From positions 7,430 to 71,429 of the forward strand of contig CANROB010000005.1 of assembly GCA_947632115.1 (NCBI GenBank): a stretch of 64,000 bases of DNA. Direction: 5' to 3'. Positions 1-64,000 of the stretch are shown here, piece by piece. Both the position numbers and the translations under genes were made by a program. The stretch comes from an uncultured Bacilli bacterium. GTDB lineage: Bacteria; Bacillota_I; Bacilli_A; RF39; UBA660. Positions within the stretch are counted from its first letter, which is position 1. Every line of letters starts with the position of its first letter. The notes below the pieces were generated by a model. The model worked only from the letters and a program-made list of their open reading frames with translations. It had not been told where the DNA came from and ran no database searches.

Positions 1-654
1 TTGTTCATTTTCAAAAAGGAAAGAACCTTGTACATCTTCCCAATAAAGAAGTTCTCCTCCCTCTAAATTCTCTTCCTCTTCTTCGTCCTCTTCTCCCTCT
101 TCTAAAATTTCTTGATATTGATTATCAATTTCCTCATAAAGAGAGACAAGCATATCGGCAGCTTCTATATAACTAATATATTTCGATAATTTACATGAAA
201 ATTCATGTGGTTCATCAAGATTGTGATCAAAGCATAATTGTTTAAAATCTTGATTTTGTGTACTATAAACCATGTAATCTATAATAGCTTTCCTTATTTT
301 TGCTTCATTTTTCGCATCACAAAAATAGGCATAAAGGTTTTGTAACGAAAAAGGAATAGTATCTAAATCTTTTAATAATTCGATTTCTACAGAAGAAATT
401 TCAGCAAATGTTCTAACATAGGAAAGATACTCATAACAACTAAGAAGAATTTCTAACATCATATCTTTTTTATAGATTTCCAGTTGCTTTAAAGAAATAT
501 CATACTGAAAACAAAGCGTAACAGATTCTTTTTCCTCTTTCAATAAAAAGCGATAAAATTGTTCACCAATCTGTTCGTCCCCTAAAGAAGCATTCTTATG
601 ATAGAAATATTTTAATATTTTATTTCCTGCCTGAATACGGCTTAACTTATTCAT
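1..654 (-). CDS. Hypothetical protein, runs off the left edge; contains a Glu-rich tract (EEGEEDEEEEENLEEE)
   Basis: ATG at 654 with upstream AGAGG; frame open to position 1 (MNKLSRIQAGNKILKYF...); own TTTACA-17-TATAAT promoter at ~685-713; absent from the ORF track because truncated. Confidence 0.75.
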   Translation of the reverse strand, partial: MNKLSRIQAGNKILKYFYHKNASLGDEQIGEQFYRFLLKEEKESVTLCFQYDISLKQLEIYKKDMMLEILLSCYEYLSYVRTFAEISSVEIELLKDLDTIPFSLQNLYAYFCDAKNEAKIRKAIIDYMVYSTQNQDFKQLCFDHNLDEPHEFSCKLSKYISYIEAADMLVSLYEEIDNQYQEILEEGEEDEEEEENLEGGELLYWEDVQGSFLFENEQ

Positions 655-720
655 CTACAAAACCTCTTTTTTTAAAATATGATTATTATAATATAAAAGA
701 GAAAAAATGTAAATGAAAAC

Positions 721-750
721 AAAAAAAGACAACGTTGACTAGACGTTGTC
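721..750 (-). terminator. Intrinsic terminator closing the candidate ncRNA
   Basis: GACAACGT-7nt-ACGTTGTC hairpin followed by a T7 run on the minus strand. Confidence 0.85.
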
Positions 751-1029
751 CCAGTTTGAATTAGCTTCTTTTTTAGTCTTAAAAGAAACTACTTATCCAG
801 GGTCGCTTTCCCCATATAGCTATATACTTAATAGATGATAAGATCCTTCATCAGGATATCCATATATGTAGTCCTAATTTTTGTTATTCCTACATAAGGT
901 GGGCGTTATGCATTATTATCGTAATACATAATTAGAGATATTTTCTTCTTACTCATTTTGGTGGATGATTCCGAAAAATCATTTTCCTCATTTATAATGG
1001 AGAATATCAATTGCCCCTTCTATTAAGTA
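721..1029 (-). ncRNA. Candidate stand-alone structured non-coding RNA (~300 nt), family unassigned
   Basis: No long ORF; own promoter and terminator; 11-bp long-range helix (1019-1029 with 825-835) plus several nested hairpins including a UUCG tetraloop; three of four non-Watson-Crick positions are G-U on the minus strand. Confidence 0.7.
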
Positions 1030-1034
1030 ATTTA

Positions 1035-1063
1035 AATGTAACACATTTTTCATGTTTTTGCAA
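1035..1063 (-). promoter_or_regulatory. SigA-type promoter for the candidate ncRNA
   Basis: TTGCAA-17 nt-TACATT with extended -10 TG; predicted start ~1028 coincides with the 5' arm of the closing helix. Confidence 0.65.
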
Positions 1064-1102
1064 CACTTTTTGCTAAAAATCAAGAAAAAATAGTAAAGTT
1101 TA

Positions 1103-2923
1103 CTACTTTTCTATGTTCTTTTTACCCTCTAGCTTCTTTCTTTCCGCTGTATTTAATATTTTTTTACGCATTCTAAAGCTCTTAGGAGTAACCTCTACTA
1201 GTTCATCTTCATTAATATAATCAAGACACTCTTCTAGACTCATCACTTTTGGACGTTTTAAAACAACCGTATGATCTTTTGAAGAACTACGCGTATTGGT
1301 AAGGTTTTTGCCTTTGACAACATTAATCGCTAAATCGTTATCATGATTTCCTTCCCCAACAATCATTCCCTCATAAACTTCGGTTCCTGGCTCGATGAAC
1401 ATCACACCACGATCTTCTAATTGACCCAAAGCATAAGCGGTTGCTTTCCCATTTTCAACAGATACTAGTACGCCAAACTTACGATAACCAATTTCAGAAC
1501 TTGCTTCTTTTCGATATTCTTTATAGGTATGGTTCATAATTCCATATCCTTTTGTCATCGTCATGAATTCTGTCATGAATCCAATTAAGCCTCTTGTTGG
1601 TACCGTATAGTGAAGTTTTACTTGACCTTCTTTGGATTCCATATTTTCCATGATTCCTTCACGATTGCCAAGGGCCTCGATAACAGAACCAACATATTCT
1701 TCTGGAACATCAATTTGAACATCTTCATAAGGTTCACAAGTAACACCGTCGATTACCTTTTTAATGATTTGTGGTTTCGATACTTGAAGTTCAAATCCTT
1801 CTCTTCGCATATTTTCAATTAAAATAGAAAGGTGTAATTCTCCTCTTCCGGATACGATAAATGACTCATTATCATTAGGAACGACTTTTAAGGAAACGTC
1901 TCGTTCGGTTTCTTTCATTAGGCGTTCTTCAATTTTTCTTGCTGTTAAAATTTTACCCTCTCTTCCACAAAATGGAGAAGAGTTTACACCAAATGTCATC
2001 TGCAAAGTTGGCTCATCGATATGAAGAATAGGAAGTGCCTCTTCTTTTCCAATATCACAAACCGTTTCTCCAACGGAAATATCAGGTAAACCAGCAATAG
2101 CAATAATATCTCCTGCTTCGGCAGATTCTACTTCAATTCTCTTTAATCCTAAAAAGCCATAGATTTTAGCAACCCGGAATTGTTTGATGGTTCCATCAAT
2201 CCGGACACAACTAACCATTTCATTTACTTTTATTTTTCCTCTTTTAACAAGACCAATACCAATTCTTCCAACAAAGTCGTTATAGTCTAGTAGGGCAGGT
2301 TGAAATTGTAAAGATCCTTCTACATCTACTTTTGGTTCTGGAATATAGTCAATAATCATATCTAAGATTTTTTCCATACCAGGTTCTTGCGTAGAAACAT
2401 CTGGATCTAGGGAAGAGGTTCCTTGAATAGCAGAACAATAAGCAACAGGGAAATCCAAATCCTCGATATCAGCTCCTAAATCGATAAATAAATCCATCAC
2501 TTCATCGACTACTTCTTTTGGACGAGCAGATTCTTTATCAATTTTATTAACGATGACAATCGGTTTTACGCCTGCTTCCATTGCCTTCTTTAAAACAAAT
2601 CGTGTTTGTGGCATGGTTCCTTCATAAGCATCTACAACAAGTAAAACGCCATCTACCATATTCATAATTCGTTCTACTTCACCACCAAAATCAGCATGTC
2701 CTGGAGTATCCAAAATATTAATACGATAATCCTTATAATTAATAGCCGTTGTCTTTGCTAAAATCGTAATTCCACGTTCTCTTTCAATATCATTAGAATC
2801 TAGTGCTCTTTCTTGTACTTCTTCATTTTCACGAAATGTTCCAGAAGATGATAGCAACTTATCTACAAGAGTGGTTTTTCCATGGTCAACATGGGCAATA
2901 ATAGCAATATTTCTCTTTTTCAT
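1103..2923 (-). CDS. typA: Translational GTPase TypA/BipA
   Basis: [36 protein letters not shown] and EVTP C-terminal motifs; 606 aa. Confidence 0.97.
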
Positions 2924-3019
2924 ACACTAACTCCTCTTTTTCACACTTTATGGATTATATCACTAATATTTTATAAAGTAAAGAATTTCTTTTTCACAAA
3001 AAAATAACTAGGTTCCTAG

Positions 3020-3676
3020 TTATTTCCGGTACTGTCTCATAATAGAACGATACTTAGATTTATAATTAGACTTCAGTCTAGAGTAACTATGACTACTTCT
3101 TTGATAAGCAAAAAAATCATACGTTCCCTCTTTTTTAACATTAATACCAATAATAAAATCATAGATATTGTGATTTAAATCTTGATAGACACAAAGGATA
3201 CAGTGTCTCTCAGGAACAATCTCATCATTTTCCTTACTTACTAAAATACAAGTTTGAAAAGATTTTTCCGTATCCTTAGAAATATCAAAAGTAGTAAACC
3301 GTTTTTGATTTAAAGATTCTGATCTTTCTTGTACTCCTAAAACGGGTTTTGCTGTTTTTAAATTATATAATTTAATGTTACTAGCAACCCCATAACCGAT
3401 ATTATTAAGCGTTAAAGAAAGCATAATATTATCGTCATTTTTACTATCTAAAACAGCCTCATTACTATCTTTTTTTAAGAAACGATTTCCCCGAATAATA
3501 AAGTAATAAACGAATCTGTCAATGACATTTATTTTCTTAATTTCCCCTAGGACTAAATAGGGCTTATGTTCCTCCCGATTTTCATTTTTAATACGAATAT
3601 GTCCGGTATAAATAGTTGCAAATACAGGGATTAAAATCGTTGCCATGGTTAGAGCTAAATTCAAATAATCATTCAT
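3020..3676 (-). CDS. Hypothetical protein with N-terminal transmembrane helix and beta-rich domain
   Basis: 218-aa ORF with hydrophobic N-terminus; terminator-like AACTAGG-T-TCCTAGTT downstream. Confidence 0.7.
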   Translation of the reverse strand: MNDYLNLALTMATILIPVFATIYTGHIRIKNENREEHKPYLVLGEIKKINVIDRFVYYFIIRGNRFLKKDSNEAVLDSKNDDNIMLSLTLNNIGYGVASNIKLYNLKTAKPVLGVQERSESLNQKRFTTFDISKDTEKSFQTCILVSKENDEIVPERHCILCVYQDLNHNIYDFIIGINVKKEGTYDFFAYQRSSHSYSRLKSNYKSKYRSIMRQYRK

Positions 3677-3721
3677 ATCATCACACTCTAACGGAATTAT
3701 AACAAACTTTTTTTGTTTTGT

Positions 3722-4429
3722 CTATTCTAGTACATCTAAGGGAATGATATTTTCATTTCCATTAAAAATGGTTAATTTTCCTGTCTCATCTAAAGTAGCA
3801 AGCAAGATATCTTTTTCCTGATATCCTTTATCATGAATTTGTTTTTTTAACCAAGAAACATCTTTGCCAAAGTGACGCAAGTTTTGGGATAATATTCTAC
3901 CATCAATGATAACATTTCCCATTAAATAGTCCCTTGTAACTTTTTGATTCATCACTTTAGGCGTTAAAGGTTGATATTCTGCATAGGGTAAAAAACTAAT
4001 TTCCCCGTTTGCTTCCATCACTCCATACTGAATTTGAGATAGATCAAAATATCCTTTTATCCTCGCTTCTTCTAGTAAGTTATTCATATCTAGTCTAGCC
4101 TTTTTCATATTATTTCTCAATAGTTTGCCATCTTGAATAATAATGGTTGGTACTCCCATAAAAAATCGTCTAAGATGAATACTATGAAGGGCAAGATAAG
4201 AAACAATATAGGCAATAAAGCCAAATATTAAAACCGCTAAAATGCCATCAAATTCTGGAGAATCGAGATTAATCGTCATTTCGGCAGCAAAGTTTCCAAT
4301 CGATATTCCAATCACATAGTCAAATAAACTAAATTGCGAAACTTGTTTTTTTCCTAAGATTTTGGCAACAATAAAAAGAGTCGCTAACGAAATAAATGCA
4401 CGATAAAGAACAGGAAGAAAATTTGCCAT
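3722..4429 (-). CDS. yetF: DUF421/YetF family (spore) membrane protein
   Basis: LGKKQVSQFSLFDYVIGISIG, PTIIIQDGK and EANGEIS motifs; start moved to MANFLP (4429) because of RBS GGTGATG and the promoter. Confidence 0.85.
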   Translation of the reverse strand: MANFLPVLYRAFISLATLFIVAKILGKKQVSQFSLFDYVIGISIGNFAAEMTINLDSPEFDGILAVLIFGFIAYIVSYLALHSIHLRRFFMGVPTIIIQDGKLLRNNMKKARLDMNNLLEEARIKGYFDLSQIQYGVMEANGEISFLPYAEYQPLTPKVMNQKVTRDYLMGNVIIDGRILSQNLRHFGKDVSWLKKQIHDKGYQEKDILLATLDETGKLTIFNGNENIIPLDVLE

Positions 4430-4443
4430 ATCATCACCATTTT

Positions 4444-4472
4444 TAATATGGAGATTATCTATAATTTTATAC
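4444..4472 (-). promoter_or_regulatory. SigG-type forespore promoter
   Basis: GTATA-17 nt-CATATTA directly upstream of the DUF421 gene; matches the B. subtilis SigG consensus GNATA-N17/18-CATNNTA. Confidence 0.65.
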
Positions 4473-4505
4473 AAAAAAACTACTAAATTCTTAGTAGCTT
4501 TTCTT

Positions 4506-4721
4506 TTATTTTTCATTTGTTAGACCATATTTACGGTTGAATTTTTCTACACGACCAGCCTTAGAAGCATTTGTTCCTTCTTTTCCACCTACAAAGAATG
4601 GATGGCATTGGTTGCATACCTCGATATGTAACTCTGGATTTGTAGATTTTACTGTAAAAGTATTTCCACAAGAGCAAGTTACTTTTGTTTCAACGTAATT
4701 TGGATGAATATCTTTTTTCAT
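4506..4721 (-). CDS. rpmE: 50S ribosomal protein L31 (Zn-binding type)
   Basis: [13 protein letters not shown]...[19 protein letters not shown]. Confidence 0.97.
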
Positions 4722-4731
4722 AACCTTACGC

Positions 4732-4763
4732 TCCTTCCGCCATGACTAAAATAAGTCATAGAT
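4732..4763 (-). promoter_or_regulatory. Hairpin in rpmE leader, possible L31 autoregulatory leader
   Basis: ATGACT-TATTTT-AGTCAT hairpin immediately 5' of the AAGGAG SD. Confidence 0.35.
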
Positions 4764-4861
4764 AATGAATTCTTTCCTATTGTAGCAAATATTTTTAAGA
4801 ATTGCAACAAAAATAAAGTGGCTTTTTTAGATTTAACAAAAGAGTAGACGAAAATCTACTC

Positions 4862-5503
4862 TTAATCTCTACTATCTCCAAATAATCTTAATAAATCAAG
4901 GAAGATATTAATAAAATCTAAATATAATTCAAATGCTCCATAAATAGCTAACTTATTCTCATCGTCAATTCCATATAAGTTTTTCTTAATAACTTGAACA
5001 TCATAGGCAATATATCCTATAAAGACAACAATACCGATAATACAAAGAATTAAATTGAATGTCTCACTACCAATAAATATATTGATAAGAGAAGCAACTA
5101 AAATAGCGAGTACTCCCATTAATAAATAGATGCCTATTTTTGTAAGATCGATATTTGTAACAAAACCAATAATACCAAATACTAATAAAATTCCTGCTGT
5201 AATGGCAAATACCCAGACAATAGACATGATATCATAAAGAATAAAAATGGACGATAACGTAAGTCCTGTCAAGCCGGAATAAAGAAGATAAAGGATAACC
5301 GAAGTTAAATAATTCATCTTTCGAATTCTAACGGCTAAGACTACAGCAACTACTAATTCTAAAAGCCATACAATGATGTATTTTCCGCCACCAAATAAAT
5401 TGTAAACCATATTTTCATTCGTAGCGACTACATAGGCTACACCAAAGGTTACAGCTAGGCCAACACAAAGCCACATGAATATTTTAGAAAAAACTCTGTT
5501 CAT
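4862..5503 (-). CDS. Bax inhibitor-1/YccA family membrane protein
   Basis: Seven hydrophobic segments; AYDVQ and GAFELYLDFINIFLDLL signature. Confidence 0.92.
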   Translation of the reverse strand: MNRVFSKIFMWLCVGLAVTFGVAYVVATNENMVYNLFGGGKYIIVWLLELVVAVVLAVRIRKMNYLTSVILYLLYSGLTGLTLSSIFILYDIMSIVWVFAITAGILLVFGIIGFVTNIDLTKIGIYLLMGVLAILVASLINIFIGSETFNLILCIIGIVVFIGYIAYDVQVIKKNLYGIDDENKLAIYGAFELYLDFINIFLDLLRLFGDSRD

Positions 5504-5507
5504 AAAT

Positions 5508-5945
5508 TCACCTCGATATTATTATATCATATTTTTTTCCTAATATAGATATTTTTTGATTCATGTACTCGGCCATTTCAGAAGACTCTTTTAAAGGAAT
5601 TAATTTAATTTTTTCTTTACAATATTTACGCATGAGAGAGAATAACTCTTCTAAATCATCTAGTTCTACTAGAAGAGCCTGATAAGTAGTAAGACGAACG
5701 ATTTTATTCAAGTCTATTTGAATGGTACTTGCTTTCACTAAAATGTTTTGAAAGGTTCGATTGCGAACTAACTCATTTTGTTCAATGGCCATACTAATTT
5801 CTGTAATTCTTAAATCCTCTTTGTCATAATAAATGTCACCCTCTTTACTGCCAATTGTAAAGAATAGAGTTTCCTTTTGAAAAGTAACCTGATAAATAAA
5901 GAAAAATAAAATAACTAATGAAATAAGAAAAAGTATTTTTTTCAT
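5508..5945 (-). CDS. Secreted/membrane-anchored hypothetical protein, possibly degenerate SGNH/GDSL fold
   Basis: Signal anchor; FTIGS and ASTIQIDL segments resemble eroded GDSL blocks; no catalytic DxxH. Confidence 0.5.
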   Translation of the reverse strand: MKKILFLISLVILFFFIYQVTFQKETLFFTIGSKEGDIYYDKEDLRITEISMAIEQNELVRNRTFQNILVKASTIQIDLNKIVRLTTYQALLVELDDLEELFSLMRKYCKEKIKLIPLKESSEMAEYMNQKISILGKKYDIIISR

Positions 5946-5980
5946 AAAATCACCAAAAAAAGTAGCTTAACGCTACTTCA

Positions 5981-7234
5981 TTATATTTCTTCAATTTCTA
6001 TTTTAGCACCTACATTGGTTAATTTTTCAATAATGTTTTCATATCCCCTTAAAACATGTTCTACATTATTGATAGTCGTTTTTCCTTCTGCTTTTAAACC
6101 TGCTAAAATGAGGCAAGCTCCCGCTCTTAAATCAGTTGCTTCTACCTCACTTCCAACAAGGGAAGTAGGCCCTTTAACATAAATTTTTTTACCTACAATC
6201 TCAATATCTGCTCCCATGTCCTTTAAATAAGGAACATTTTTAAAACGATTTTCGTAGATAGTCTCTTCTAAAATAGATTCCCCCTTACACTGGGTAAGGA
6301 GGGTTGTTAGTGGCTGTTGTAAGTCTGTTGGAAAACCTGGATAACCTAGAGTTTTAACATCTACTTCTTTTAAATTTTCCCCCTTACTAATCACCACTGC
6401 ATCCTCTTCTTCTTTTATGGAAACGCCCATTTCTTTTAATTTATTAATAAGAGAATCCACATGTTCTGGAATAATATTTTCAATACGTAAATTCTCTCCT
6501 ACTAGTGCTCCTGCTATCATATAAGTTCCTGCCTCTATTCTATCAGGAATGACTTCTGTAAAACAGCTACCTAAGTAATCTACTCCGGTAATATGAATAG
6601 TACTAGTACCTGCTCCTGTTATTTTCGCTCCCATATTATTTAGGAAGGTTGCGACATTAACAATCTCTGGTTCTTTAGCAGCGTTTTCAATAATAGTTGT
6701 TCCTTTCGCTTTAACCGCTACTAAAATGGTATTTACAGTAGCCCCTACACTAGGCATATCTAGATAAACTTCTGCACCTTTTAATTCTTCCGCATCAATG
6801 ATATATTTATTTCCTTCTTCTTTAACAACTGCTCCCAAAGCACGATATCCTTTTAATGTCTGGTCAATTGGTCTAGCACCGATAGAACACCCACCTGGGA
6901 AGTACATCTCTACATGTTTATATTTACCAAGTAAAGAGGACATGAAATAGTAAGAAGCTCGTAACTTTTTAGAAATTTCTTCTGGAATCTCTTTATTGAC
7001 AATACTAGAAGAATCTATTTCCATAATGGTTCCCTTTCTGGATACTTTTGCCCCTAAATATTTTAAAATTTCATTTAAAGCATCAATATCAGAAATATTG
7101 GGAATGTTATCTATTTTTACTATTTCATCAGATAATAAAGAAGCTGGTACTAAAGCAACCGCACTGTTTTTAGCACCACTAATGCGAATAGTTCCTGTAA
7201 GAGGACATCCTCCTTCTATTCGTATTCTTTTCAT
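5981..7234 (-). CDS. murA: UDP-N-acetylglucosamine 1-carboxyvinyltransferase
   Basis: GAKNSA, PGGCSIGARP, YPGFPTDLQ, DLRAGA; start at MKRIRI with GGAGG RBS. Confidence 0.96.
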   Translation of the reverse strand: MKRIRIEGGCPLTGTIRISGAKNSAVALVPASLLSDEIVKIDNIPNISDIDALNEILKYLGAKVSRKGTIMEIDSSSIVNKEIPEEISKKLRASYYFMSSLLGKYKHVEMYFPGGCSIGARPIDQTLKGYRALGAVVKEEGNKYIIDAEELKGAEVYLDMPSVGATVNTILVAVKAKGTTIIENAAKEPEIVNVATFLNNMGAKITGAGTSTIHITGVDYLGSCFTEVIPDRIEAGTYMIAGALVGENLRIENIIPEHVDSLINKLKEMGVSIKEEEDAVVISKGENLKEVDVKTLGYPGFPTDLQQPLTTLLTQCKGESILEETIYENRFKNVPYLKDMGADIEIVGKKIYVKGPTSLVGSEVEATDLRAGACLILAGLKAEGKTTINNVEHVLRGYENIIEKLTNVGAKIEIEEI

Positions 7235-7280
7235 TCTAACCTCCAATATTACTATATGTCAATTACCTAGATGTGTTCAT

Positions 7281-8132
7281 CTAAGCCCTATCTTTTGAAC
7301 CTAGCAATTCTACTTTTGCTTCAATGGCTTCTTTGATATTTGCTTCTCCCGCTTTAATTACTTTTCTAGGATCATAGACCTCGGCATCACTACTTAATTT
7401 TTCTCTCACCCCTTTTGTCCAAGCTTGTTGTAATTCTGTGTTGATATTTAACTTACAAATTCCACAAGAAATAGCTTGTCTTATTTGTTCATCATAAATG
7501 CCACTTCCTCCATGAAGTACAAGTGGTAAATTGGTCTTTTCTTTAATTTCTTCCATTCTGTCAAAAGCAAGAACGGGATCTCCATGATATGGTCCATGGA
7601 CACTACCTAAAGCTGGCGCTAAAAAGTCTATTCCTGTACTAGCAACATACTCTACACAGTCAGATACCTCCGCATAAAGAATTCCACCTACAACGCCATC
7701 TTCTTGGCCACCAACGTGTCCGATTTCTCCTTCTACGGTAACCCCTCTTGCATGAGCATATTCTACCACTTTTTTAGATACCTCTATATTCTTCTCTAAG
7801 GTTTCTTTAGAAGCATCAATCATAACAGAAGTAAATCCAGCATCTATCGCATCTACACAAGACTCATAACTACTTGCATGATCTAAGTGAATCGCAACAG
7901 GAATCGTAATGGATAAATATTCCATTAAGTTTTTAACCATGGAAACAACGGTTTTATATCCACCCATATATTTGCCAGCGCCCTCGCTAACACCTAAAAT
8001 AACAGGCGTTTTTAACTCTTCACACTTCTCTAGAATAAAGCGTGTCCACTCTAGATTATTGATGTTAAATTGAGCTACTGCATATTTATTTGCTTTCGCA
8101 TCCAAAAGCATTCTACTCATGTTTTCTAACAT
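7281..8132 (-). CDS. fba: Fructose-1,6-bisphosphate aldolase class II
   Basis: FNINNLEW, HLDH, VEGEIG, GSVHG, LVLHGGSG, NINTE. Confidence 0.96.
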   Translation of the reverse strand: MLENMSRMLLDAKANKYAVAQFNINNLEWTRFILEKCEELKTPVILGVSEGAGKYMGGYKTVVSMVKNLMEYLSITIPVAIHLDHASSYESCVDAIDAGFTSVMIDASKETLEKNIEVSKKVVEYAHARGVTVEGEIGHVGGQEDGVVGGILYAEVSDCVEYVASTGIDFLAPALGSVHGPYHGDPVLAFDRMEEIKEKTNLPLVLHGGSGIYDEQIRQAISCGICKLNINTELQQAWTKGVREKLSSDAEVYDPRKVIKAGEANIKEAIEAKVELLGSKDRA

Positions 8133-8200
8133 ATTATCACCTAACTACAGTATAGTATTTCTCCTATAGGATTGCAATAAAATAAAAGAAGATACTAAGA

Positions 8201-8224
8201 AAACTGTCAAATATTTGACAGTTT
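8201..8224. repeat. Perfect 24-bp palindrome (terminator of mntP or operator upstream of fba)
   Basis: AAACTGTCAAAT|ATTTGACAGTTT. Confidence 0.6.
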
Positions 8225-8741
8225 AAAGATGCAAAAAAGCTAAAAGGAAGAAGAAAAATGCTCCCATAACAACTGCTATTTTTCCGAGTAAATCACGAAT
8301 CTTACTTCCTAACTTTAATCCTAAAAGCGTAAAAGAGGCACTAAAGATAGCAAAACTAATGGGCGCTATAAGCGTAAAATGAAAAAGGGCAATGCCTACT
8401 GTAAAACTATCGATACTAACCGCAAAACTAAAAAGCATTTGTTCTTTAAAAGAGGAAAGTGGGGTTACTTTTCTTTCTTCTCTTACTTCTAAAAGAAGCA
8501 TAATTCCTAAGTAAATATAGATTAAAAAGGTAATAAAATGGAAAGGTATAGATGAATAGTTTACCAAAAGGCGCTTGACACTCATTCCTAGTAATGGCAT
8601 AACAAAATGAAAAATTCCAACCATGAGGGAAATCCTTTGACACAACCTTTTTTCCATATTTAAAGTGCCATAAGCAAGAGCCAAAGAAAAGGCATCCATC
8701 GAAAGAGAAATAGATAGAAGGATTATGGTAATCATTTCCAT
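8223..8741 (-). CDS. mntP: MntP/YtaF family manganese efflux membrane protein
   Basis: SLSMDAFS and AVSIDSFTVG motifs; near spoIIR like B. subtilis ywlD. Confidence 0.8.
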   Translation of the reverse strand: MEMITIILLSISLSMDAFSLALAYGTLNMEKRLCQRISLMVGIFHFVMPLLGMSVKRLLVNYSSIPFHFITFLIYIYLGIMLLLEVREERKVTPLSSFKEQMLFSFAVSIDSFTVGIALFHFTLIAPISFAIFSASFTLLGLKLGSKIRDLLGKIAVVMGAFFFFLLAFLHL

Positions 8742-8784
8742 AAAATCACCTATATCATTTTACTAACTTGGATACCTTTTTATA

Positions 8785-9291
8785 CTAAAAATATTTTTGA
8801 ATCAAATCGACAACAAGAGAACGATATTCTACCTCATCGGTTTCCTCATCGATTAAGCAAAGGGGTGGGAATAATACGCACCACCAGTTTTTTCCAGATC
8901 CTTTCCCTAAGGTTACAACTAGTGATTCATAATATCCCTCTTCATAAAGAATTCCCTTATATTCTTTTTCAGGAAAATAATTTTTTCCATATTGAATCGT
9001 AAAATTATCGTTTCCTTGAATAGAAGAGACAATCTTAGATGCTTCTGGAATACTTTTTTCAATTACATCTCTTGCCGAATCAACGCCCTTAACATCTTTT
9101 AAAAGTTGATAATAATACTGCTCTAAGTCGGACTTAATTTCTTTTTTGATTGTTTGATCATTTGCTTGATTACTATTTCCAATGACCCGAATACGAATGG
9201 CTTCTTTAGGGATTACCTGATAATCCGTCGTAATTTTACCAATCATGAGATAAACAATCCCAATTCCTACTAGAACAAGTACTTTTTTCAT
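8785..9291 (-). CDS. spoIIR: Stage II sporulation protein R
   Basis: IRIRVIGNSN..DQ..K, FPEKEY, YESLVVTLGKGSGKNWWCVLFPPLC. Confidence 0.93.
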   Translation of the reverse strand: MKKVLVLVGIGIVYLMIGKITTDYQVIPKEAIRIRVIGNSNQANDQTIKKEIKSDLEQYYYQLLKDVKGVDSARDVIEKSIPEASKIVSSIQGNDNFTIQYGKNYFPEKEYKGILYEEGYYESLVVTLGKGSGKNWWCVLFPPLCLIDEETDEVEYRSLVVDLIQKYF

Positions 9292-9329
9292 ATCCTCACC
9301 TACTCTATATTGAGTAGATTTTTTTCATT

Positions 9330-9740
9330 TTATTCAAAAAACAATGCAAGAATAGGAAGAAAGAAACTGATAATAAGATTACAAATAAAACTAATCGTGG
9401 CAGCAATTCCCATCGCTTTTGCTGTTTTCGGTTTTGTACTAGACCAAATTCCACAGAAAATCCATCCTACTATGGGAATCAATACCGCTAAAATAACCCA
9501 ACCAACTCCCACATTTTGTTCTACAACTGGCTGCTGATAATATCCATAATAAGGTTGCTGGTAATTTGGATTGCTATAATTCATAGGCTGTTGATAGTTT
9601 GGTTGATTATAATTTGGGGGCTGTGTATAACTTTGTACATTCATCTCTTCGATATGGTCTTGATAAGGCATCCCACAATTTGCGCAGACCCTATGTTCAT
9701 CTTTCATTTCATAACCACAATTGGGACAATATTTTGCCAT
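9330..9740 (-). CDS. Zinc-ribbon membrane protein with Gln/Pro/Asn/Tyr-rich linker
   Basis: CPNCG...CANCG, NYQQP repeats, two C-terminal transmembrane helices. Confidence 0.8.
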   Translation of the reverse strand: MAKYCPNCGYEMKDEHRVCANCGMPYQDHIEEMNVQSYTQPPNYNQPNYQQPMNYSNPNYQQPYYGYYQQPVVEQNVGVGWVILAVLIPIVGWIFCGIWSSTKPKTAKAMGIAATISFICNLIISFFLPILALFFE

Positions 9741-9752
9741 AAAATCCTCCTT

Positions 9753-10208
9753 TTACTTATGATAAGATTCATGATTTTGAATCTTATAAGCACGATAAAT
9801 TTGCTCTAATAAAAGCACACGAAACAATTGATGAGGAAATGTCATAGGAGAAAAAGATAACGCATAATTCGCTCTTTTCTTCACATCATCGTGAAGACCA
9901 TACGACCCACCAATCAAAAAAGTAATCGTAGAATGTGATAGGAAAGTTTGATCTAATTTATCTGCAAAATCTAAAGAGTTCATCTCTTTTCCCTCAATCT
10001 CTAGAGAAATCATATAGTCTTTTTCTCCAACATGTCTTAAGATTTCCCCTTTTTCTTTTTCTAAGATAGAAGGTATATCCATACCACTATAGTCATTACA
10101 TTCTATCATTTCTAGTTTGGTATATTTCGAAATTCTTAAAGCATATTCTTCTATCGCCTGTCTGAAATAGGCCTCTTTTATTTTTCCTACACTAATAATT
10201 TTAATCAT
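9753..10208 (-). CDS. rlmH: 23S rRNA pseudouridine1915-N3 methyltransferase
   Basis: VGKIKE, IGGSYGL, TFPHQLFRVLLLEQIYRA, YHK. Confidence 0.96.
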   Translation of the reverse strand: MIKIISVGKIKEAYFRQAIEEYALRISKYTKLEMIECNDYSGMDIPSILEKEKGEILRHVGEKDYMISLEIEGKEMNSLDFADKLDQTFLSHSTITFLIGGSYGLHDDVKKRANYALSFSPMTFPHQLFRVLLLEQIYRAYKIQNHESYHK

Positions 10209-10966
10209 AAAGTAATTAACTCCGTAGCCTCTTTTTGAAGGGCAATTTGAATATTAGAAAAAGGAACTTGGTGTATTTCTAATTCTTTCATCAAAGATTG
10301 TTTCGCTAATTCTGGGGTATTATTTTCTTCACTTAAATGGGCAAGAAACACAACTTTTGTATTACTTCCAATAAATTTAGAAAGATAATAAGCAGAATCT
10401 TCATTCGATAAGTGGCCTCTATCGCTTAGGATACGAATTTTGGTTTGATGCGGATAATGAGGATTATTCATTAGCCTTTCAACATCATGGTTGCTCTCAA
10501 AGACATAAGCACTTCGATTCTGTAATAGTTTATGATATCGCTCATTCACATATCCCGTATCGGTTACATAAACAAGAGATTTTCCATTTTCTTCTAAAAT
10601 ATAACCATTGGAATCATCCGTATCATGAGAAGTTTTAATAGCATAAATTTTTAAATTTTCTAAAGTAATTTCTTTTTCAATATAAATCGGATGATCTAAT
10701 TTTAAATTTGCTTCTTTTTCTATTTTTTCGGTTATGTATACTTGTGGATGATGCTTCTTTAAAAACACAGGAAGACCAGATACGTGATCAGTATGAGCAT
10801 GGGTAATTAGCACCATGTCGATAATGTTAGGATCTATTCCACGCTCCTCTAATCTTTTTTCAATTTGTAAGCAGGTCATTCCTACATCGATTAAAATGTG
10901 GTGTTTCTCGGTTTCTACATAAGTAGAATTTCCTTTACTACCACTTGCTAAAACACAAAACTTCAT
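10205..10966 (-). CDS. walJ: MBL-fold hydrolase YycJ/WalJ
   Basis: LASGSKGN, THAHTDH, TDTG, ESNHD, GHLSN, LAHLSEENN; adjacent to rlmH. Confidence 0.88.
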   Translation of the reverse strand: MKFCVLASGSKGNSTYVETEKHHILIDVGMTCLQIEKRLEERGIDPNIIDMVLITHAHTDHVSGLPVFLKKHHPQVYITEKIEKEANLKLDHPIYIEKEITLENLKIYAIKTSHDTDDSNGYILEENGKSLVYVTDTGYVNERYHKLLQNRSAYVFESNHDVERLMNNPHYPHQTKIRILSDRGHLSNEDSAYYLSKFIGSNTKVVFLAHLSEENNTPELAKQSLMKELEIHQVPFSNIQIALQKEATELITL

Positions 10967-10967
10967 A

Positions 10968-12965
10968 TTATTTCCTCAAATATGGTAAAGGATTTAAGAA
11001 GCATCTTGTACTATATTCCTTACAACGTCTAATTTCAAAATGAAGATGTGGACCAGTTGCAGCTCCTGAACTTCCTACATAACCAATTACTTGTCCACGA
11101 GCAACTTTAATTCCTTCTCTCATTCCTTTAGCGTATCCACTCATATGTCCATATAATGTGTAGTAACCATTATGGTGATCAATTATCATATGGGTTCCAT
11201 AACCACCTTGTTGATATCCCATATAAATAATTTCGCCATTGTTAGAAGCATAGACAGGAGAACCATATCCTGTTCCTGCAATGTCTAATCCTGTATGTAA
11301 CTCACGACCACTACCAAACGGATTTTTACGATATCCATAGTAAGAAGAAATACTGTAACCTTTTCTTGTTGGCCAATACCAAGAAGAAAGACTACCAACA
11401 CCAGGAACATCTTTGGTCCCTACTAGAATAATTTCATTTTGTGCTTTCTTTAAAGTCGTTGTCGTATCCGGTTTGATATAAGCAATAGCCCCATTCACAC
11501 TACGGACACTTTGAGAAACTCTTTCTACACCATTTTTACCTTTTTGTTTTACTTCACGCATTCCTTTATTCAAACTAGAGCTATATTCCTCTACCGTATC
11601 ATAGTTTACTTCTTTATCTTCTACGGTATAAGATTCTACTACTACGCTAATTTTGGGATCGGTTTGCGCAATGACAATTGGCTGATTGTTATAAAAAATA
11701 TTATTAACACTTGTAAAAGAAGGATTAGATAAGAAAAATTCTTCTAATGTAATTCCCTGTTCATAGGTAAGCGATAAAATATTATCAGTTGCTTTCGCAT
11801 AGATTGTTTTCTCATTCTTATTATCGCCATAGAGTAAATAGCTGGATAATTCATCGGCATCGTTATAGATTTTTTCTCCAATAGAAATATTTTCCTTTTT
11901 GACAGTAATTCCTTCTGAAATATAAACATCATCAATACGGGAACCCGTATCTTTAATTTCTTCTTGAGTTCCTTTTTGATAGTTTTCAAAAGCCTCAGAT
12001 CCTGTAAAAATAGCCTCTAATTCTTCTACTGCTTCTTTAAAGACTTCCTCTTTTGTTACATAAACAATAACATCATCTTTTCTAGTATCCATCATATCTT
12101 GATAATCTTCTAATAAGTAAGCACCCACCATCATGGAAGGAGAAACATCTTGCTCTTCATTTTTCTTAATACGAAATTGATATCCTTCAATCGTACATGG
12201 TTTTTTAGAAACAATATAATCATATACTTCTTCAACTGGTTTTAAATCAGCATGATAGGTATTGATTTTTTCAACATGAATACCAATTGGACTATAAATA
12301 TCACTAGAATACAAATAAGCTTCATTCGTTTCAATATAGTTTTCCATATATTTTTGTTTTGGATAGGAGATTTCTTGTAATTGACCATTAAAATAGGTAT
12401 CGACTTGATATCTTTCTGATTCTGTTAATTTTAATTTATCAAGATTCGCCTTTAAAAAGTCATTCAATGCTTGTTTTTGACTATGAAAAGTTTGAGTGAA
12501 TCCCTCTACTAAATTCTCATAATGCGCAATATGGTCTTGCGCTACATAACTATCTTTACGATCTATGGTAAGACTGTTAAAGAGTTTTTCTACTTCTTCT
12601 CTTGCCTCTTCCTTAAATGTTCCTTTTTCTCCAACTAAACGGTAAAGTTCATCATACTTTTTCACTAATTCAAAATAAGTAGAACTTCCCTTTACCTTAG
12701 AAGTAAGTAGGGCATCAATTGCTTTTAATGTCTCTACTTCTTTTTGGTACTCTATTACTTGTTCTTTGATGAGTGTTCCCTGCTCACTAATATATTTTTC
12801 TAGTTCCTCTTCCTGAGCAATAATTCCCACTACTTCCTCATCTAAATAAACTTGGTAATAAGTATGAGGCTGATAAGTTTTCTTATAGTGAAACTGTAAG
12901 AAAAAAATACCAATACTAAGAATTACCATTAAAAATATCGTTAGATACTTTTTCAATAAAATCAC
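10968..12965 (-). CDS. Membrane-anchored M23 peptidase with LysM-like and G5 domains
   Basis: N-terminal TM helix; G5-like QKGKNG...EIILVGTK; HTGLD and TGPHLHFE M23 motifs. Confidence 0.88.
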   Translation of the reverse strand: MILLKKYLTIFLMVILSIGIFFLQFHYKKTYQPHTYYQVYLDEEVVGIIAQEEELEKYISEQGTLIKEQVIEYQKEVETLKAIDALLTSKVKGSSTYFELVKKYDELYRLVGEKGTFKEEAREEVEKLFNSLTIDRKDSYVAQDHIAHYENLVEGFTQTFHSQKQALNDFLKANLDKLKLTESERYQVDTYFNGQLQEISYPKQKYMENYIETNEAYLYSSDIYSPIGIHVEKINTYHADLKPVEEVYDYIVSKKPCTIEGYQFRIKKNEEQDVSPSMMVGAYLLEDYQDMMDTRKDDVIVYVTKEEVFKEAVEELEAIFTGSEAFENYQKGTQEEIKDTGSRIDDVYISEGITVKKENISIGEKIYNDADELSSYLLYGDNKNEKTIYAKATDNILSLTYEQGITLEEFFLSNPSFTSVNNIFYNNQPIVIAQTDPKISVVVESYTVEDKEVNYDTVEEYSSSLNKGMREVKQKGKNGVERVSQSVRSVNGAIAYIKPDTTTTLKKAQNEIILVGTKDVPGVGSLSSWYWPTRKGYSISSYYGYRKNPFGSGRELHTGLDIAGTGYGSPVYASNNGEIIYMGYQQGGYGTHMIIDHHNGYYTLYGHMSGYAKGMREGIKVARGQVIGYVGSSGAATGPHLHFEIRRCKEYSTRCFLNPLPYLRK

Positions 12966-14309
12966 CTATTCTTCTGTCACACCGCTATTTGCTACATTCA
13001 CAAAAGTTCCCGTAGCTCTTTGAAATAAAAGAGGAATATCTTTTAAAGGACCATTACGGTGTTTCCTAATAACAAATTCCATAAGACTATCTTCTTTTTC
13101 ACGTTCTTCATCTGTACAATGAAGAAAAGCAACCAAATCGGCATCTTGCTCAATAGCTCCAGATTCTCTTAAGTCACTAAGCATTGGCTTTTTATCTGTT
13201 CTCTGTTCAATACCACGCGATAATTGAGATAGCGCGATAACAGGAACTTCTAATTCCATCGCCATCGTTTTTAAGGCTCTTGAAATATCCGCAACTTCTT
13301 GTTGCCTATTTTGACCAGTACTACCTCCCTTATTCGCACTTTGAATTAAGGTTAAATAGTCGATAAAAACAATATCTAATCCTGTTAGAGAACTCTTTAA
13401 ACGACGACACTTAGAACGGATTTCTGCAACCGTTTGACCTGCCGTATCATCAATAAAAATCTTTGTGTCCGAAAGACGACTAATCGCCTCATTTACACGT
13501 TTCCAATCGGTATGCTCTAAAGCTCCTGTCCGTAATTTGGTACTTTCAATTTTCCCAACAGACGATAACATTCTCGTAACCAATTGTTCTGCTCCCATTT
13601 CCATGTTAAAAAGCGCAACTGTCTTTTTTGAATGAATTGCCATATTGGTAACCATGTTAAGAGCAATTGCTGTTTTTCCCATACCTGGACGAGCGGCAAT
13701 AATAATAAATTCATTAGGGTGAAAACCAGAAGTGATTTTATCTAAATCATAAAATCCACTAGGAATTCCAGTAATATCCCCTTTATTAGAAGCAAGTGCT
13801 TCTAAATCAGATTGAGTTTTCGTTAATACGGTTTGAATATCCTTAAATTCTGAACCCCTTAACCCTTGTGATACATCAGCTATTTTCTTTTGAGATTGAT
13901 ATAAAAAGTCCCCGATATTCGCACCGACTTGATAGCTATCTTTCACAATAGAGGTAGCCTCATCAATCAACTTACGAAGCAAGGATTTTTCAGATACAAT
14001 ATTGATATATTCATCAATATTTGCTGTTGTAGGAACTGCATTAATAATCTCAGCTAGATAAGAAATATCCCCAATTTTTTCTAGCCATCCTCGATGATTT
14101 AATTCTTCAGACACAGTTGTAATATCTACAGGGCGCTTTGATTCATCTACAGATTTAATGCATGTAAATATTTTATTATGAGAATCAAGAAAAAAATCCT
14201 CTGGCATTAACAATTCAAGCCCTTTTTGTAAGGCTTTTTTGGTTAGAAACATAGAACCGAGAACAGATTGTTCTGCCTCGATACTATGTGGTATTGTCTT
14301 TTCTGGCAT
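12966..14309 (-). CDS. dnaB: Replicative DNA helicase
   Basis: PHSIEAEQSVLG, AARPGMGKT, IDYL, LSQLSR, SDLRESGAIEQDAD, KHRNGP. Confidence 0.97.
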   Translation of the reverse strand: MPEKTIPHSIEAEQSVLGSMFLTKKALQKGLELLMPEDFFLDSHNKIFTCIKSVDESKRPVDITTVSEELNHRGWLEKIGDISYLAEIINAVPTTANIDEYINIVSEKSLLRKLIDEATSIVKDSYQVGANIGDFLYQSQKKIADVSQGLRGSEFKDIQTVLTKTQSDLEALASNKGDITGIPSGFYDLDKITSGFHPNEFIIIAARPGMGKTAIALNMVTNMAIHSKKTVALFNMEMGAEQLVTRMLSSVGKIESTKLRTGALEHTDWKRVNEAISRLSDTKIFIDDTAGQTVAEIRSKCRRLKSSLTGLDIVFIDYLTLIQSANKGGSTGQNRQQEVADISRALKTMAMELEVPVIALSQLSRGIEQRTDKKPMLSDLRESGAIEQDADLVAFLHCTDEEREKEDSLMEFVIRKHRNGPLKDIPLLFQRATGTFVNVANSGVTEE

Positions 14310-14328
14310 AACAAAACCTCCCTACTGA

Positions 14329-14766
14329 TTATTTTGTTAAATGAACTTTTACTATAGCACTTACCTTTTTAGAAAGTTCAATTTCTACTTCATGATATCC
14401 TAAAGTAGATAACGCCTCTTTTTCTTTTACTTGTTTTTTATCAATAGAAAATCCCTTTTCTTTTAGGGCATCTGCAATTTGTTTTGGACTCACGCTACCA
14501 AATACTTTATCCATAGCGCCTGTCTTTACTTGAAAAGAGAGTTCTACTTTTTCTAGTTTTTCTTTATCTTTTAAAGCTTTTTGATAAAGTTCTTCCTCTT
14601 CTTTTGCTTTTGCGTCATTTTCTCTTTGTAAACGATCTAATCCCATTTTAGAAGCAACGACAGCTTGTTTGTTTTTAATAAGAAATGCGCCATAGCCATC
14701 TTTTACTTCTAAAATATCCCCTTTTTTTCCTTGTTTTTTTACATCTTCTAATAAGATAATTTTCAT
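14329..14766 (-). CDS. rplI: 50S ribosomal protein L9
   Basis: MKIILLEDVKKQGKKGDILEVKDGY, FGSV. Confidence 0.96.
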   Translation of the reverse strand: MKIILLEDVKKQGKKGDILEVKDGYGAFLIKNKQAVVASKMGLDRLQRENDAKAKEEEELYQKALKDKEKLEKVELSFQVKTGAMDKVFGSVSPKQIADALKEKGFSIDKKQVKEKEALSTLGYHEVEIELSKKVSAIVKVHLTK

Positions 14767-15737
14767 AAAATCTCCCCCAATATTTTTTTAAGCATCCGCT
14801 CTACTTCTTTTACCGTTTTATCTGGTATTTGACAGGCAGCATTTGTGGCATGACCACCACCACCCATTTTTTTCATAATTTCACAGACATCGATATTCCC
14901 CATAGAACGTGCACTAACACCAATTTCATTTTCGGATAACTGTCCTATCGCAAAAGAAGCTTCTACATATTCAAAATTTAAAAGTTCTTCTGCTACTTCT
15001 GCTAAAGACTCTTTCGCACAATTAGGAATAGGTAAGACACACATAGCGATATTCTTATGGAAAATAAAACTACTTTTAATAAAATCTGCTCTTCTTAAAT
15101 ATTCATCCTTACTTTCTTTTAAAAGCGTTTGTTTTAATACACTATCTGCTCCCATGCTTGTTAAATAGGCAGCCGTTTCAAACGTTTTTTCTGTTGTCTT
15201 TAAGTTGAAACCATTCGTATCGATTTCCATTCCTGCAAGCATAACAGTAGAGACTAAAATTCCTAGATTAACACCATAATATTTGGCATAATGGGCAATT
15301 AATTCAACCATACTAGACATCGTAGAATCAATATAGAACAATTCCGTTTCTTTGATATAAGAATTATCCTTAATATGGTGATCTAATACAATGACATTTT
15401 CTGCCTCATCTACTAATTTTGGATATTCCACTCTTTCTTTTTGGTGAACATCCAAAATGATAAGTACCGTATCTTGATCTAATTTTTCTTTATAAGTACT
15501 AGGGTATAAGTATTCGATATTCCTAACCCTTTCTAAAGCTTGTTTTACAGAACTATTATACTCTTTTGTATCTTTCTTTTCTAAAAAAATATAGGCCTCT
15601 TTCCCCATTTCTACTAAGATACGATAAAGTCCCATCGAAGAACCAATGGCATCTAAATCGGGATTGCTATGAGACATAATAATAATTCTTTGATATTTGG
15701 ATAAAATTTCTGTTAACTTATTAAATAATGTTTCCAT
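14763..15737 (-). CDS. DHH/DHHA1 phosphodiesterase (GdpP catalytic module only)
   Basis: HSNPDLDA, LDHH, SARS, GGGGHATNAA; gdpP position upstream of rplI but no TM/PAS/GGDEF region. Confidence 0.85.
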   Translation of the reverse strand: METLFNKLTEILSKYQRIIIMSHSNPDLDAIGSSMGLYRILVEMGKEAYIFLEKKDTKEYNSSVKQALERVRNIEYLYPSTYKEKLDQDTVLIILDVHQKERVEYPKLVDEAENVIVLDHHIKDNSYIKETELFYIDSTMSSMVELIAHYAKYYGVNLGILVSTVMLAGMEIDTNGFNLKTTEKTFETAAYLTSMGADSVLKQTLLKESKDEYLRRADFIKSSFIFHKNIAMCVLPIPNCAKESLAEVAEELLNFEYVEASFAIGQLSENEIGVSARSMGNIDVCEIMKKMGGGGHATNAACQIPDKTVKEVERMLKKILGEIL

Positions 15738-15808
15738 TCTATCACCCCAGATACCAATATTATACTATAAAATTACTTTCTTGTCTTTAGCAAAACAAAA
15801 AAAAGAGA

Positions 15809-16726
15809 TTATCCCTTTTCTTTCTTACGAATACGGGAAGCCATCTCTTTAATCTTATGGAAACGATGATGAAGACCAGACTTTGTAATTTTTTCACCCG
15901 TTTCAATACTAATAATTTCACTTAATTCCTGTAAAGAAGCCTCTTTATATTTTAGGCGATAAATTGCCGCAATCTGTTCTTTTTCATCTAATAGATCCAG
16001 TCCAGCAGATTCTTGAATGCATTCAATATCTTTCACTTGCCTCATAGCGGTTTCTACAATCTTATCGACATTTGCCTGTTCACAATTATTTAAGCGATTC
16101 GTCATATTTTTATGATCTCTATAAATACGGATATCTTCATAGTAGAAAAGAGCTTGAATCGCTTGAATCATTCGTAAGAAATCCCCTATTTTCTCTGCTT
16201 CTTTAACATAAATCATGTATTTATTTTCTCTTTTTAATACTTTACTATTTAATCCATACTCATTAATAAGACGAGAACAAAATTTAGCATATTCTAATGT
16301 ACTTACTAAAAACTCCAAATGGTATCGTGATTTTTTAGGATCATTAATACTTCCACAAGAAAGAAAAAGTCCCCGTAAATAAGCTCTTTTAGAAGCATCA
16401 TCATCTATTAAATAGGAACTAGGAATGGTTTCCTCTAAACACAAATCTTTTTTTATCTGCTCTATCTCTTTTACTACCTCTAGAATATAGATATAATTCT
16501 TATTATAATTGTATCCCTTTCGAACGGTAATCTTAGCAAATACGCCATAAAGTTCTTTGAAAGAATTGAAAATAAGTCTTGCTACAGAAGCATTTTCCGT
16601 TGTAACCTTTATGCTTTCTTCTATGGTGGCACTATTTTTAAGAAAAGCCGATAACTCGGCTATTTTTTCTATTTTTTCTGTTTCTAACTTACTTGCTTCA
16701 TTTTTTACTGTACTTGTAAAAGACAT
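15809..16726 (-). CDS. whiA: DNA-binding protein WhiA
   Basis: MSFTSTVKNE, YLRGLFLSCGSINDP..YHLEF, NRLNNCEQAN, TKSGLHHR. Confidence 0.95.
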   Translation of the reverse strand: MSFTSTVKNEASKLETEKIEKIAELSAFLKNSATIEESIKVTTENASVARLIFNSFKELYGVFAKITVRKGYNYNKNYIYILEVVKEIEQIKKDLCLEETIPSSYLIDDDASKRAYLRGLFLSCGSINDPKKSRYHLEFLVSTLEYAKFCSRLINEYGLNSKVLKRENKYMIYVKEAEKIGDFLRMIQAIQALFYYEDIRIYRDHKNMTNRLNNCEQANVDKIVETAMRQVKDIECIQESAGLDLLDEKEQIAAIYRLKYKEASLQELSEIISIETGEKITKSGLHHRFHKIKEMASRIRKKEKG

Positions 16727-16734
16727 ACGATCAC

Positions 16735-17685
16735 CTACAATTGCATCAAATATGCGAAAATATGAAATCCTAATTTGGTAACATTATGACGAATCATATT
16801 ATTAGAAATAGCTATCAAATCATCGCCAATAACTTGATTATCCATTTTCTTAAAATTCTTGACATCATAAATAACGGGATCTTTTTGTTCTAATGTCTCA
16901 TATTTTTGAGCCAAATCAGGATGAACCGTTCCGTTATTCGCAATGACAACATCTACTTTTCTTTTTCCTAAATATTGATTTAACATGTTAACATGATCTG
17001 TTACGGTAAAGTTATCCGTCTCTCCTGGTTGCGTCATCATATTACAAACATACATAATTTTTGCAGGACTATTTTCTAGGGCTTCGACAATTTTATTACA
17101 AATGAGATTAGGAATAATACTAGTAAATAGGCTACCCATACTAAGAATAATTAAATCAGCTTCTTCTATTGCCTTTAAAGCCGCAACAGTTGGTACTGGT
17201 TCTTCCTTATAAAAAACACGTTTTATTTTCCTTTTATCTACCGTGATATTGTGTTCTCCTTCAACAAGGTTTCCATCTTCCATTTCGGCCATTAAAACAA
17301 CATTATCTTCCGTTAGAGGAACTACTTTTCCTTTTAAATTTAAAACTTTACTTAAAGCTTCTATTCCATCCGATAAATTACCCGTAATTTCTGTCATAGC
17401 GGTTAAAAGTAAATTTCCTACGGTATGTCCATCTAAATCACTTGTCGTATGGAAACGATAATTAAATAATTCCATCACGAGAGGTTCCGTTTCTGCAAGA
17501 GAAACAAGAACTCTTCTAATATCTCCCACAGCCGGAATATTAAATTCTTCCCGTAAAATACCTGTACTTTTCCCATCATCACAAACGGATACAATCGCTG
17601 TAATATCAACAGGATACTGTTTTAATCCACGAAGTAACGTAGATAACCCAGTCCCACCACCTAAGACAACTACTTTTTTATTCAT
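16735..17685 (-). CDS. yvcK: YvcK/GlmR (UPF0052) UDP-GlcNAc-binding protein
   Basis: GGGTGLS, DDGKSTG, GDIR, GHTVGNL, GSLFTSIIPNL, TQPGET. Confidence 0.93.
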   Translation of the reverse strand: MNKKVVVLGGGTGLSTLLRGLKQYPVDITAIVSVCDDGKSTGILREEFNIPAVGDIRRVLVSLAETEPLVMELFNYRFHTTSDLDGHTVGNLLLTAMTEITGNLSDGIEALSKVLNLKGKVVPLTEDNVVLMAEMEDGNLVEGEHNITVDKRKIKRVFYKEEPVPTVAALKAIEEADLIILSMGSLFTSIIPNLICNKIVEALENSPAKIMYVCNMMTQPGETDNFTVTDHVNMLNQYLGKRKVDVVIANNGTVHPDLAQKYETLEQKDPVIYDVKNFKKMDNQVIGDDLIAISNNMIRHNVTKLGFHIFAYLMQL

Positions 17686-18470
17686 CTAACCACCTCATGA
17701 TAGTATTCTTTCCGATAAAAAGCATATACCAAAAAGCCAATTCCTATCACAATCATAAGAATAGAAACAATTTGGGCAACTTTCAAACTACCAAGCATTA
17801 AGCTATCTTGACGTAACGCTTCAATAAAGAAACGAGCGATTCCATAAACGATAAAGTAGATACCAGAACAAATACCAAGATAAACTTTCTTATAATGACG
17901 AACAAGCATGATAAGTAGAAATCCCAATAAACAAATCATAGATTCATAGAAAAAAGTAGGCTCATAATATACACCACCAATATGCATTCCTTGAATTACA
18001 AAGGATGGGATTGGTAAACTTTGAAGATGAGAAAGCGTAGTAGCAGGGCCATATGCTTCACTATTAAAGAAATTGCCCCATCTTCCAATGGCTTGCCCTA
18101 AAATAAGGACAGGCGCTAACATATCAAATAACTTTAACGTATTTACTTGATGTTTCTTTGTATAAAAGATAGTGAAAAGAATTCCTGCAATAATTCCTCC
18201 ATGAATAGCAAGGCCACCGTGCCAAATAGCAAAAACCTCTCCTAAATTCTGTGCATAATATTGCCATTCGAAAATGACATAATAAAGTCTTGCCCCAATA
18301 ATGACAATTGGAACTAAGTAACAAAAATAATCACTAAAGAAACTCATCGGCATCTTTTCTTTTTTTAGTTCTAAATAAGTAAGAGCATAACCAATTAGAA
18401 AACCCATTAAAATCAAAAAAGAATACCAGTGGATTTCTAAAGGACCAACGGTAAACATAATTGAATTCAT
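17682..18470 (-). CDS. lgt: Prolipoprotein diacylglyceryl transferase
   Basis: GARLYYV, GGLAIHGG, GQAIGRWGNFFNSEAYG, PTFFYES. Confidence 0.96.
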   Translation of the reverse strand: MNSIMFTVGPLEIHWYSFLILMGFLIGYALTYLELKKEKMPMSFFSDYFCYLVPIVIIGARLYYVIFEWQYYAQNLGEVFAIWHGGLAIHGGIIAGILFTIFYTKKHQVNTLKLFDMLAPVLILGQAIGRWGNFFNSEAYGPATTLSHLQSLPIPSFVIQGMHIGGVYYEPTFFYESMICLLGFLLIMLVRHYKKVYLGICSGIYFIVYGIARFFIEALRQDSLMLGSLKVAQIVSILMIVIGIGFLVYAFYRKEYYHEVVR

Positions 18471-18901
18471 TTTTTCAACCCCTTTAGAAGTGTGTCAATA
18501 ACGACATTATCCATAATTGCATTCATAATGGAAATGATAATAGAAACAATAAATACCATAAAAGTACCATGAATTTCAAAATGTCCCATTAAAATCCAAT
18601 CTGTTAATTTTAAAACAAAAACATTGACAATAGGATAAAATAAACCTAATGTTAAAGCGGTAAGAGGAAGTGTTAACCAAAAAAGAAGGGGTTTAACAGT
18701 CCTATTTAAAATAAAAATAATAATAACAGCTAAAATTCCCCATAATCCAAAAAACTGATTATCAATATAGACGGTATCATCAAACACAATGGACACCGTA
18801 ATTAATACTAAGGTATAACCAAAAACGTGTATAAACCAATCTAGAAACTTGTTGATTTTTGGTCGTTTCTGATGATTTTCTTCGATTACAACGGTTCCCA
18901 T
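18467..18901 (-). CDS. YvlD / 4-TMS phage-holin-like membrane protein
   Basis: LNRTVKPLLFWLTLPLTALTLGLF motif; canonical uvrB-lgt neighbourhood. Confidence 0.8.
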   Translation of the reverse strand: MGTVVIEENHQKRPKINKFLDWFIHVFGYTLVLITVSIVFDDTVYIDNQFFGLWGILAVIIIFILNRTVKPLLFWLTLPLTALTLGLFYPIVNVFVLKLTDWILMGHFEIHGTFMVFIVSIIISIMNAIMDNVVIDTLLKGLKK

Positions 18902-18927
18902 ATTTCATCTCCCGCTTCATTATATCA

Positions 18928-20871
18928 TCATTCACTTTTTAATTCAAATAACGCATCTCGCAATTCCATTGCTCTTTCAAAGTCTAAATTACGAGCAGCT
19001 TCTTTCATTTCTGCCTCAATACGAATAGCTAAAGAAGCTCTCTCTTGTTTACTCATCTTAGGGGTTTCTTTCTTAGATTCTTTCGTGTTAGTAATAGCGT
19101 CCCTAATTTCTTTTATGATGGTCTTTGGCGTAATATGATGATCTAAATTATATTTTTCTTGAATACTACGACGTCTTTTCGTTTCTGTAATAGCAATATT
19201 CATCGATTCACTTATCGTATCTGCATACATAATTACTCTACCATCCTGGTTACGGGCTGCCCTACCAATTGTCTGAATGAGGCTTCGATCACTTCGTAAG
19301 AACCCTTGTTTATCCGCATCCATAATCGCTACTAATTCTACTTCTGGAATATCAATTCCCTCACGAAGGAGGTTAATTCCTACTAATACATCATACTTTC
19401 CAAGACGTAAATCTCGAATAATTTGCATTCTTTCTAGTGTCTTTACTTCAGAATGTAGATAGGCTACTTTCATATCAAGCCGTTTTAAATAATTGGTTAA
19501 TTCTTCTGCCATACGAATGGTTAAAGTCGTTACTAAAACTCTTGTATTTTTCTCTTTACAAGCATAGATCTGTTCTACTAAATCATCAATTTGTCCTTTG
19601 GATGGATGAACTTCAATTTGAGGATCTAATAAACCGGTTGGCCGAATAATTTGTTCAACTACATTATGGCTAAGATTTAACTCATAATCTCCTGGGGTCG
19701 CCGAAACATAGATTACTTGATTTAATTTGGATTCAAATTCATCAAATTTAAGAGGTCTATTATCTAAGGCACTAGGAAGACGAAAACCATATTCAACTAG
19801 TACTTCTTTTCTTGCTCTATCACCATTATACATCCCTCTTACTTGTGGTACAGTAACATGAGACTCATCAATTACCAAAAGAAAATCTTCTGGAAAAAAG
19901 TCAATTAATGTTTCTGGTGTTTCTCCAGGTCCACGAAGCGCAAGATGGCGAGAATAATTTTCTACTCCCCTACAGAATCCTGTTTCTTCAAGCATTTCCA
20001 TATCGTAATTGGTTCTTTCTTCTAAGCGTTGATATTCTAGTAATTTATTCTCTTTCTTAAATTTTTCTAACTGCTCTTTTAACTCTTCCCGAATATTTCC
20101 AATCGCTTTTTTTAACTTCCAATCGGCTGTCACAAAGTGACTAGCTGGAAAAATACTTACCGTTTTTTTATCTGTTAGAATGGCTCCCGTTAAAGTATCA
20201 AATTCACTAATTCTCTCTACTTCATCCCCGAAAAATTCAATGCGAATTCCATGATTATGTTCATTGGCAGGAATAACTTCTAAAACATCTCCCTTAGCGC
20301 GAAAGGTTCCTCTTTTAAAATCTATATTATTCCTCTCATATAACATCGATACTAGTTTTTCAATAATCGTATCCCTTTCAACCGTTTCTCCTTCATTAAT
20401 GGTAAGCATTTTATCTTCATAATCTTCTTTATCTCCAATACCATAAATGCAAGATACCGATGCTACAACAATCACATCTCTTCTTTTTAATAAAGCACTT
20501 GTAGCAGAATGTCTAAGTTCATCTATTTCATCATTAATAGCCGCATCTTTTTCAATATAAGTATCGGTTTTAGCTACATAAGCTTCCGGCTGATAATAAT
20601 CATAATAAGAGACGAAATATTCAACGGCATTATTGGGAAATAATTCTTTTAATTCTCCATAGAGTTGTCCCGCTAAAGTTTTATTATGGGCAAGAACTAG
20701 CGTAGGTCTATCTACTTCCTTAATCACATTTGCAATTGTAAATGTTTTTCCTGTTCCTGTTGCCCCCAATAAGACTTGGTGTTTCTCACCATTTTTAATA
20801 CCTTCTACCAATTTTTGGATTGCTTCTGGTTGATCCCCACTAGGCTGATATTTCGATACTAATTCAAACAT
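18928..20871 (-). CDS. uvrB: Excinuclease ABC subunit B
   Basis: [45 protein letters not shown] domain. Confidence 0.98.
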
Positions 20872-20939
20872 AAAAGCCTCCTTATCTAAAATTTTTATTC
20901 TTAAATAAATTCATGTACTAATATAGTTGTTTAATAAGT

Positions 20940-22184
20940 TTATTTTTTTTCTAATATTTTAGTTACTCTAAGAGATTCCAATTGTTGAGATGGATTAATA
21001 GCTAATTGCTGAAAGCGGGTAAATGCTTCTTGCAATTCTTCTGATTTGCTAGAACAACCTGGAAAATCTACTAATTCTTCTTTTCCATTTACTTCTTTCG
21101 TTACAAAAGTAGGAAACTTTTTAGATTTTTTTAAGCAGGAGATGAGTAATAATTCTTCCTCTTTATAAAGAAATTTCTTTTCTTCAGTAGGAGTTACACT
21201 TGGAATATCTATCGCAGTATAATACTTTAATCCATTTAAGGTTGTATGGACATAGAAAGTAGAGGATTTATCCGTTTTGATATAAGTATGTCCTACATAT
21301 TCTCCTATAAATCCTTTTAAAGAATCATTATCCTCATTTTCTACGTAATCAACAACATCTTGGCGAAGCCAACTGGGAAGTCCTTGATGATTACGAATAA
21401 TTCCTTCGACAATTCGTTTTTGTTTTCGATAATTTAATAGCATATCTTGGATATTGATATCTGCATAACATTTACTCATCATAGCTTCTTCTTCACTCTT
21501 ATATTGACACCGTTTCACAAAAAATTTGGTATTTTGGGCATCTTCTTTTGGTTTCAAAGAATCATTCTCTTTAAGAAGGGGTATTACAAACATTTTCATT
21601 CCTATTAATTGATCTTGTTCCCGATAAATTTTAAGTCGTGTTCTTTCCATCGTCTCTATATCTGTTTTTTCTAATAAAGTAGTTTCCATTCTCCTAGCGC
21701 GTCCTGGATTTTTCTCATCAAATTGAAACCGTAGGCTTTGTTCTATCCGATGCATACGATCTTTACTTTGATAGGAAGAATATTTAGAAAGAAGATCTCC
21801 AGAAGCATTTAATAGAATATCTGCATACCCTATTTGTCGTTGATTCTGATCCCACATATAAATTTGAAAAGATTTTTCTTTAGAGTCCGTATATCCTTTA
21901 TAAACAGTTTGCGTAACTGCTTTATTTTCTAAAGACTGAAAAGTAATCTTTTTTGCTTCTTCACAAGTTACCTGTATCTTGACAGGCATAGAAACCAAAG
22001 AAGCATCTATATCAATGTTTTGCCAAATGCCATTGATATTTCTTTTACAAGTATAAACTTTTCCTCTAAAATTATTATGATGTTTCTCACACCCACCATT
22101 ACGACTGTTATTTCTACCTACTTCTATTTGTATTTGAAAAGGTATGATATCCGAAAAATCACTTAAAAATTGATCCATATCCAT
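20940..22184 (-). CDS. Hypothetical soluble protein, beta-rich, basic C-terminus
   Basis: ~414-aa ORF; TTGCTT-17-TATAAT promoter upstream; start set at MDMDQ after GGAG/GGGGG. Confidence 0.75.
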   Translation of the reverse strand: MDMDQFLSDFSDIIPFQIQIEVGRNNSRNGGCEKHHNNFRGKVYTCKRNINGIWQNIDIDASLVSMPVKIQVTCEEAKKITFQSLENKAVTQTVYKGYTDSKEKSFQIYMWDQNQRQIGYADILLNASGDLLSKYSSYQSKDRMHRIEQSLRFQFDEKNPGRARRMETTLLEKTDIETMERTRLKIYREQDQLIGMKMFVIPLLKENDSLKPKEDAQNTKFFVKRCQYKSEEEAMMSKCYADINIQDMLLNYRKQKRIVEGIIRNHQGLPSWLRQDVVDYVENEDNDSLKGFIGEYVGHTYIKTDKSSTFYVHTTLNGLKYYTAIDIPSVTPTEEKKFLYKEEELLLISCLKKSKKFPTFVTKEVNGKEELVDFPGCSSKSEELQEAFTRFQQLAINPSQQLESLRVTKILEKK

Positions 22185-22325
22185 AAAATTCCCCCACTCC
22201 ATAATTTTGTTATTTAGTATTGATTATATAGTTATTTTCCATAGAAAGCAAGACTTCAATGGAGAATTATCCATTCCTTTTTTAGAAAAATATGGTTATA
22301 ATAGAATTAGAAAGTATGTGATAAA

Positions 22326-23615
22326 ATGATTTTTGTTGAAAATATACCAAAAGAAGAATATGATACCTTCACAAAAAATCACCTAAAATCCCACTTTTTA
22401 CAAAGTTATGACTGGGGTGAATTTGCCAGAAGAGAAAAGAATTTTATCCCACATTATGTAGGACTTAAAGAAGATGACAAGTTAGTAGCTACTGCTTTAC
22501 TACTACAAAAAAAACTTCCTTTAGGACTTTCTTACCTATATTCTCCTAGAGGCTTCGTAGTTGATTTTCAAAATTTTGAATTGTTAAAAACGTTTACGCA
22601 AGAAATTAAAAAATTTGCTAAAAGGAAAAGAGCAATTTTTATCAAGATAGATCCAGACTTAATCATTCATCGCGAGAATTATTTGGGTGAGGAATTAAAA
22701 CCAGATTATGATAAAGAAGAAATTCTTCAAAATTTTTCTAAACTAGGATTTAAACATCAAGGGTTTACAAAAAACTTTGAAACCATGCAACCAAGATATT
22801 CTTTTCGTGTGGATATGACACAATCTATGGAAGAAATTTACGATAAATTTTCTAAAACGACTAAACAGCGGATTAAAAAAGCAGAAGATTTACAAGTAGA
22901 AGTTTCTATGGGAACAAAAGAAGATTTAAAAGAATTTTTTACTCTCATGAAATTAACCGAAAATAGAAAAGACTTTGTCTCACATGATTTATCTTATTAT
23001 GAAACTTTATATGATTTATTCCATAGTCAAGATAAATGTAATCTATTTCTTGGTAAAGTAAATGTTGAAAAAATACTCCTACAAAAGAAAAAGGAAAAGG
23101 AACCTATTCAAAAAGAATATGAGGAATTATTAGCAGTTGAAAATCGCAGTAAATCACAAAACTCTAAATTAAAAGAATTAGAAAGAAGATTATCCAAATT
23201 AGAAGAAGATATTGTAAAGTTTAGCGACACAAAACAAAAATATGGAACGGAAATTACTTTATCTGGACACTTTATTATTGAATATGGAAATAAAGCATGG
23301 GTTTTATATGCCGGAAATCATAACATTTTATCAGATACTTATACCAATTACAAAACCTACTATGAACATTTTAAATTCTATCATAACCGCGTTTCTATCT
23401 ATGATCAATTCGGTACTATAGGGGATTTAAGAGAAGAAAATCCACTCCTTGGCCTTCATGAATTTAAAAAGAAATTTGGTGGAGATTACGTAGAATTTAT
23501 TGGAGAATTTAACTTAATTACAAAACCTATCTTTTACTTTGCTTTTCAAAAATTAGTTCCTTTTTATCGCAATCACATAAAAAGAAAAGCTAAAAAGAAT
23601 AATACGGTACAATAA
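22326..23615 (+). CDS. FemABX/MurM family peptidoglycan bridge aminoacyltransferase
   Basis: HFLQS..W, YSPRG, KIDP, QPRY, coiled-coil insert, YDQFG, GLHEFKKKFGG. Confidence 0.92.
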   Translation: MIFVENIPKEEYDTFTKNHLKSHFLQSYDWGEFARREKNFIPHYVGLKEDDKLVATALLLQKKLPLGLSYLYSPRGFVVDFQNFELLKTFTQEIKKFAKRKRAIFIKIDPDLIIHRENYLGEELKPDYDKEEILQNFSKLGFKHQGFTKNFETMQPRYSFRVDMTQSMEEIYDKFSKTTKQRIKKAEDLQVEVSMGTKEDLKEFFTLMKLTENRKDFVSHDLSYYETLYDLFHSQDKCNLFLGKVNVEKILLQKKKEKEPIQKEYEELLAVENRSKSQNSKLKELERRLSKLEEDIVKFSDTKQKYGTEITLSGHFIIEYGNKAWVLYAGNHNILSDTYTNYKTYYEHFKFYHNRVSIYDQFGTIGDLREENPLLGLHEFKKKFGGDYVEFIGEFNLITKPIFYFAFQKLVPFYRNHIKRKAKKNNTVQ

Positions 23616-23642
23616 AAACAAGCAATCATTTTGCTTGTTTTT
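23614..23642. terminator. Bidirectional intrinsic terminator
   Basis: AAAAACAAGCAA-TCATT-TTGCTTGTTTTT between convergent genes. Confidence 0.85.
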
Positions 23643-23659
23643 ATAAACTCTAAATAAAA

Positions 23660-23848
23660 TTACCTATAATATACTTTTTGAATACTTTCTTTTTTTTCAT
23701 CATCTAATCTTTCTTCCCCTTTTTGATAGGCTTCATCTAAACTTTTACTTATGTCATTTAATTTATTTAAGATATCTCTTTCGTAGGATGATAATTCTTG
23801 CTCTTTCTCTTGATTCGTATCTTCTTGGTTAATCATCTTATCCATCAT
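23660..23848 (-). CDS. Small acidic helical protein translationally coupled to the 1329-aa gene
   Basis: ATGA overlap with upstream stop; GGGAGG RBS; 62 aa. Confidence 0.6.
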   Translation of the reverse strand: MMDKMINQEDTNQEKEQELSSYERDILNKLNDISKSLDEAYQKGEERLDDEKKESIQKVYYR

Positions 23849-26800
23849 GCCATTACCCTCCCTTGCATTTCAATTTCCTCTGTTTGGCTATACTGTGAAT
23901 TTATCAAGTTTTTGCATATCGTTTTAAATTGATGTTTATCATAAGCTTCATAACTTCTATGTAACAATTCTGCTATAGATATTAATTTTTTAGAAGTACT
24001 CATATTTAAATGTTTAGCCACTAATTTATCATTAGGGTTTCCTATTCTATTATTTTCAAGAGTAATGGCATCTTTTAAACACATACATATTTTTTTTGCT
24101 TTTTCAAAGTCAGAGTTATCTATACCATACTTTTGACAAATTTTATCCAATCTATAATCGCTTTCAGCACTAAAAGCATAGGATACCACTGCTTGCATTA
24201 ATCGAATGTCCTCATCACTATATCCCTCTTGTTCAAGGAATGGAACCATTTTAGTAGCACTATTACTACCAACTCGAACATCTGCTGTTTTATTGACTTT
24301 AGCACACTCACAATATTTCGTGCATTGTAATAATAAATCAAAACTATGGATATCCAATTTTCCATTTTCATTTAGTTCTTCTTGCCCAATTTTACTTGAT
24401 AAAAACAACATTCTTTCCACATGTTCTATATCTTTATATAACCCTGTACTAGCAAGATTAGATATTTGTTTTCCAAGAAAAGAAATATCTGTCTCATGCA
24501 ACACTTTCGATAAAGGAAGATCTGGGGTTTCTGCTTGATATATATTGTAAATGTTTTCTAATTTAGGGATATCTACTCGATTTACCTGAGGATTTATAGT
24601 ATTCATCAATATGTCCTCATATTCATCAACAGGAATATCAATATAATTTTGTCTTTCACTAGTTTCCATGTCAACTTTAAATTTATTATTTTCTTTATCT
24701 AAAATATCCATCAATTTACTACTATAGTGATAATACGATGCAACATCGCCAATTTCTTGATATCGAATTTGTAATTCCTTCATGATTTCATTCATAATAT
24801 TTTCAATTTTATTAGTTGGAAAATACATTTCTAACCAATCTGGATTTGTCATGCGCAATCCACTACGATTATTTTCATGTGATAATAGAATTTTTTCTAA
24901 TAACTCCAATTTAGTATCTAAAGAACTTGCTGAATGAAAATCATTTATTTTTTGATCAATCTCATCTCTTTCATGTTCCACAATTTTCTCTTTATCAATA
25001 TATACAATTGGAATTTTCATATCTTCAGAACATTTTATTGCTTTTTGTTTGATTTCATCTTTCATATCACTATAAACAATAACATAGCTAGGCTGAATAT
25101 TTTCACATATAGGGGTTCTTTTATCATCACGTATTTCAAATCGTTCTAGCGTTTGTTCATTATGCGTATGTCTTGTATAATCAATAATATCTTGTGCAGA
25201 CATAAAAGTTAGTGGTCTACCTTCTTGAATATCATAACCATCATTAAATGTATATAAATCATATGGAGCTGATTTCGTTAATGCTTTTGGATCCCAACTA
25301 TCAAAACCAAATAAAACATCTTTTACTTCTGCCATACCCATATTGTTATTAGCTATTAAAGAACAACAGATTCCGTGATTGCTCTTTCTCTCACTCTTAT
25401 TCCAAGAATCAAAATAATTATTATTAATTAATGTTAATTCACCATAAGCACAGGTACTATGTATTAACATTTTAAAATCATATCCAGCTTCGTATACTAA
25501 AACCTGTTTTACTTTTTTTTCTCCATTTTCCGTTACAACAAAGTCTCTATAATGTGGTTTATTATCAACATAGTTTCCATTTTCATCTTTTATTTTATTT
25601 GTTACTTTATAAACACTATCGGATATATTTTTACTATATAATTGACGCAATGATTGATCTATATAAGCAATTTCATCAAAAGTTAATGGTTCCATATTAA
25701 GAGTGTCATAACTTTGTTTAATAGTATCTAATTTTTCAATATTTAGTATTCTTCTTATCTGTTCAACATACTTTACCTGTAATTCATATTGAGTATCCTT
25801 AGCAAATTCTTTCATAGAAGTTCCAAACATTCTAACAATTTCACATGCTTCTTCTATATTAATGCTAAAATATTTATTTAAATAAGCATTTTTAGCTTTG
25901 TTTAAATCACGATTTTGAATAGCTTCGTCAAATGATTCATCACAAAGTTTTAATCTTCTTTCTTTATAATTGTTTAAATCTTCTATAGAATTTATTTCAG
26001 GAATAATATTTAAAGTAGGGTCAATTTCATCTTTTGAACTCTCTTCAATACTATTATAATATAAACTAACTTCTCTAAAACCTATTTCGGTTAACACTTC
26101 CCATTGTTCAAGTGTTAACGATGTTAAATCTATCTTTTTTTCCTTTTTAATCTTCGATAGCCGATATCCTTTATTTGGAGTAGAACTATGATTTAATTCT
26201 GCAGCCCTAGATACAAATAAAGCTAAATCCATTTTATCTGCATATTTTGAATTATTAATGACTTTTATAATATTTTCAAAGATAACATGATCGCCATTTG
26301 GTCCATACTCTAGCGCAATCTGACTGGCTAACTCTGGATAACGACTCATTTTTTCTACAAAATTAAATCCCAAATCTAAAAAATCATCTGTTAGCAATGA
26401 AAAAGTTAAAGTCCTAGCTACATAAGGATTCTTTTCATATAATCTCTTAGCAAATTCATATTTATCATGGCGAAAAGGTCCTTTAAGAGAAGCAAAATCA
26501 TTTGGATAATATTCTTCATTCCACTCATTAATAATTCTATAAAAAAATCTTTTATCAAAAAGCAATTCCGTGGCAACTTCTATTGGCAATTTAGGATCTT
26601 TTAAAAGGCTCTCTAATTGTTGTTGCGAAATGGTATTCCTTATTTGTGGATGTTTAATAATAGCTACTTTGTCCATCACAGGAATTTCTGGGGTTTGGAA
26701 GAATTCAATTAAATAATTTCCAAAAGAGTCTTGAGGTATCATTTTTCTTATTCTTTCATCATCTAATAATTCAATTTTTTCATTGGACTTCAAGTATTTA

Positions 26801-27834
26801 CATTCAAGAATATCTGCTATAGACCCAATTTCTAATTTAGAAAATATACGATTATCAAATAAAATATCTTTTAGAGTTGAAAAATCTATTTTTGTATCTC
26901 TAAAAATAACCCCTAATTCTCTCCAAGTTATTTTTTCTAACACTTTTTCATGAAATATTACTTTTTTTAAATCATCGCTCGATAATTTTGTATTCGATAA
27001 AAAATAACCAAGAGATAAATTTTCAAAAAGATAATCATTATGAATAAATCTCATGCAATCTTCATACGATTCACATAAACTTCCAACTAATGTAGAATAA
27101 GAATATCCCTTTATTTTTTCCATAATATTAGGACGCATAAGCATTTCTATCTTTTGCTCTTTTGAAAAAATATTTGAATTAATAATTTTCTCTAAACAAA
27201 CATTATTGGCAAATGACAATATCTCATCATTTTCCAATAAAGAATTTTTGAAGGCTTGAGAATAATTTTCACCTTCAAAAACGCTCTCAAGAATCCAGCC
27301 AAAAATACTATTACCCATATTTAAGGAACTATTAGTTGGGATTATCGTTTGAATATAAGAATTTAAAAAATTCATTAATATTTTCTCATCATTGCCATGC
27401 TTAATTAAATTTCCTAATATAGTATGTTGTTCCCGAAAGGTCATAGTAAATTCTTCGTTACTTAATAATTGATTATAAAAAGAATAATCTTCATCAAGAA
27501 AATCTAAAAAGCAATTGATAAGTGATACAAAATCCGTTGTAAGTTCAATATGATTATCATAAATAAAGTCTTGGTTCATGCGATTTAAAATTTCATACAT
27601 TGTACTTCTAGGTATATTACTTAGCACATCATCAATAACTTTTTGCAGGAATTCTTCTAATTTTTTTTCAATTTCAGCTTTTCCTTGATTCACTTGTTCT
27701 TCTAATTCTATGTCATCAATTAAATCTAGTTCTTCATAACGCTTTTGTAACTCTAGAACTTCTTCGCTTTCTAATCCTTTGTGAATTTGTTCTATAGAAT
27801 CCTTTAATAGTTTACTAATTTCTGCATCATTCAT
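23845..27834 (-). CDS. Large multidomain protein: helical repeats + ADP-ribosyltransferase-like domain + degenerate HD domain
   Basis: AGGAG RBS; ~33-aa repeats at aa ~190-430; MLIH...CCSLI...HNEQTL pattern; C-terminal HVERML...CLKDAITLENNR pseudo-HD. The ORF is solid; domain calls are inference. Confidence 0.6.
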   Translation of the reverse strand: MNDAEISKLLKDSIEQIHKGLESEEVLELQKRYEELDLIDDIELEEQVNQGKAEIEKKLEEFLQKVIDDVLSNIPRSTMYEILNRMNQDFIYDNHIELTTDFVSLINCFLDFLDEDYSFYNQLLSNEEFTMTFREQHTILGNLIKHGNDEKILMNFLNSYIQTIIPTNSSLNMGNSIFGWILESVFEGENYSQAFKNSLLENDEILSFANNVCLEKIINSNIFSKEQKIEMLMRPNIMEKIKGYSYSTLVGSLCESYEDCMRFIHNDYLFENLSLGYFLSNTKLSSDDLKKVIFHEKVLEKITWRELGVIFRDTKIDFSTLKDILFDNRIFSKLEIGSIADILECKYLKSNEKIELLDDERIRKMIPQDSFGNYLIEFFQTPEIPVMDKVAIIKHPQIRNTISQQQLESLLKDPKLPIEVATELLFDKRFFYRIINEWNEEYYPNDFASLKGPFRHDKYEFAKRLYEKNPYVARTLTFSLLTDDFLDLGFNFVEKMSRYPELASQIALEYGPNGDHVIFENIIKVINNSKYADKMDLALFVSRAAELNHSSTPNKGYRLSKIKKEKKIDLTSLTLEQWEVLTEIGFREVSLYYNSIEESSKDEIDPTLNIIPEINSIEDLNNYKERRLKLCDESFDEAIQNRDLNKAKNAYLNKYFSINIEEACEIVRMFGTSMKEFAKDTQYELQVKYVEQIRRILNIEKLDTIKQSYDTLNMEPLTFDEIAYIDQSLRQLYSKNISDSVYKVTNKIKDENGNYVDNKPHYRDFVVTENGEKKVKQVLVYEAGYDFKMLIHSTCAYGELTLINNNYFDSWNKSERKSNHGICCSLIANNNMGMAEVKDVLFGFDSWDPKALTKSAPYDLYTFNDGYDIQEGRPLTFMSAQDIIDYTRHTHNEQTLERFEIRDDKRTPICENIQPSYVIVYSDMKDEIKQKAIKCSEDMKIPIVYIDKEKIVEHERDEIDQKINDFHSASSLDTKLELLEKILLSHENNRSGLRMTNPDWLEMYFPTNKIENIMNEIMKELQIRYQEIGDVASYYHYSSKLMDILDKENNKFKVDMETSERQNYIDIPVDEYEDILMNTINPQVNRVDIPKLENIYNIYQAETPDLPLSKVLHETDISFLGKQISNLASTGLYKDIEHVERMLFLSSKIGQEELNENGKLDIHSFDLLLQCTKYCECAKVNKTADVRVGSNSATKMVPFLEQEGYSDEDIRLMQAVVSYAFSAESDYRLDKICQKYGIDNSDFEKAKKICMCLKDAITLENNRIGNPNDKLVAKHLNMSTSKKLISIAELLHRSYEAYDKHQFKTICKNLINSQYSQTEEIEMQGRVMA

Positions 27835-27846
27835 ACAATTTCTCCT

Positions 27847-28713
27847 TTAAGAATCTATAGATAAATAATGATTTACTATATTTTCTTTTTCTAATTTTAG
27901 TATATCAATATATTCTTGACGTTTCATTCTGGAAGAACGATAGGTAATATTATCCAAGGTAGATAACGAAAGTGTCCCATTAGAAAGTCCAAATTTTTTC
28001 TCAAATTCTTTCCTTTCATATTCTTTCATCTGCTTACTTTGCAAATAAGGTAAAGTATCTAGAAAGGTATCAAAAGAATCATTTAAAAGGAGTTCTACAT
28101 TATCTTTCTCTTTTAAAAGAAAGTAACAACTGCGAATAATCGTGCGGTTGCCCAAGCATTTAGGCAAATAGAACAACTGATTATCTCTTGCAAAAATTCT
28201 GGTTTGAACTTCAACTAATATTTTATGAATACTAAAACCAACTTCTTCTTGATATTCCCCATATTCATCTTGATAACTAATTATTTTATTAGATTTTAAA
28301 GACATTATTTTTTGTATATAGGCATACAAAAACTCACTTTTTATAAATTCTATAAAATCAATGTTCTTATCTTGAATAATTTGAGAGACTTCATCCTCAG
28401 AAAAATAACTATAATAATAATTTTCATATTTTCCAAGGATACTTTTGTGATGATTAACCATTTTATTTGCTAAGCGGTTGTACTGATTAGTTCCACTAGG
28501 AATAGATACAATAAACCGATTTAATTTTTTATTATATTCCATAAAAGAATTTTGTTTTTGATTACTCAAAGAAAAATCTTGATTAAAATTAATTTCTATT
28601 AAAGACTCATCATGCAATTGATAAAAATATCGTTTCATTTTGTCTTTAATATCTTCATAATAAGCATACAAAATCTTTAAAAGCGATTCATAACTTGGTA
28701 TATTATTATCCAT
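27847..28713 (-). CDS. Hypothetical protein, possible inactive zincin-like fold
   Basis: EFLYAYIQKI where HExxH would be expected, followed by GFSIHKILVEVQTR resembling an eroded G..LNEGxxE; start ATG 28713 (alternative GTG 28722). Confidence 0.55.
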   Translation of the reverse strand: MDNNIPSYESLLKILYAYYEDIKDKMKRYFYQLHDESLIEINFNQDFSLSNQKQNSFMEYNKKLNRFIVSIPSGTNQYNRLANKMVNHHKSILGKYENYYYSYFSEDEVSQIIQDKNIDFIEFIKSEFLYAYIQKIMSLKSNKIISYQDEYGEYQEEVGFSIHKILVEVQTRIFARDNQLFYLPKCLGNRTIIRSCYFLLKEKDNVELLLNDSFDTFLDTLPYLQSKQMKEYERKEFEKKFGLSNGTLSLSTLDNITYRSSRMKRQEYIDILKLEKENIVNHYLSIDS

Positions 28714-28802
28714 GATTAACACCTTACTATCCTTAAAATGATTATATCATATCAAGGAAAAAAAGACTATATTCCTACTTTATGCGACAAGGAAAAGGCC
28801 TC

Positions 28803-28828
28803 AAAAAAAAGAACTAATTCTAGTTCTT
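28803..28828 (-). terminator. Terminator after the metallophosphoesterase gene
   Basis: AAGAACTA-GAAT-TAGTTCTT followed by a T run. Confidence 0.7.
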
Positions 28829-28833
28829 AATAA

Positions 28834-29730
28834 TTAATACCGCTTTTTACCACTCATATTCGTAAACCTTTGAATAGTGGAATCTGGTGAATCACTACTT
28901 AAAATATTATATTCCATTTTTTCTCGGTCAAATCTAACCAATACCTCTTCTAAATCATAATCATTTTCTTTTTCTGTTAAAACAACATAAGAAGCTGTAT
29001 CGATTGGATCATGTCGATAAGCCATTCCAACAGCGCGTATAGAATAAAATTTTGTCTTTGTTTCTTCATCGTATAACTTCCAGTGGACATGTCCTTGAAT
29101 GACGGCATCAAAAAAATCGACTCTTTTTTTTGCAAATAAAGGATTATCCCTAGCAGATAAATAACCTCTTACAAAGGGAGAATCTACTCCATATTTTTCT
29201 ATTTGTCTTTCTATTTCATCTAGTTGCTCTAAACTATTTGTATATTGAAACTGATTAGAAGCATTATTTATCACTTGCTTGCCATCGTTTAAATCATCAA
29301 AATAACTTTGATAACTCCAAGTACTTCTTTCATCAAAATCAATTCTAACATCATTCGCAAAATGACAAAGCGCTAAATGCTTTCCACCTATTAAAAGTTC
29401 AATAGATTTCGGATAAGCACTAATCACGCCAATCTGTTCTTCATTTAATTTAGAAAGTGTCCAAAGATAACTTTTTTGTTTAGTAGCATGAAAATAAGAA
29501 CGAAATGGTTCCGTACCTAAAAGAACATACTCTTCTGAATTTCCAGCTACTGATTTTACTCCATATTCTTCTAATAAATCAATTACCTCTTTAGGATTAG
29601 GGCCTAATCCAATATTGTCTCCTAAAGAATAAATTTCAGTAATGCCTCTTTTTTGAATATCCTCTAAAGCAGCTTGTGTTGGTTCTAATAAGGCATGAGC
29701 ATCTGTAAATATAGCAATTTTTCTACCCAT
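28834..29730 (-). CDS. Calcineurin-like metallophosphoesterase
   Basis: TDAH, LGDNIG, AGNSE, LCH, GHVH motifs. Confidence 0.88.
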   Translation of the reverse strand: MGRKIAIFTDAHALLEPTQAALEDIQKRGITEIYSLGDNIGLGPNPKEVIDLLEEYGVKSVAGNSEEYVLLGTEPFRSYFHATKQKSYLWTLSKLNEEQIGVISAYPKSIELLIGGKHLALCHFANDVRIDFDERSTWSYQSYFDDLNDGKQVINNASNQFQYTNSLEQLDEIERQIEKYGVDSPFVRGYLSARDNPLFAKKRVDFFDAVIQGHVHWKLYDEETKTKFYSIRAVGMAYRHDPIDTASYVVLTEKENDYDLEEVLVRFDREKMEYNILSSDSPDSTIQRFTNMSGKKRY

Positions 29731-30610
29731 AAAACCACCTCTTCTTCTCTATTTTTTTGATAACCATCTTAATCATCATACGATTTTGTTCAAACTTTTT
29801 TAACATTTCTTCACGAATTTTAGGATTCATTGGTGCATGAATTCTTTTTTCTACTCTTTGAAAAACATTTTCTAAATTTTCCTCTTCAATAATCCATAAT
29901 TTTGATTCAAAAAATTGAATATCCGAAGAGGAACAAGTTCGTAAATATTTCTCTAAAAAATTTGCTTTTTCATACATTTCAGTAGGAACGAAGAAATAAT
30001 CTTCTCGATCAATTCCTAAACTATATCCCCCTAACTCAATAGAGGTGTTATTAAGCATCCATTCATTATCTAAAAGGGGCGAAAAAGAAACATTTTTCCC
30101 TTTTTCTACTAAAAATAAATTATCAGAATGACGATCAATATTTCCAATTAAAACATCAAAGAAAAATATTTGTATCAATTGATTCATTAAAGCATCTACA
30201 ATACTAATTCTTCGATATTTTTTCATAAATGCTACTTTAATATCTCGAAAGTTATTAGTCTTAGCTAAATCTACGCCTTTTTGAGAAGCAAATTCTTCAA
30301 CTAATACATCTCCTAAACGGTAAAATTTCTCTTCTTTTTGAAAAATATCCTCACTGATAAAACCTAATTCACGGTGAGAAGAAGCTAAATCATAATGAGC
30401 ACAAGGAATTCCATAATCGCGCGCTAATTCCTCCGCTACTAATTCATGATAGCAACCACTTACAAAACGAGCTTGCCGATAAAAATATTTTTTTCCTTGA
30501 TAAAGAAAGGAAAACTGTGACTGATACGGAGTATCCAAGAAATTATCTAGAGAAATATATCCATCCTTTTCACGATATTCTTCCACAAAAACACCTACTT
30601 TTTTTCTCAT
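29723..30610 (-). CDS. HipA/CtkA-like (PI3K-like fold) protein kinase
   Basis: YHELVAEELA..YGIPCAHY, FDVLIGNIDRHSDN, SPLLDNE. Confidence 0.82.
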   Translation of the reverse strand: MRKKVGVFVEEYREKDGYISLDNFLDTPYQSQFSFLYQGKKYFYRQARFVSGCYHELVAEELARDYGIPCAHYDLASSHRELGFISEDIFQKEEKFYRLGDVLVEEFASQKGVDLAKTNNFRDIKVAFMKKYRRISIVDALMNQLIQIFFFDVLIGNIDRHSDNLFLVEKGKNVSFSPLLDNEWMLNNTSIELGGYSLGIDREDYFFVPTEMYEKANFLEKYLRTCSSSDIQFFESKLWIIEEENLENVFQRVEKRIHAPMNPKIREEMLKKFEQNRMMIKMVIKKIEKKRWFYG

Positions 30611-30670
30611 TGATGATAATAATTACATAAAACGGAATGAACCCTATTATATTATAAAAATACTTTCTTG

Positions 30671-30690
30671 TAAATAAAACAAAAAAGGCG
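30671..30690 (-). terminator. Terminator after noc
   Basis: GGCGT-GAAA-ACGCC followed by TTTTTT. Confidence 0.8.
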
Positions 30691-30699
30691 TTTTCACGC

Positions 30700-32400
30700 C
30701 TAGTTTTTACTAATTTTGAAAATAACTTGATATTCATTCTCTAAATCATACTCTTCGGTATCAATAGAATATCCACATTTTTCAATAGTATCATTAACTT
30801 GACGAATCAAATTAATAATTTCTTTAAAATCCAATCTTTGCGCTGGTTGAGCGGATGGAGGTAAAACAGGATCGTATTGTTTTGAATAATCTGTAATGAT
30901 AATTGGTTGAATATCTGTTTTTTCTTCCTTTAGAGAATCGTTTGCTGGTGGCGTATCTACTACTGGTGTTGGTTGAACTGGTTCTGGTGTTTCTGATACC
31001 TTAGGTTCCTCTTTCACTTCTGCAAAAGAACTTGGTAAATTGTTTTCTATGATTGGTGTAGATGGAATAGCAGAAATATCTGGTATAGATGGTATAGAAG
31101 GTACCTCTGGATTAAGAGATGGTACTTCTGGAATAATTGGCATAGCAGGATCACTAGATGATTCTACTGGTTCATTTTCTGGTATTACTGGAGTCACAGG
31201 TTCTAAAGATGGAGCTGGAACTACTGGTGTTTCCTCAACAGGAGTTGGTTCTATAGAAACCGTATCAAAAGGAGATGGAACTTTTGGTTCCTCTGGTGCC
31301 TTGTTTTCCACTTCTTGAGATACTGTTGGCATCGTTGGTGCAAGTAAATCTTGAAAATTAAATGGCTTTTGTTCTGTCTGGCCTGGTGTAGGCTCTTGTG
31401 TTGGTTCTTCACTAGTTGGTTTTACTTCAACAGAACCATTTTCAAGATTTGGAACTGGAGGAACTAAATTCTCCATACTAGAAGGTATTACAATATTTGG
31501 TATAACAGGAGCTTCTATTTTTTCCATAGAAGAACTTTCTTCTCCTACCATAGAATTTGATACAGGAGTTGGATTTTCCACAATTGGTGTGGATGGAATT
31601 CCACTAAAATCTACATTTGGAGTCTCACTAATTGGAGTAGCTGGAGCTAAAAGAGAATTAAAATCTACTGTTTTAGGTTGTTCAACGACATCTTGTGCCT
31701 CTTGTTGTTCCTTTTCTACATTCATAAATCCAGGAGTAGAAGTTACCCCTCCTGCTGGATTTGTATCATTATCATCGATTGGATCTGTAATAAAAGTTCC
31801 CATTTTCTCTATTTCCTCCTCCGTCTTTCGAACAGTTAACCTATTCTCAATAATTTTCTTTAACATTTCTCTTTGCTGAGAAGCTGCTTTTAACTTCAAT
31901 AAAGATCTTGCATGTCTTTCAGAAATTTTATCTTCCATCAAAGCTTCTTGAACTTCATCACAAAGATTTAAAAGTCTAATTTTATTCGCTATAGAAGATT
32001 GACTTTTACCAAGTTTAATTGCTAACTGTTCTTGTGTTAAATACCCCATATCTAAAATCTTTTTATAGGAAATAGCTTCCTCGATTGGAGTTAAATCTCT
32101 TCTTTGAACATTTTCAATTAATGCAACCTCTGCGCTATCTTTATCATTAAAACTAGATATAATAGCAGGAATGGTATCTTTTCCAGCTAAAACACTTGCT
32201 TTATATCTTCGTTCTCCGGCTATAATTTCGTACTTGTCACCTATCGGACGTACGATAATTGGTTGAATGACGCCATGTTCTTTGATGGATTCAGATAGTT
32301 CAATAATAGAATCTTCATTGAACTTAATACGTGGCTGAAACCGGTTTGGTAAGATGTCGTTTAAATCTAAATCTACTACTTTAGATCTCGTCTCGTCCAT
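30700..32400 (-). CDS. noc: Nucleoid occlusion protein Noc-like (ParB family CTPase) with long Pro/Glu-rich insert
   Basis: PNRFQPR, IAGERR, ENVQR; HTH GKSQSSIANKIRLL...ERHAR (Noc-type Q/K/R residues); Noc-like C-terminal INLIRQ...DTEEYDLENEYQVIFKI; downstream of rsmG. Confidence 0.8.
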   Translation of the reverse strand: MDETRSKVVDLDLNDILPNRFQPRIKFNEDSIIELSESIKEHGVIQPIIVRPIGDKYEIIAGERRYKASVLAGKDTIPAIISSFNDKDSAEVALIENVQRRDLTPIEEAISYKKILDMGYLTQEQLAIKLGKSQSSIANKIRLLNLCDEVQEALMEDKISERHARSLLKLKAASQQREMLKKIIENRLTVRKTEEEIEKMGTFITDPIDDNDTNPAGGVTSTPGFMNVEKEQQEAQDVVEQPKTVDFNSLLAPATPISETPNVDFSGIPSTPIVENPTPVSNSMVGEESSSMEKIEAPVIPNIVIPSSMENLVPPVPNLENGSVEVKPTSEEPTQEPTPGQTEQKPFNFQDLLAPTMPTVSQEVENKAPEEPKVPSPFDTVSIEPTPVEETPVVPAPSLEPVTPVIPENEPVESSSDPAMPIIPEVPSLNPEVPSIPSIPDISAIPSTPIIENNLPSSFAEVKEEPKVSETPEPVQPTPVVDTPPANDSLKEEKTDIQPIIITDYSKQYDPVLPPSAQPAQRLDFKEIINLIRQVNDTIEKCGYSIDTEEYDLENEYQVIFKISKN

Positions 32401-32429
32401 AGATAACCTCTTTTCTACCCTACAAATTC

Positions 32430-32475
32430 ATTATAATATAATTTGGGAAATAATTCAATAACCTATTGGGAAATA
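32430..32475 (-). promoter_or_regulatory. noc promoter containing two NBS half-sites
   Basis: TTGAAT-17-TATAAT; TATTTCCC at 32445-32452 (inside the spacer) and 32468-32475. Confidence 0.6.
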
Positions 32476-32492
32476 TTTAAGAGATAAAACTT

Positions 32493-32981
32493 TTATTTTC
32501 CCTCTTGATTTAATTTATATTCAATACTAATAACTTTTTCCTCTTCAAAAATAAATGTTAATACGGTATTTCCTTTTGAATAAACATAGGCACCATAAGA
32601 ATCTTCATAGTCATTTCCATAAGTTTCTTCTACTTCTTCTTTGGTACTTCCTAAATGAATACCCTCTTTTGTTGAAACTTTATCTGTTAAAAGAGTAATC
32701 GTATATATTTTTTCTACATCATTCTCGACATAATTATAAATTTCATAATCTGGATAAGTATAGATATGATCTTCTCCTTCAAAAGCGCAACTTTTTACCT
32801 TTTGGGTTGTGAAATCTTCCCCTAAATGACTTTGTACTTTTTGAAATTCTTCCCCTACTTTTACATCTACTCCTTCTATAGAAATAGCGTAATTATTATC
32901 ACTAGGGAATTCTTGCTCTTTTTTCTCTTCGCATCCAGTCATAAGTAAAAGTACTATCAAAATAAAGACAATCTTTTTCAT
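32493..32981 (-). CDS. Lipoprotein of unknown function
   Basis: Lipobox LLMTGC; TKEGIHLGST.EEV..YG segment. Confidence 0.82.
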   Translation of the reverse strand: MKKIVFILIVLLLMTGCEEKKEQEFPSDNNYAISIEGVDVKVGEEFQKVQSHLGEDFTTQKVKSCAFEGEDHIYTYPDYEIYNYVENDVEKIYTITLLTDKVSTKEGIHLGSTKEEVEETYGNDYEDSYGAYVYSKGNTVLTFIFEEEKVISIEYKLNQEGK

Positions 32982-34033
32982 TCTTTCCCTCCATACATCG
33001 TTATTTTTCCATATTTTTTTAATTCTTCATACTGTTCTTGTTTCATTTCTTCATAGTATGCTGTTTTCTCTTTATATTTTAAGGCAATTGTCTCATTATT
33101 TCGCATATCTTCTAAGGAATCGTTTTCTTTTAAGTAAAGACCTAAATATCTTGTTAGTTTTTCAGCGCCACTCACATTTAAGTGAAGTCCCGCATCATAG
33201 GTATCTTCTTGATAATCTAAGCCAATCTCTTCTTTTTTATCATAAAAATTTAAATAGGTTAAATGATTATGAAAAGCATATTCTTCTACTTGCTTTTCAT
33301 ATTCCTCATACCAATAAGGATAGGTAGAAGGAGATTTTACAAGTATAAGCTCGATGTTATTTTCTTCACATAACTTTCTAATCTTCTCTAAATATTCCAT
33401 ATTTTTTTCTTCAAAAGTGTAATTTGATAGAGGTTTTCCTTGATAAATCGTTGTTACAGGAACACTATCTACGCGCATGAGATAACCATTATGAGTAATT
33501 GGTTTCGTTTTAAAATAATACTTAAAATCTTCTTTTGTCAACTGAAAAATACGACTGTGATAGCGAAAAATAGGGAAAAGGTAAGAAAGAAATGTTTCTC
33601 CCTCTACCTTGAATGATTCTATTAAATCATATTTGATAAAAGAATTTTTCATGTTATCTAAAAGAAGACGATGATAAGATTCTTTTTCATATTCTTTTCC
33701 ATATCTTAAATCGTTCACACTAAAAATTACTATTTTAGGAATTTCATAATGAAGTGTCTCTTTTAGAATATAGTAAGAAGCGGCAAGTGTTTGCTGTGAA
33801 TTTCCACGGATATAAGAAGTATATCCAAATTCATTAAATAAAGTAATGGGAGAATAACTAGAGTAAACCTCACAATCCCCTAAAAACAAGATTTGATGGT
33901 TTTTATCTTCTTTATAGTATTCTCTTGTCATAGAACCTTCTACTAATTCTTCTTGATATTTAGGGACTACTAATCTTTGAATTCCTAAAAAAAGAAGTAG
34001 GAAAAGGAGTAAATAAAATCCCAATCGTTTCAT
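32978..34033 (-). CDS. Membrane-anchored SGNH-fold acyltransferase (AlgJ/PatB/DltD-like)
   Basis: FLGDCEV block I and DAGLHLN (DxxH-type) block; adjacent to MBOAT gene. Confidence 0.75.
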   Translation of the reverse strand: MKRLGFYLLLFLLLFLGIQRLVVPKYQEELVEGSMTREYYKEDKNHQILFLGDCEVYSSYSPITLFNEFGYTSYIRGNSQQTLAASYYILKETLHYEIPKIVIFSVNDLRYGKEYEKESYHRLLLDNMKNSFIKYDLIESFKVEGETFLSYLFPIFRYHSRIFQLTKEDFKYYFKTKPITHNGYLMRVDSVPVTTIYQGKPLSNYTFEEKNMEYLEKIRKLCEENNIELILVKSPSTYPYWYEEYEKQVEEYAFHNHLTYLNFYDKKEEIGLDYQEDTYDAGLHLNVSGAEKLTRYLGLYLKENDSLEDMRNNETIALKYKEKTAYYEEMKQEQYEELKKYGKITMYGGKE

Positions 34034-34041
34034 AAAACCAC

Positions 34042-35370
34042 CTAAAATCTACTATAAATAAATTCTGCCTTGTTAAAAGAAAATCCATAGTTACCAAAAA
34101 GAATAATCGTAAAAATAAATAATAAAAGAAGGATATAATCTCGGTTTCTTCCTAAGAAAGAAAAGGTTTTCTTTTGATATTTTTGATACTCCACAAAGAT
34201 AAAAAAGAAAATAGATATTATAAGAACTAAATAAGCAGCTGGACTCATAATTTCAAAAAAAGGAAGCGTAAATTTACTAGCATGAAAAATACTTATGATA
34301 CTCTCTAAATCTGGATACATAAAGAAAATCCAAAGTAGACAAACAACAATATAATTTTTTAAAATCGCTAAATTACTTTTAGGGTGATAGGAACATGTTT
34401 TTTCTAAAATTAAAAAAATTCCATTAAGCATTCCCCATAAAAGAAAATTCCAAGTAAAACCATGCCATAATCCACTTAATAGAAAAACTAGAAAAATATT
34501 TTGATTTCGCTTCCAAGTTGTAGTACGATTTCCACCTAAAGGAATATACACATAATCTTTAAACCAATTCGTTAATGTCATATGCCATCTATTCCAAAAC
34601 TCAGATAAACTTTTAGAAAAATAAGGAGTATTAAAATTCTCTTCTAAATCAATTTGTAACATTTTTGAAAATCCTAAAACAATATCCATACCAGAAGAAA
34701 AGTCAGCATAAATTTGAATACCATATAAAAGAAGTCCAAAAATAGGAATAATTCCTCCTATTTTTTCCGTTACAATAAAATTGACGATTAAATAAATGGA
34801 ATCAGCAATTACCAATTTTTTAAAAATTCCATAAAGAATACGTAAAGACCCATCAATTACATTTTGAAGATGAAAAGAATGATTTTGAAAAAGTGTTTTT
34901 TCTATTTTTTGATACCGATTAATCGGTCCTAAAATAAGCGTTGGAAAAAAAGAAATACTTAAGAAAAAGCGAAAAAAACCATTCGTTTTTATCTTTTTTT
35001 GATAAATATCTACTAAATAAGAAATAGAAGATAATGTGTAATAAGAAATACCTAAAGGAATAAGAATAGATCTACCTATCATTTCTTTTAATAAATTATA
35101 TTTTAAAGTAAGCAAAAGAATCATATTTAAAGAAATACCAATTATTAACTTTTTTTGATTTTTTTTAGAAGAAGATTCTTTTTCTATCCACAAACTGATA
35201 AGATATGTACTTATTCCACTTATCAAAATATAAAGAATATTCGACTCAAAAACATAAAATAGAATACTAAAAATTAATAATACTATCCATTGTTTTTTAA
35301 TAGGAACTATATAATAACTAACAAAGACAATAAATAAAAATAAGAAAAAAGAATAAGAAAGAAAACTCAT
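34042..35370 (-). CDS. MBOAT O-acyltransferase (AlgI/PatA/DltB-like)
   Basis: PLGISYYT, FKKLVIAD, YADFS, ENFNTPY, FWNRWHMTL, YIPLGG, SGLWHG. Confidence 0.93.
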   Translation of the reverse strand: MSFLSYSFFLFLFIVFVSYYIVPIKKQWIVLLIFSILFYVFESNILYILISGISTYLISLWIEKESSSKKNQKKLIIGISLNMILLLTLKYNLLKEMIGRSILIPLGISYYTLSSISYLVDIYQKKIKTNGFFRFFLSISFFPTLILGPINRYQKIEKTLFQNHSFHLQNVIDGSLRILYGIFKKLVIADSIYLIVNFIVTEKIGGIIPIFGLLLYGIQIYADFSSGMDIVLGFSKMLQIDLEENFNTPYFSKSLSEFWNRWHMTLTNWFKDYVYIPLGGNRTTTWKRNQNIFLVFLLSGLWHGFTWNFLLWGMLNGIFLILEKTCSYHPKSNLAILKNYIVVCLLWIFFMYPDLESIISIFHASKFTLPFFEIMSPAAYLVLIISIFFFIFVEYQKYQKKTFSFLGRNRDYILLLLFIFTIILFGNYGFSFNKAEFIYSRF

Positions 35371-35381
35371 ATCTTCACCTA

Positions 35382-36917
35382 CTAATTTGCACTAGGCCAT
35401 TTTTTATGATCCCAATTTTGTAATTTACTATATTCCTTATCTGTCATTAAAGTTGGTGCATCGTTTCCAGGTGTAGAATCAAGATGTCTCCATCCTTCTT
35501 CTACATAAACTAAATTCCAATAATGACTTTTATCTTTCGCATAAATAGATTGATTTTGAATACCTACCAAATCTAATAAAATTTTAGAAATGGCATAATG
35601 GGTATAACAGTCTCCCTTACGGGAAGTAATGCCCTTCCAAGCTGCTTCATAGAGATTTCTAGAATCATTTGATGAGTAACTAATATTTTTAAATACCCAA
35701 TCACGAACAGCTTGTGCTGTGTCATGGTCAGTTCCCCTTTTTAAATCATCTGCTATTGGTTTTAATTTTTCACGAACATCAGACGCATTTCCTAAAATGA
35801 TAATCTCTCTTTTACTTTTTGTCACATTTCCACTTTTATCTTTAGCCTCATAGGTAGCATAATAAGTTCCTGGCTTTGAAGTATTAACTTGTTTATTTTG
35901 ATAAGTTACTTTTACAGTGCCATCATGATTATCATAGGCATAAACTCCTTTGGTGTAATTAATTTTTTCTCCTCTTGTTACTTCTAAAGGAGTTAAATGA
36001 TAAATAACTGGACCTCTTGTATCTTTTTGAATGGTTAATTTTACAGTTACTTCTGTTTCATGATTTGCTTCATCTATTACTTTTATTTTTACTTTTTGTG
36101 TTCCTATTTTTGAATAATCAATCTGATCTATGTATTCTTTTTTAGTACGTGTTCCATCTGTTACTTTGACAAGAAAATCATCAATAGATACTTTCTCATC
36201 CCAATAAATGGTAACATTTCTTGTTTTAACAACAGGCTTTTTGGTATCCTGAACAGTTACTTTTACCGTATATTTTTCTTTATCTAATTCTAAAATAAGG
36301 TCTTGTTCTCCTAATTTTTTAGAATCAATTTTTTGAACAATTTTTTTCTCTTTAAATTCCTTAGGGTCAAAAAGAACCATATCTATTTTAAAATTCTCTC
36401 CTGCTTCTAAAGTAAATGTTTCTCTTACTTTTCCAATTTCTAAAGTGGCTTCTTTTATCGTTTCATTGAGGCAAGAATCAATTACTTTAATCTTTACTTT
36501 TTGTTTTCCTGGCTCTTTTTTGGGTTCTTCTACGAATTCTACTTGATAAGGAGTATCGTCTTTTACATCCTCAATAAATAATTCGGGCGTAATTTCTTCT
36601 TTTAAACCTAATTTTACATCTTCAATTGGTTTTTTGGTATCTATCACTTCTACTTTAGTATGATAAGTTCTTCCAAATAATTTTATATTGACATCATAGG
36701 TTCCTAATTTTTTAGTCGAAATATCATGAAGACTTGTAAGCATTTTCGCATCTCCAGAAAAGCCTATAAAAAAGTCGTTTAAAGAAATAGAACTATTTAT
36801 CTCAACAAGTATAGAAGAAAAAGGGTGAATACTATCTAGATAGGAAGTTATCCCAATTACAAGAAAAGAAACTATTATTAATAATACATAAATTTTTCTT
36901 TTCCAAAAATACTGCAT
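35382..36917 (-). CDS. Surface protein with Ig-like repeats and C-terminal transglutaminase-like domain
   Basis: N-terminal TM; repeated V.DTKKP/DTRGP Ig modules; GDC...HYWN...HLDST catalytic triad. Confidence 0.82.
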   Translation of the reverse strand: MQYFWKRKIYVLLIIVSFLVIGITSYLDSIHPFSSILVEINSSISLNDFFIGFSGDAKMLTSLHDISTKKLGTYDVNIKLFGRTYHTKVEVIDTKKPIEDVKLGLKEEITPELFIEDVKDDTPYQVEFVEEPKKEPGKQKVKIKVIDSCLNETIKEATLEIGKVRETFTLEAGENFKIDMVLFDPKEFKEKKIVQKIDSKKLGEQDLILELDKEKYTVKVTVQDTKKPVVKTRNVTIYWDEKVSIDDFLVKVTDGTRTKKEYIDQIDYSKIGTQKVKIKVIDEANHETEVTVKLTIQKDTRGPVIYHLTPLEVTRGEKINYTKGVYAYDNHDGTVKVTYQNKQVNTSKPGTYYATYEAKDKSGNVTKSKREIIILGNASDVREKLKPIADDLKRGTDHDTAQAVRDWVFKNISYSSNDSRNLYEAAWKGITSRKGDCYTHYAISKILLDLVGIQNQSIYAKDKSHYWNLVYVEEGWRHLDSTPGNDAPTLMTDKEYSKLQNWDHKKWPSAN

Positions 36918-36987
36918 AGGAATACGCCTCCAATAATTATTTATTATATCACAAAAAAGAATAAACCAATATGTTATAGTTTATTCT

Positions 36988-37689
36988 TTATAAAGGTCTT
37001 TTTTTCATATCTGAAAATTTACGGGGATACTCTAGTGGTGTCATAAGTTCTTTCCTGATAAGATAAAGTGTTCGATTACTATTTTCTTTTGGTAAGAAAA
37101 AGTTATCAATTTTTTCTATTTTCGTATGGAGTAAAGTAAAAGCACGAGTTTCCTCTTCTTCTCGTTTTACTGACCCTTTCATAGGAATAAAATATCCCCC
37201 TACTTTTACTATCGGAATACAATATTCTAAAAGCATTGAAAGAGGCGCTACAGCTCGCGCGGTTACAACATCAAATCGATTACGATTCTTTTGAGCATAA
37301 TCCTCAGCCCTAGTAGCAATAACCTCAATTTTTTCTAACCCTAAGGTTTGAATAACAACTTTTAAAAATTCTACTCTTTTATGAAGGGAATCCACTAAAG
37401 TTACTTCTAAATTAGGATAAAGAATCTTTAAAACCATTCCCGGAAATCCTGCTCCTGTTCCGATATCACAAAGATTACTAGCACGGTTTAAATCATATAC
37501 TCTAGCAATTGTTAAGCTATCATAAAAATGCTTTAAATAAACAGCTTCTTTTTCCGTAATACCGGTTAAATTCATCACTTTATTATATTGAATTAATAAC
37601 TCATAATAGGTTTCCAATTTCCTTAATTGTTGATCTGTAATATCTATCTTTAATTCTTGTAAAGCACTAATAAATTCTTTAAGATTCAT
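36988..37689 (-). CDS. rsmG: 16S rRNA m7G527 methyltransferase
   Basis: MNLTGIT, KHFYDS, DIGTGAGFPG, TARAVA. Confidence 0.96.
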   Translation of the reverse strand: MNLKEFISALQELKIDITDQQLRKLETYYELLIQYNKVMNLTGITEKEAVYLKHFYDSLTIARVYDLNRASNLCDIGTGAGFPGMVLKILYPNLEVTLVDSLHKRVEFLKVVIQTLGLEKIEVIATRAEDYAQKNRNRFDVVTARAVAPLSMLLEYCIPIVKVGGYFIPMKGSVKREEEETRAFTLLHTKIEKIDNFFLPKENSNRTLYLIRKELMTPLEYPRKFSDMKKRPL

Positions 37690-39547
37690 GATGATACTCC
37701 TTTTTTATATACACCATAATAAGCGAAATATCCGCTGGATTTACTCCACTAATACGCAAAGCTTGACCAATCGAAGTAGGCATAATTTTCTTTAATTTTT
37801 GTTTTGCTTCACTTGCTAAATTGTGAATTGCATCATAATTGATATCAGAAGGTATTTTTTTATTATCTAAATCAACCATTTTAGCGGCTTCTTTATTGGC
37901 TTTTTCAATATATCCCTCATATTTAATATCAATCGTAATCAGTTCTTCTATTTCTCTATCAATAGTAAGAGGTAAAAAATGTTTAATATGTTTAAATGTT
38001 ACTTCTGGTCTTCTTAAAAATTCATATAGAGATATTCCATCTTTTAATGTCGTTGTTGGAATCGTTTCTAAATATTTTTGAGTTTCCTCTAAAGGCGTAA
38101 TTTTTGTCGTGCGAAGAAGTTCTTTTACTTCCTCTATTTTTTTCTTTTTTAAAAGAAATTTATCATATTTTTCTTGTGGTACCAAGCCAACTTGATAACC
38201 ATATTCTCTAAGACGTATATCCGCATTATCATGTCTTAGTAAAAGACGATATTCTGCTCTAGAAGTAAGAAGTCGATAAGGATCAATAATTCCTTTCGTT
38301 ACTAAATCATCAATTAAAACTCCTATATAAGCTTCATTTCTCTTTAAAATAAGTGGTTCTTTTCCCTCTAATTTTAAAGAGGCATTTATTCCTGCTATTA
38401 AGCCCTGACAAGCTGCTTCTTCATATCCACTTGTTCCATTAATCTGGCCAGCAGTATAAAGATTTTCAAGCACTTTGGTCTCTAGAGATTGTTTTAATTG
38501 CTTGGAATCAATCGCATCATACTCTATTGCATAAGCATATTTTAAGATTTTTGCATGCTCTAATCCTGGTAGACTATGAACCATTTTCTCTTGAACATCT
38601 CTTGGCATACTAGTAGAAAATCCTTGAAGATAAATATCATCATAATAAAGACTTTCTGGCTCTAAAAATAATTGATGTCTTTCTTTGTCCGCAAAACGGA
38701 CAATTTTATCTTCAATGGATGGACAATATCTAGGCCCTACTCCTTTGATATCAGATAAACCTCCATACATACTAGATTTCTCTAAATTTTCTCTAATAAT
38801 TTGATGGGTTTCTGGTTGGGTATAAATTAAGTGGCAAGGTTCTTGATTATCGACATCATAATAAATCTCATTATCAAAACTAAAAGTATGCGCAGTACTA
38901 TCCCCCTTTTCTTCTTTCGTTTTTGAAAAATCAATGGAATTTTTATCAATACGTTGAGGAGTTCCCGTCTTAAGACGAATGATATCAAAACCATATTCTC
39001 TTAATTTATCACTTAAATGATTACTAGGTCTCTCCCCATGAGGACCTTCTCTCGTTCTTGTACTTCCTACTAAAATATCCGCTTTTAAATAAGTACCAGT
39101 TGTGAGGATGATAGAGCTAGCAAAAATCTTTTCTCCATCTTCTAAAACGACACCTTTTGCTTTTTTATCTTCTACTATTAAATCTTCTACTAAAGATTCT
39201 TTAATTTCAAGATTTTTTTCTTCTCTTAATGTTTTTAACATGTTTTTTGGATAAGTAATTTTATCAGCCTGGGCGCGAAGTGCTTGAACAGCAGGACCTT
39301 TTGCCACATTTAACATTTTCATTTGCAATAAGCTTTTATCAGCATTTCTTCCCATTTCGCCACCAAGAGCATCGATTTCCCGAACCACTATTCCCTTAGC
39401 GCTACCTCCAATAGAAGGATTACATGGCATGTCAGCAATATTTTTGATATTTCCTGTTACTAATAAGGTTTTATGGCCCTTTCTAGCACAAGCTAAAGAT
39501 GCTTCACATCCAGCATGTCCACCACCTACAACAATTACATCATACAT
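37679..39547 (-). CDS. mnmG: tRNA uridine-5-carboxymethylaminomethyl modification enzyme
   Basis: GGGHAGCEA, PCNPSIGG, RLKTGTP, GPRYCPSIEDK, GQINGTSGYEEAA, TSRAEYRL. Confidence 0.98.
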   Translation of the reverse strand: MYDVIVVGGGHAGCEASLACARKGHKTLLVTGNIKNIADMPCNPSIGGSAKGIVVREIDALGGEMGRNADKSLLQMKMLNVAKGPAVQALRAQADKITYPKNMLKTLREEKNLEIKESLVEDLIVEDKKAKGVVLEDGEKIFASSIILTTGTYLKADILVGSTRTREGPHGERPSNHLSDKLREYGFDIIRLKTGTPQRIDKNSIDFSKTKEEKGDSTAHTFSFDNEIYYDVDNQEPCHLIYTQPETHQIIRENLEKSSMYGGLSDIKGVGPRYCPSIEDKIVRFADKERHQLFLEPESLYYDDIYLQGFSTSMPRDVQEKMVHSLPGLEHAKILKYAYAIEYDAIDSKQLKQSLETKVLENLYTAGQINGTSGYEEAACQGLIAGINASLKLEGKEPLILKRNEAYIGVLIDDLVTKGIIDPYRLLTSRAEYRLLLRHDNADIRLREYGYQVGLVPQEKYDKFLLKKKKIEEVKELLRTTKITPLEETQKYLETIPTTTLKDGISLYEFLRRPEVTFKHIKHFLPLTIDREIEELITIDIKYEGYIEKANKEAAKMVDLDNKKIPSDINYDAIHNLASEAKQKLKKIMPTSIGQALRISGVNPADISLIMVYIKKEYHHES

Positions 39548-39641
39548 ACACTTCACCTCTTTTCACGGCTTTTCTTTTTCTTTCCTATTATAATACAGAA
39601 ACTTTTTTTTCACAACAAAAAAGACTTTAGAAAGTCTCTTG

Positions 39642-40049
39642 TTACACTTTTGTTGGCGCTAAATAAGAAAAAGATTCTAAATTGCGCAATATCCCATAAA
39701 TAATCAATAATATGATTAAAAGAAAAAGAATTTTTTGTAATGTCTTCTCTTTTAAAGATTTGTGAAAAATACTAGAGATGACAAGATAGAAAAATCCCCC
39801 TATCAACAAAATAAAAACAAAGGGATTAAAGCGAAAGGCTTGGTAAATATCACCAGAAAAGAATGATAATATCAATCTCGATATTCCACATCCTGGACAA
39901 TAATAACCCGTAAAATATAAGATTGGACAAGAAATAGCAATATGAAAGTGGCCTAATATATGTAATAAAAAATTAATGCATATGAAAAATAGTAAGAAAC
40001 TTACTATTTTTACATACGGATTAGTCTTTAAGTGGTCTACCTTGAGCAT
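39642..40049 (-). CDS. DUF2752 family membrane protein
   Basis: CPILYFTGYYCPGCGISR...AFRFNP; follows a TM2 gene; start uncertain. Confidence 0.82.
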   Translation of the reverse strand: MLKVDHLKTNPYVKIVSFLLFFICINFLLHILGHFHIAISCPILYFTGYYCPGCGISRLILSFFSGDIYQAFRFNPFVFILLIGGFFYLVISSIFHKSLKEKTLQKILFLLIILLIIYGILRNLESFSYLAPTKV

Positions 40050-40422
40050 CTGTTTTGATACTTCCACAAAGAATCATAATTCCTTCAATAAAGCCCCAAA
40101 TAGATCCAATTCCACAAGTTACAATAGAAACAACAATTTGAATAGCTCCTTTAGAAGTATATCCTAAATAGAAATTATGAATTCCCCATCCACCTAAGAA
40201 AATTCCTAATAATCCTGCAACCATTTTTGATTTAAGATTTGGATCTTGATATCCATAAGGTTGTCCCATAGGTGGTTGTGGCATTTGACCATATCCAGCA
40301 GGTTGTTGTGGTTGTACTGGTGGCTGAGTTGGTTGTGGTTGTGCTAATAAAGCTCCACAATTTGGACAATTTGTATAAGAGTCATCTACTTGTGATCCAC
40401 AACTTCCACATATTTTAGCCAT
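40021..40422 (-). CDS. Zinc-ribbon + TM2 domain membrane protein
   Basis: CGSCG...CPNCG, Gln/Pro linker, KSKMVAGLLGIFLGGWGIHNFYLG. Confidence 0.9.
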   Translation of the reverse strand: MAKICGSCGSQVDDSYTNCPNCGALLAQPQPTQPPVQPQQPAGYGQMPQPPMGQPYGYQDPNLKSKMVAGLLGIFLGGWGIHNFYLGYTSKGAIQIVVSIVTCGIGSIWGFIEGIMILCGSIKTDAQGRPLKD

Positions 40423-40483
40423 ATTTTCACTCCTTTACTTTTTTTTATTGTACCATAATTTTTTTTCTTTGAAAATATTTTTT

Positions 40484-41836
40484 CTATTTTCCTAAACAAA
40501 ATCTACTAAAAATTTCATCTACAAGTTCTTCGGTATAAGTCTCTCCTATTATCTCACCTAATAAATTCCATATATTTTTCAAATCAATTTCTAACATATC
40601 GATTGGAACTTGACTTTCTATTCCCTCTTCTATAGACTCTACAATATTTTGACATTTTTTTAAAAGAGAAATACTTCTTGCGCTACTTAAATACGTATAA
40701 TCACTCTGTTCTATTTCTTCTAAATGGAATAGTTCTTTTATTTTCTCTTTTAACTCATCAATTCCTTCATTTTTTAAAGCAGAAATAGGAACAACTGGAA
40801 AAGTTAGTTCTGGTAATTTTAACTTAGCAAGTAAATCACTCTTATTAATAATCAAAATAGTTGGTTTATCCCCTATTTGTTTTAGTATTTCCTCTTCCTC
40901 CAACGTCATTTCTTCTTCATTATTTAAAACAAATAATACTAAATCAGCTTTCTTAATCCACTCTAAGCTTTTTTTTACACCGATACTTTCTACTTGATCT
41001 CGCGTTTTTCTAATACCTGCTGTATCAATCATATGAAGTAAAATACCATCAAGCAAAATATCTCCTTCCACGATATCTCTGGTTGTTCCTGCGATATCGG
41101 TAACAATAGCTTTTTCTTCTTCTAATAAACGATTTAAAAGACTACTTTTTCCAACATTTGGTTTTCCTACTATTACCGTTTTAATTCCCTCTTTAATAAG
41201 AGAACCAGTCTCTGATTTTTTTAAAATTTCTTCTATTTTGGCTTTTAAATATTGGTTTGTTTTTTGAATTTTTTCTATTGTTACTACTTCAATATCTTCA
41301 TATTCAGGGTAATCAATATTTACTTCTATATTAGAAATAACTTCAACTAACTGATTTCTTAACTCATGAATTAAATTCGATACTTGACCTGTCATTTGAT
41401 TGATAGCAAGATTTCTCGATTTCTCTGTTTTAGCTGAGATTAAATCCATGACTCCTTCTGCTTCTATTAAATCAATTCTTCCATTTAAAAAAGCTCGTTT
41501 TGTAAATTCTCCTGGTTCAGCTAAACGACAACCATGAAGTAATAATAATTCTAAAATACGATTGGTCGTAGCAATTCCCCCATGAGAATTAATTTCAATA
41601 ATATCTTCTTTAGTAAAAGTTTTAGGAGATTTCATAACTGTTAGAAGTACTTCATCAATCGTCTTATCTTGTGAAACGATAAATCCATAATGAATCGTAT
41701 GGGTAGGAACATCCTTTAAATTTTTTCCTTTCCATATTTTACTTACAATTTCAATAGCATCCTCACCACTTACACGAATGATAGAAATAGCCCCTACTCC
41801 TAGAGCCGTTGAAATCGCGGCAATCGTATCTTTCAT
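40484..41836 (-). CDS. mnmE: tRNA modification GTPase
   Basis: DTIAAISTA, GEFTKRAFLNG, GKPNVGKSS, DTAG, NKSD, FCLGK. Confidence 0.98.
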   Translation of the reverse strand: MKDTIAAISTALGVGAISIIRVSGEDAIEIVSKIWKGKNLKDVPTHTIHYGFIVSQDKTIDEVLLTVMKSPKTFTKEDIIEINSHGGIATTNRILELLLLHGCRLAEPGEFTKRAFLNGRIDLIEAEGVMDLISAKTEKSRNLAINQMTGQVSNLIHELRNQLVEVISNIEVNIDYPEYEDIEVVTIEKIQKTNQYLKAKIEEILKKSETGSLIKEGIKTVIVGKPNVGKSSLLNRLLEEEKAIVTDIAGTTRDIVEGDILLDGILLHMIDTAGIRKTRDQVESIGVKKSLEWIKKADLVLFVLNNEEEMTLEEEEILKQIGDKPTILIINKSDLLAKLKLPELTFPVVPISALKNEGIDELKEKIKELFHLEEIEQSDYTYLSSARSISLLKKCQNIVESIEEGIESQVPIDMLEIDLKNIWNLLGEIIGETYTEELVDEIFSRFCLGK

Positions 41837-41896
41837 AGTTATGCACCTCTTTGTTTATGATTTTAACATAATCTAAATAAAAAAGGAATAAAATTC

Positions 41897-42871
41897 TTAT
41901 TCCTTTGCTTGAACAGCCGTAATCGCAATTACTCCGACAATATCCTCTTTTGAACACCCTCTTGATAAATCATTAATAGGAGCTGCAATTCCTTGTGTAA
42001 GGGGTCCATATGCCTCAGCATTTGCAAGTCTTTGAACTAACTTATAACCAATATTTCCAGCATCTAAATCAGGAAATATTAAAACATTTGCATGACCAGC
42101 AACTTGACTATTTGGAGCCTTACTAGCAGCAACACTAGGAATAATAGCAGCATCTAATTGTAGTTCTCCATCCATTTCATATTGTGAATATTCTTCTTTT
42201 GCTATTTTTACAGCTTCTACTACTTTTTCTACATCAGCATGCGTTGCACTCCCCATCGTAGAATGAGAAAGAAAAGCTACTTTTGGACTATCTCCCACTA
42301 AAGTTTCAAAACTTTCGGCACTACTAGAAGCAATTGCCGCAAGCCGGTCAGGTGTTGGATTTTGCTCTAACCCACAATCTGCAAAGACAAAGGTTCCGTG
42401 AGAACCATATTCACAGTTAGGAACAACCATTAAAAAGAAAGAAGAGACAAGTTTTACGCCTGGCTTTGTTTTAATAATTTGAAGAGATGGTCTTAATGTA
42501 TTAGCGGTAGAATGACAAGCACCACTTACTACGCCATCAGCATAACCTAATTTTACTAGCATACAAGCATAATACATATAATCGGTTAATAAGAGCCTTC
42601 TTGCTTCTTCCCTTGTCATTCCTTTTTCTTTTCTAAGTTCATATAATGCTTCTATAAATTCTTCTAGATGCGAATCTTCTTCTGGTACAATTACTTCTAT
42701 TCCTTCTAAAGAAATAGGAACAGTAGGTCTTCCAATGAATAAAATATGGGCAATTCCCTCATCTGTAACTTCTCTTGCAGCTTGTACTACCCTCTCATCC
42801 ATAGATTCTGGTAAAACAATTCTTTTCTTTTCCTCTTTTGCTTGTTCTTTTATTTTTTCTATAAAATTCAT
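41897..42871 (-). CDS. pta: Phosphate acetyltransferase
   Basis: IVLPE, FADCG, LSHST.GS, DGELQLDAA, LDAGNIGYK, NDLSRGC; start at MNFIEK after GAGG. Confidence 0.95.
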   Translation of the reverse strand: MNFIEKIKEQAKEEKKRIVLPESMDERVVQAAREVTDEGIAHILFIGRPTVPISLEGIEVIVPEEDSHLEEFIEALYELRKEKGMTREEARRLLLTDYMYYACMLVKLGYADGVVSGACHSTANTLRPSLQIIKTKPGVKLVSSFFLMVVPNCEYGSHGTFVFADCGLEQNPTPDRLAAIASSSAESFETLVGDSPKVAFLSHSTMGSATHADVEKVVEAVKIAKEEYSQYEMDGELQLDAAIIPSVAASKAPNSQVAGHANVLIFPDLDAGNIGYKLVQRLANAEAYGPLTQGIAAPINDLSRGCSKEDIVGVIAITAVQAKE

Positions 42872-42940
42872 TTTCTTTCCTCTTCTCTTATCTTTATCAT
42901 TTATCATTATAACATAAAAAAAAGAAGAATTTACATTCTT

Positions 42941-43537
42941 CTATTCGCCAGTATATTTTATAACAACACAACGGTTTGGTTCTTCCCCAACACTTTCGGT
43001 TGTTACATTACTATAATCACTAAGTAGTGCATGTACAATTCTTCTTTGATAAGAATTCATAGGATCTAATTTTGCATCTGTTTTTGTTTTTTGTACTTCT
43101 CTTACAATATTTTTGATTTCATACTCGAATCTTTTTACCTTCTTAGCACGGTAATTAGATGCATCCAAATTGACATGGATAGTCATTCCTGTTTTCGTTT
43201 GAAGAGCTTGCTTTAAAAGAAGTTGAATAGCATTCATGGTTCTTCCTTCTTTTCCAATTAATATTGGATTATTATCAGATACCATAGTAACTGAAAAGAT
43301 ATTTTCTTCTTCTCTTACCTCAAGTTGAATATCTACGCTCATATCTTTTCCAATTTGTTTGATGAATTCTTTAATAAAATTCATAACATCTTCTTTTTTT
43401 ACTACTTTCATTTTATAAGATTCTTCTGTTTCTTCTGCCTCTACAATAATATCAGAACTATAAACATCTAAATCTTCGATACATTTTTCATAACAAGCTT
43501 CTTCATCTTGTGCTTCATAATTATAAACTTGAATCAT
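42941..43537 (-). CDS. jag: Jag/KhpB (EloR) KH + R3H RNA-binding protein
   Basis: LIGKEGRTMNAIQ; MNSYQRRIVH; TESVGEEPNR; follows yidC. Confidence 0.9.
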   Translation of the reverse strand: MIQVYNYEAQDEEACYEKCIEDLDVYSSDIIVEAEETEESYKMKVVKKEDVMNFIKEFIKQIGKDMSVDIQLEVREEENIFSVTMVSDNNPILIGKEGRTMNAIQLLLKQALQTKTGMTIHVNLDASNYRAKKVKRFEYEIKNIVREVQKTKTDAKLDPMNSYQRRIVHALLSDYSNVTTESVGEEPNRCVVIKYTGE

Positions 43538-43538
43538 A

Positions 43539-44540
43539 TTACTTACTCCTTTTCACAATTAAATTTTGAATAATTGTAAATGTGTTATTCGTTATCCAAT
43601 AGAAAATAATGGCTGTTGACATCGAAAATGACATAACCGTAATGACAATATTCATAATATTCATCATTGTATTCATTTGTTTTGCTTGATCTCCACTCAT
43701 TCCTGCCCCACTATTAAGTTTAAATGAGAAGAATGTCGCTAAGAAAACAAGAATTGGTAAAATCAAATAAAGCCAATTCCCAGAAGCAATTCCTTTTGCT
43801 GGAGCCATCGCCATAGAATAACCTAATAAGCTATCTTCAAATAATACTGGTAATCTATATAATGCTTCATAGAAAGCAAAGAATAATGGAATTTGAATAA
43901 AAGCAAAGATACATCCAGAAAATGGATTAATATTATACTTTTTATAAACTAACATTGTTTCTTGTGCTTTTCGGTTGATACTATCTTGATCTTGCTTATT
44001 TTGATATTTTCTTTCTATTTTTTCAATTTCTGGTTGGGCTTTCTTTAAATTTTCTGATTGACGAGCCGTTTTTAAAGTAATAGGATACATAATTAAACGA
44101 ATCAATAAAGTAACCAGGATGATAGCTAATCCATAATTTTTTAAAAACTCCCCTACTTTAATTAAAATCAAAGATAATGGTCTGACAAAAAAGGTTGTCC
44201 AAATTCCGCCATTTTTATCTCCTAGAATATTAAAAGACTTACAAGATTGCATTTTCTCAACGTCGACTATTTCACTTACTTTTTTCTCATAATCTTTTTT
44301 ACTAATATCCCCATCATCTAATTGTTTTTTATATGCCTTTTCTAAATTTTCTTTGTTTTCCTTATATAATTTTAAGATATCTTCATCGGTTGGTGCACAT
44401 AAAACATTGGATGGCAATTGTTGTCCTGTCTCACTATTGATAACTACTTTTCCATCTGGACCTTTTAATTGCTTCGTACATCCAGTTAAACAAAGTACCA
44501 TGATGAGCAACAAAGGTAAAAGGATTTTCTTCTTTTGCAT
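43539..44540 (-). CDS. yidC: Membrane protein insertase YidC/SpoIIIJ (lipoprotein type)
   Basis: Lipobox LTGC; YGLAIILVTLLIR, NPFSGC, IQIP, FYWITNN. Confidence 0.93.
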   Translation of the reverse strand: MQKKKILLPLLLIMVLCLTGCTKQLKGPDGKVVINSETGQQLPSNVLCAPTDEDILKLYKENKENLEKAYKKQLDDGDISKKDYEKKVSEIVDVEKMQSCKSFNILGDKNGGIWTTFFVRPLSLILIKVGEFLKNYGLAIILVTLLIRLIMYPITLKTARQSENLKKAQPEIEKIERKYQNKQDQDSINRKAQETMLVYKKYNINPFSGCIFAFIQIPLFFAFYEALYRLPVLFEDSLLGYSMAMAPAKGIASGNWLYLILPILVFLATFFSFKLNSGAGMSGDQAKQMNTMMNIMNIVITVMSFSMSTAIIFYWITNNTFTIIQNLIVKRSK

Positions 44541-44549
44541 TTTTTCCTC

Positions 44550-44879
44550 CTAACGGTATACATTTAAATTGTTTAGGGCCTCTAACAAATTATCCCGCAT
44601 TTCTGAATAATTACGCATTAGAATTCCCTTGCCTAATATTATAATACAATTAAAGTTTTTTTGATAGTCTTTTTCTTGTAGAATAGAACGGATTTGCCTT
44701 TTTAATTTATTCCGAGTGACGGCATTTCCTAATTTCTTACTAACAGAGATTCCAAAATGGTATTCCCCTACTTCCGTTCTTTCTATATAAATAATATAAT
44801 CTTTGTATTTATATGGTTGATTATGATGAATAATTCGTTGAAAATCACGATTATTTTTGACAATATTTTTTTTCTTCAT
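44550..44879 (-). CDS. rnpA: Ribonuclease P protein component
   Basis: FGISVSKKLGNAVTRNKLKRQIR. Confidence 0.95.
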   Translation of the reverse strand: MKKKNIVKNNRDFQRIIHHNQPYKYKDYIIYIERTEVGEYHFGISVSKKLGNAVTRNKLKRQIRSILQEKDYQKNFNCIIILGKGILMRNYSEMRDNLLEALNNLNVYR

Positions 44880-44900
44880 ATTTTCCCGTCCCTCAATAAG

Positions 44901-44924
44901 AAAAAAACCACTGACGAACAGTGG
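44901..44924 (-). terminator. Terminator between rpmH and rnpA
   Basis: CCACTG-TTCGT-CAGTGG followed by T7. Confidence 0.75.
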
Positions 44925-44928
44925 ATAT

Positions 44929-45051
44929 TTAATGAGATAATACTTTGCGCCCTTTTTTTCTTCTATTATTTATAATTTTAGTTTCCATACGAGCGAAAAA
45001 ACCCATTTTTTTACTTCTTCTATGATTATTTGGTTGATAAGTTCTTTTCAT
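44929..45051 (-). CDS. rpmH: 50S ribosomal protein L34 (40 aa)
   Basis: Translated by hand: [40 protein letters not shown]; GGAGG RBS; canonical position; below ORF-track cutoff. Confidence 0.93.
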
Positions 45052-45180
45052 TTTTCACACCTCCGATTATTCTATTTCCCTGCTTGCTTTTTCAATTATA
45101 TAGATTTTTTTTCTATTTGTCAAACCTTTTCTTCTCAATAGTTAGGAAAATCAAAAAATAAAATAAGAATAAAAATAAAG

Positions 45181-45380
45181 TTATGCACATTTTTTTCTAG
45201 TTAAAAATTCTATTTAAAGTCCACTTATGCACACTTATGCACAAAATTGTGCACAAATTATATACCGAATGCATGTTTTTGTCTATAATAAAGTCACAAA
45301 AATGTGCATAACTATGTTTTAAGAAGAAAAATAAAATAGGGGAGATGTTGATAAAAAAGAAACTTTAAATTTTATGCACA
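45181..45380. other. oriC, DnaA-box cluster upstream of dnaA
   Basis: TTATGCACA at 45181, 45225, 45235, 45372 and reverse at 45303; TTGTGCACA at 45247; gene strand switches here. Confidence 0.88.
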
Positions 45381-45447
45381 TTTTCTTTTTTTTTTATGTC
45401 AAATAGTGTAGAATATAGGTAGAAATGGTTAAGAGTGGGGTGATTGC

Positions 45448-46800
45448 ATGGATTTAGAAAGCATTTGGAACAATTTTTTAGAAAAAATCAAAAACCAACT
45501 CAATGATATTTCCTATGAAACCTGGTTTTCGGAAACTACTTTATTTTCCTTGGATAATGGGATAGCAAAAATATTAGTACCTTCTCATGTTCATAAGAAG
45601 AATCTAAAGGAACATTATATTGATTTAATTGAAGAAATATTTACAGAAGTAACCGGGACAAATTGGAAATATGAATTTTATCTAGAAGAAGAATTAGAAA
45701 ATGAAGTAATTGTGAATACAGATGAAATAGGAATACCTTCTAATACCTTTGAAAGTAACCTAGATAGTAAATATCGGTTTGATAACTTTGTAATAGGAAA
45801 TAGTAACAAATTTGCAGCTACCTCTGCATTAGCGGTTGCAGAACAGCCTGGAAATATGTATAATCCACTCTTTATTTATGGATCAAGTGGGCTAGGGAAG
45901 ACACACTTGATGCATGCTATTGGAAACTATATAACGGAAAATAATAAAAAAATGAAAGTTTTATACATTCCTTGTGATAAATTTGTTTCTGACTTTGTAG
46001 AAATCTGTAGAAAAAGTGCAAATGAAAATAACATGGAATCTATCAAACAATTTAAAAATAAATATCGGGAAATTGATGTTCTTATTATTGATGATATTCA
46101 TAATTTAGTAGGGGCAACAAGTGCTCAACAAGAATTTTTTAATACATTTAATGAGCTATATAATAATAAGAAACAAATTATTATATCTTCTGATAGATCA
46201 CCTGAGGATATCAAAAAACTAGAAGAACGTCTCAAAACTAGATTTAATTGGGGCCTTCAAATTGATATTTTACCTCCAGAATTTGAACTTCGCATGAATA
46301 TTATTAATAAGAAAATAGAAATGCAAAATTTAGAAAACAAATTTCCGGAGGAAGTAAAAGAATATATTGCCAGTAATTGTGTAGGGGATATACGGAAACT
46401 TGAAGGAGCTATTACCAGAGTTTATGCTTATGCAACGATTATGAATGGATCAGATATTACTTTAGATTTAGCGATTGAAGCCTTAAAAGATTTTTTTGTT
46501 CAAACAATTGTTGCTAAAAATAAAATTGATCAAGTCATTCAACTGGTTAGTGAAAACTATAATATTAGTGCAGAAGACTTAAAAAGTAAGAAAAAAACAA
46601 ATAATATAGCTATTCCAAGACAAATTGCTATGTATATCTGTAGAGTTTACCTAGAAGAAAACCTAACCAAAATAGGAATTGAATTTGGTGGAAAAAATCA
46701 TACCACTGTTATGCACGCTGTTGATAAAATCAAAAAAGAAATCTTAAAAGACGAAGCCCTTAACAACGAAATTCAAAAAATTATCAACAGAATTCATTAA
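45448..46800 (+). CDS. dnaA: Chromosomal replication initiator DnaA
   Basis: YNPLFIYGSSGLGKTHL, IDDI, QQEFFNTFN, RQIAMY, GGKNHTTVMH. Confidence 0.98.
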   Translation: MDLESIWNNFLEKIKNQLNDISYETWFSETTLFSLDNGIAKILVPSHVHKKNLKEHYIDLIEEIFTEVTGTNWKYEFYLEEELENEVIVNTDEIGIPSNTFESNLDSKYRFDNFVIGNSNKFAATSALAVAEQPGNMYNPLFIYGSSGLGKTHLMHAIGNYITENNKKMKVLYIPCDKFVSDFVEICRKSANENNMESIKQFKNKYREIDVLIIDDIHNLVGATSAQQEFFNTFNELYNNKKQIIISSDRSPEDIKKLEERLKTRFNWGLQIDILPPEFELRMNIINKKIEMQNLENKFPEEVKEYIASNCVGDIRKLEGAITRVYAYATIMNGSDITLDLAIEALKDFFVQTIVAKNKIDQVIQLVSENYNISAEDLKSKKKTNNIAIPRQIAMYICRVYLEENLTKIGIEFGGKNHTTVMHAVDKIKKEILKDEALNNEIQKIINRIH

Positions 46801-46920
46801 AAAATGTTCATAAAATGTTCATAAGAAAAAATTATGCACACTGAATTTTTCCTTATAAATAAAGAATAAAAGGAGTTATGCACAGAAATGCACACCTATA
46901 ATAAAAATAATATTATTTAG
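46781..46920. other. oriC, dnaA-dnaN region with DnaA boxes, trio-like repeats and AT-rich unwinding element
   Basis: TTATCAACA 46781; two TGTTCATAA; TTATGCACA 46832 and 46876; then AAATGCACA-CC-TATAATAAAAATAATATTATTTAG. Confidence 0.82.
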
Positions 46921-46939
46921 AATAAGAAAAGAGGTACTT

Positions 46940-48061
46940 ATGAAACTAAAAATCAAACAAAAAATTTTAATGGAACATTTAAACTATGTTATTAAAGGAA
47001 TATCTTCTAAAAATTTAATTCCCATCTTAAACTGTATTAAATTTGATTTAAAAAAAGAAGGTTTATACCTAATGAGTACAGATAATGAAATAGCAATAAA
47101 AACTTTTATTGATGCAAAGGATATCGAAGAGATAGAGGAAAAAGGGGATATTGTTGTTTCTGGTAAATATATATATGAAATAATTAAAAAACTATCTAAT
47201 GAAGTTATTAACTTAGAAGAAATCATGTCTTCTCAACTTTTGATAACCACTGCACAATCCTCATTTAAATTAAATTGTAATAATGCATCAGAATTTCCTA
47301 ATTTAGATTTAGAGTTTAGTAAAACACCAATTGTTATTAATCAACAATCTTTTAGGACAACCATTAATCAAACGATTTTTGCAACATCTACCCAAGAATC
47401 CCGTCCAGTTCTTACCGGAATTAATTTTAAAATATCTGATAATAAACTAGAATGTACGGCTACGGATTCTTATCGTTTAGCAAGAAAAGAAATTGAACTA
47501 GGAAAGAAAGTAGATCAAGAAATTAATATAATTGTTCCTGCTAAGAATTTATTAGAAGTAATTCGTCTTTTAAACAATGACGAGGATACTCTAGAACTTC
47601 ATATTTTCAACAATAAAATCATTTTTTATTTTGGTTCTCTTATTATTATGTCTCGATTAATTAATGGTAGTTATCCAGATACCAATAAATTAATTCCTGA
47701 AGAATTTTTAACTTGTATCAAGGTTAATTTAAATAATTTCTTTAATTCTATTGATAGAGCGTCTCTTCTTACGAATGAAGAAGAAAAAAATATCATTAAA
47801 TTAGAGAGTAAAGGGGATTATTTACTTATTTCTTCTAATATTCCAGAAATTGGAAATGTAGAAGAAAAAGTAGAATTGAAAGACAAAATTGAAGAGAATG
47901 TAAAAATTGCTTTTAGTTCTAAATATATGATGGATGCGATTAAAGTATTTGATAGTGAAGAAATTGAAATAAAATATAATGGAGAAATTAAACCTATCAT
48001 CATTACAGATGGAGAAACTGATAATTTGCTTCAGTTAATATTACCAATTCGGACATATTGA
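46940..48061 (+). CDS. dnaN: DNA polymerase III beta clamp
   Basis: STDNEI, ESRPVLTG, ATDSYRLA, SRLINGSYPD, LILPIRTY. Confidence 0.97.
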   Translation: MKLKIKQKILMEHLNYVIKGISSKNLIPILNCIKFDLKKEGLYLMSTDNEIAIKTFIDAKDIEEIEEKGDIVVSGKYIYEIIKKLSNEVINLEEIMSSQLLITTAQSSFKLNCNNASEFPNLDLEFSKTPIVINQQSFRTTINQTIFATSTQESRPVLTGINFKISDNKLECTATDSYRLARKEIELGKKVDQEINIIVPAKNLLEVIRLLNNDEDTLELHIFNNKIIFYFGSLIIMSRLINGSYPDTNKLIPEEFLTCIKVNLNNFFNSIDRASLLTNEEEKNIIKLESKGDYLLISSNIPEIGNVEEKVELKDKIEENVKIAFSSKYMMDAIKVFDSEEIEIKYNGEIKPIIITDGETDNLLQLILPIRTY

Positions 48062-48088
48062 TCAAAATATGTCTTTTTTTTATACCGC

Positions 48089-48115
48089 TCCGACAAAATT
48101 CATCAAAATTCGACT
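48089..48115. promoter_or_regulatory. Phased Spo0A-box-like repeats upstream of the comK-like gene
   Basis: TCCGACA-AAA-TTCATCA-AAA-TTCGACT, 10-bp period; outer copies are 6/7 to TTCGACA. Confidence 0.4.
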
Positions 48116-48169
48116 AGGACAAGCTATATAAGAGAATTATTCATTTTTTGAATTAGGGGGAGGTGTGCA

Positions 48170-48625
48170 GTGCAAGAAGAATATGAAATTAATTCTTCTA
48201 CGTTAGCTATTATTCCTATCAGCCCAGAATGTTCTAAAATTTATGAAGAGGAAGCAGAATATGTTGTCCACAAGAATGTGCATAAAATTATTGACTACAA
48301 TTGTAAATTTTATGGTAGCAGTTATCGGGGAAGATGTGAGGGTACAAAATATCTAACAGGGATAAAATCTAAATTTCCTATTGTTATCGAAGAGAGTAGA
48401 AATATGATTTTTTTTCCAACCAATTCGAATCGTAATGCAGAAAATATCTGGATAAATTTAAATAAGATTAAAAATTATGAAAAGAATTATTATGGTACGA
48501 CGATTTGTTTTGAAAATGAGAAGAAAATCGATGTTCCAGCGTCTTTTTATTCCATTGATAATCAATATTACCGTGCTAGTATGTTGAAGATGAAATTATA
48601 TGATAGAAAATTTGCAAAAAAATAG
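48170..48625 (+). CDS. comK: ComK family transcription factor
   Basis: YEINSSTLAIIP, IIDYNCKFYGSSYRGR.EGTK.LTGI..K.PI, FFPT.S, WI; GTG start with GGAGG RBS. Confidence 0.82.
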   Translation: MQEEYEINSSTLAIIPISPECSKIYEEEAEYVVHKNVHKIIDYNCKFYGSSYRGRCEGTKYLTGIKSKFPIVIEESRNMIFFPTNSNRNAENIWINLNKIKNYEKNYYGTTICFENEKKIDVPASFYSIDNQYYRASMLKMKLYDRKFAKK

Positions 48626-48751
48626 ACAAAAAGTCTATTTTTTCTTTTTTATGGACATAATTTATGGTATAATATCTTATGTGTATAGGAGTATGGGTTG
48701 AGGGTATTTTTTTCAAAATGAGCCATTAAATGCAAAAAAAGAGGTATTCGC

Positions 48752-49882
48752 ATGATTTTAAAAAAAATTGAACTACGAAATTTTCGCAATTATGAAAAAT
48801 TATCGGCCCGTTTTTATAAGGGAATTAATATTATCTATGGAGATAATGCCCAAGGCAAGACCAATTTATTAGAAAGTATTTATGTTTTAGGACTTACAAA
48901 GTCTCATCGTTCTTTTATTGATAATCATTTAATTCAAAAAGAAAAAGAAGCTCTTTCTATTCAAGGAATCATTAATAGGGGAGTTATTGATAACAAACTG
49001 GAGATAACAATTGATAATCATAATAAATATTTTAAAATAGATGATAAATCTATCAAAAAGGTAAGTGATTATATCTCTCAAATGAATATAATCATTTTTT
49101 ATCCCGATGATTTAGAAATCTTAAAGGGATCCCCACAAATTCGAAGAAAATACTTGAATGTGGAATTATCTCAACTTTATAATAGTTATTATGTAGTTTT
49201 TAATGATTATCATAAACTTTTAAAAATTCGAAATGATTATTTAAAAAAAATGTCAAAAGGAAAGAATGTGGATAAAAATTATTTTGATATCGTCACTTCT
49301 TACCTTATTGATAAAGCTATTATTATTTATCAGATGAGATATAAGTATATTGAAAAAATAAATACTTATTGTGAATCTATTTATCAAGATATTATGGGAT
49401 TAGATGGTTTTCATGTCCAATATGTTCCTAATGTAGAAATAAAAGATATTAAAGATCCAGATTTAAAAGAAAAATTAAAACATCAATTTGATGAGAAATT
49501 GGAATACGATCAAAAATTATCGATGACAACATTAGGTCCCCATAAAGATGATTTAGAATTTTTAGTTCATGAAAAAAATTTAAAATCGTATGGCTCTCAG
49601 GGACAACAAAGAATCGCTGTTTTAGCTTTAAAATTAGCCGAAATACCCATTTTTAAAAAATATAAAGATACAACTCCTATTTTATTGTTAGATGATGTTT
49701 TTAGTGAACTTTCTGATGATAAGAAAAATAATTTGATGAAGTATATCAGTAAGGATATTCAAACCATTATTACCACAACAGAGTTAACAAATTTAGATCC
49801 AAAACTAATTAAAAAATCAAAGTTATTTAAGATAGAAAGCGGAAAGTTAATCAAAATCAAAGAGGTGAAAGAAAATGAATGA
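48752..49882 (+). CDS. recF: DNA replication/repair protein RecF
   Basis: [38 protein letters not shown]. Confidence 0.97.
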
Positions 49883-51794
49883 ACATTATGATGCTTCGGA
49901 TATTCAAGTCTTAGAAGGACTAGAAGCGGTAAGAAAAAGACCTGGTATGTATATTGGAACAACAGATGTAAAAGGATTACATCATCTTGTTTGGGAAATC
50001 GTTGATAACGCTATAGATGAATCTTTAGCAGGTTACTGCAATAATATAGAGGTTATTATTAATAAAGATAACTCTGTAACGGTAAAAGATGATGGTCGTG
50101 GTGTTCCAGTTGATATTCACCCAAAAACGAAAATATCAACAGTAGAAACAGTTTATACGGTATTACATGCTGGTGGTAAATTTGGTGGTGGAGGATATAA
50201 AGTATCTGGTGGACTCCATGGAGTAGGTGCTTCTGTTGTAAATGCTTTATCTAAATGGCTAGAAGTAAAAGTATATAAAGATGGAAAGATTCACTTTATT
50301 CGTTTTGAAAATGGGGGACATACAGTAGCTCCTCTTCGTGTAATAGGAGAGTGTGATAATAATCGAACTGGTACAGTAGTAACTTTTAAGCCAGATCCAG
50401 AAATTTTTGATACGGATATTTTTGATTATAATACCTTAATGGTTCGTATTCGTGAACTTGCTTTCTTAAATAGAGGTTTAAAAATTACGATTCGTGATGA
50501 TAGAGACGATGAAGATACGACAGGAGAAACCTTCATATATGAGGGTGGAATCTCTGAATATGTCAAATTCATTAATCAAGGAAAAACACCAATTCATGAA
50601 GATGTTATCCACTTACAAGGCGAAGAAGATAATGTTTTCTTTGAAGTAGCCATGCAATATAATACAGGCTATAATGATAACATTTATTCCTTTGTAAATA
50701 ATATTAATACTCATGATGGAGGAACACATGAAGAGGGAGTTCGAAGAGCTCTTACTAGAGTTATTAATAACTATGCTAGAAAAGCCGGTATTTTAAAGGA
50801 AAAAGATGAATCATTAACAGGCGATGATGTTAAAGAAGGACTTACGATGATTGTTTCTTGTAAACATCCTAATCCTCAATTTGAAGGACAAACAAAAGGT
50901 CGTTTAGGAAACTCGGAAGTAAGAAAATTAGCTGATAACGTCTTCTCTGAAGGATTTGAAAAATTCTTATTAGAAAATCCAGATGAAGCAAGGGCTATTG
51001 TAGAAAAATCAATGCTTGCCTGTAGAGCGCGTAATGCTGCTAAAAAAGCAAGAGAAATCACTCGTAAAAGTGATCTTGCAATGACTAATTTCTTTGGTAA
51101 ATTATCTGATTGCAAGAGTAAAGACCCTAAAGTATCTGAAATCTTTATTGTCGAGGGAGATTCAGCTGGTGGTTCTGCTAAAAAGGGAAGAGACTCTATG
51201 ACGCAAGCTATTCTTCCTTTAAGAGGAAAGATTTTGAATGTAGAAAAGAATCGTCTTGATAGAGCCCTTGGAAACGAGGAAATTAGAACGATTATTACCG
51301 CTTTTGGTACGGGAATAGGGGAAGAATTCAATCTTTCTAAATTACGGTATGATAAAATCATTATCATGACCGATGCCGATGTCGATGGTTCCCATATCCG
51401 TGTTCTTCTACTTACGTTATTTTATCGGTTTTTTAGACCTATTGTAGAGGAAGGACATGTTTATGCTGCTCAACCACCATTATTCCGTATTATGCATGGA
51501 AAAACTAGAAAATATGTACTTAATGAGGAAGAAAAAGAAAAATATTTGATGAGTCTTCCTGAGAACGTACGTTCGCGTGCTGAAATTGCTCGAATGAAAG
51601 GATTAGGAGAGATGGATGCCGATGAATTAAATGAAACAACCATGGATATTGAAAAACGTACTTTAAGAAAAATAACGGTAGATGATTGTATGGCTGCTGA
51701 TGCTGTATTCGCCAAATTAATGGGTGATGAAGTAGAGCCAAGAAGAAAATTTATTGAAGAAAATGCTGGTTATGTACAGAATCTAGATATTTAG
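49875..51794 (+). CDS. gyrB: DNA gyrase subunit B
   Basis: [52 protein letters not shown]. Confidence 0.97.
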
Positions 51795-51804
51795 GAGGTG
51801 AAGC

Positions 51805-54405
51805 ATGGAAGAAAATGAAAAAGAAGAATTAGAAGAATTAGAAGGGGAAGAGAAAGAAGAAATAAATTCTACAGAAGACCTTAGTGCTTTAGTAGAAGAT
51901 TCTCACTTTAATGGTTATTTTCATGAAAGAGATCGTCTAGCTGAAAATAATATTGTGAATGAGGTAGAAACTTCCTTTTTGGAATATTCTATGAGTGTTA
52001 TTGCTTCTCGTGCTTTACCAGATTTAAGGGATGGTTTAAAGCCAGTTCACAGAAGAATTTTATGGTCTATGTATGAATCAGGATATACACCTGATAAACC
52101 TCATAGAAAATCAGCAACTACTGTAGGATATGTTATGGGTCATTACCACCCACATGGGGATTCTTCTATTTATGAAGCCATGGTTCGTATGGCTCAAGAT
52201 TTTAACCAACGGTATTTATTAATTGATGGCCATGGAAACTTCGGTAATATCGAAGGTGATGGCGCAGCAGCTATGCGTTATACCGAATCTCGTCTTTCTA
52301 AAATATCTCTTGAATTATTAAGAGATATCAATAAAGAAACCGTAGATTTTGATCCAAACTTTGATGAAACCGTGAAAGAACCAAGAGTATTACCATCTAG
52401 ATTTCCAAATATTTTGGTAAATGGTACAATGGGTATTGCTGTAGGTATGGCAACCAATATTCCTCCTCATAATTTAGGAGAAGTTATTGATGGTTGTATT
52501 GCTTATATTGATAACCCTGATATCGATACAGCAGGTTTAATGAAGCATATTAAAGGTCCAGATTTTCCAACAGGTGGTATTATTCTTGGAAATTCTGGAA
52601 TTAAACAAGCTTATGAAACCGGTAGGGGAACTATTACGATTCGTAGTAGAGCTTCTATTGAAGAAATTAATGGACACAATTGTATTGTTGTAACGGAAGT
52701 ACCATATGGCATTAATACCATGGAATTAAAGAATAAAGTAGCGGAACTTGTTCATAATAAAGTTATTGATGGTATTGCGGATTACCACACTGATTTAAAA
52801 GATGGCGTAAAGATAACAATTACGCTTAGAAAAGATGCTAATCCACAAGTTGTTTTAAACAATTTATACAAGCATACTGCTTTCCAAGTAAATTATGGAA
52901 TTATTTTCTTGATGCTAGATGGATTAACGCCTAAGACATTACCATTAAAAGCAGTTATTTCTAAATATATTGATCATCAAAAAGAGGTTATTATTAGAAG
53001 AACTCGCTTTGATTTAAAGAAATCAGAAGCACGTGTACATATTTTAGAGGGATATAAGATTGCTCTTGATAATATTGATGAAGTTATTAAGATTATTAGA
53101 GAATCTGAAACAGATGAAGTGGCTCGAGATGCCTTAATGAATCGCTTTGGTTTAACAGAAATTCAAGCAAATAGTATTTTAGAGTTACGTTTAAAGAGAT
53201 TAACTGGCCTAGAACGAGCTAAGATTGAGGATGAACTTACTTCTTTACTTCAATTAATTGAAGAATTAAAGAGTATTTTAGCAAGTGAACAAAAAGTACT
53301 TGATATTATTAAAAATGAAATGCTTGAAATTAAAAATAAATATTCTGATGAAAGAAGAACTTCTATTGATATGACAGCTATTGATTATATTGATGATGAA
53401 TCTTTAATTCCAGTAGAAGATATTATTGTTACTTTAACAAATAAAGGATATATCAAGAGAATTACTAGTGATACTTACAAGACACAAAATAGAGGTGGCG
53501 TAGGTATCAAAGGTATGACTACTAATGAGGAAGATTTTGTTGAAAAATTAGTGTCTCTAACAACTCATGATTACTTATTATTCTTTACCAATAAAGGAAG
53601 AGTATATCGTATGAAAGGGTATGAAGTACCATTATTTAATAGACAATCTAAAGGACTTCCTATCGTTAATCTTCTTCAACTAGAAAAAGAAGAAGTTGTA
53701 AAATCCCTATTGAAGATAGAAGTAGATGATGAAAATAAATACCTAGTCTTCTGTACTCGAAATGGATTAATTAAGAGAACCAATATTAGTGAATTTGATA
53801 ATATTCGTAACAGTGGAAAGATTGCCATTTCTCTAAAAGATGACGATGAATTGTTGGATGTTAAGAAAACTAATGGTGAAAATGAGATTTTAATTGCAAG
53901 TTCTAATGGTCGTATGATTCGCTTTAAAGAATCTGAAGTTAGAATTATGGGTAGAACTGCTTCTGGAGTACGAGGAATTGAAGTAGGCGATGGCGTTGCT
54001 GTAGGTATTGAAGTAGCTATAGATAATGAATCTGTACTAGTAGTTACTGAAAATGGTTATGGAAAACAAACTAAAATTGATGAATATCGTATGACTCATA
54101 GAGGTAGCAAAGGTGTAAAAGCACTTAATGTTACAGAGAAAAATGGAAATATTGTTGATTTTAAACTTGTTCATGGTGATGAAGATTTAATGATTATGAC
54201 AGATAGCGGTATTATCATTCGATTACCAATTGAACAAATTAGTTCAACAGGAAGAGTTGCTCAAGGAGTAAAACTAATTAACTTAAAAGATAATCAAAAG
54301 GTAAGTACTGTTACCCTTTTAGCAAAAGAAGAATCTGTTGAAGAGGAATCTTCTGAAACTTCTAATGAAGCAGTAGAATCTACAAAGGAAGAAAGTGAAG
54401 AATAA
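51805..54405 (+). CDS. gyrA: DNA gyrase subunit A
   Basis: [24 protein letters not shown], GyrA-box QNRGGVG; acidic termini. Confidence 0.97.
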
Positions 54406-54421
54406 TCACTTTCTTTTCTTT

Positions 54422-54437
54422 TGTTTCACGTGAAACG
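54422..54437. promoter_or_regulatory. parS site
   Basis: TGTTTCACGTGAAACG, 15/16 to TGTTTCACGTGAAACA. Confidence 0.85.
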
Positions 54438-54447
54438 GATAAACTAG

Positions 54448-54476
54448 TTGCATTTTTTTATAAAATAAGCTATATT
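54448..54476 (+). promoter_or_regulatory. SigA promoter of SRP RNA
   Basis: TTGCAT-17-TATATT. Confidence 0.6.
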
Positions 54477-54483
54477 ATGTAGT

Positions 54484-54556
54484 AGCACAACACCCACACT
54501 CGAACCAGGTCAGGACCGGAAGGTAGCATCCTTAAGAGCCTCTGAGTGTGTGTGCT
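54484..54556 (+). ncRNA. ffs: Small-type signal recognition particle RNA (4.5S-like, ~73 nt)
   Basis: CCAGGTCAGGACCGGAAGGTAGCATCC helix-8 motif with GGAA tetraloop; closing stems AGCACA/TGTGCT and CACACTC/GAGTGTG; T run after; near tadA-dnaX. Confidence 0.88.
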
Positions 54557-54561
54557 TTTTT

Positions 54562-54577
54562 TGTTTCACGTGAAACA
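54562..54577. promoter_or_regulatory. parS site (perfect palindrome)
   Basis: TGTTTCACGTGAAACA. Confidence 0.92.
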
Positions 54578-54590
54578 AGCAGGAGATTAT

Positions 54591-55061
54591 ATGAATAAAT
54601 ATATGCAAATGGCTTTAAAAGAAGCTCAAAAATCTTTACAATTAGATGAAGTTCCGGTAGGTGCTGTTATTGTTTATCAAGATAAAATTATTGCTAAAGC
54701 TCATAATTTAAAGGAACATAGTAAAAATGCAATTGCTCATGCAGAAATACTAGCAATTGAGAAAGCCTGTAAAAAAATAGGAGATTGGCGACTTAATGAA
54801 TGTACGATGTATGTGACACTAGAACCTTGCCTAATGTGTGCAGGAGCAATGATACAGTGTCGTTTAGGACATCTTGTTTATGCAGCTTCTAATTCTAAAT
54901 TTGGATATGTTGAAAGTATTGATCAAATATTAAATAATTCTAAGAATAATCATATTGTAAAAGTAGAAAAAGAAGAAAATGAAGAATGCTTAAAATTGCT
55001 CCAGTCTTTCTTCCAAAAAAAAAGAAAATCACCTTTAAATTCTAATGCAAACAGTGTATAA
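54591..55061 (+). CDS. tadA: tRNA adenosine deaminase
   Basis: EVPVGAVI, AHAE, YVTLEPCLMC; start at MNKYMQ after AGGAG. Confidence 0.9.
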   Translation: MNKYMQMALKEAQKSLQLDEVPVGAVIVYQDKIIAKAHNLKEHSKNAIAHAEILAIEKACKKIGDWRLNECTMYVTLEPCLMCAGAMIQCRLGHLVYAASNSKFGYVESIDQILNNSKNNHIVKVEKEENEECLKLLQSFFQKKRKSPLNSNANSV

Positions 55062-55085
55062 TAAAGTTAGTAGAGAAGGTGAAGA

Positions 55086-56804
55086 ATGTACCAAGCATTA
55101 TATCGAAAATATAGACCAAAAAACTTTGATGATGTAGTGGGACAAGAAGTTATTATTAAAACGCTCACCAATGCTATCAAATATGATAAAGTAAGTCATG
55201 CTTATCTTTTTACGGGCCCTCGTGGAACGGGAAAGACAAGTATTGCTAAAATTTATGCTAAAATTTTAAATTGCGAACATTTAGATGGTTTAAAACCTTG
55301 TGAACAATGTATTTCTTGTTCACAAATTAATAATAATCAAAATATTGATGTTATTGAAATTGATGCTGCTTCTAATAATGGTGTAGATGAAATTAGAGAA
55401 ATTCGTAATAAAATAGGTCTTGTGCCTTCTAATAGCAAATATAAAATTTACATTATTGATGAAGTGCATATGCTTACCAATCAAGCCTTTAATGCTTTAC
55501 TTAAAACACTAGAGGAGCCACCAAGCCACATTATATTTATTTTTGCCACGACCGAGCCACATAAAATACCAAGAACAATTCTTTCACGATGCCAACGTTT
55601 TGATTTTAAAAAAATCAGTACGAAACAAATCGTTGACCGTTTAAAACATATTACTGAAATTGAAAAAATTAAAATAACAGAAGATGCATTAAATGAAATT
55701 GCTGTCTTATCAGATGGCGGACTTCGTGATTCTATTGGTATGTTAGATCAAGCCGTATCTTATTCTGGAGAAGAAATTACTTTAAAAGATATTCATGATA
55801 TTAATGGAACGGTTGATCGAGAAGAAATTCAACTCCTTTTAAAATCTGTTTTTGAAAAAAATATGGTTACTATCTTAGAAAAAATAGAACAATATGAAGA
55901 GCAAGGAAAAAACATTGTTAAAATCACACAGGAAATGATTGAAGAATTAAAAAATATTATTCTATATAGAAATGTTCCTAATTTTTTTGAAGAGTCAATA
56001 GAATATTATGAAAATGTCAAAGATATTGTAAACAATACACAAATATATCATTATATTCACTCCCTATCAGAACTGGTAGGAAATATGAAAAACTCTAGTA
56101 ATAATAAGATATTATTGGAAATCGAACTAATTAAAATGGTTACGGAAAAGCAAGAAGAAATACCAGACTCTATACAAACTCCTGTTAAACAAACGACAGA
56201 AGAAAACAAGAAAAACACAACTAAAGAACAAGAAAAGGTAAAAGAAGTGGTAATAGAAAGCCCGAAAGAAACAAAAACTTCTTCTGCACCAAAAATTGAT
56301 TTTTCTTCTACTTTATCGAAAGAATCTCTTGAACAATTAGAAACATTAAAGAAAATTCGAATTCATAATTCTTTAGTCTCTGTTTCACAGAAAAATAGAA
56401 ATGCATTCAAAGAAAAATTAGAAGATCTAAAAGAATTGCTAATGAATCCAGATTATAGTAAATTAATTTCCTTATTATTTGATGGAGAATTAAAAGTCAT
56501 CAGCGATAAAAATATGATTTTTGTTTATAAAACTAATTTATTAGCAGAAGCATTTAATTTAGAATTATTAGAATTAGAAAAAGTATTTTTTGAAAAATTT
56601 CAAGAGCATTATCGCTTGATTGCAGTTGATGAAGAAGAGTGGAATACGATTAAAACAGAATATAATAAAAATAAAAACAATTATTCTTATCAAGAAGAGA
56701 CAATAGATGTTGAAAAAATCTTTGAATCTAATGATGGATTAGAAAAGAAAAAAAATGTAATTGATGAATTATTTGAAAATTTTATTGAATATGAAGATAA
56801 CTAG
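55086..56804 (+). CDS. dnaX: DNA polymerase III gamma/tau
   Basis: LYRKYRP, GPRGTGKT, EIDAASN, IDEVHML, SRC. Confidence 0.97.
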   Translation: MYQALYRKYRPKNFDDVVGQEVIIKTLTNAIKYDKVSHAYLFTGPRGTGKTSIAKIYAKILNCEHLDGLKPCEQCISCSQINNNQNIDVIEIDAASNNGVDEIREIRNKIGLVPSNSKYKIYIIDEVHMLTNQAFNALLKTLEEPPSHIIFIFATTEPHKIPRTILSRCQRFDFKKISTKQIVDRLKHITEIEKIKITEDALNEIAVLSDGGLRDSIGMLDQAVSYSGEEITLKDIHDINGTVDREEIQLLLKSVFEKNMVTILEKIEQYEEQGKNIVKITQEMIEELKNIILYRNVPNFFEESIEYYENVKDIVNNTQIYHYIHSLSELVGNMKNSSNNKILLEIELIKMVTEKQEEIPDSIQTPVKQTTEENKKNTTKEQEKVKEVVIESPKETKTSSAPKIDFSSTLSKESLEQLETLKKIRIHNSLVSVSQKNRNAFKEKLEDLKELLMNPDYSKLISLLFDGELKVISDKNMIFVYKTNLLAEAFNLELLELEKVFFEKFQEHYRLIAVDEEEWNTIKTEYNKNKNNYSYQEETIDVEKIFESNDGLEKKKNVIDELFENFIEYEDN

Positions 56805-56819
56805 AAAGAAGGAATAAAT

Positions 56820-57116
56820 ATGAATATGCAAGCTATGATGAAGCAAGCACAAAAATTGCAAAAAGATATGATGAATACCCAAAAACAAATTGAAGAAATG
56901 GAGTTTGTTGGAAAATCTTCTATTGTAACAGTAAAAATGAATGGTAAAAAGCAAGTTTTATCTATTGAAATTGATTCTGAATCTATGGATAAAGAAGAAA
57001 TTGAAATGTTACAAGATATGATGATGATTGCTATTAATGATGCGATGAAGCAAGTAGATAAAGTTACAGAAGAAAAAATGGGTGTATACACAAAAGGACT
57101 TCCAGGACTATTCTAA
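56820..57116 (+). CDS. YbaB/EbfC nucleoid-associated protein
   Basis: MMKQAQKLQ, EMLQDM..AINDA, GLPGLF; between dnaX and recR. Confidence 0.92.
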   Translation: MNMQAMMKQAQKLQKDMMNTQKQIEEMEFVGKSSIVTVKMNGKKQVLSIEIDSESMDKEEIEMLQDMMMIAINDAMKQVDKVTEEKMGVYTKGLPGLF

Positions 57117-57724
57117 TGAAATACCCAACGACCATTCAAAATTTAATTGAATGTTTTAATCATTTACCTGGTATTGGTGAAAAAACAGCTGAAAGACTTG
57201 CTCTTTCTATTTTGAATTTTGATGAAGAAACTATTCAAATATTCGCTAAGTCCTTAAAAGACACGAAAACGAAAGTAAAAAAATGTTCTCGCTGTAACAA
57301 TTTAGCAGAAGGAGACTTATGCGAAATTTGTAAAGATGATAGTCGCGATAAAAAAATATTATGTGTAGTAGAAAACCCTAAAAATATCGTATTATTTGAA
57401 AAGTTAGGTACTTTTCATGGATATTATCATGTAATTGATGGATTGATTTCTCCTCTAGAAGGGGTAAACCCAGAGGATATTCATATTCCACAATTGATAG
57501 ATAGAATTAAAAAAGAAAAAATAGAAGAAGTTATTCTCGCTTTAAAACCAAGTGTAGAAGGGGAGACAACCTCTCTTTATATTTCTAAATTACTATCTAA
57601 AACAAACGTTCTTGTTTCTAAAATTGCTCATGGTGTTCCTCTAGGAGCAGATATGGATTATGTAGATTCTCTAACCCTAGAATTAGCTTTAGAAAATCGT
57701 AAGAAAGTATCTACAGATGATTAG
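57116..57724 (+). CDS. recR: Recombination protein RecR
   Basis: LPGIGEKTAERL, C4 zinc finger, YHV..G.ISP, EGETT. Confidence 0.97.
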   Translation: MKYPTTIQNLIECFNHLPGIGEKTAERLALSILNFDEETIQIFAKSLKDTKTKVKKCSRCNNLAEGDLCEICKDDSRDKKILCVVENPKNIVLFEKLGTFHGYYHVIDGLISPLEGVNPEDIHIPQLIDRIKKEKIEEVILALKPSVEGETTSLYISKLLSKTNVLVSKIAHGVPLGADMDYVDSLTLELALENRKKVSTDD

Positions 57725-57752
57725 TTCTTAATTTTTCTTCTTTTCATACATT
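57725..57752 (+). promoter_or_regulatory. SigE-like promoter of bofA
   Basis: -10 CATACATT at 57745-57752 matches SigE CATAcanT; -35 weak. Confidence 0.45.
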
Positions 57753-57767
57753 TTATTAGGTGAAAGA

Positions 57768-57953
57768 ATGAAAAAATTAATTACTTGCGGAAAAAAACTA
57801 ATCTTTAGTTCTTTTTTACTTTATGGATATAATTTTTTGGTACAACCTTTAAATTTAATGATTCCTATTAATATTATTACCGTTTTATTAGTAACTTTTT
57901 TAGGCGTACCGGCACTTATTTCCTTGATTGTAATTTTGATTTATGTTTATTAG
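57768..57953 (+). CDS. bofA: Pro-sigmaK processing inhibitor BofA family
   Basis: N..IPINIITVL...LGVP motif, two TM helices, downstream of recR as in Bacillus. Confidence 0.78.
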   Translation: MKKLITCGKKLIFSSFLLYGYNFLVQPLNLMIPINIITVLLVTFLGVPALISLIVILIYVY

Positions 57954-57961
57954 GAGGATGT

Positions 57962-58930
57962 ATGCTAGATGAGTATGCTATAGATCAACCAATTGTCTAT
58001 AGGACCATTTTAAATGCTATTTTAAAGGATACAGTAACGCATGCTTATCTTTTAGAACTAAATGGATATTCAAAAGGATTTGATTTTGCAATGGCTTTTG
58101 CAAAATTTTTGCTATGTCCAAATCACTATTCTAATCGAGAAAAGTGTGGGGAGTGTCATCAATGTGAAACCATTGATGATGGCAATTTTCTAGAACTTAA
58201 AATTATTCATCCAGATGGTCAATGGATAAAAAAAGAACAATTAGAAGAGTTGCAGCAAGAATTTAATCGGAAAGCCCTTGTTGGTAATCAAAAAATTTAT
58301 ATTATTGATGGTGCGGATAAGTTAAATACCTCATCAGCCAATTCTATTTTAAAATTTATCGAAGAACCAGTACCAGGAATTACAGCGATTCTTCTTGTTG
58401 ATAATGCTTATCAAGTGATGAATACCATTGTTTCCCGTTGTCAAATTTTGTCTTTGAAAAAAGAGGCTTTCACGCAAAAAGAAACTCTTTCCTTAAAAGA
58501 GAAATTAGCTTATTATTCCTTTCATGAACAAGGAGAAATTCAAAATTTCTTAAATAACGAGGATACAGACGAGAAAATTACTCTTATGGTAGATTATATC
58601 AATTATTTTGAAAAAAACGGTTATCAGACGATTATATACAAAAATAAGCCATTTTTAGAAACATTCAATGATAAAAATTTATTGTTTCTTGCCTTTCAAT
58701 GGTTTATATTGTATTATAAAGATGTTTTAAATTTTTCTTTAAACAAGAAAATAGAATTTTTTAAAGAGGAAGAGCCAAATATAACTATCATTACTTCTAA
58801 AAATACGGTTTTATCCTTATCTAAAAAATTAGAAATTCTACTAGATTTGAGTGAAAAAATTAAGTTTAATGTCAATGCTACGATGCTAATGGACAAGCTA
58901 GTAATTGATTTTATGGAGGTGGAAAAATGA
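57962..58930 (+). CDS. holB: DNA polymerase III delta' subunit
   Basis: HAYLL, C4 zinc motif, ANSILKFIEEP, TIVSRCQ; upstream of yaaT. Confidence 0.92.
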   Translation: MLDEYAIDQPIVYRTILNAILKDTVTHAYLLELNGYSKGFDFAMAFAKFLLCPNHYSNREKCGECHQCETIDDGNFLELKIIHPDGQWIKKEQLEELQQEFNRKALVGNQKIYIIDGADKLNTSSANSILKFIEEPVPGITAILLVDNAYQVMNTIVSRCQILSLKKEAFTQKETLSLKEKLAYYSFHEQGEIQNFLNNEDTDEKITLMVDYINYFEKNGYQTIIYKNKPFLETFNDKNLLFLAFQWFILYYKDVLNFSLNKKIEFFKEEEPNITIITSKNTVLSLSKKLEILLDLSEKIKFNVNATMLMDKLVIDFMEVEK

Positions 58931-59721
58931 TACAAGTAGTAGGTATAAATTTTAAAAAGAATGGGAAAGTTTATCATTTTTCGCCAAATGCCTTAGAGCT
59001 TCATCCTGGGGATGAGGTTGTAGTAGAAACAGAACGTGGATATCAATACGGTTTTGTAGTAACAGATCCTTATGAGATAGAAGATCGAAACTTAAAATCT
59101 GCTTTAAGTAATATCGTTCGCGTTGCTACCAAAGAAGATAAAAAGAAATACGAAAAAAATTTGGAAGATGAGAAAAAAGCTTTAAAAAAGTGTCGTGATT
59201 TAATCGATAAATATAAATTAAATATGTATGTGATTGATGCTAGTTTCACGTTAGACAGATCTCAACTTTATTTTCGCTTTATGGCTGATGAAAGAGTAGA
59301 TTTTAGATCGCTAGCGAAAGATTTAGCGAATGTCTATAAGACAAGAATTGAACTTCATCAAGTTGGTGTTCGTGATAAAGCTAAGGAAGTTGGCGGATAT
59401 GGCTCTTGTGGTAGACCTCTTTGCTGCGCTAAATTTTTATCTGACTTTGATTCTGTTTCCATTAATATGGCTAAAAATCAAAATATTGCTTTAAATCCTA
59501 GTAAAATAAATGGTGCCTGTGGAAGACTTCTTTGCTGTTTAAAATATGAAGATGAAAATTATCAAGAACTTCGTAAAGGACTTCCTAAAGTAGGAAAAAA
59601 AGTAATGACTGACCAAGGCGAGGGAAAAGTGGTTAGTGTAGATATTTTAAGAGGAACTTATCGTGTTTTTATTCCTGATGTTGGTATGATTGATTTAGAG
59701 AAAGAGAAAGATGAAAGTTAA
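58927..59721 (+). CDS. ricT: PSP1/YaaT (RicT) protein
   Basis: VVVETERG, RVDFR.L.KDL, GSCGRPLCC, GACGRLLCCLKYE. Confidence 0.92.
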   Translation: MIQVVGINFKKNGKVYHFSPNALELHPGDEVVVETERGYQYGFVVTDPYEIEDRNLKSALSNIVRVATKEDKKKYEKNLEDEKKALKKCRDLIDKYKLNMYVIDASFTLDRSQLYFRFMADERVDFRSLAKDLANVYKTRIELHQVGVRDKAKEVGGYGSCGRPLCCAKFLSDFDSVSINMAKNQNIALNPSKINGACGRLLCCLKYEDENYQELRKGLPKVGKKVMTDQGEGKVVSVDILRGTYRVFIPDVGMIDLEKEKDES

Positions 59722-60436
59722 AAATTATTTATTAGGGTATAAAAATCTCTACATTTATCAGGATAAAAGTATGTTTCTTTTTTCTTTGGATTCTATTCTT
59801 CTTCCAAACTTTATTACTTTGCCAAGAAAAACGAAAAAAATATTAGATATAGGGACAGGAAATGCCCCTATTCCTTTGATTTTATCAACAAAAGTAGATT
59901 GTCCTATTCTAGGAGTAGAAATTCAAAAAGAGGTAGCTTCTTTAGCAAAAGAATCGGTTGCTTTAAATCATTTAGAGCATCAAATAACCATTATCGAAGG
60001 AGATATTAAGGAAGTCGCTAAAACATTAGAAGAGGGCTCTTTTGATGTCATTACTTGTAATCCTCCTTATTTTAAATATCAAGAATCTTCTTTGGTAAAT
60101 GAAAGTGATTATAAGACAATTGCCCGTCATGAAGTATTTTTAAATTTAGAACAGGTAATCTCTATTAGTAGTAAGTTATTAAGTACGAATGGTGTATTTG
60201 GTTTAGTCCATCGTCCAGAAAGACTTTTAGATGTTCTTTATCTGATGAGAAAATATCAAATAGAACCTAAAAGAATAGAATTTGTTTATCCTCATCCCGG
60301 GGAAGAAGCAAATATTTTGTTAATTGAAGGAAGAAAACAAGGTCGACCTGGTTTAAAGGTTTTACCGCCTTTATATACTCATCAAGAAGATGGAACGTAT
60401 ACAGAAGAAGTAAAAAAATATTTTGAAAATAATTGA
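59711..60436 (+). CDS. tRNA1(Val) A37 N6-methyltransferase (YabB)
   Basis: FSLDSILL, LDIGTGN, CNPPYF, IARHE, VHRPERL. Confidence 0.9.
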   Translation: MKVKNYLLGYKNLYIYQDKSMFLFSLDSILLPNFITLPRKTKKILDIGTGNAPIPLILSTKVDCPILGVEIQKEVASLAKESVALNHLEHQITIIEGDIKEVAKTLEEGSFDVITCNPPYFKYQESSLVNESDYKTIARHEVFLNLEQVISISSKLLSTNGVFGLVHRPERLLDVLYLMRKYQIEPKRIEFVYPHPGEEANILLIEGRKQGRPGLKVLPPLYTHQEDGTYTEEVKKYFENN

Positions 60437-60445
60437 GGTGATTTT

Positions 60446-61294
60446 ATGTCTCAAAAAAGTTATGATAATAGTCCTACTCTTTATTTAATTCCAACACCTA
60501 TTGGCAATATGGATGATCTTACTTATCGAACGGTAAAAATATTAGAGATGGTAGATGTTTTATTTTGTGAAGATACGAGAGAAACAGGCCTTCTTTTAAA
60601 TTATTTAGGAATGAAAAAAAAGTTAATTGCTAATCATGAATATAATGAGATAAATAATCATGAGAAAGTACTAGAATACTTAAAAGATGGAAAGATGGTT
60701 GGGCTTGTAAGTGATCGGGGAACTCCCGTTATTAGTGACCCAGGATACGAGCTTGCTAGATATGTAATAGATGCAGGATATAATGTTGTTTCTCTACCTG
60801 GTGCTACTGCTTTAATTCCAGCTTTAATTACTTCTGGTCTTGCGCCAATGCCATTTTTATTCTATGGCTTTTTAAATAGTAAAAAATCAAAAAGAGAACA
60901 AGAATTAGAAAATCTAAAAAATGAACGGGCAACGATGATTTTTTATGAAGCACCTCATAGAATTGAAGATACACTAAACTCCCTATTGCAGGTTTTGGGA
61001 AATAGAAAAATCAGTATTTCCCGGGAAATAACCAAAAAATATGAGGAAATCTATCGGGGAAATATTAGTAATATTTTACCATTAACCCCTGAAATGAAAG
61101 GGGAAATCGTCATCGTAGTAGAGGGAAATAAAGAGACAAAAGATTTTTCTGGTTTGTCTATCGTGGAACATGTGAATCTTTATATTAGTGATGGCCTTTC
61201 TAAAATGGATGCGATAAAACAAGTAGCAAAAGAACGGGATAGAAAAAAAAGTGAAGTTTATGAGGAATACTTGAAGGGGGAAGAACACTCATGA
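60446..61294 (+). CDS. rsmI: 16S rRNA C1402 2'-O-methyltransferase
   Basis: PTPIGN, CEDTR, VSDRGTPVISDPG, YEAPHR, REITKKYEE. Confidence 0.96.
   Translation: MSQKSYDNSPTLYLIPTPIGNMDDLTYRTVKILEMVDVLFCEDTRETGLLLNYLGMKKKLIANHEYNEINNHEKVLEYLKDGKMVGLVSDRGTPVISDPGYELARYVIDAGYNVVSLPGATALIPALITSGLAPMPFLFYGFLNSKKSKREQELENLKNERATMIFYEAPHRIEDTLNSLLQVLGNRKISISREITKKYEEIYRGNISNILPLTPEMKGEIVIVVEGNKETKDFSGLSIVEHVNLYISDGLSKMDAIKQVAKERDRKKSEVYEEYLKGEEHS
61015..61030. promoter_or_regulatory. Perfect Noc-binding site (NBS) inside rsmI
   Basis: TATTTCCCGGGAAATA, the B. subtilis NBS consensus palindrome. Confidence 0.75.
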
Positions 61295-61851
61295 AATTGA
61301 TAGTTGGCTTAGGAAATCCCGGAAAAGAATATGAAAATACAAGACATAATGTTGGCTTTATGGCCCTAGATAGGATTGCTTCTTTTTTAGGAGTTTCTTT
61401 TACAAAAGAAAAATTTCAAGGCCTTTATGGGGAAGTAGTCTATGAAGGAGAAAAATATTTATTATTAAAGCCACAAAAATATATGAATTTATCGGGAGAA
61501 GTGGTTGCTGATTTTGTTCATTTTTTTAAGATAGATTTATCAGATATTTTAATTCTTTATGATGATTTAGATACTCCATTAGGAAATATTCGCCTGCGTT
61601 CTAAAGGAAGTAGCGGGGGACATAACGGAATTAAAAATATTGAAATGCATCTAGGAACGAATGAATATAATCGTATTAAATTTGGCATTTCTAATGATTT
61701 AAAAATGGATACAAAAGATTATGTATTAGGTCATTTTTCAAAAGAGGAAAAAGAGATTTTAGATAAAACGTTAGATCAAGTAGTAAATATTTTTAAAGAT
61801 TATAATCAATTAACATTCACGAATTTAATGAATAAATATAATGGTAAATAG
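61291..61851 (+). CDS. pth: Peptidyl-tRNA hydrolase
   Basis: GLGNPG, TRHNVGF, YMNLSG, DDLD, GGHNGIK. Confidence 0.97.
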   Translation: MKLIVGLGNPGKEYENTRHNVGFMALDRIASFLGVSFTKEKFQGLYGEVVYEGEKYLLLKPQKYMNLSGEVVADFVHFFKIDLSDILILYDDLDTPLGNIRLRSKGSSGGHNGIKNIEMHLGTNEYNRIKFGISNDLKMDTKDYVLGHFSKEEKEILDKTLDQVVNIFKDYNQLTFTNLMNKYNGK

Positions 61852-61888
61852 TTTATTTATCATTTTTTCCGTGTAGGAAGGAGAAACT

Positions 61889-64000
61889 ATGAAAAATTTC
61901 TTTTCCGTTTTTAAGGATACCGATCTTTCTTTTGATGAAGAAGGAATATCTGGTTTAACTCCTGAATTGAAAGTTCAGTATATAACAAAAAGATTAGAGA
62001 ATTGTGAAAACTCTATTGTTTTTGTCTGCGCTTCTTTATATGAAGCTAATACGTATTTTCAAAAATTTCTAAACTATACGAATTCTGTATACTTTTTCCC
62101 GATGGATGACTTTTTAACGAGTGAGGCCTTGGCCATTTCACCAGAACTTAAAATAACTAGGTTAGAAACTTTAAAAAAAGTAGCCGAAGAAAAATGTATT
62201 ATTGTAACTAATTTAATGGGATACCTTCGGTTTTTACCTCCTAAAAAGATTTATTTAGATAGTTATATCTCTTTAAAAGTAAATGAAGAAATAGAAATTT
62301 CTAAATTAGTTGAAAAACTTTATACGATTGGATATACAAGAGAAACGGTTGTTAATAAAACAGGAGAAGTTGCTGTTCGGGGATATGTTTTAGATATTTT
62401 TCCTATTGCGAAAGAAAATCCAATTCGTATCGAATTTTGGGGAGATACCATTGAAAGCATTCGCGAATTTAATGTTGAGACGCAACTTACGGTTGCGCCA
62501 TTAAAAGAAGTTTCTATTTCTCCTAATACCGAATTTTTAACAGGAAAATCGGTCGATGCTTTAGAAAAACAAAAAAACTTAATAAACTATGTAACACCCA
62601 CTCATCTTTATGATTATGTTGAAAAACCACTTGTTGTTTTTAATGATTATCAAAATATCGAAGCTAGTGTGAATCTTTTATTTGAGGAGATCGAAGAATA
62701 TCGAAAAAATAATGATGAACCTGCCTCTTTAGAATATATGTTTCCTTTTACGATTCCTAAAGATGTCCTTTATTTTTTGAATTTTGATAACGACCTTTCT
62801 ACTATTCACAAAAAGAAAAATTATCAAGCTTATACTATTGATAATTTTCAAGGAAAACAAAGTGATATTAATAAACGACTTAATCAATATCTAAAAGATG
62901 GCTATCTAGTAATTATTGCTATTAATAATCGTTATTTAGCTAATAAATTATTAGATTATTTAGAAAATCCATTTCTTGTTTTAACTTCTTTTCAAGAGTT
63001 ATTTCCGGATAAGATTAATGTTGTTTTATCTAAGATATCAGAAGGATATATCTTCCATAATTATGTAGTAATTAGTGAAAAAGAAATATTTAATAAAAAA
63101 GAAGAAATAACTGCCTATAAAACAAACTTTAAAATTGGTAGTAAAGTTCGGGATATTAATAAATTAGAAATTGGAGATTATATTGTCCACAATGTCCATG
63201 GTATTGGAAGATACTGTGGTATTAAAACGCTTACGAAGAATGGTCTTCAAAAAGATTATTTAATGCTAGAATATAAAGGTGGCGATAAACTTTATATTCC
63301 CGTTGAAAAACTAGAATTAATTAGTAAATATTCTTCTTCCTCTGGTGTTGCTCCTAGGTTAAATAAACTAGGGGGAGTTGAATGGCAAAAGACGAAATTA
63401 AGAGTCAAAGAAAAACTAGAAAATATTGCCTCAGAACTATTAGAACTATATGCTTTGCGTGAGAGTACAGAAGGTTTTGCTTTTCAAAAAGATGGGGAAG
63501 AACAAGTTGAATTTGAAAAAGAATTTGTGTATGAAGAAACACAAGATCAGCTTAGAGTCATTGATGAAATAAAAAAGGATATGGAAAGCAATCATCCTAT
63601 GGATCGTCTTCTTTGTGGAGATGTTGGATATGGAAAAACAGAAGTTGCTTTTCGGGCTATTTTTAAAGCCATTTTATCTGGAAAACAAGTAGCCTTTTTA
63701 TGTCCAACAACGATTCTTTCAAATCAACACTACCATAATGCTATCGAACGTTTTAAAAACTTTCCTTTAGAAATTGAACTGATGAATCGTTTTGTATCAC
63801 CAAAAAAGCAAAAGGAAATTATTGAACGTTTAAAAGAGGGGAAAATTGATTTATTAATTGGAACCCATCGCTTATTAAGTGATGATATTGAATTTAAAAA
63901 TCTAGGTCTTCTTATCATTGATGAGGAGCAAAGATTTGGTGTTAAACACAAAGAAAAAATTAAACAATATAAAAATAATATTGATGTTTTAACCCTTTCT
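61889..64000 (+). CDS. mfd: Transcription-repair coupling factor (partial, runs off right edge)
   Basis: ATG at 61889 after AAGGAG; hand translation shows GEVAVRGYVLDIFP, GDYIVHNVHGIGRY, MDRLLCGDVGYGKTEVA, IGTHRLL, DEEQRFGV. Confidence 0.95.
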   Translation, partial: MKNFFSVFKDTDLSFDEEGISGLTPELKVQYITKRLENCENSIVFVCASLYEANTYFQKFLNYTNSVYFFPMDDFLTSEALAISPELKITRLETLKKVAEEKCIIVTNLMGYLRFLPPKKIYLDSYISLKVNEEIEISKLVEKLYTIGYTRETVVNKTGEVAVRGYVLDIFPIAKENPIRIEFWGDTIESIREFNVETQLTVAPLKEVSISPNTEFLTGKSVDALEKQKNLINYVTPTHLYDYVEKPLVVFNDYQNIEASVNLLFEEIEEYRKNNDEPASLEYMFPFTIPKDVLYFLNFDNDLSTIHKKKNYQAYTIDNFQGKQSDINKRLNQYLKDGYLVIIAINNRYLANKLLDYLENPFLVLTSFQELFPDKINVVLSKISEGYIFHNYVVISEKEIFNKKEEITAYKTNFKIGSKVRDINKLEIGDYIVHNVHGIGRYCGIKTLTKNGLQKDYLMLEYKGGDKLYIPVEKLELISKYSSSSGVAPRLNKLGGVEWQKTKLRVKEKLENIASELLELYALRESTEGFAFQKDGEEQVEFEKEFVYEETQDQLRVIDEIKKDMESNHPMDRLLCGDVGYGKTEVAFRAIFKAILSGKQVAFLCPTTILSNQHYHNAIERFKNFPLEIELMNRFVSPKKQKEIIERLKEGKIDLLIGTHRLLSDDIEFKNLGLLIIDEEQRFGVKHKEKIKQYKNNIDVLTLS

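Follow-up and report, generated by a model that had tools for sequence, protein, structure and literature searches.

The window, by which we mean the whole 64,000-nt stretch of contig CANROB010000005.1 that was analysed, carries on its minus strand, at positions 1029-721, a non-coding RNA (ncRNA) gene of about 309 nt between typA and a gene for a 634-aa protein, the latter having no Pfam family at E<=0.1. A structured ncRNA of about 300 nt with its own promoter and terminator had been predicted here from the letters of the window, and its promoter, 5' strand, terminator and helices all lie where this original prediction had put them on the minus strand. The features of the locus are the following.

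1035-1063, minus strand: promoter, read directly, with a -35 box TTGCAA (1063-1058), a 17-nt spacer and an extended -10 box TGT-TACATT (1043-1035; TACATT at 1040-1035)
1019-1029, minus strand: P1 5' strand UACUUAAUAGA, a perfect 11-bp complement of 835-825; the RNA 5' end is predicted at about 1029-1027
843-1018, minus strand: variable 5' multi-helix domain, P2-P5, from the minimum free energy (MFE) fold and covariation
1018-1013 with 904-901, minus strand: P2, AGGGGC with GCCC, from the MFE fold
within 843-1018, minus strand: P3 arm, including AUGAUUU-UUCG-GAAUCAU, from the MFE fold
930-907, minus strand: P4 hairpin, 90% paired in the genus, with compensatory changes
within 843-1018, minus strand: P4a hairpin UAUGUAG/CUACAUA, from the MFE fold
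857-843, minus strand: P5 hairpin AUCCU-GAUGA-AGGAU, 80% paired in the genus, with compensatory changes
837-842, minus strand: Hb 5' strand CUUAUC, which pairs with 797-792 and crosses P1, forming a pseudoknot
825-835, minus strand: P1 3' strand UCUAUUAAGUA, complement of 1029-1019
813-826, minus strand: self-complementary stretch UAUAUAGCUAUAUG with the 10-nt core UAUAGCUAUA at 824-815, a putative homodimer interface
799-813, minus strand: Hc hairpin GGGG-AAAGCGA-CCCU with a purine-rich loop, 100% paired, two of four pairs with compensatory changes
792-797, minus strand: Hb 3' strand GAUAAG, with covariation in the genus and in other genera
762-791, minus strand: Hd hairpin UAGUUUCUUUU / AAAAGAAGCUA with the conserved loop AAGACUAA (780-773), 7 of 11 pairs with compensatory changes
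753-761, minus strand: conserved single strand AUUCAAACU, its AAACU invariant in 12/12 genus members
721-752, minus strand: intrinsic terminator, from scan and covariation, with stem 750-744/734-728, conserved loop UCUAGUCAA (743-735) and U-tract 727-721

A promoter-like element of the form TTGnnn-17-TGnTAnAnT lies 5-7 nt upstream of the P1 5' strand in 34 of the 36 homologues, a count in which L035 was placed by hand and the two members without the box are L062 and L074, the latter truncated by a contig end. The window promoter itself is absent from the list of the consensus scan, matching 8 of 12 positions by manual count where the scan minimum was 9. The terminator was found by the scan at 752-726 (one site, against 0.3 expected), and its stem has compensatory changes in 7 of 8 pairs in the genus alignment of the 3' domain. 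Discrete expression of the RNA is weakly hinted at by one metatranscriptome run, in which a single 257-nt contig maps to 752-1008 alone and leaves typA and the downstream gene uncovered, though that RNA library may contain DNA; a second run (X6) yielded only parts of a relative, at 90-95% identity, and a third (X8) gave no match.

Fold and covariation

The span 1029-721 folds with an MFE of -75.7 kcal/mol, compared with -57.3 +/- 5.1 kcal/mol for shuffled sequences (z -3.63), none of the 100 shuffles being as stable, and every hairpin originally proposed is present in this fold. Covariation, which had been suggested as a check, was found in 12 homologues from the same genus and 20 from other genera. 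In the genus alignment A1 (n=12), 85.0% of the cells are paired, compared with 38-49% when the partners are slid, and both sides change in 38 of 82 pairs; for the 3' domain alone (alignment A2) the pairing is 90.9%, with both-side changes in 20 of 35 pairs. The alignment of the 20 sequences from other genera is 95.5% paired, against 31-52% with slid partners, and 29 of its 60 pairs are compensatory. Four helices of the variable 5' domain (P2, P3, P3b and P4a) are just 57-68% paired on the MAFFT genus alignment, for part of which misalignment accounts, and in the compact class P2 to P5 are 86-100% paired. The 5' domain measures 160-220 nt in the genus of the window and 90-125 nt in most other genera.

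P1 and the palindrome are invariant within the genus and consequently show no covariation there (n=12). P1 reaches 92.3% pairing in other genera, where two of its pairs change in a compensatory manner, one being AU in 13 and GC in 7 sequences and the next AU, UG, CG or GC, which bears out the 11-bp helix between the two strands that had been proposed to close the structure. The original picture of two domains needs amending, in that the domains are joined by the pseudoknot helix CUUAUC/GAUAAG (842-837/797-792), which had been overlooked, as had the complementarity between a hairpin loop and the terminator loop and the palindrome of 10-14 nt. The pseudoknot helix Hb is 100% paired in the 20 sequences from other genera, with both-side changes in three of six pairs, and within the genus its pair 837:797 is CG in five, UA in four and UG in three members. 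As for the two hairpins that follow, most relatives and the PGK RNAs described below have GAGAAAGAAAACUC at Hc, where the window loop is AAAGCGA versus AAAGAAAA, and the bases GACU of the Hd loop do not vary in the genus. A hammerhead-like self-cleaving element at the 857-843 hairpin was rejected, its CUGAUGA being unconserved (CUGAUUA, CUGAAUA and CUGAAAA in relatives).

Kinship with the PGK motif RNA

The PGK motif is said to have been among the 224 candidates surveyed by Weinberg et al. 2017. In Rfam it is entry RF03040, with 92 positions, the type 'Cis-reg' and a gathering score of 50.8 bits. The main texts of that survey (PMC5737381) and of PMC12286853 do not contain the term 'PGK', and among the papers searched none names the PGK motif RNA or RF03040, nor does one join structured noncoding RNA with Anaeroplasma. 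On a 121-nt search, the model aligned Hb and Hc of the window RNA at 19.4 bits (E 3.2), below the cut-off; it had no match in the window genome at E<=0.01 or E<=0.1 and did not appear among the matches at E<=10 over 601 nt. Three genus members scored 30.5-31.7 bits, the sister-genus homologues L053 and L055 scored 39.7 and 34.5 bits, and our own model of the window type of RNA (R1) scored as much as 25.0 bits (E 0.0066) on PGK loci. In the Rfam comparison recommended in the original prediction, the window itself has no significant match, so that the refutation which this prediction had named, a significant Rfam hit, formally does not apply.

PGK RNAs above the cut-off occur in 15 of the 151 sampled genera of the bacterial family to which the window organism belongs, and PGK-type RNAs have the same order of promoter, P1, palindrome, Hc, Hb, Hd, AAACUAG and terminator. 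The outer 6-bp helix of the motif, CUuauC/GauaAG, which encloses about 23 unpaired nt and a second hairpin, has its aligned equivalent in the window at 842-837/797-792. That second hairpin, GAGAAAGaAAACUC, is GGGGAAAGCGACCC(U) in the window, with its stem at the equivalent position and a loop that is rich in A but differs in three letters; the GAAAGAAAAC-type Hc loop is found in 8/12 genus members and 20/20 compact-class members. The third hairpin loop of the motif, ACUGAUAAUA, is absent in the window, where the loop is AAGACUAA and the model aligns only four of seven pairs. Outside the 92-nt Rfam model, the likeness extends to the promoter, the palindrome, the AAACUAG block, a terminator loop that complements the third-hairpin loop, and P1, whose strands xCUUAG/CUAAGx in the PGK type and ACUUAAUA/UAUUAAGU in the R1 type form the same 5'-strand pairing. 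P1 of the PGK type was read by eye, and only where the promoter was evident (L104, L105, L106, L108, L109, L110, L112, L115, L117, L118 and L127-L130). An automated search for this helix gave noisy results in the AU-rich sequence flanking the PGK-type RNAs. The two types differ in their palindromes (ACAAUUGU in the PGK type, AUAGCUAU or AUGAUCAU in the R1 type), in an extra hairpin between Hd and the terminator, present in the PGK type and lacking in the window RNA, and in their loci.

They also differ in a pair of complementary loops. In the window RNA, the terminator loop UAGUC (741-737) is complementary to the Hd loop GACUA (778-774), both on the minus strand, whereas the corresponding pair in PGK-type RNAs is CUGAUAA/UUAUCAG, with CUGAUAA in 23/23 Hd loops and UUAUCAG downstream in 22/23, within the terminator hairpin in 21/23. 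The R1 type has altered sequences in both loops, which read GACU(A)/(U)AGUC. Of its 29 distinct loop pairs, 19 have a longest complement of 4 bp or more, a length reached in 20% of shuffles, and in 10 the complement is only GAC/GUC. We infer from these sequences that the Hd loop GACUA would kiss the terminator loop UAGUC.

Within genus g1, that of the window, the R1 type occurs in 12 of 20 genomes, the PGK type in 6 and both in none. This exclusion fails in genus g138, both types being present in G156, G247 and G252, so that the two must be distinct genes. Moreover, a tblastn search of their own loci found no typA or 634-aa neighbours beside the PGK-type RNAs of g1 (4/4), and therefore these are not positional orthologues of the window RNA. 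Judged by its alignments, the window RNA has diverged from the PGK-motif RNAs of the same family, to which it is a sister, and the terms 'orphan' and 'undescribed' in the original prediction are not supported, its conserved 3' core being a diverged form of RF03040.

The palindrome and the alternative readings

The self-complementary stretch, whose two outermost positions overlap P1, is kept in 33/33 members found by pattern search, although these sequences are related by descent and represent about nine distinct versions rather than 33; it is also kept in 15/15 metagenome members and in L001, L010 and L032. The three outer pairs of the palindrome were prescribed by the search pattern used for collection, so that only the inner four constitute a free test, and in alignment A4 all of the 224 cells pair, with both-side changes in three of these four pairs (55:56, AU 21/GC 11; 54:57, GC 21/AU 11; 53:58, UA 26/CG 6). 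The centre is AGCU, GAUC, GGCC, AAUU (L038), CGAUCG or ACGU (L032), and always self-complementary, while none of nine chance matches to the pattern in genomes was palindromic. Among PGK-type RNAs, whose centres are AAUU, AUAU and UAUA, self-complementarity at the equivalent place extends over 10 nt or more in 19 of 23 and over only 6-8 nt in four (L114, L113b, L123b and L124); the observed length was reached by 0.2-25% of shuffled segments for the former and by 28-79% for the latter. Isolated 14-mers of the palindrome would form self-duplexes of -9.4 to -18.1 kcal/mol and no stable hairpin (0 to -1 kcal/mol). RNAcofold returned the palindrome as the sole intermolecular contact in 4/5 RNAs, with a ddG of -6.4 to -14.6 kcal/mol for the dimer relative to two monomers. 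Since adjacent bases are unable to pair within one chain, we infer that the palindrome serves as the interface of a homodimer of two RNA copies.

A different class of RNA or gene at the locus has to be weighed, namely a divergent universal RNA (6S, RNase P, tmRNA or SRP RNA) or a small-protein gene, and we regard both as extremely improbable. The Rfam scan at gathering thresholds found in the whole window only the SRP RNA (54474-54572) and an L31 leader, and a permissive scan of 600-1200 returned only noise (ceN61, CRISPR-DR6, OxyS and HLE, 15-19 bits). A 6S RNA, which the original prediction had left open, would agree with a stand-alone small RNA of the abundant type having its own promoter and terminator, but 6S is rod-like with a central bubble while the window RNA is multibranched and pseudoknotted, RF00013 had no match in 600-1200 at E<=10, and the genuine 6S RNA (75.3 bits) on another contig of the genome closes the question. 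RNase P (type B, 297.6 bits) and tmRNA (141.9 bits) likewise have genuine copies elsewhere in the genome, in keeping with the original view that the RNA is neither of them. The RNA strand does contain ORFs of 31 and 34 codons (988-1083 and 906-1010), but these begin at TTG codons and have no counterpart of constant position, frame or length among 34 homologues, whose longest ORFs (10-55 codons) differ in all three respects; a coding function was thus rejected. We further consider it very unlikely that the RNA is a cis-regulatory leader or riboswitch, in which a ligand or protein decides on the formation of the terminator and so controls the downstream gene, even though Rfam's label says so, the RNA ends in an intrinsic terminator with a conserved loop, and about 250 nt separate L104, a PGK-type RNA whose UUAUCAG hairpin is without a U-tract, from a downstream gene with a phosphoglycerate kinase-like start of its product (the kinase being recognised by eye only). 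The next gene has, as originally predicted, a promoter-like sequence of its own past the terminator of the window RNA (TTTACA-17-TATAAT at 713-685, 11 of 12 consensus positions), and the TTTACA box recurs 3' of the terminator in other genus members. The order typA-RNA-634-aa gene is confined to g1; other genera have different neighbours, the next gene being a convergent ACPS gene in seven loci, which agrees with the earlier view of a stand-alone RNA rather than a leader. The genes downstream of 14 PGK-type RNAs are mutually unrelated, a full terminator closes 21 of the 23 RNAs of this type, and an unsystematic look noticed no alternative anti-terminator pairing. These observations point to both types being stand-alone, against the 'Cis-reg' label, and our guess is that the window RNA does not regulate its flanking genes in cis. 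It is a real, structured, stand-alone RNA without a conserved ORF.

The remaining alternative is a stand-alone RNA that stays monomeric, its palindrome being a small hairpin, a protein site or an inherited chance feature of AU-rich sequence. Palindromes of 10-12 nt are indeed fairly frequent in shuffled AU-rich segments, the palindrome is weak in 4/23 PGK-type copies and does not vary within the genus, and in the compact class the P4 arms UCAUAU/AUAUGA equal the palindrome halves, so that an alternative intramolecular pairing can be written. However, no version has lost the self-complementarity of its central tetranucleotide, a property that a tetraloop does not need, and ViennaRNA gave no stable monomer hairpin for four of five 14-mers. 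The palindromes contain G-U pairs, which indicates symmetry of RNA rather than of DNA and, together with the covariation of the centre, counts against a DNA operator or another symmetric DNA site for a protein. The pairing of P4 arms with palindrome halves breaks in the L056 group, where the palindrome is AUACGAUCGUAU and P4 is unchanged, and the RNAalifold helix GCUAU/AUAAGC never shows both-side changes and breaks in L028, L030 and L031; both were rejected. We thus hold a purely monomeric RNA to be unlikely.

Proposed model and comparison with known RNA homo-oligomers

Our favoured reading, to which as a whole we assign a probability of about 0.6, is a stand-alone sister of the PGK RNAs with kissing loops, which would pair through its palindrome into a symmetric homodimer and, at a guess, act in trans as a scaffold or decoy. 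P1 clamps the 5' end of the RNA with 11 bp onto 835-825, and Hb (842-837/797-792) crosses it as a pseudoknot, followed by the Hc, Hd and terminator hairpins; the Hd loop would kiss the terminator loop. The strand of 10-14 nt directly 3' of P1 would pair with its counterpart in a second molecule, giving a symmetric dimer whose intermolecular duplex could stack between the two P1 helices, beside both 5' ends. The scaffold or decoy might act via the purine-rich Hc loop, the most conserved exposed element, which may be a site for partner binding or for a tertiary contact.

Parallels are offered by OLE, GOLLD and ROOL, which Kretsch et al. 2025 (PMC12286853) describe as RNA-only homo-oligomers in which the same segment of two chains is paired symmetrically. 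There, covariation of adjacent nucleotides among palindromic tetranucleotides is the signature of the intermolecular bridges of OLE and GOLLD confirmed by cryo-EM, and a self-complementary segment with covariation at its adjacent centre, as in OLE B3 and GOLLD B8, is likewise found in the family of the window RNA. Kissing loops, which are architectural in those three RNAs (PMC12286853), are putative in the window RNA. However, those RNAs measure about 580-830 nt, compared with 235-360 nt for the window type, and their palindromes lie in hairpin loops (PMC12286853), whereas that of the window RNA is a linear strand beside the 5'-closing helix. They have no sequence or Rfam similarity to the window RNA, whose oligomeric state is put forward from its own sequence family. 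Among RNAs of medium size, the group II-derived ribozyme HYER1 and ARRPOF are natural homodimers according to a review (PMC12990946), which ascribes the dimerisation of HYER1 and HYER5 in part to palindromic base-pairing and describes relatives without the palindrome as monomers. Their folds and contexts are unrelated to the window RNA, for which no catalytic role is indicated, and ARRPOF had no match in the Rfam scans of the window.

A broader reading, which we offer tentatively and at slightly less than even odds, is that the window RNA and the PGK RNAs belong to one unrecognised class of symmetric homodimers of 235-400 nt, with P1 stacking on the palindromic duplex and the pseudoknot and the hairpin-terminator kissing loop locking the core. 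Paralogues residing in one genome would then form homodimers only, through orthogonal palindromes and kissing loops; in G156 the palindromes are AUGAUCAU and ACAAUUGU and the loops GACU/GUC and CUGAUAA/UUAUCAG. If this holds, Rfam's 92-nt 'cis-regulatory' PGK would be the core of a trans-acting RNA particle. The comparison also suggests that the Rfam PGK entry is too short and its type probably wrong, and the promoters, 5'-closing helix, pseudoknot and structured terminator of both types could be used for a revised seed alignment. The covarying palindrome, in chains of only 235-310 nt, would make this RNA convenient to study as a candidate natural homodimer, an assembly for which proof by cryo-EM is recent and concerns much larger RNAs. 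The genomes of g1 with either type and those of g138 with both offer a natural system for the avoidance of cross-pairing between RNA paralogues. What is new is a well-supported structured RNA, undetected by Rfam 15, in gut bacteria with reduced genomes (0.8-1.8 Mb). It is carried by gut Bacilli with small genomes, which appear in sequence records under the labels Mollicutes, Mycoplasmatota or uncultured Bacilli.

A stand-alone, non-coding RNA gene

On the minus strand, the RNA region follows the stop codon of a 606-aa TypA/BipA-like ORF (1103-2923) and precedes a long ORF starting at 654, and the promoter, the 11-bp complement of the 5' strand and the terminator named in the original prediction are all present:

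1063-1058, minus strand: -35 box TTGCAA, followed by a 17-nt spacer
1040-1035, minus strand: -10 box TACATT, directly preceded by TGT
1029-1019, minus strand: 5' strand of the closing helix P1, UACUUAAUAGA, an 11-bp complement of 835-825
826-813, minus strand: palindrome UAUAUAGCUAUAUG, directly 3' of P1, missed originally
750-744/734-728, minus strand: terminator stem with U-tract 727-721, read in the sequence and found by the scan

The sole terminator in 500-1300 is the RNA's own (one found by the scan vs 0.3 expected), and the downstream gene has, as had been claimed, its own promoter (TTTACA-17-TATAAT, 713-685). By our count the RNA promoter matches 8 of 12 consensus positions, below the threshold of 9 of 12 used in the promoter scan; 34 of the 36 homologues have a TTGnnn-17-(TG)nTAnAnT box 5-7 nt 5' of the P1 5' strand. 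Flanking by typA and the 634-aa gene is limited to the window's genus; in other genera a convergent 4'-phosphopantetheinyl transferase gene (PF01648) is the next gene in 7 loci, and an S15-peptidase-like gene and a PTA_PTB gene lie near the RNA in 9 and 5 loci, respectively. We found no conserved ORF within the RNA when the homologues were compared, and a coding reading was therefore rejected. The recurrent promoter box, the differing neighbours and the lack of a conserved ORF bear out the claim of a stand-alone gene; the RNA it encodes is non-coding and pseudoknotted.

The 316-nt stretch has a minimum free energy (MFE) of -75.7 kcal/mol vs -57.3 +/- 5.1 kcal/mol for dinucleotide shuffles (z -3.63), none of the 100 shuffles folding as well, and the originally listed hairpins are present in its MFE fold. 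Gathering-level Rfam matches in the window are limited to a bacterial small SRP RNA (54474-54572, plus strand, 54.9 bits) and an L31-Firmicutes ribosomal-protein leader (4731-4761, minus strand, 34.7 bits), and a permissive scan of 600-1200 returned noise alone. Since RNase P type B (297.6 bits), 6S RNA (75.3 bits) and tmRNA (141.9 bits) are each located on other contigs of the same genome (1.45 Mb, 46 contigs), we rejected a universal RNA. This agrees with the original exclusion of tmRNA and RNase P, neither of which reaches the gathering level in the RNA region, and closes the option of a divergent 6S RNA that had been kept.

Among the contigs of one metatranscriptome run, one of 257 nt aligns to 752-1008 with ~98% identity and no loose ends, and none covers typA or the downstream gene; coming from contigs of a single run with possible DNA carry-over, this is weakly in line with an abundant, discrete RNA.

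The downstream ORF (window 1-654, minus strand, continuing to G000:C5:6179-8083 in the window's own genome) encodes 634 aa with an acidic stretch and matched no Pfam family. Within the genus its homologues (24-53% identity) are the next gene after the RNA, and parA and parB-like genes come after them. At one locus of another genome (L031/L062, G161), the 3' domain scores 94.3 bits, and the promoter and the P1 5' strand are not recognisable; this copy may be truncated or co-transcribed, as an upstream membrane-protein gene ends only ~100 nt away.

Covariation and a pseudoknot

A DNA search recovered the region from same-genus genomes and from none of 21 genomes of other genera. With R1, a covariance model built on the 3' 145 nt, we detected RNAs of this type in 12 of the 20 genus genomes, the window's own included, and the order typA, RNA, 634-aa ORF homologue is kept in 12/12 of them. 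The covariation expected in relatives is present: in the 3'-domain alignment 90.9% of cells are paired, vs 37-54% with slid partners, and changes on both sides are seen at 20 of 35 pairs; in the full-length alignment 85.0% of cells are paired and such changes are seen at 38 of 82 pairs. By helix, the full-length values are 99% for P1, 90% for P4, 100% for hairpin Hc, 87% for hairpin Hd, 98% for the terminator, and 57-68% for the variable 5'-domain helices as aligned by MAFFT.

A helix missing from the original prediction, Hb, is formed by CUUAUC (842-837) and GAUAAG (797-792). P1 encloses the 5' strand of Hb but not the 3' strand, and the two helices therefore constitute a pseudoknot, in which the first part of strand 842-825 pairs with 797-792 and, one base on, the rest pairs with the 5' end of the RNA. 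Among genus members, the innermost Hb pair is CG in 5, UA in 4 and UG in 3 sequences.

Searching with R1 extended the RNA to 5 further genera of the 150 sampled from the same family. We also collected loci with a pattern in which the three outer palindrome pairs were fixed and the central 8 nt were free; it gave 42 loci in species genomes, comprising 33 R1 matches (85-164 bits) and 9 chance matches inside coding DNA, and 29 loci in metagenomes, of which 15 are members. By record title the carriers are uncultured Bacilli, Mollicutes, Mycoplasmatota, Tenericutes or Erysipelotrichaceae MAGs, and isolate or contig labels indicate rabbit, goat, cattle rumen and mouse. In most other genera the RNA is compact, at 231-266 nt; the expanded 5' domain is seen in the window's genus and at two further loci (L038 and L032). 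In 20 compact sequences, 95.5% of cells pair on the proposed structure, vs 31-52% when slid, with changes on both sides at 29 of 60 pairs; Hb is 100% paired with such changes at 3 of its 6 pairs, and P1, which lacks covariation in the genus, covaries here (one pair is AU 13/GC 7, the next AU/UG/CG/GC). By eye, the long, AU-rich P3 arm of this class (alignment columns 41-68) contains a conserved internal loop of 2x2 nt (CU facing UU), adjoined by two covarying pairs (A-U/G-C and C-G/U-A) that close a variable tetraloop.

We propose that the Hd loop GACUA (778-774) kisses the complementary terminator loop UAGUC (741-737), a match also missed originally. Of 29 distinct R1-type loop pairs, 10 have a longest uninterrupted Watson-Crick match of 3 bp, 9 of 4 bp, 9 of 5 bp and one of 6 bp, and 20% of shuffles reach 4 bp; the best support is that both loops differ, jointly, between R1-type and PGK-type RNAs.

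Relation to the PGK motif

The Rfam PGK motif (RF03040; 92 positions, type Cis-reg, cut-off 50.8 bits) presumably stems from the Weinberg et al. 2017 survey. The main text of PMC5737381 does not contain 'PGK'; its supplement presumably describes the motif and may already note some flank features. Below the cut-off, RF03040 matches sister-genus loci (L053, 39.7 bits, E 0.0024; L055, 34.5 bits) and, with a correct alignment of Hb and Hc, the window (19.4 bits, E 3.2). Conversely, R1 matches PGK loci weakly (best 25.0 bits, E 0.0066; 9 of 20 loci at E<=1). PGK RNAs above the cut-off occur in 15 of 151 family-sample and 23 of 151 order-sample genomes. The Rfam model appears to cover just the core of a larger RNA of ~250-400 nt (L104-L130, e.g. 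L110:1400-1700), whose parts are ordered as in the window RNA:

Part 1: sigma-70-type promoter, read in the flank
Part 2: 5' strand xGCUUAG or UACUUAGA, pairing with CUAAGx just 5' of a self-complementary stretch
Part 3: GAGAAAGAAAACUC hairpin
Part 4: Hb closing strand
Part 5: hairpin with loop CUGAUAA
Part 6: one or more further hairpins
Part 7: AAACUAG block
Part 8: terminator with loop UUAUCAG, complementary to the CUGAUAA loop

CUGAUAA is present in 23/23 PGK-type RNAs, with UUAUCAG downstream in 22/23 and within a hairpin plus U-tract in 21/23. The claim that the RNA is undescribed holds insofar as Rfam 15 does not detect it and our literature search found no published description of it or of a full-length PGK-type RNA, and is qualified by the kinship to RF03040. 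Until now the kind was known as a bioinformatic candidate; a larger, revised architecture and a testable dimer hypothesis are new.

In the window's genus (g1), 12 of 20 genomes carry the R1 type, 6 the PGK type above the cut-off and none both; of the others, G006 has a PGK match of 31.9 bits only and G004 (79% complete) has neither. PGK-type genes in g1 are not adjacent to typA. The types are exclusive in g1 yet occur together in three genomes of genus g138 (G156, G247 and G252); they are thus separate genes within one superfamily, which apparently can replace each other in g1 and coexist in g138. The two G156 copies differ in palindrome (AUGAUCAU vs ACAAUUGU) and in loop pairs.

The Rfam label would make these RNAs cis-regulatory elements. 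This is contradicted by the separate promoter of the downstream gene, by neighbours that are not conserved and often convergent, and by the full terminators in which the RNAs end. A phosphoglycerate-kinase-like gene lies downstream of 1 of 14 PGK-type RNAs.

A palindrome and a putative homodimer

Across members the palindrome reads AUAGCUAU, AUGAUCAU, AUGGCCAU, AUAAUUAU or ACGAUCGU, as well as GUGAUCAU with one G-U and AUACGUAU at L032. In its alignment 224/224 cells pair (slid controls, 11-68%), and 0 of 500 shuffles match the observed pairing or covariation score. Among the four inner pairs that the collecting pattern left free, three vary on both sides (UA 26/CG 6, GC 21/AU 11 and AU 21/GC 11). 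None of the 9 chance pattern matches in genomes is palindromic, and 2 of 14 metagenome non-members are, with G-U allowed. The two central bases are neighbours, and therefore cannot pair within one chain; we infer that the RNA forms a symmetric homodimer via the palindrome. In RNAcofold predictions for five full-length RNAs, the palindrome is the sole intermolecular contact in four, and in the fifth (L070) other helices swap between chains too; the dimer is favoured over two monomers by a predicted -6.4 to -14.6 kcal/mol. Isolated 14-mers are predicted to form self-duplexes of -9.4 to -18.1 kcal/mol, essentially without a monomer hairpin. As the palindrome begins at the end of P1, the intermolecular duplex might stack between the P1 helices of both chains, next to their 5' ends, a geometry that we infer. 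Such an RNA could, as a guess, be a trans-acting scaffold or decoy exposing its most conserved element, the purine-rich Hc loop.

In their passages on OLE bridge B3 and GOLLD bridge B8, Kretsch et al. (2025; PMC12286853) make the same argument: adjacent nucleotides, unable to pair within one chain, covary by switching between the tetranucleotides GGCC, GAUC and AGCU. The window RNA shares this adjacent-base palindrome covariation, whereas theirs was matched to cryo-EM maps and ours comes from sequences and predicted energies. A 2026 review (PMC12990946) lists palindromic base-pairing among dimer motifs, HYER1 and HYER5 dimerising partly in this way and palindrome-free relatives being monomers. 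A monomeric RNA is possible, given that AU-rich palindromes are fairly frequent by chance and that a few PGK-type copies have weak palindromes. At the corresponding position, 19/23 PGK-type RNAs carry 10 nt or more of self-complementary sequence, mostly based on ACAAUUGU, also AUGAUAUGUCAU, AAUGAUAUCGUU and AUUUGUAUACGAAU, and 4/23 (L114, L113b, L123b and L124) carry just 6-8 nt.

The P4 arms of the compact class (UCAUAU/AUAUGA; e.g. L033:3044-3061, 3106-3117) are identical to the halves of palindrome AUAUGAUCAUAU. Their pairing with these halves is probably not a conserved alternative, because the identity is gone in the L056 and L070 groups.

In some genomes PGK-type RNAs also occur as tandem pairs ~360-520 nt apart (G158:C33:325-417 and 681-774; G116:C16:1073-1164 and 1589-1678), and the second copies (L113b and L123b) have degraded palindromes.
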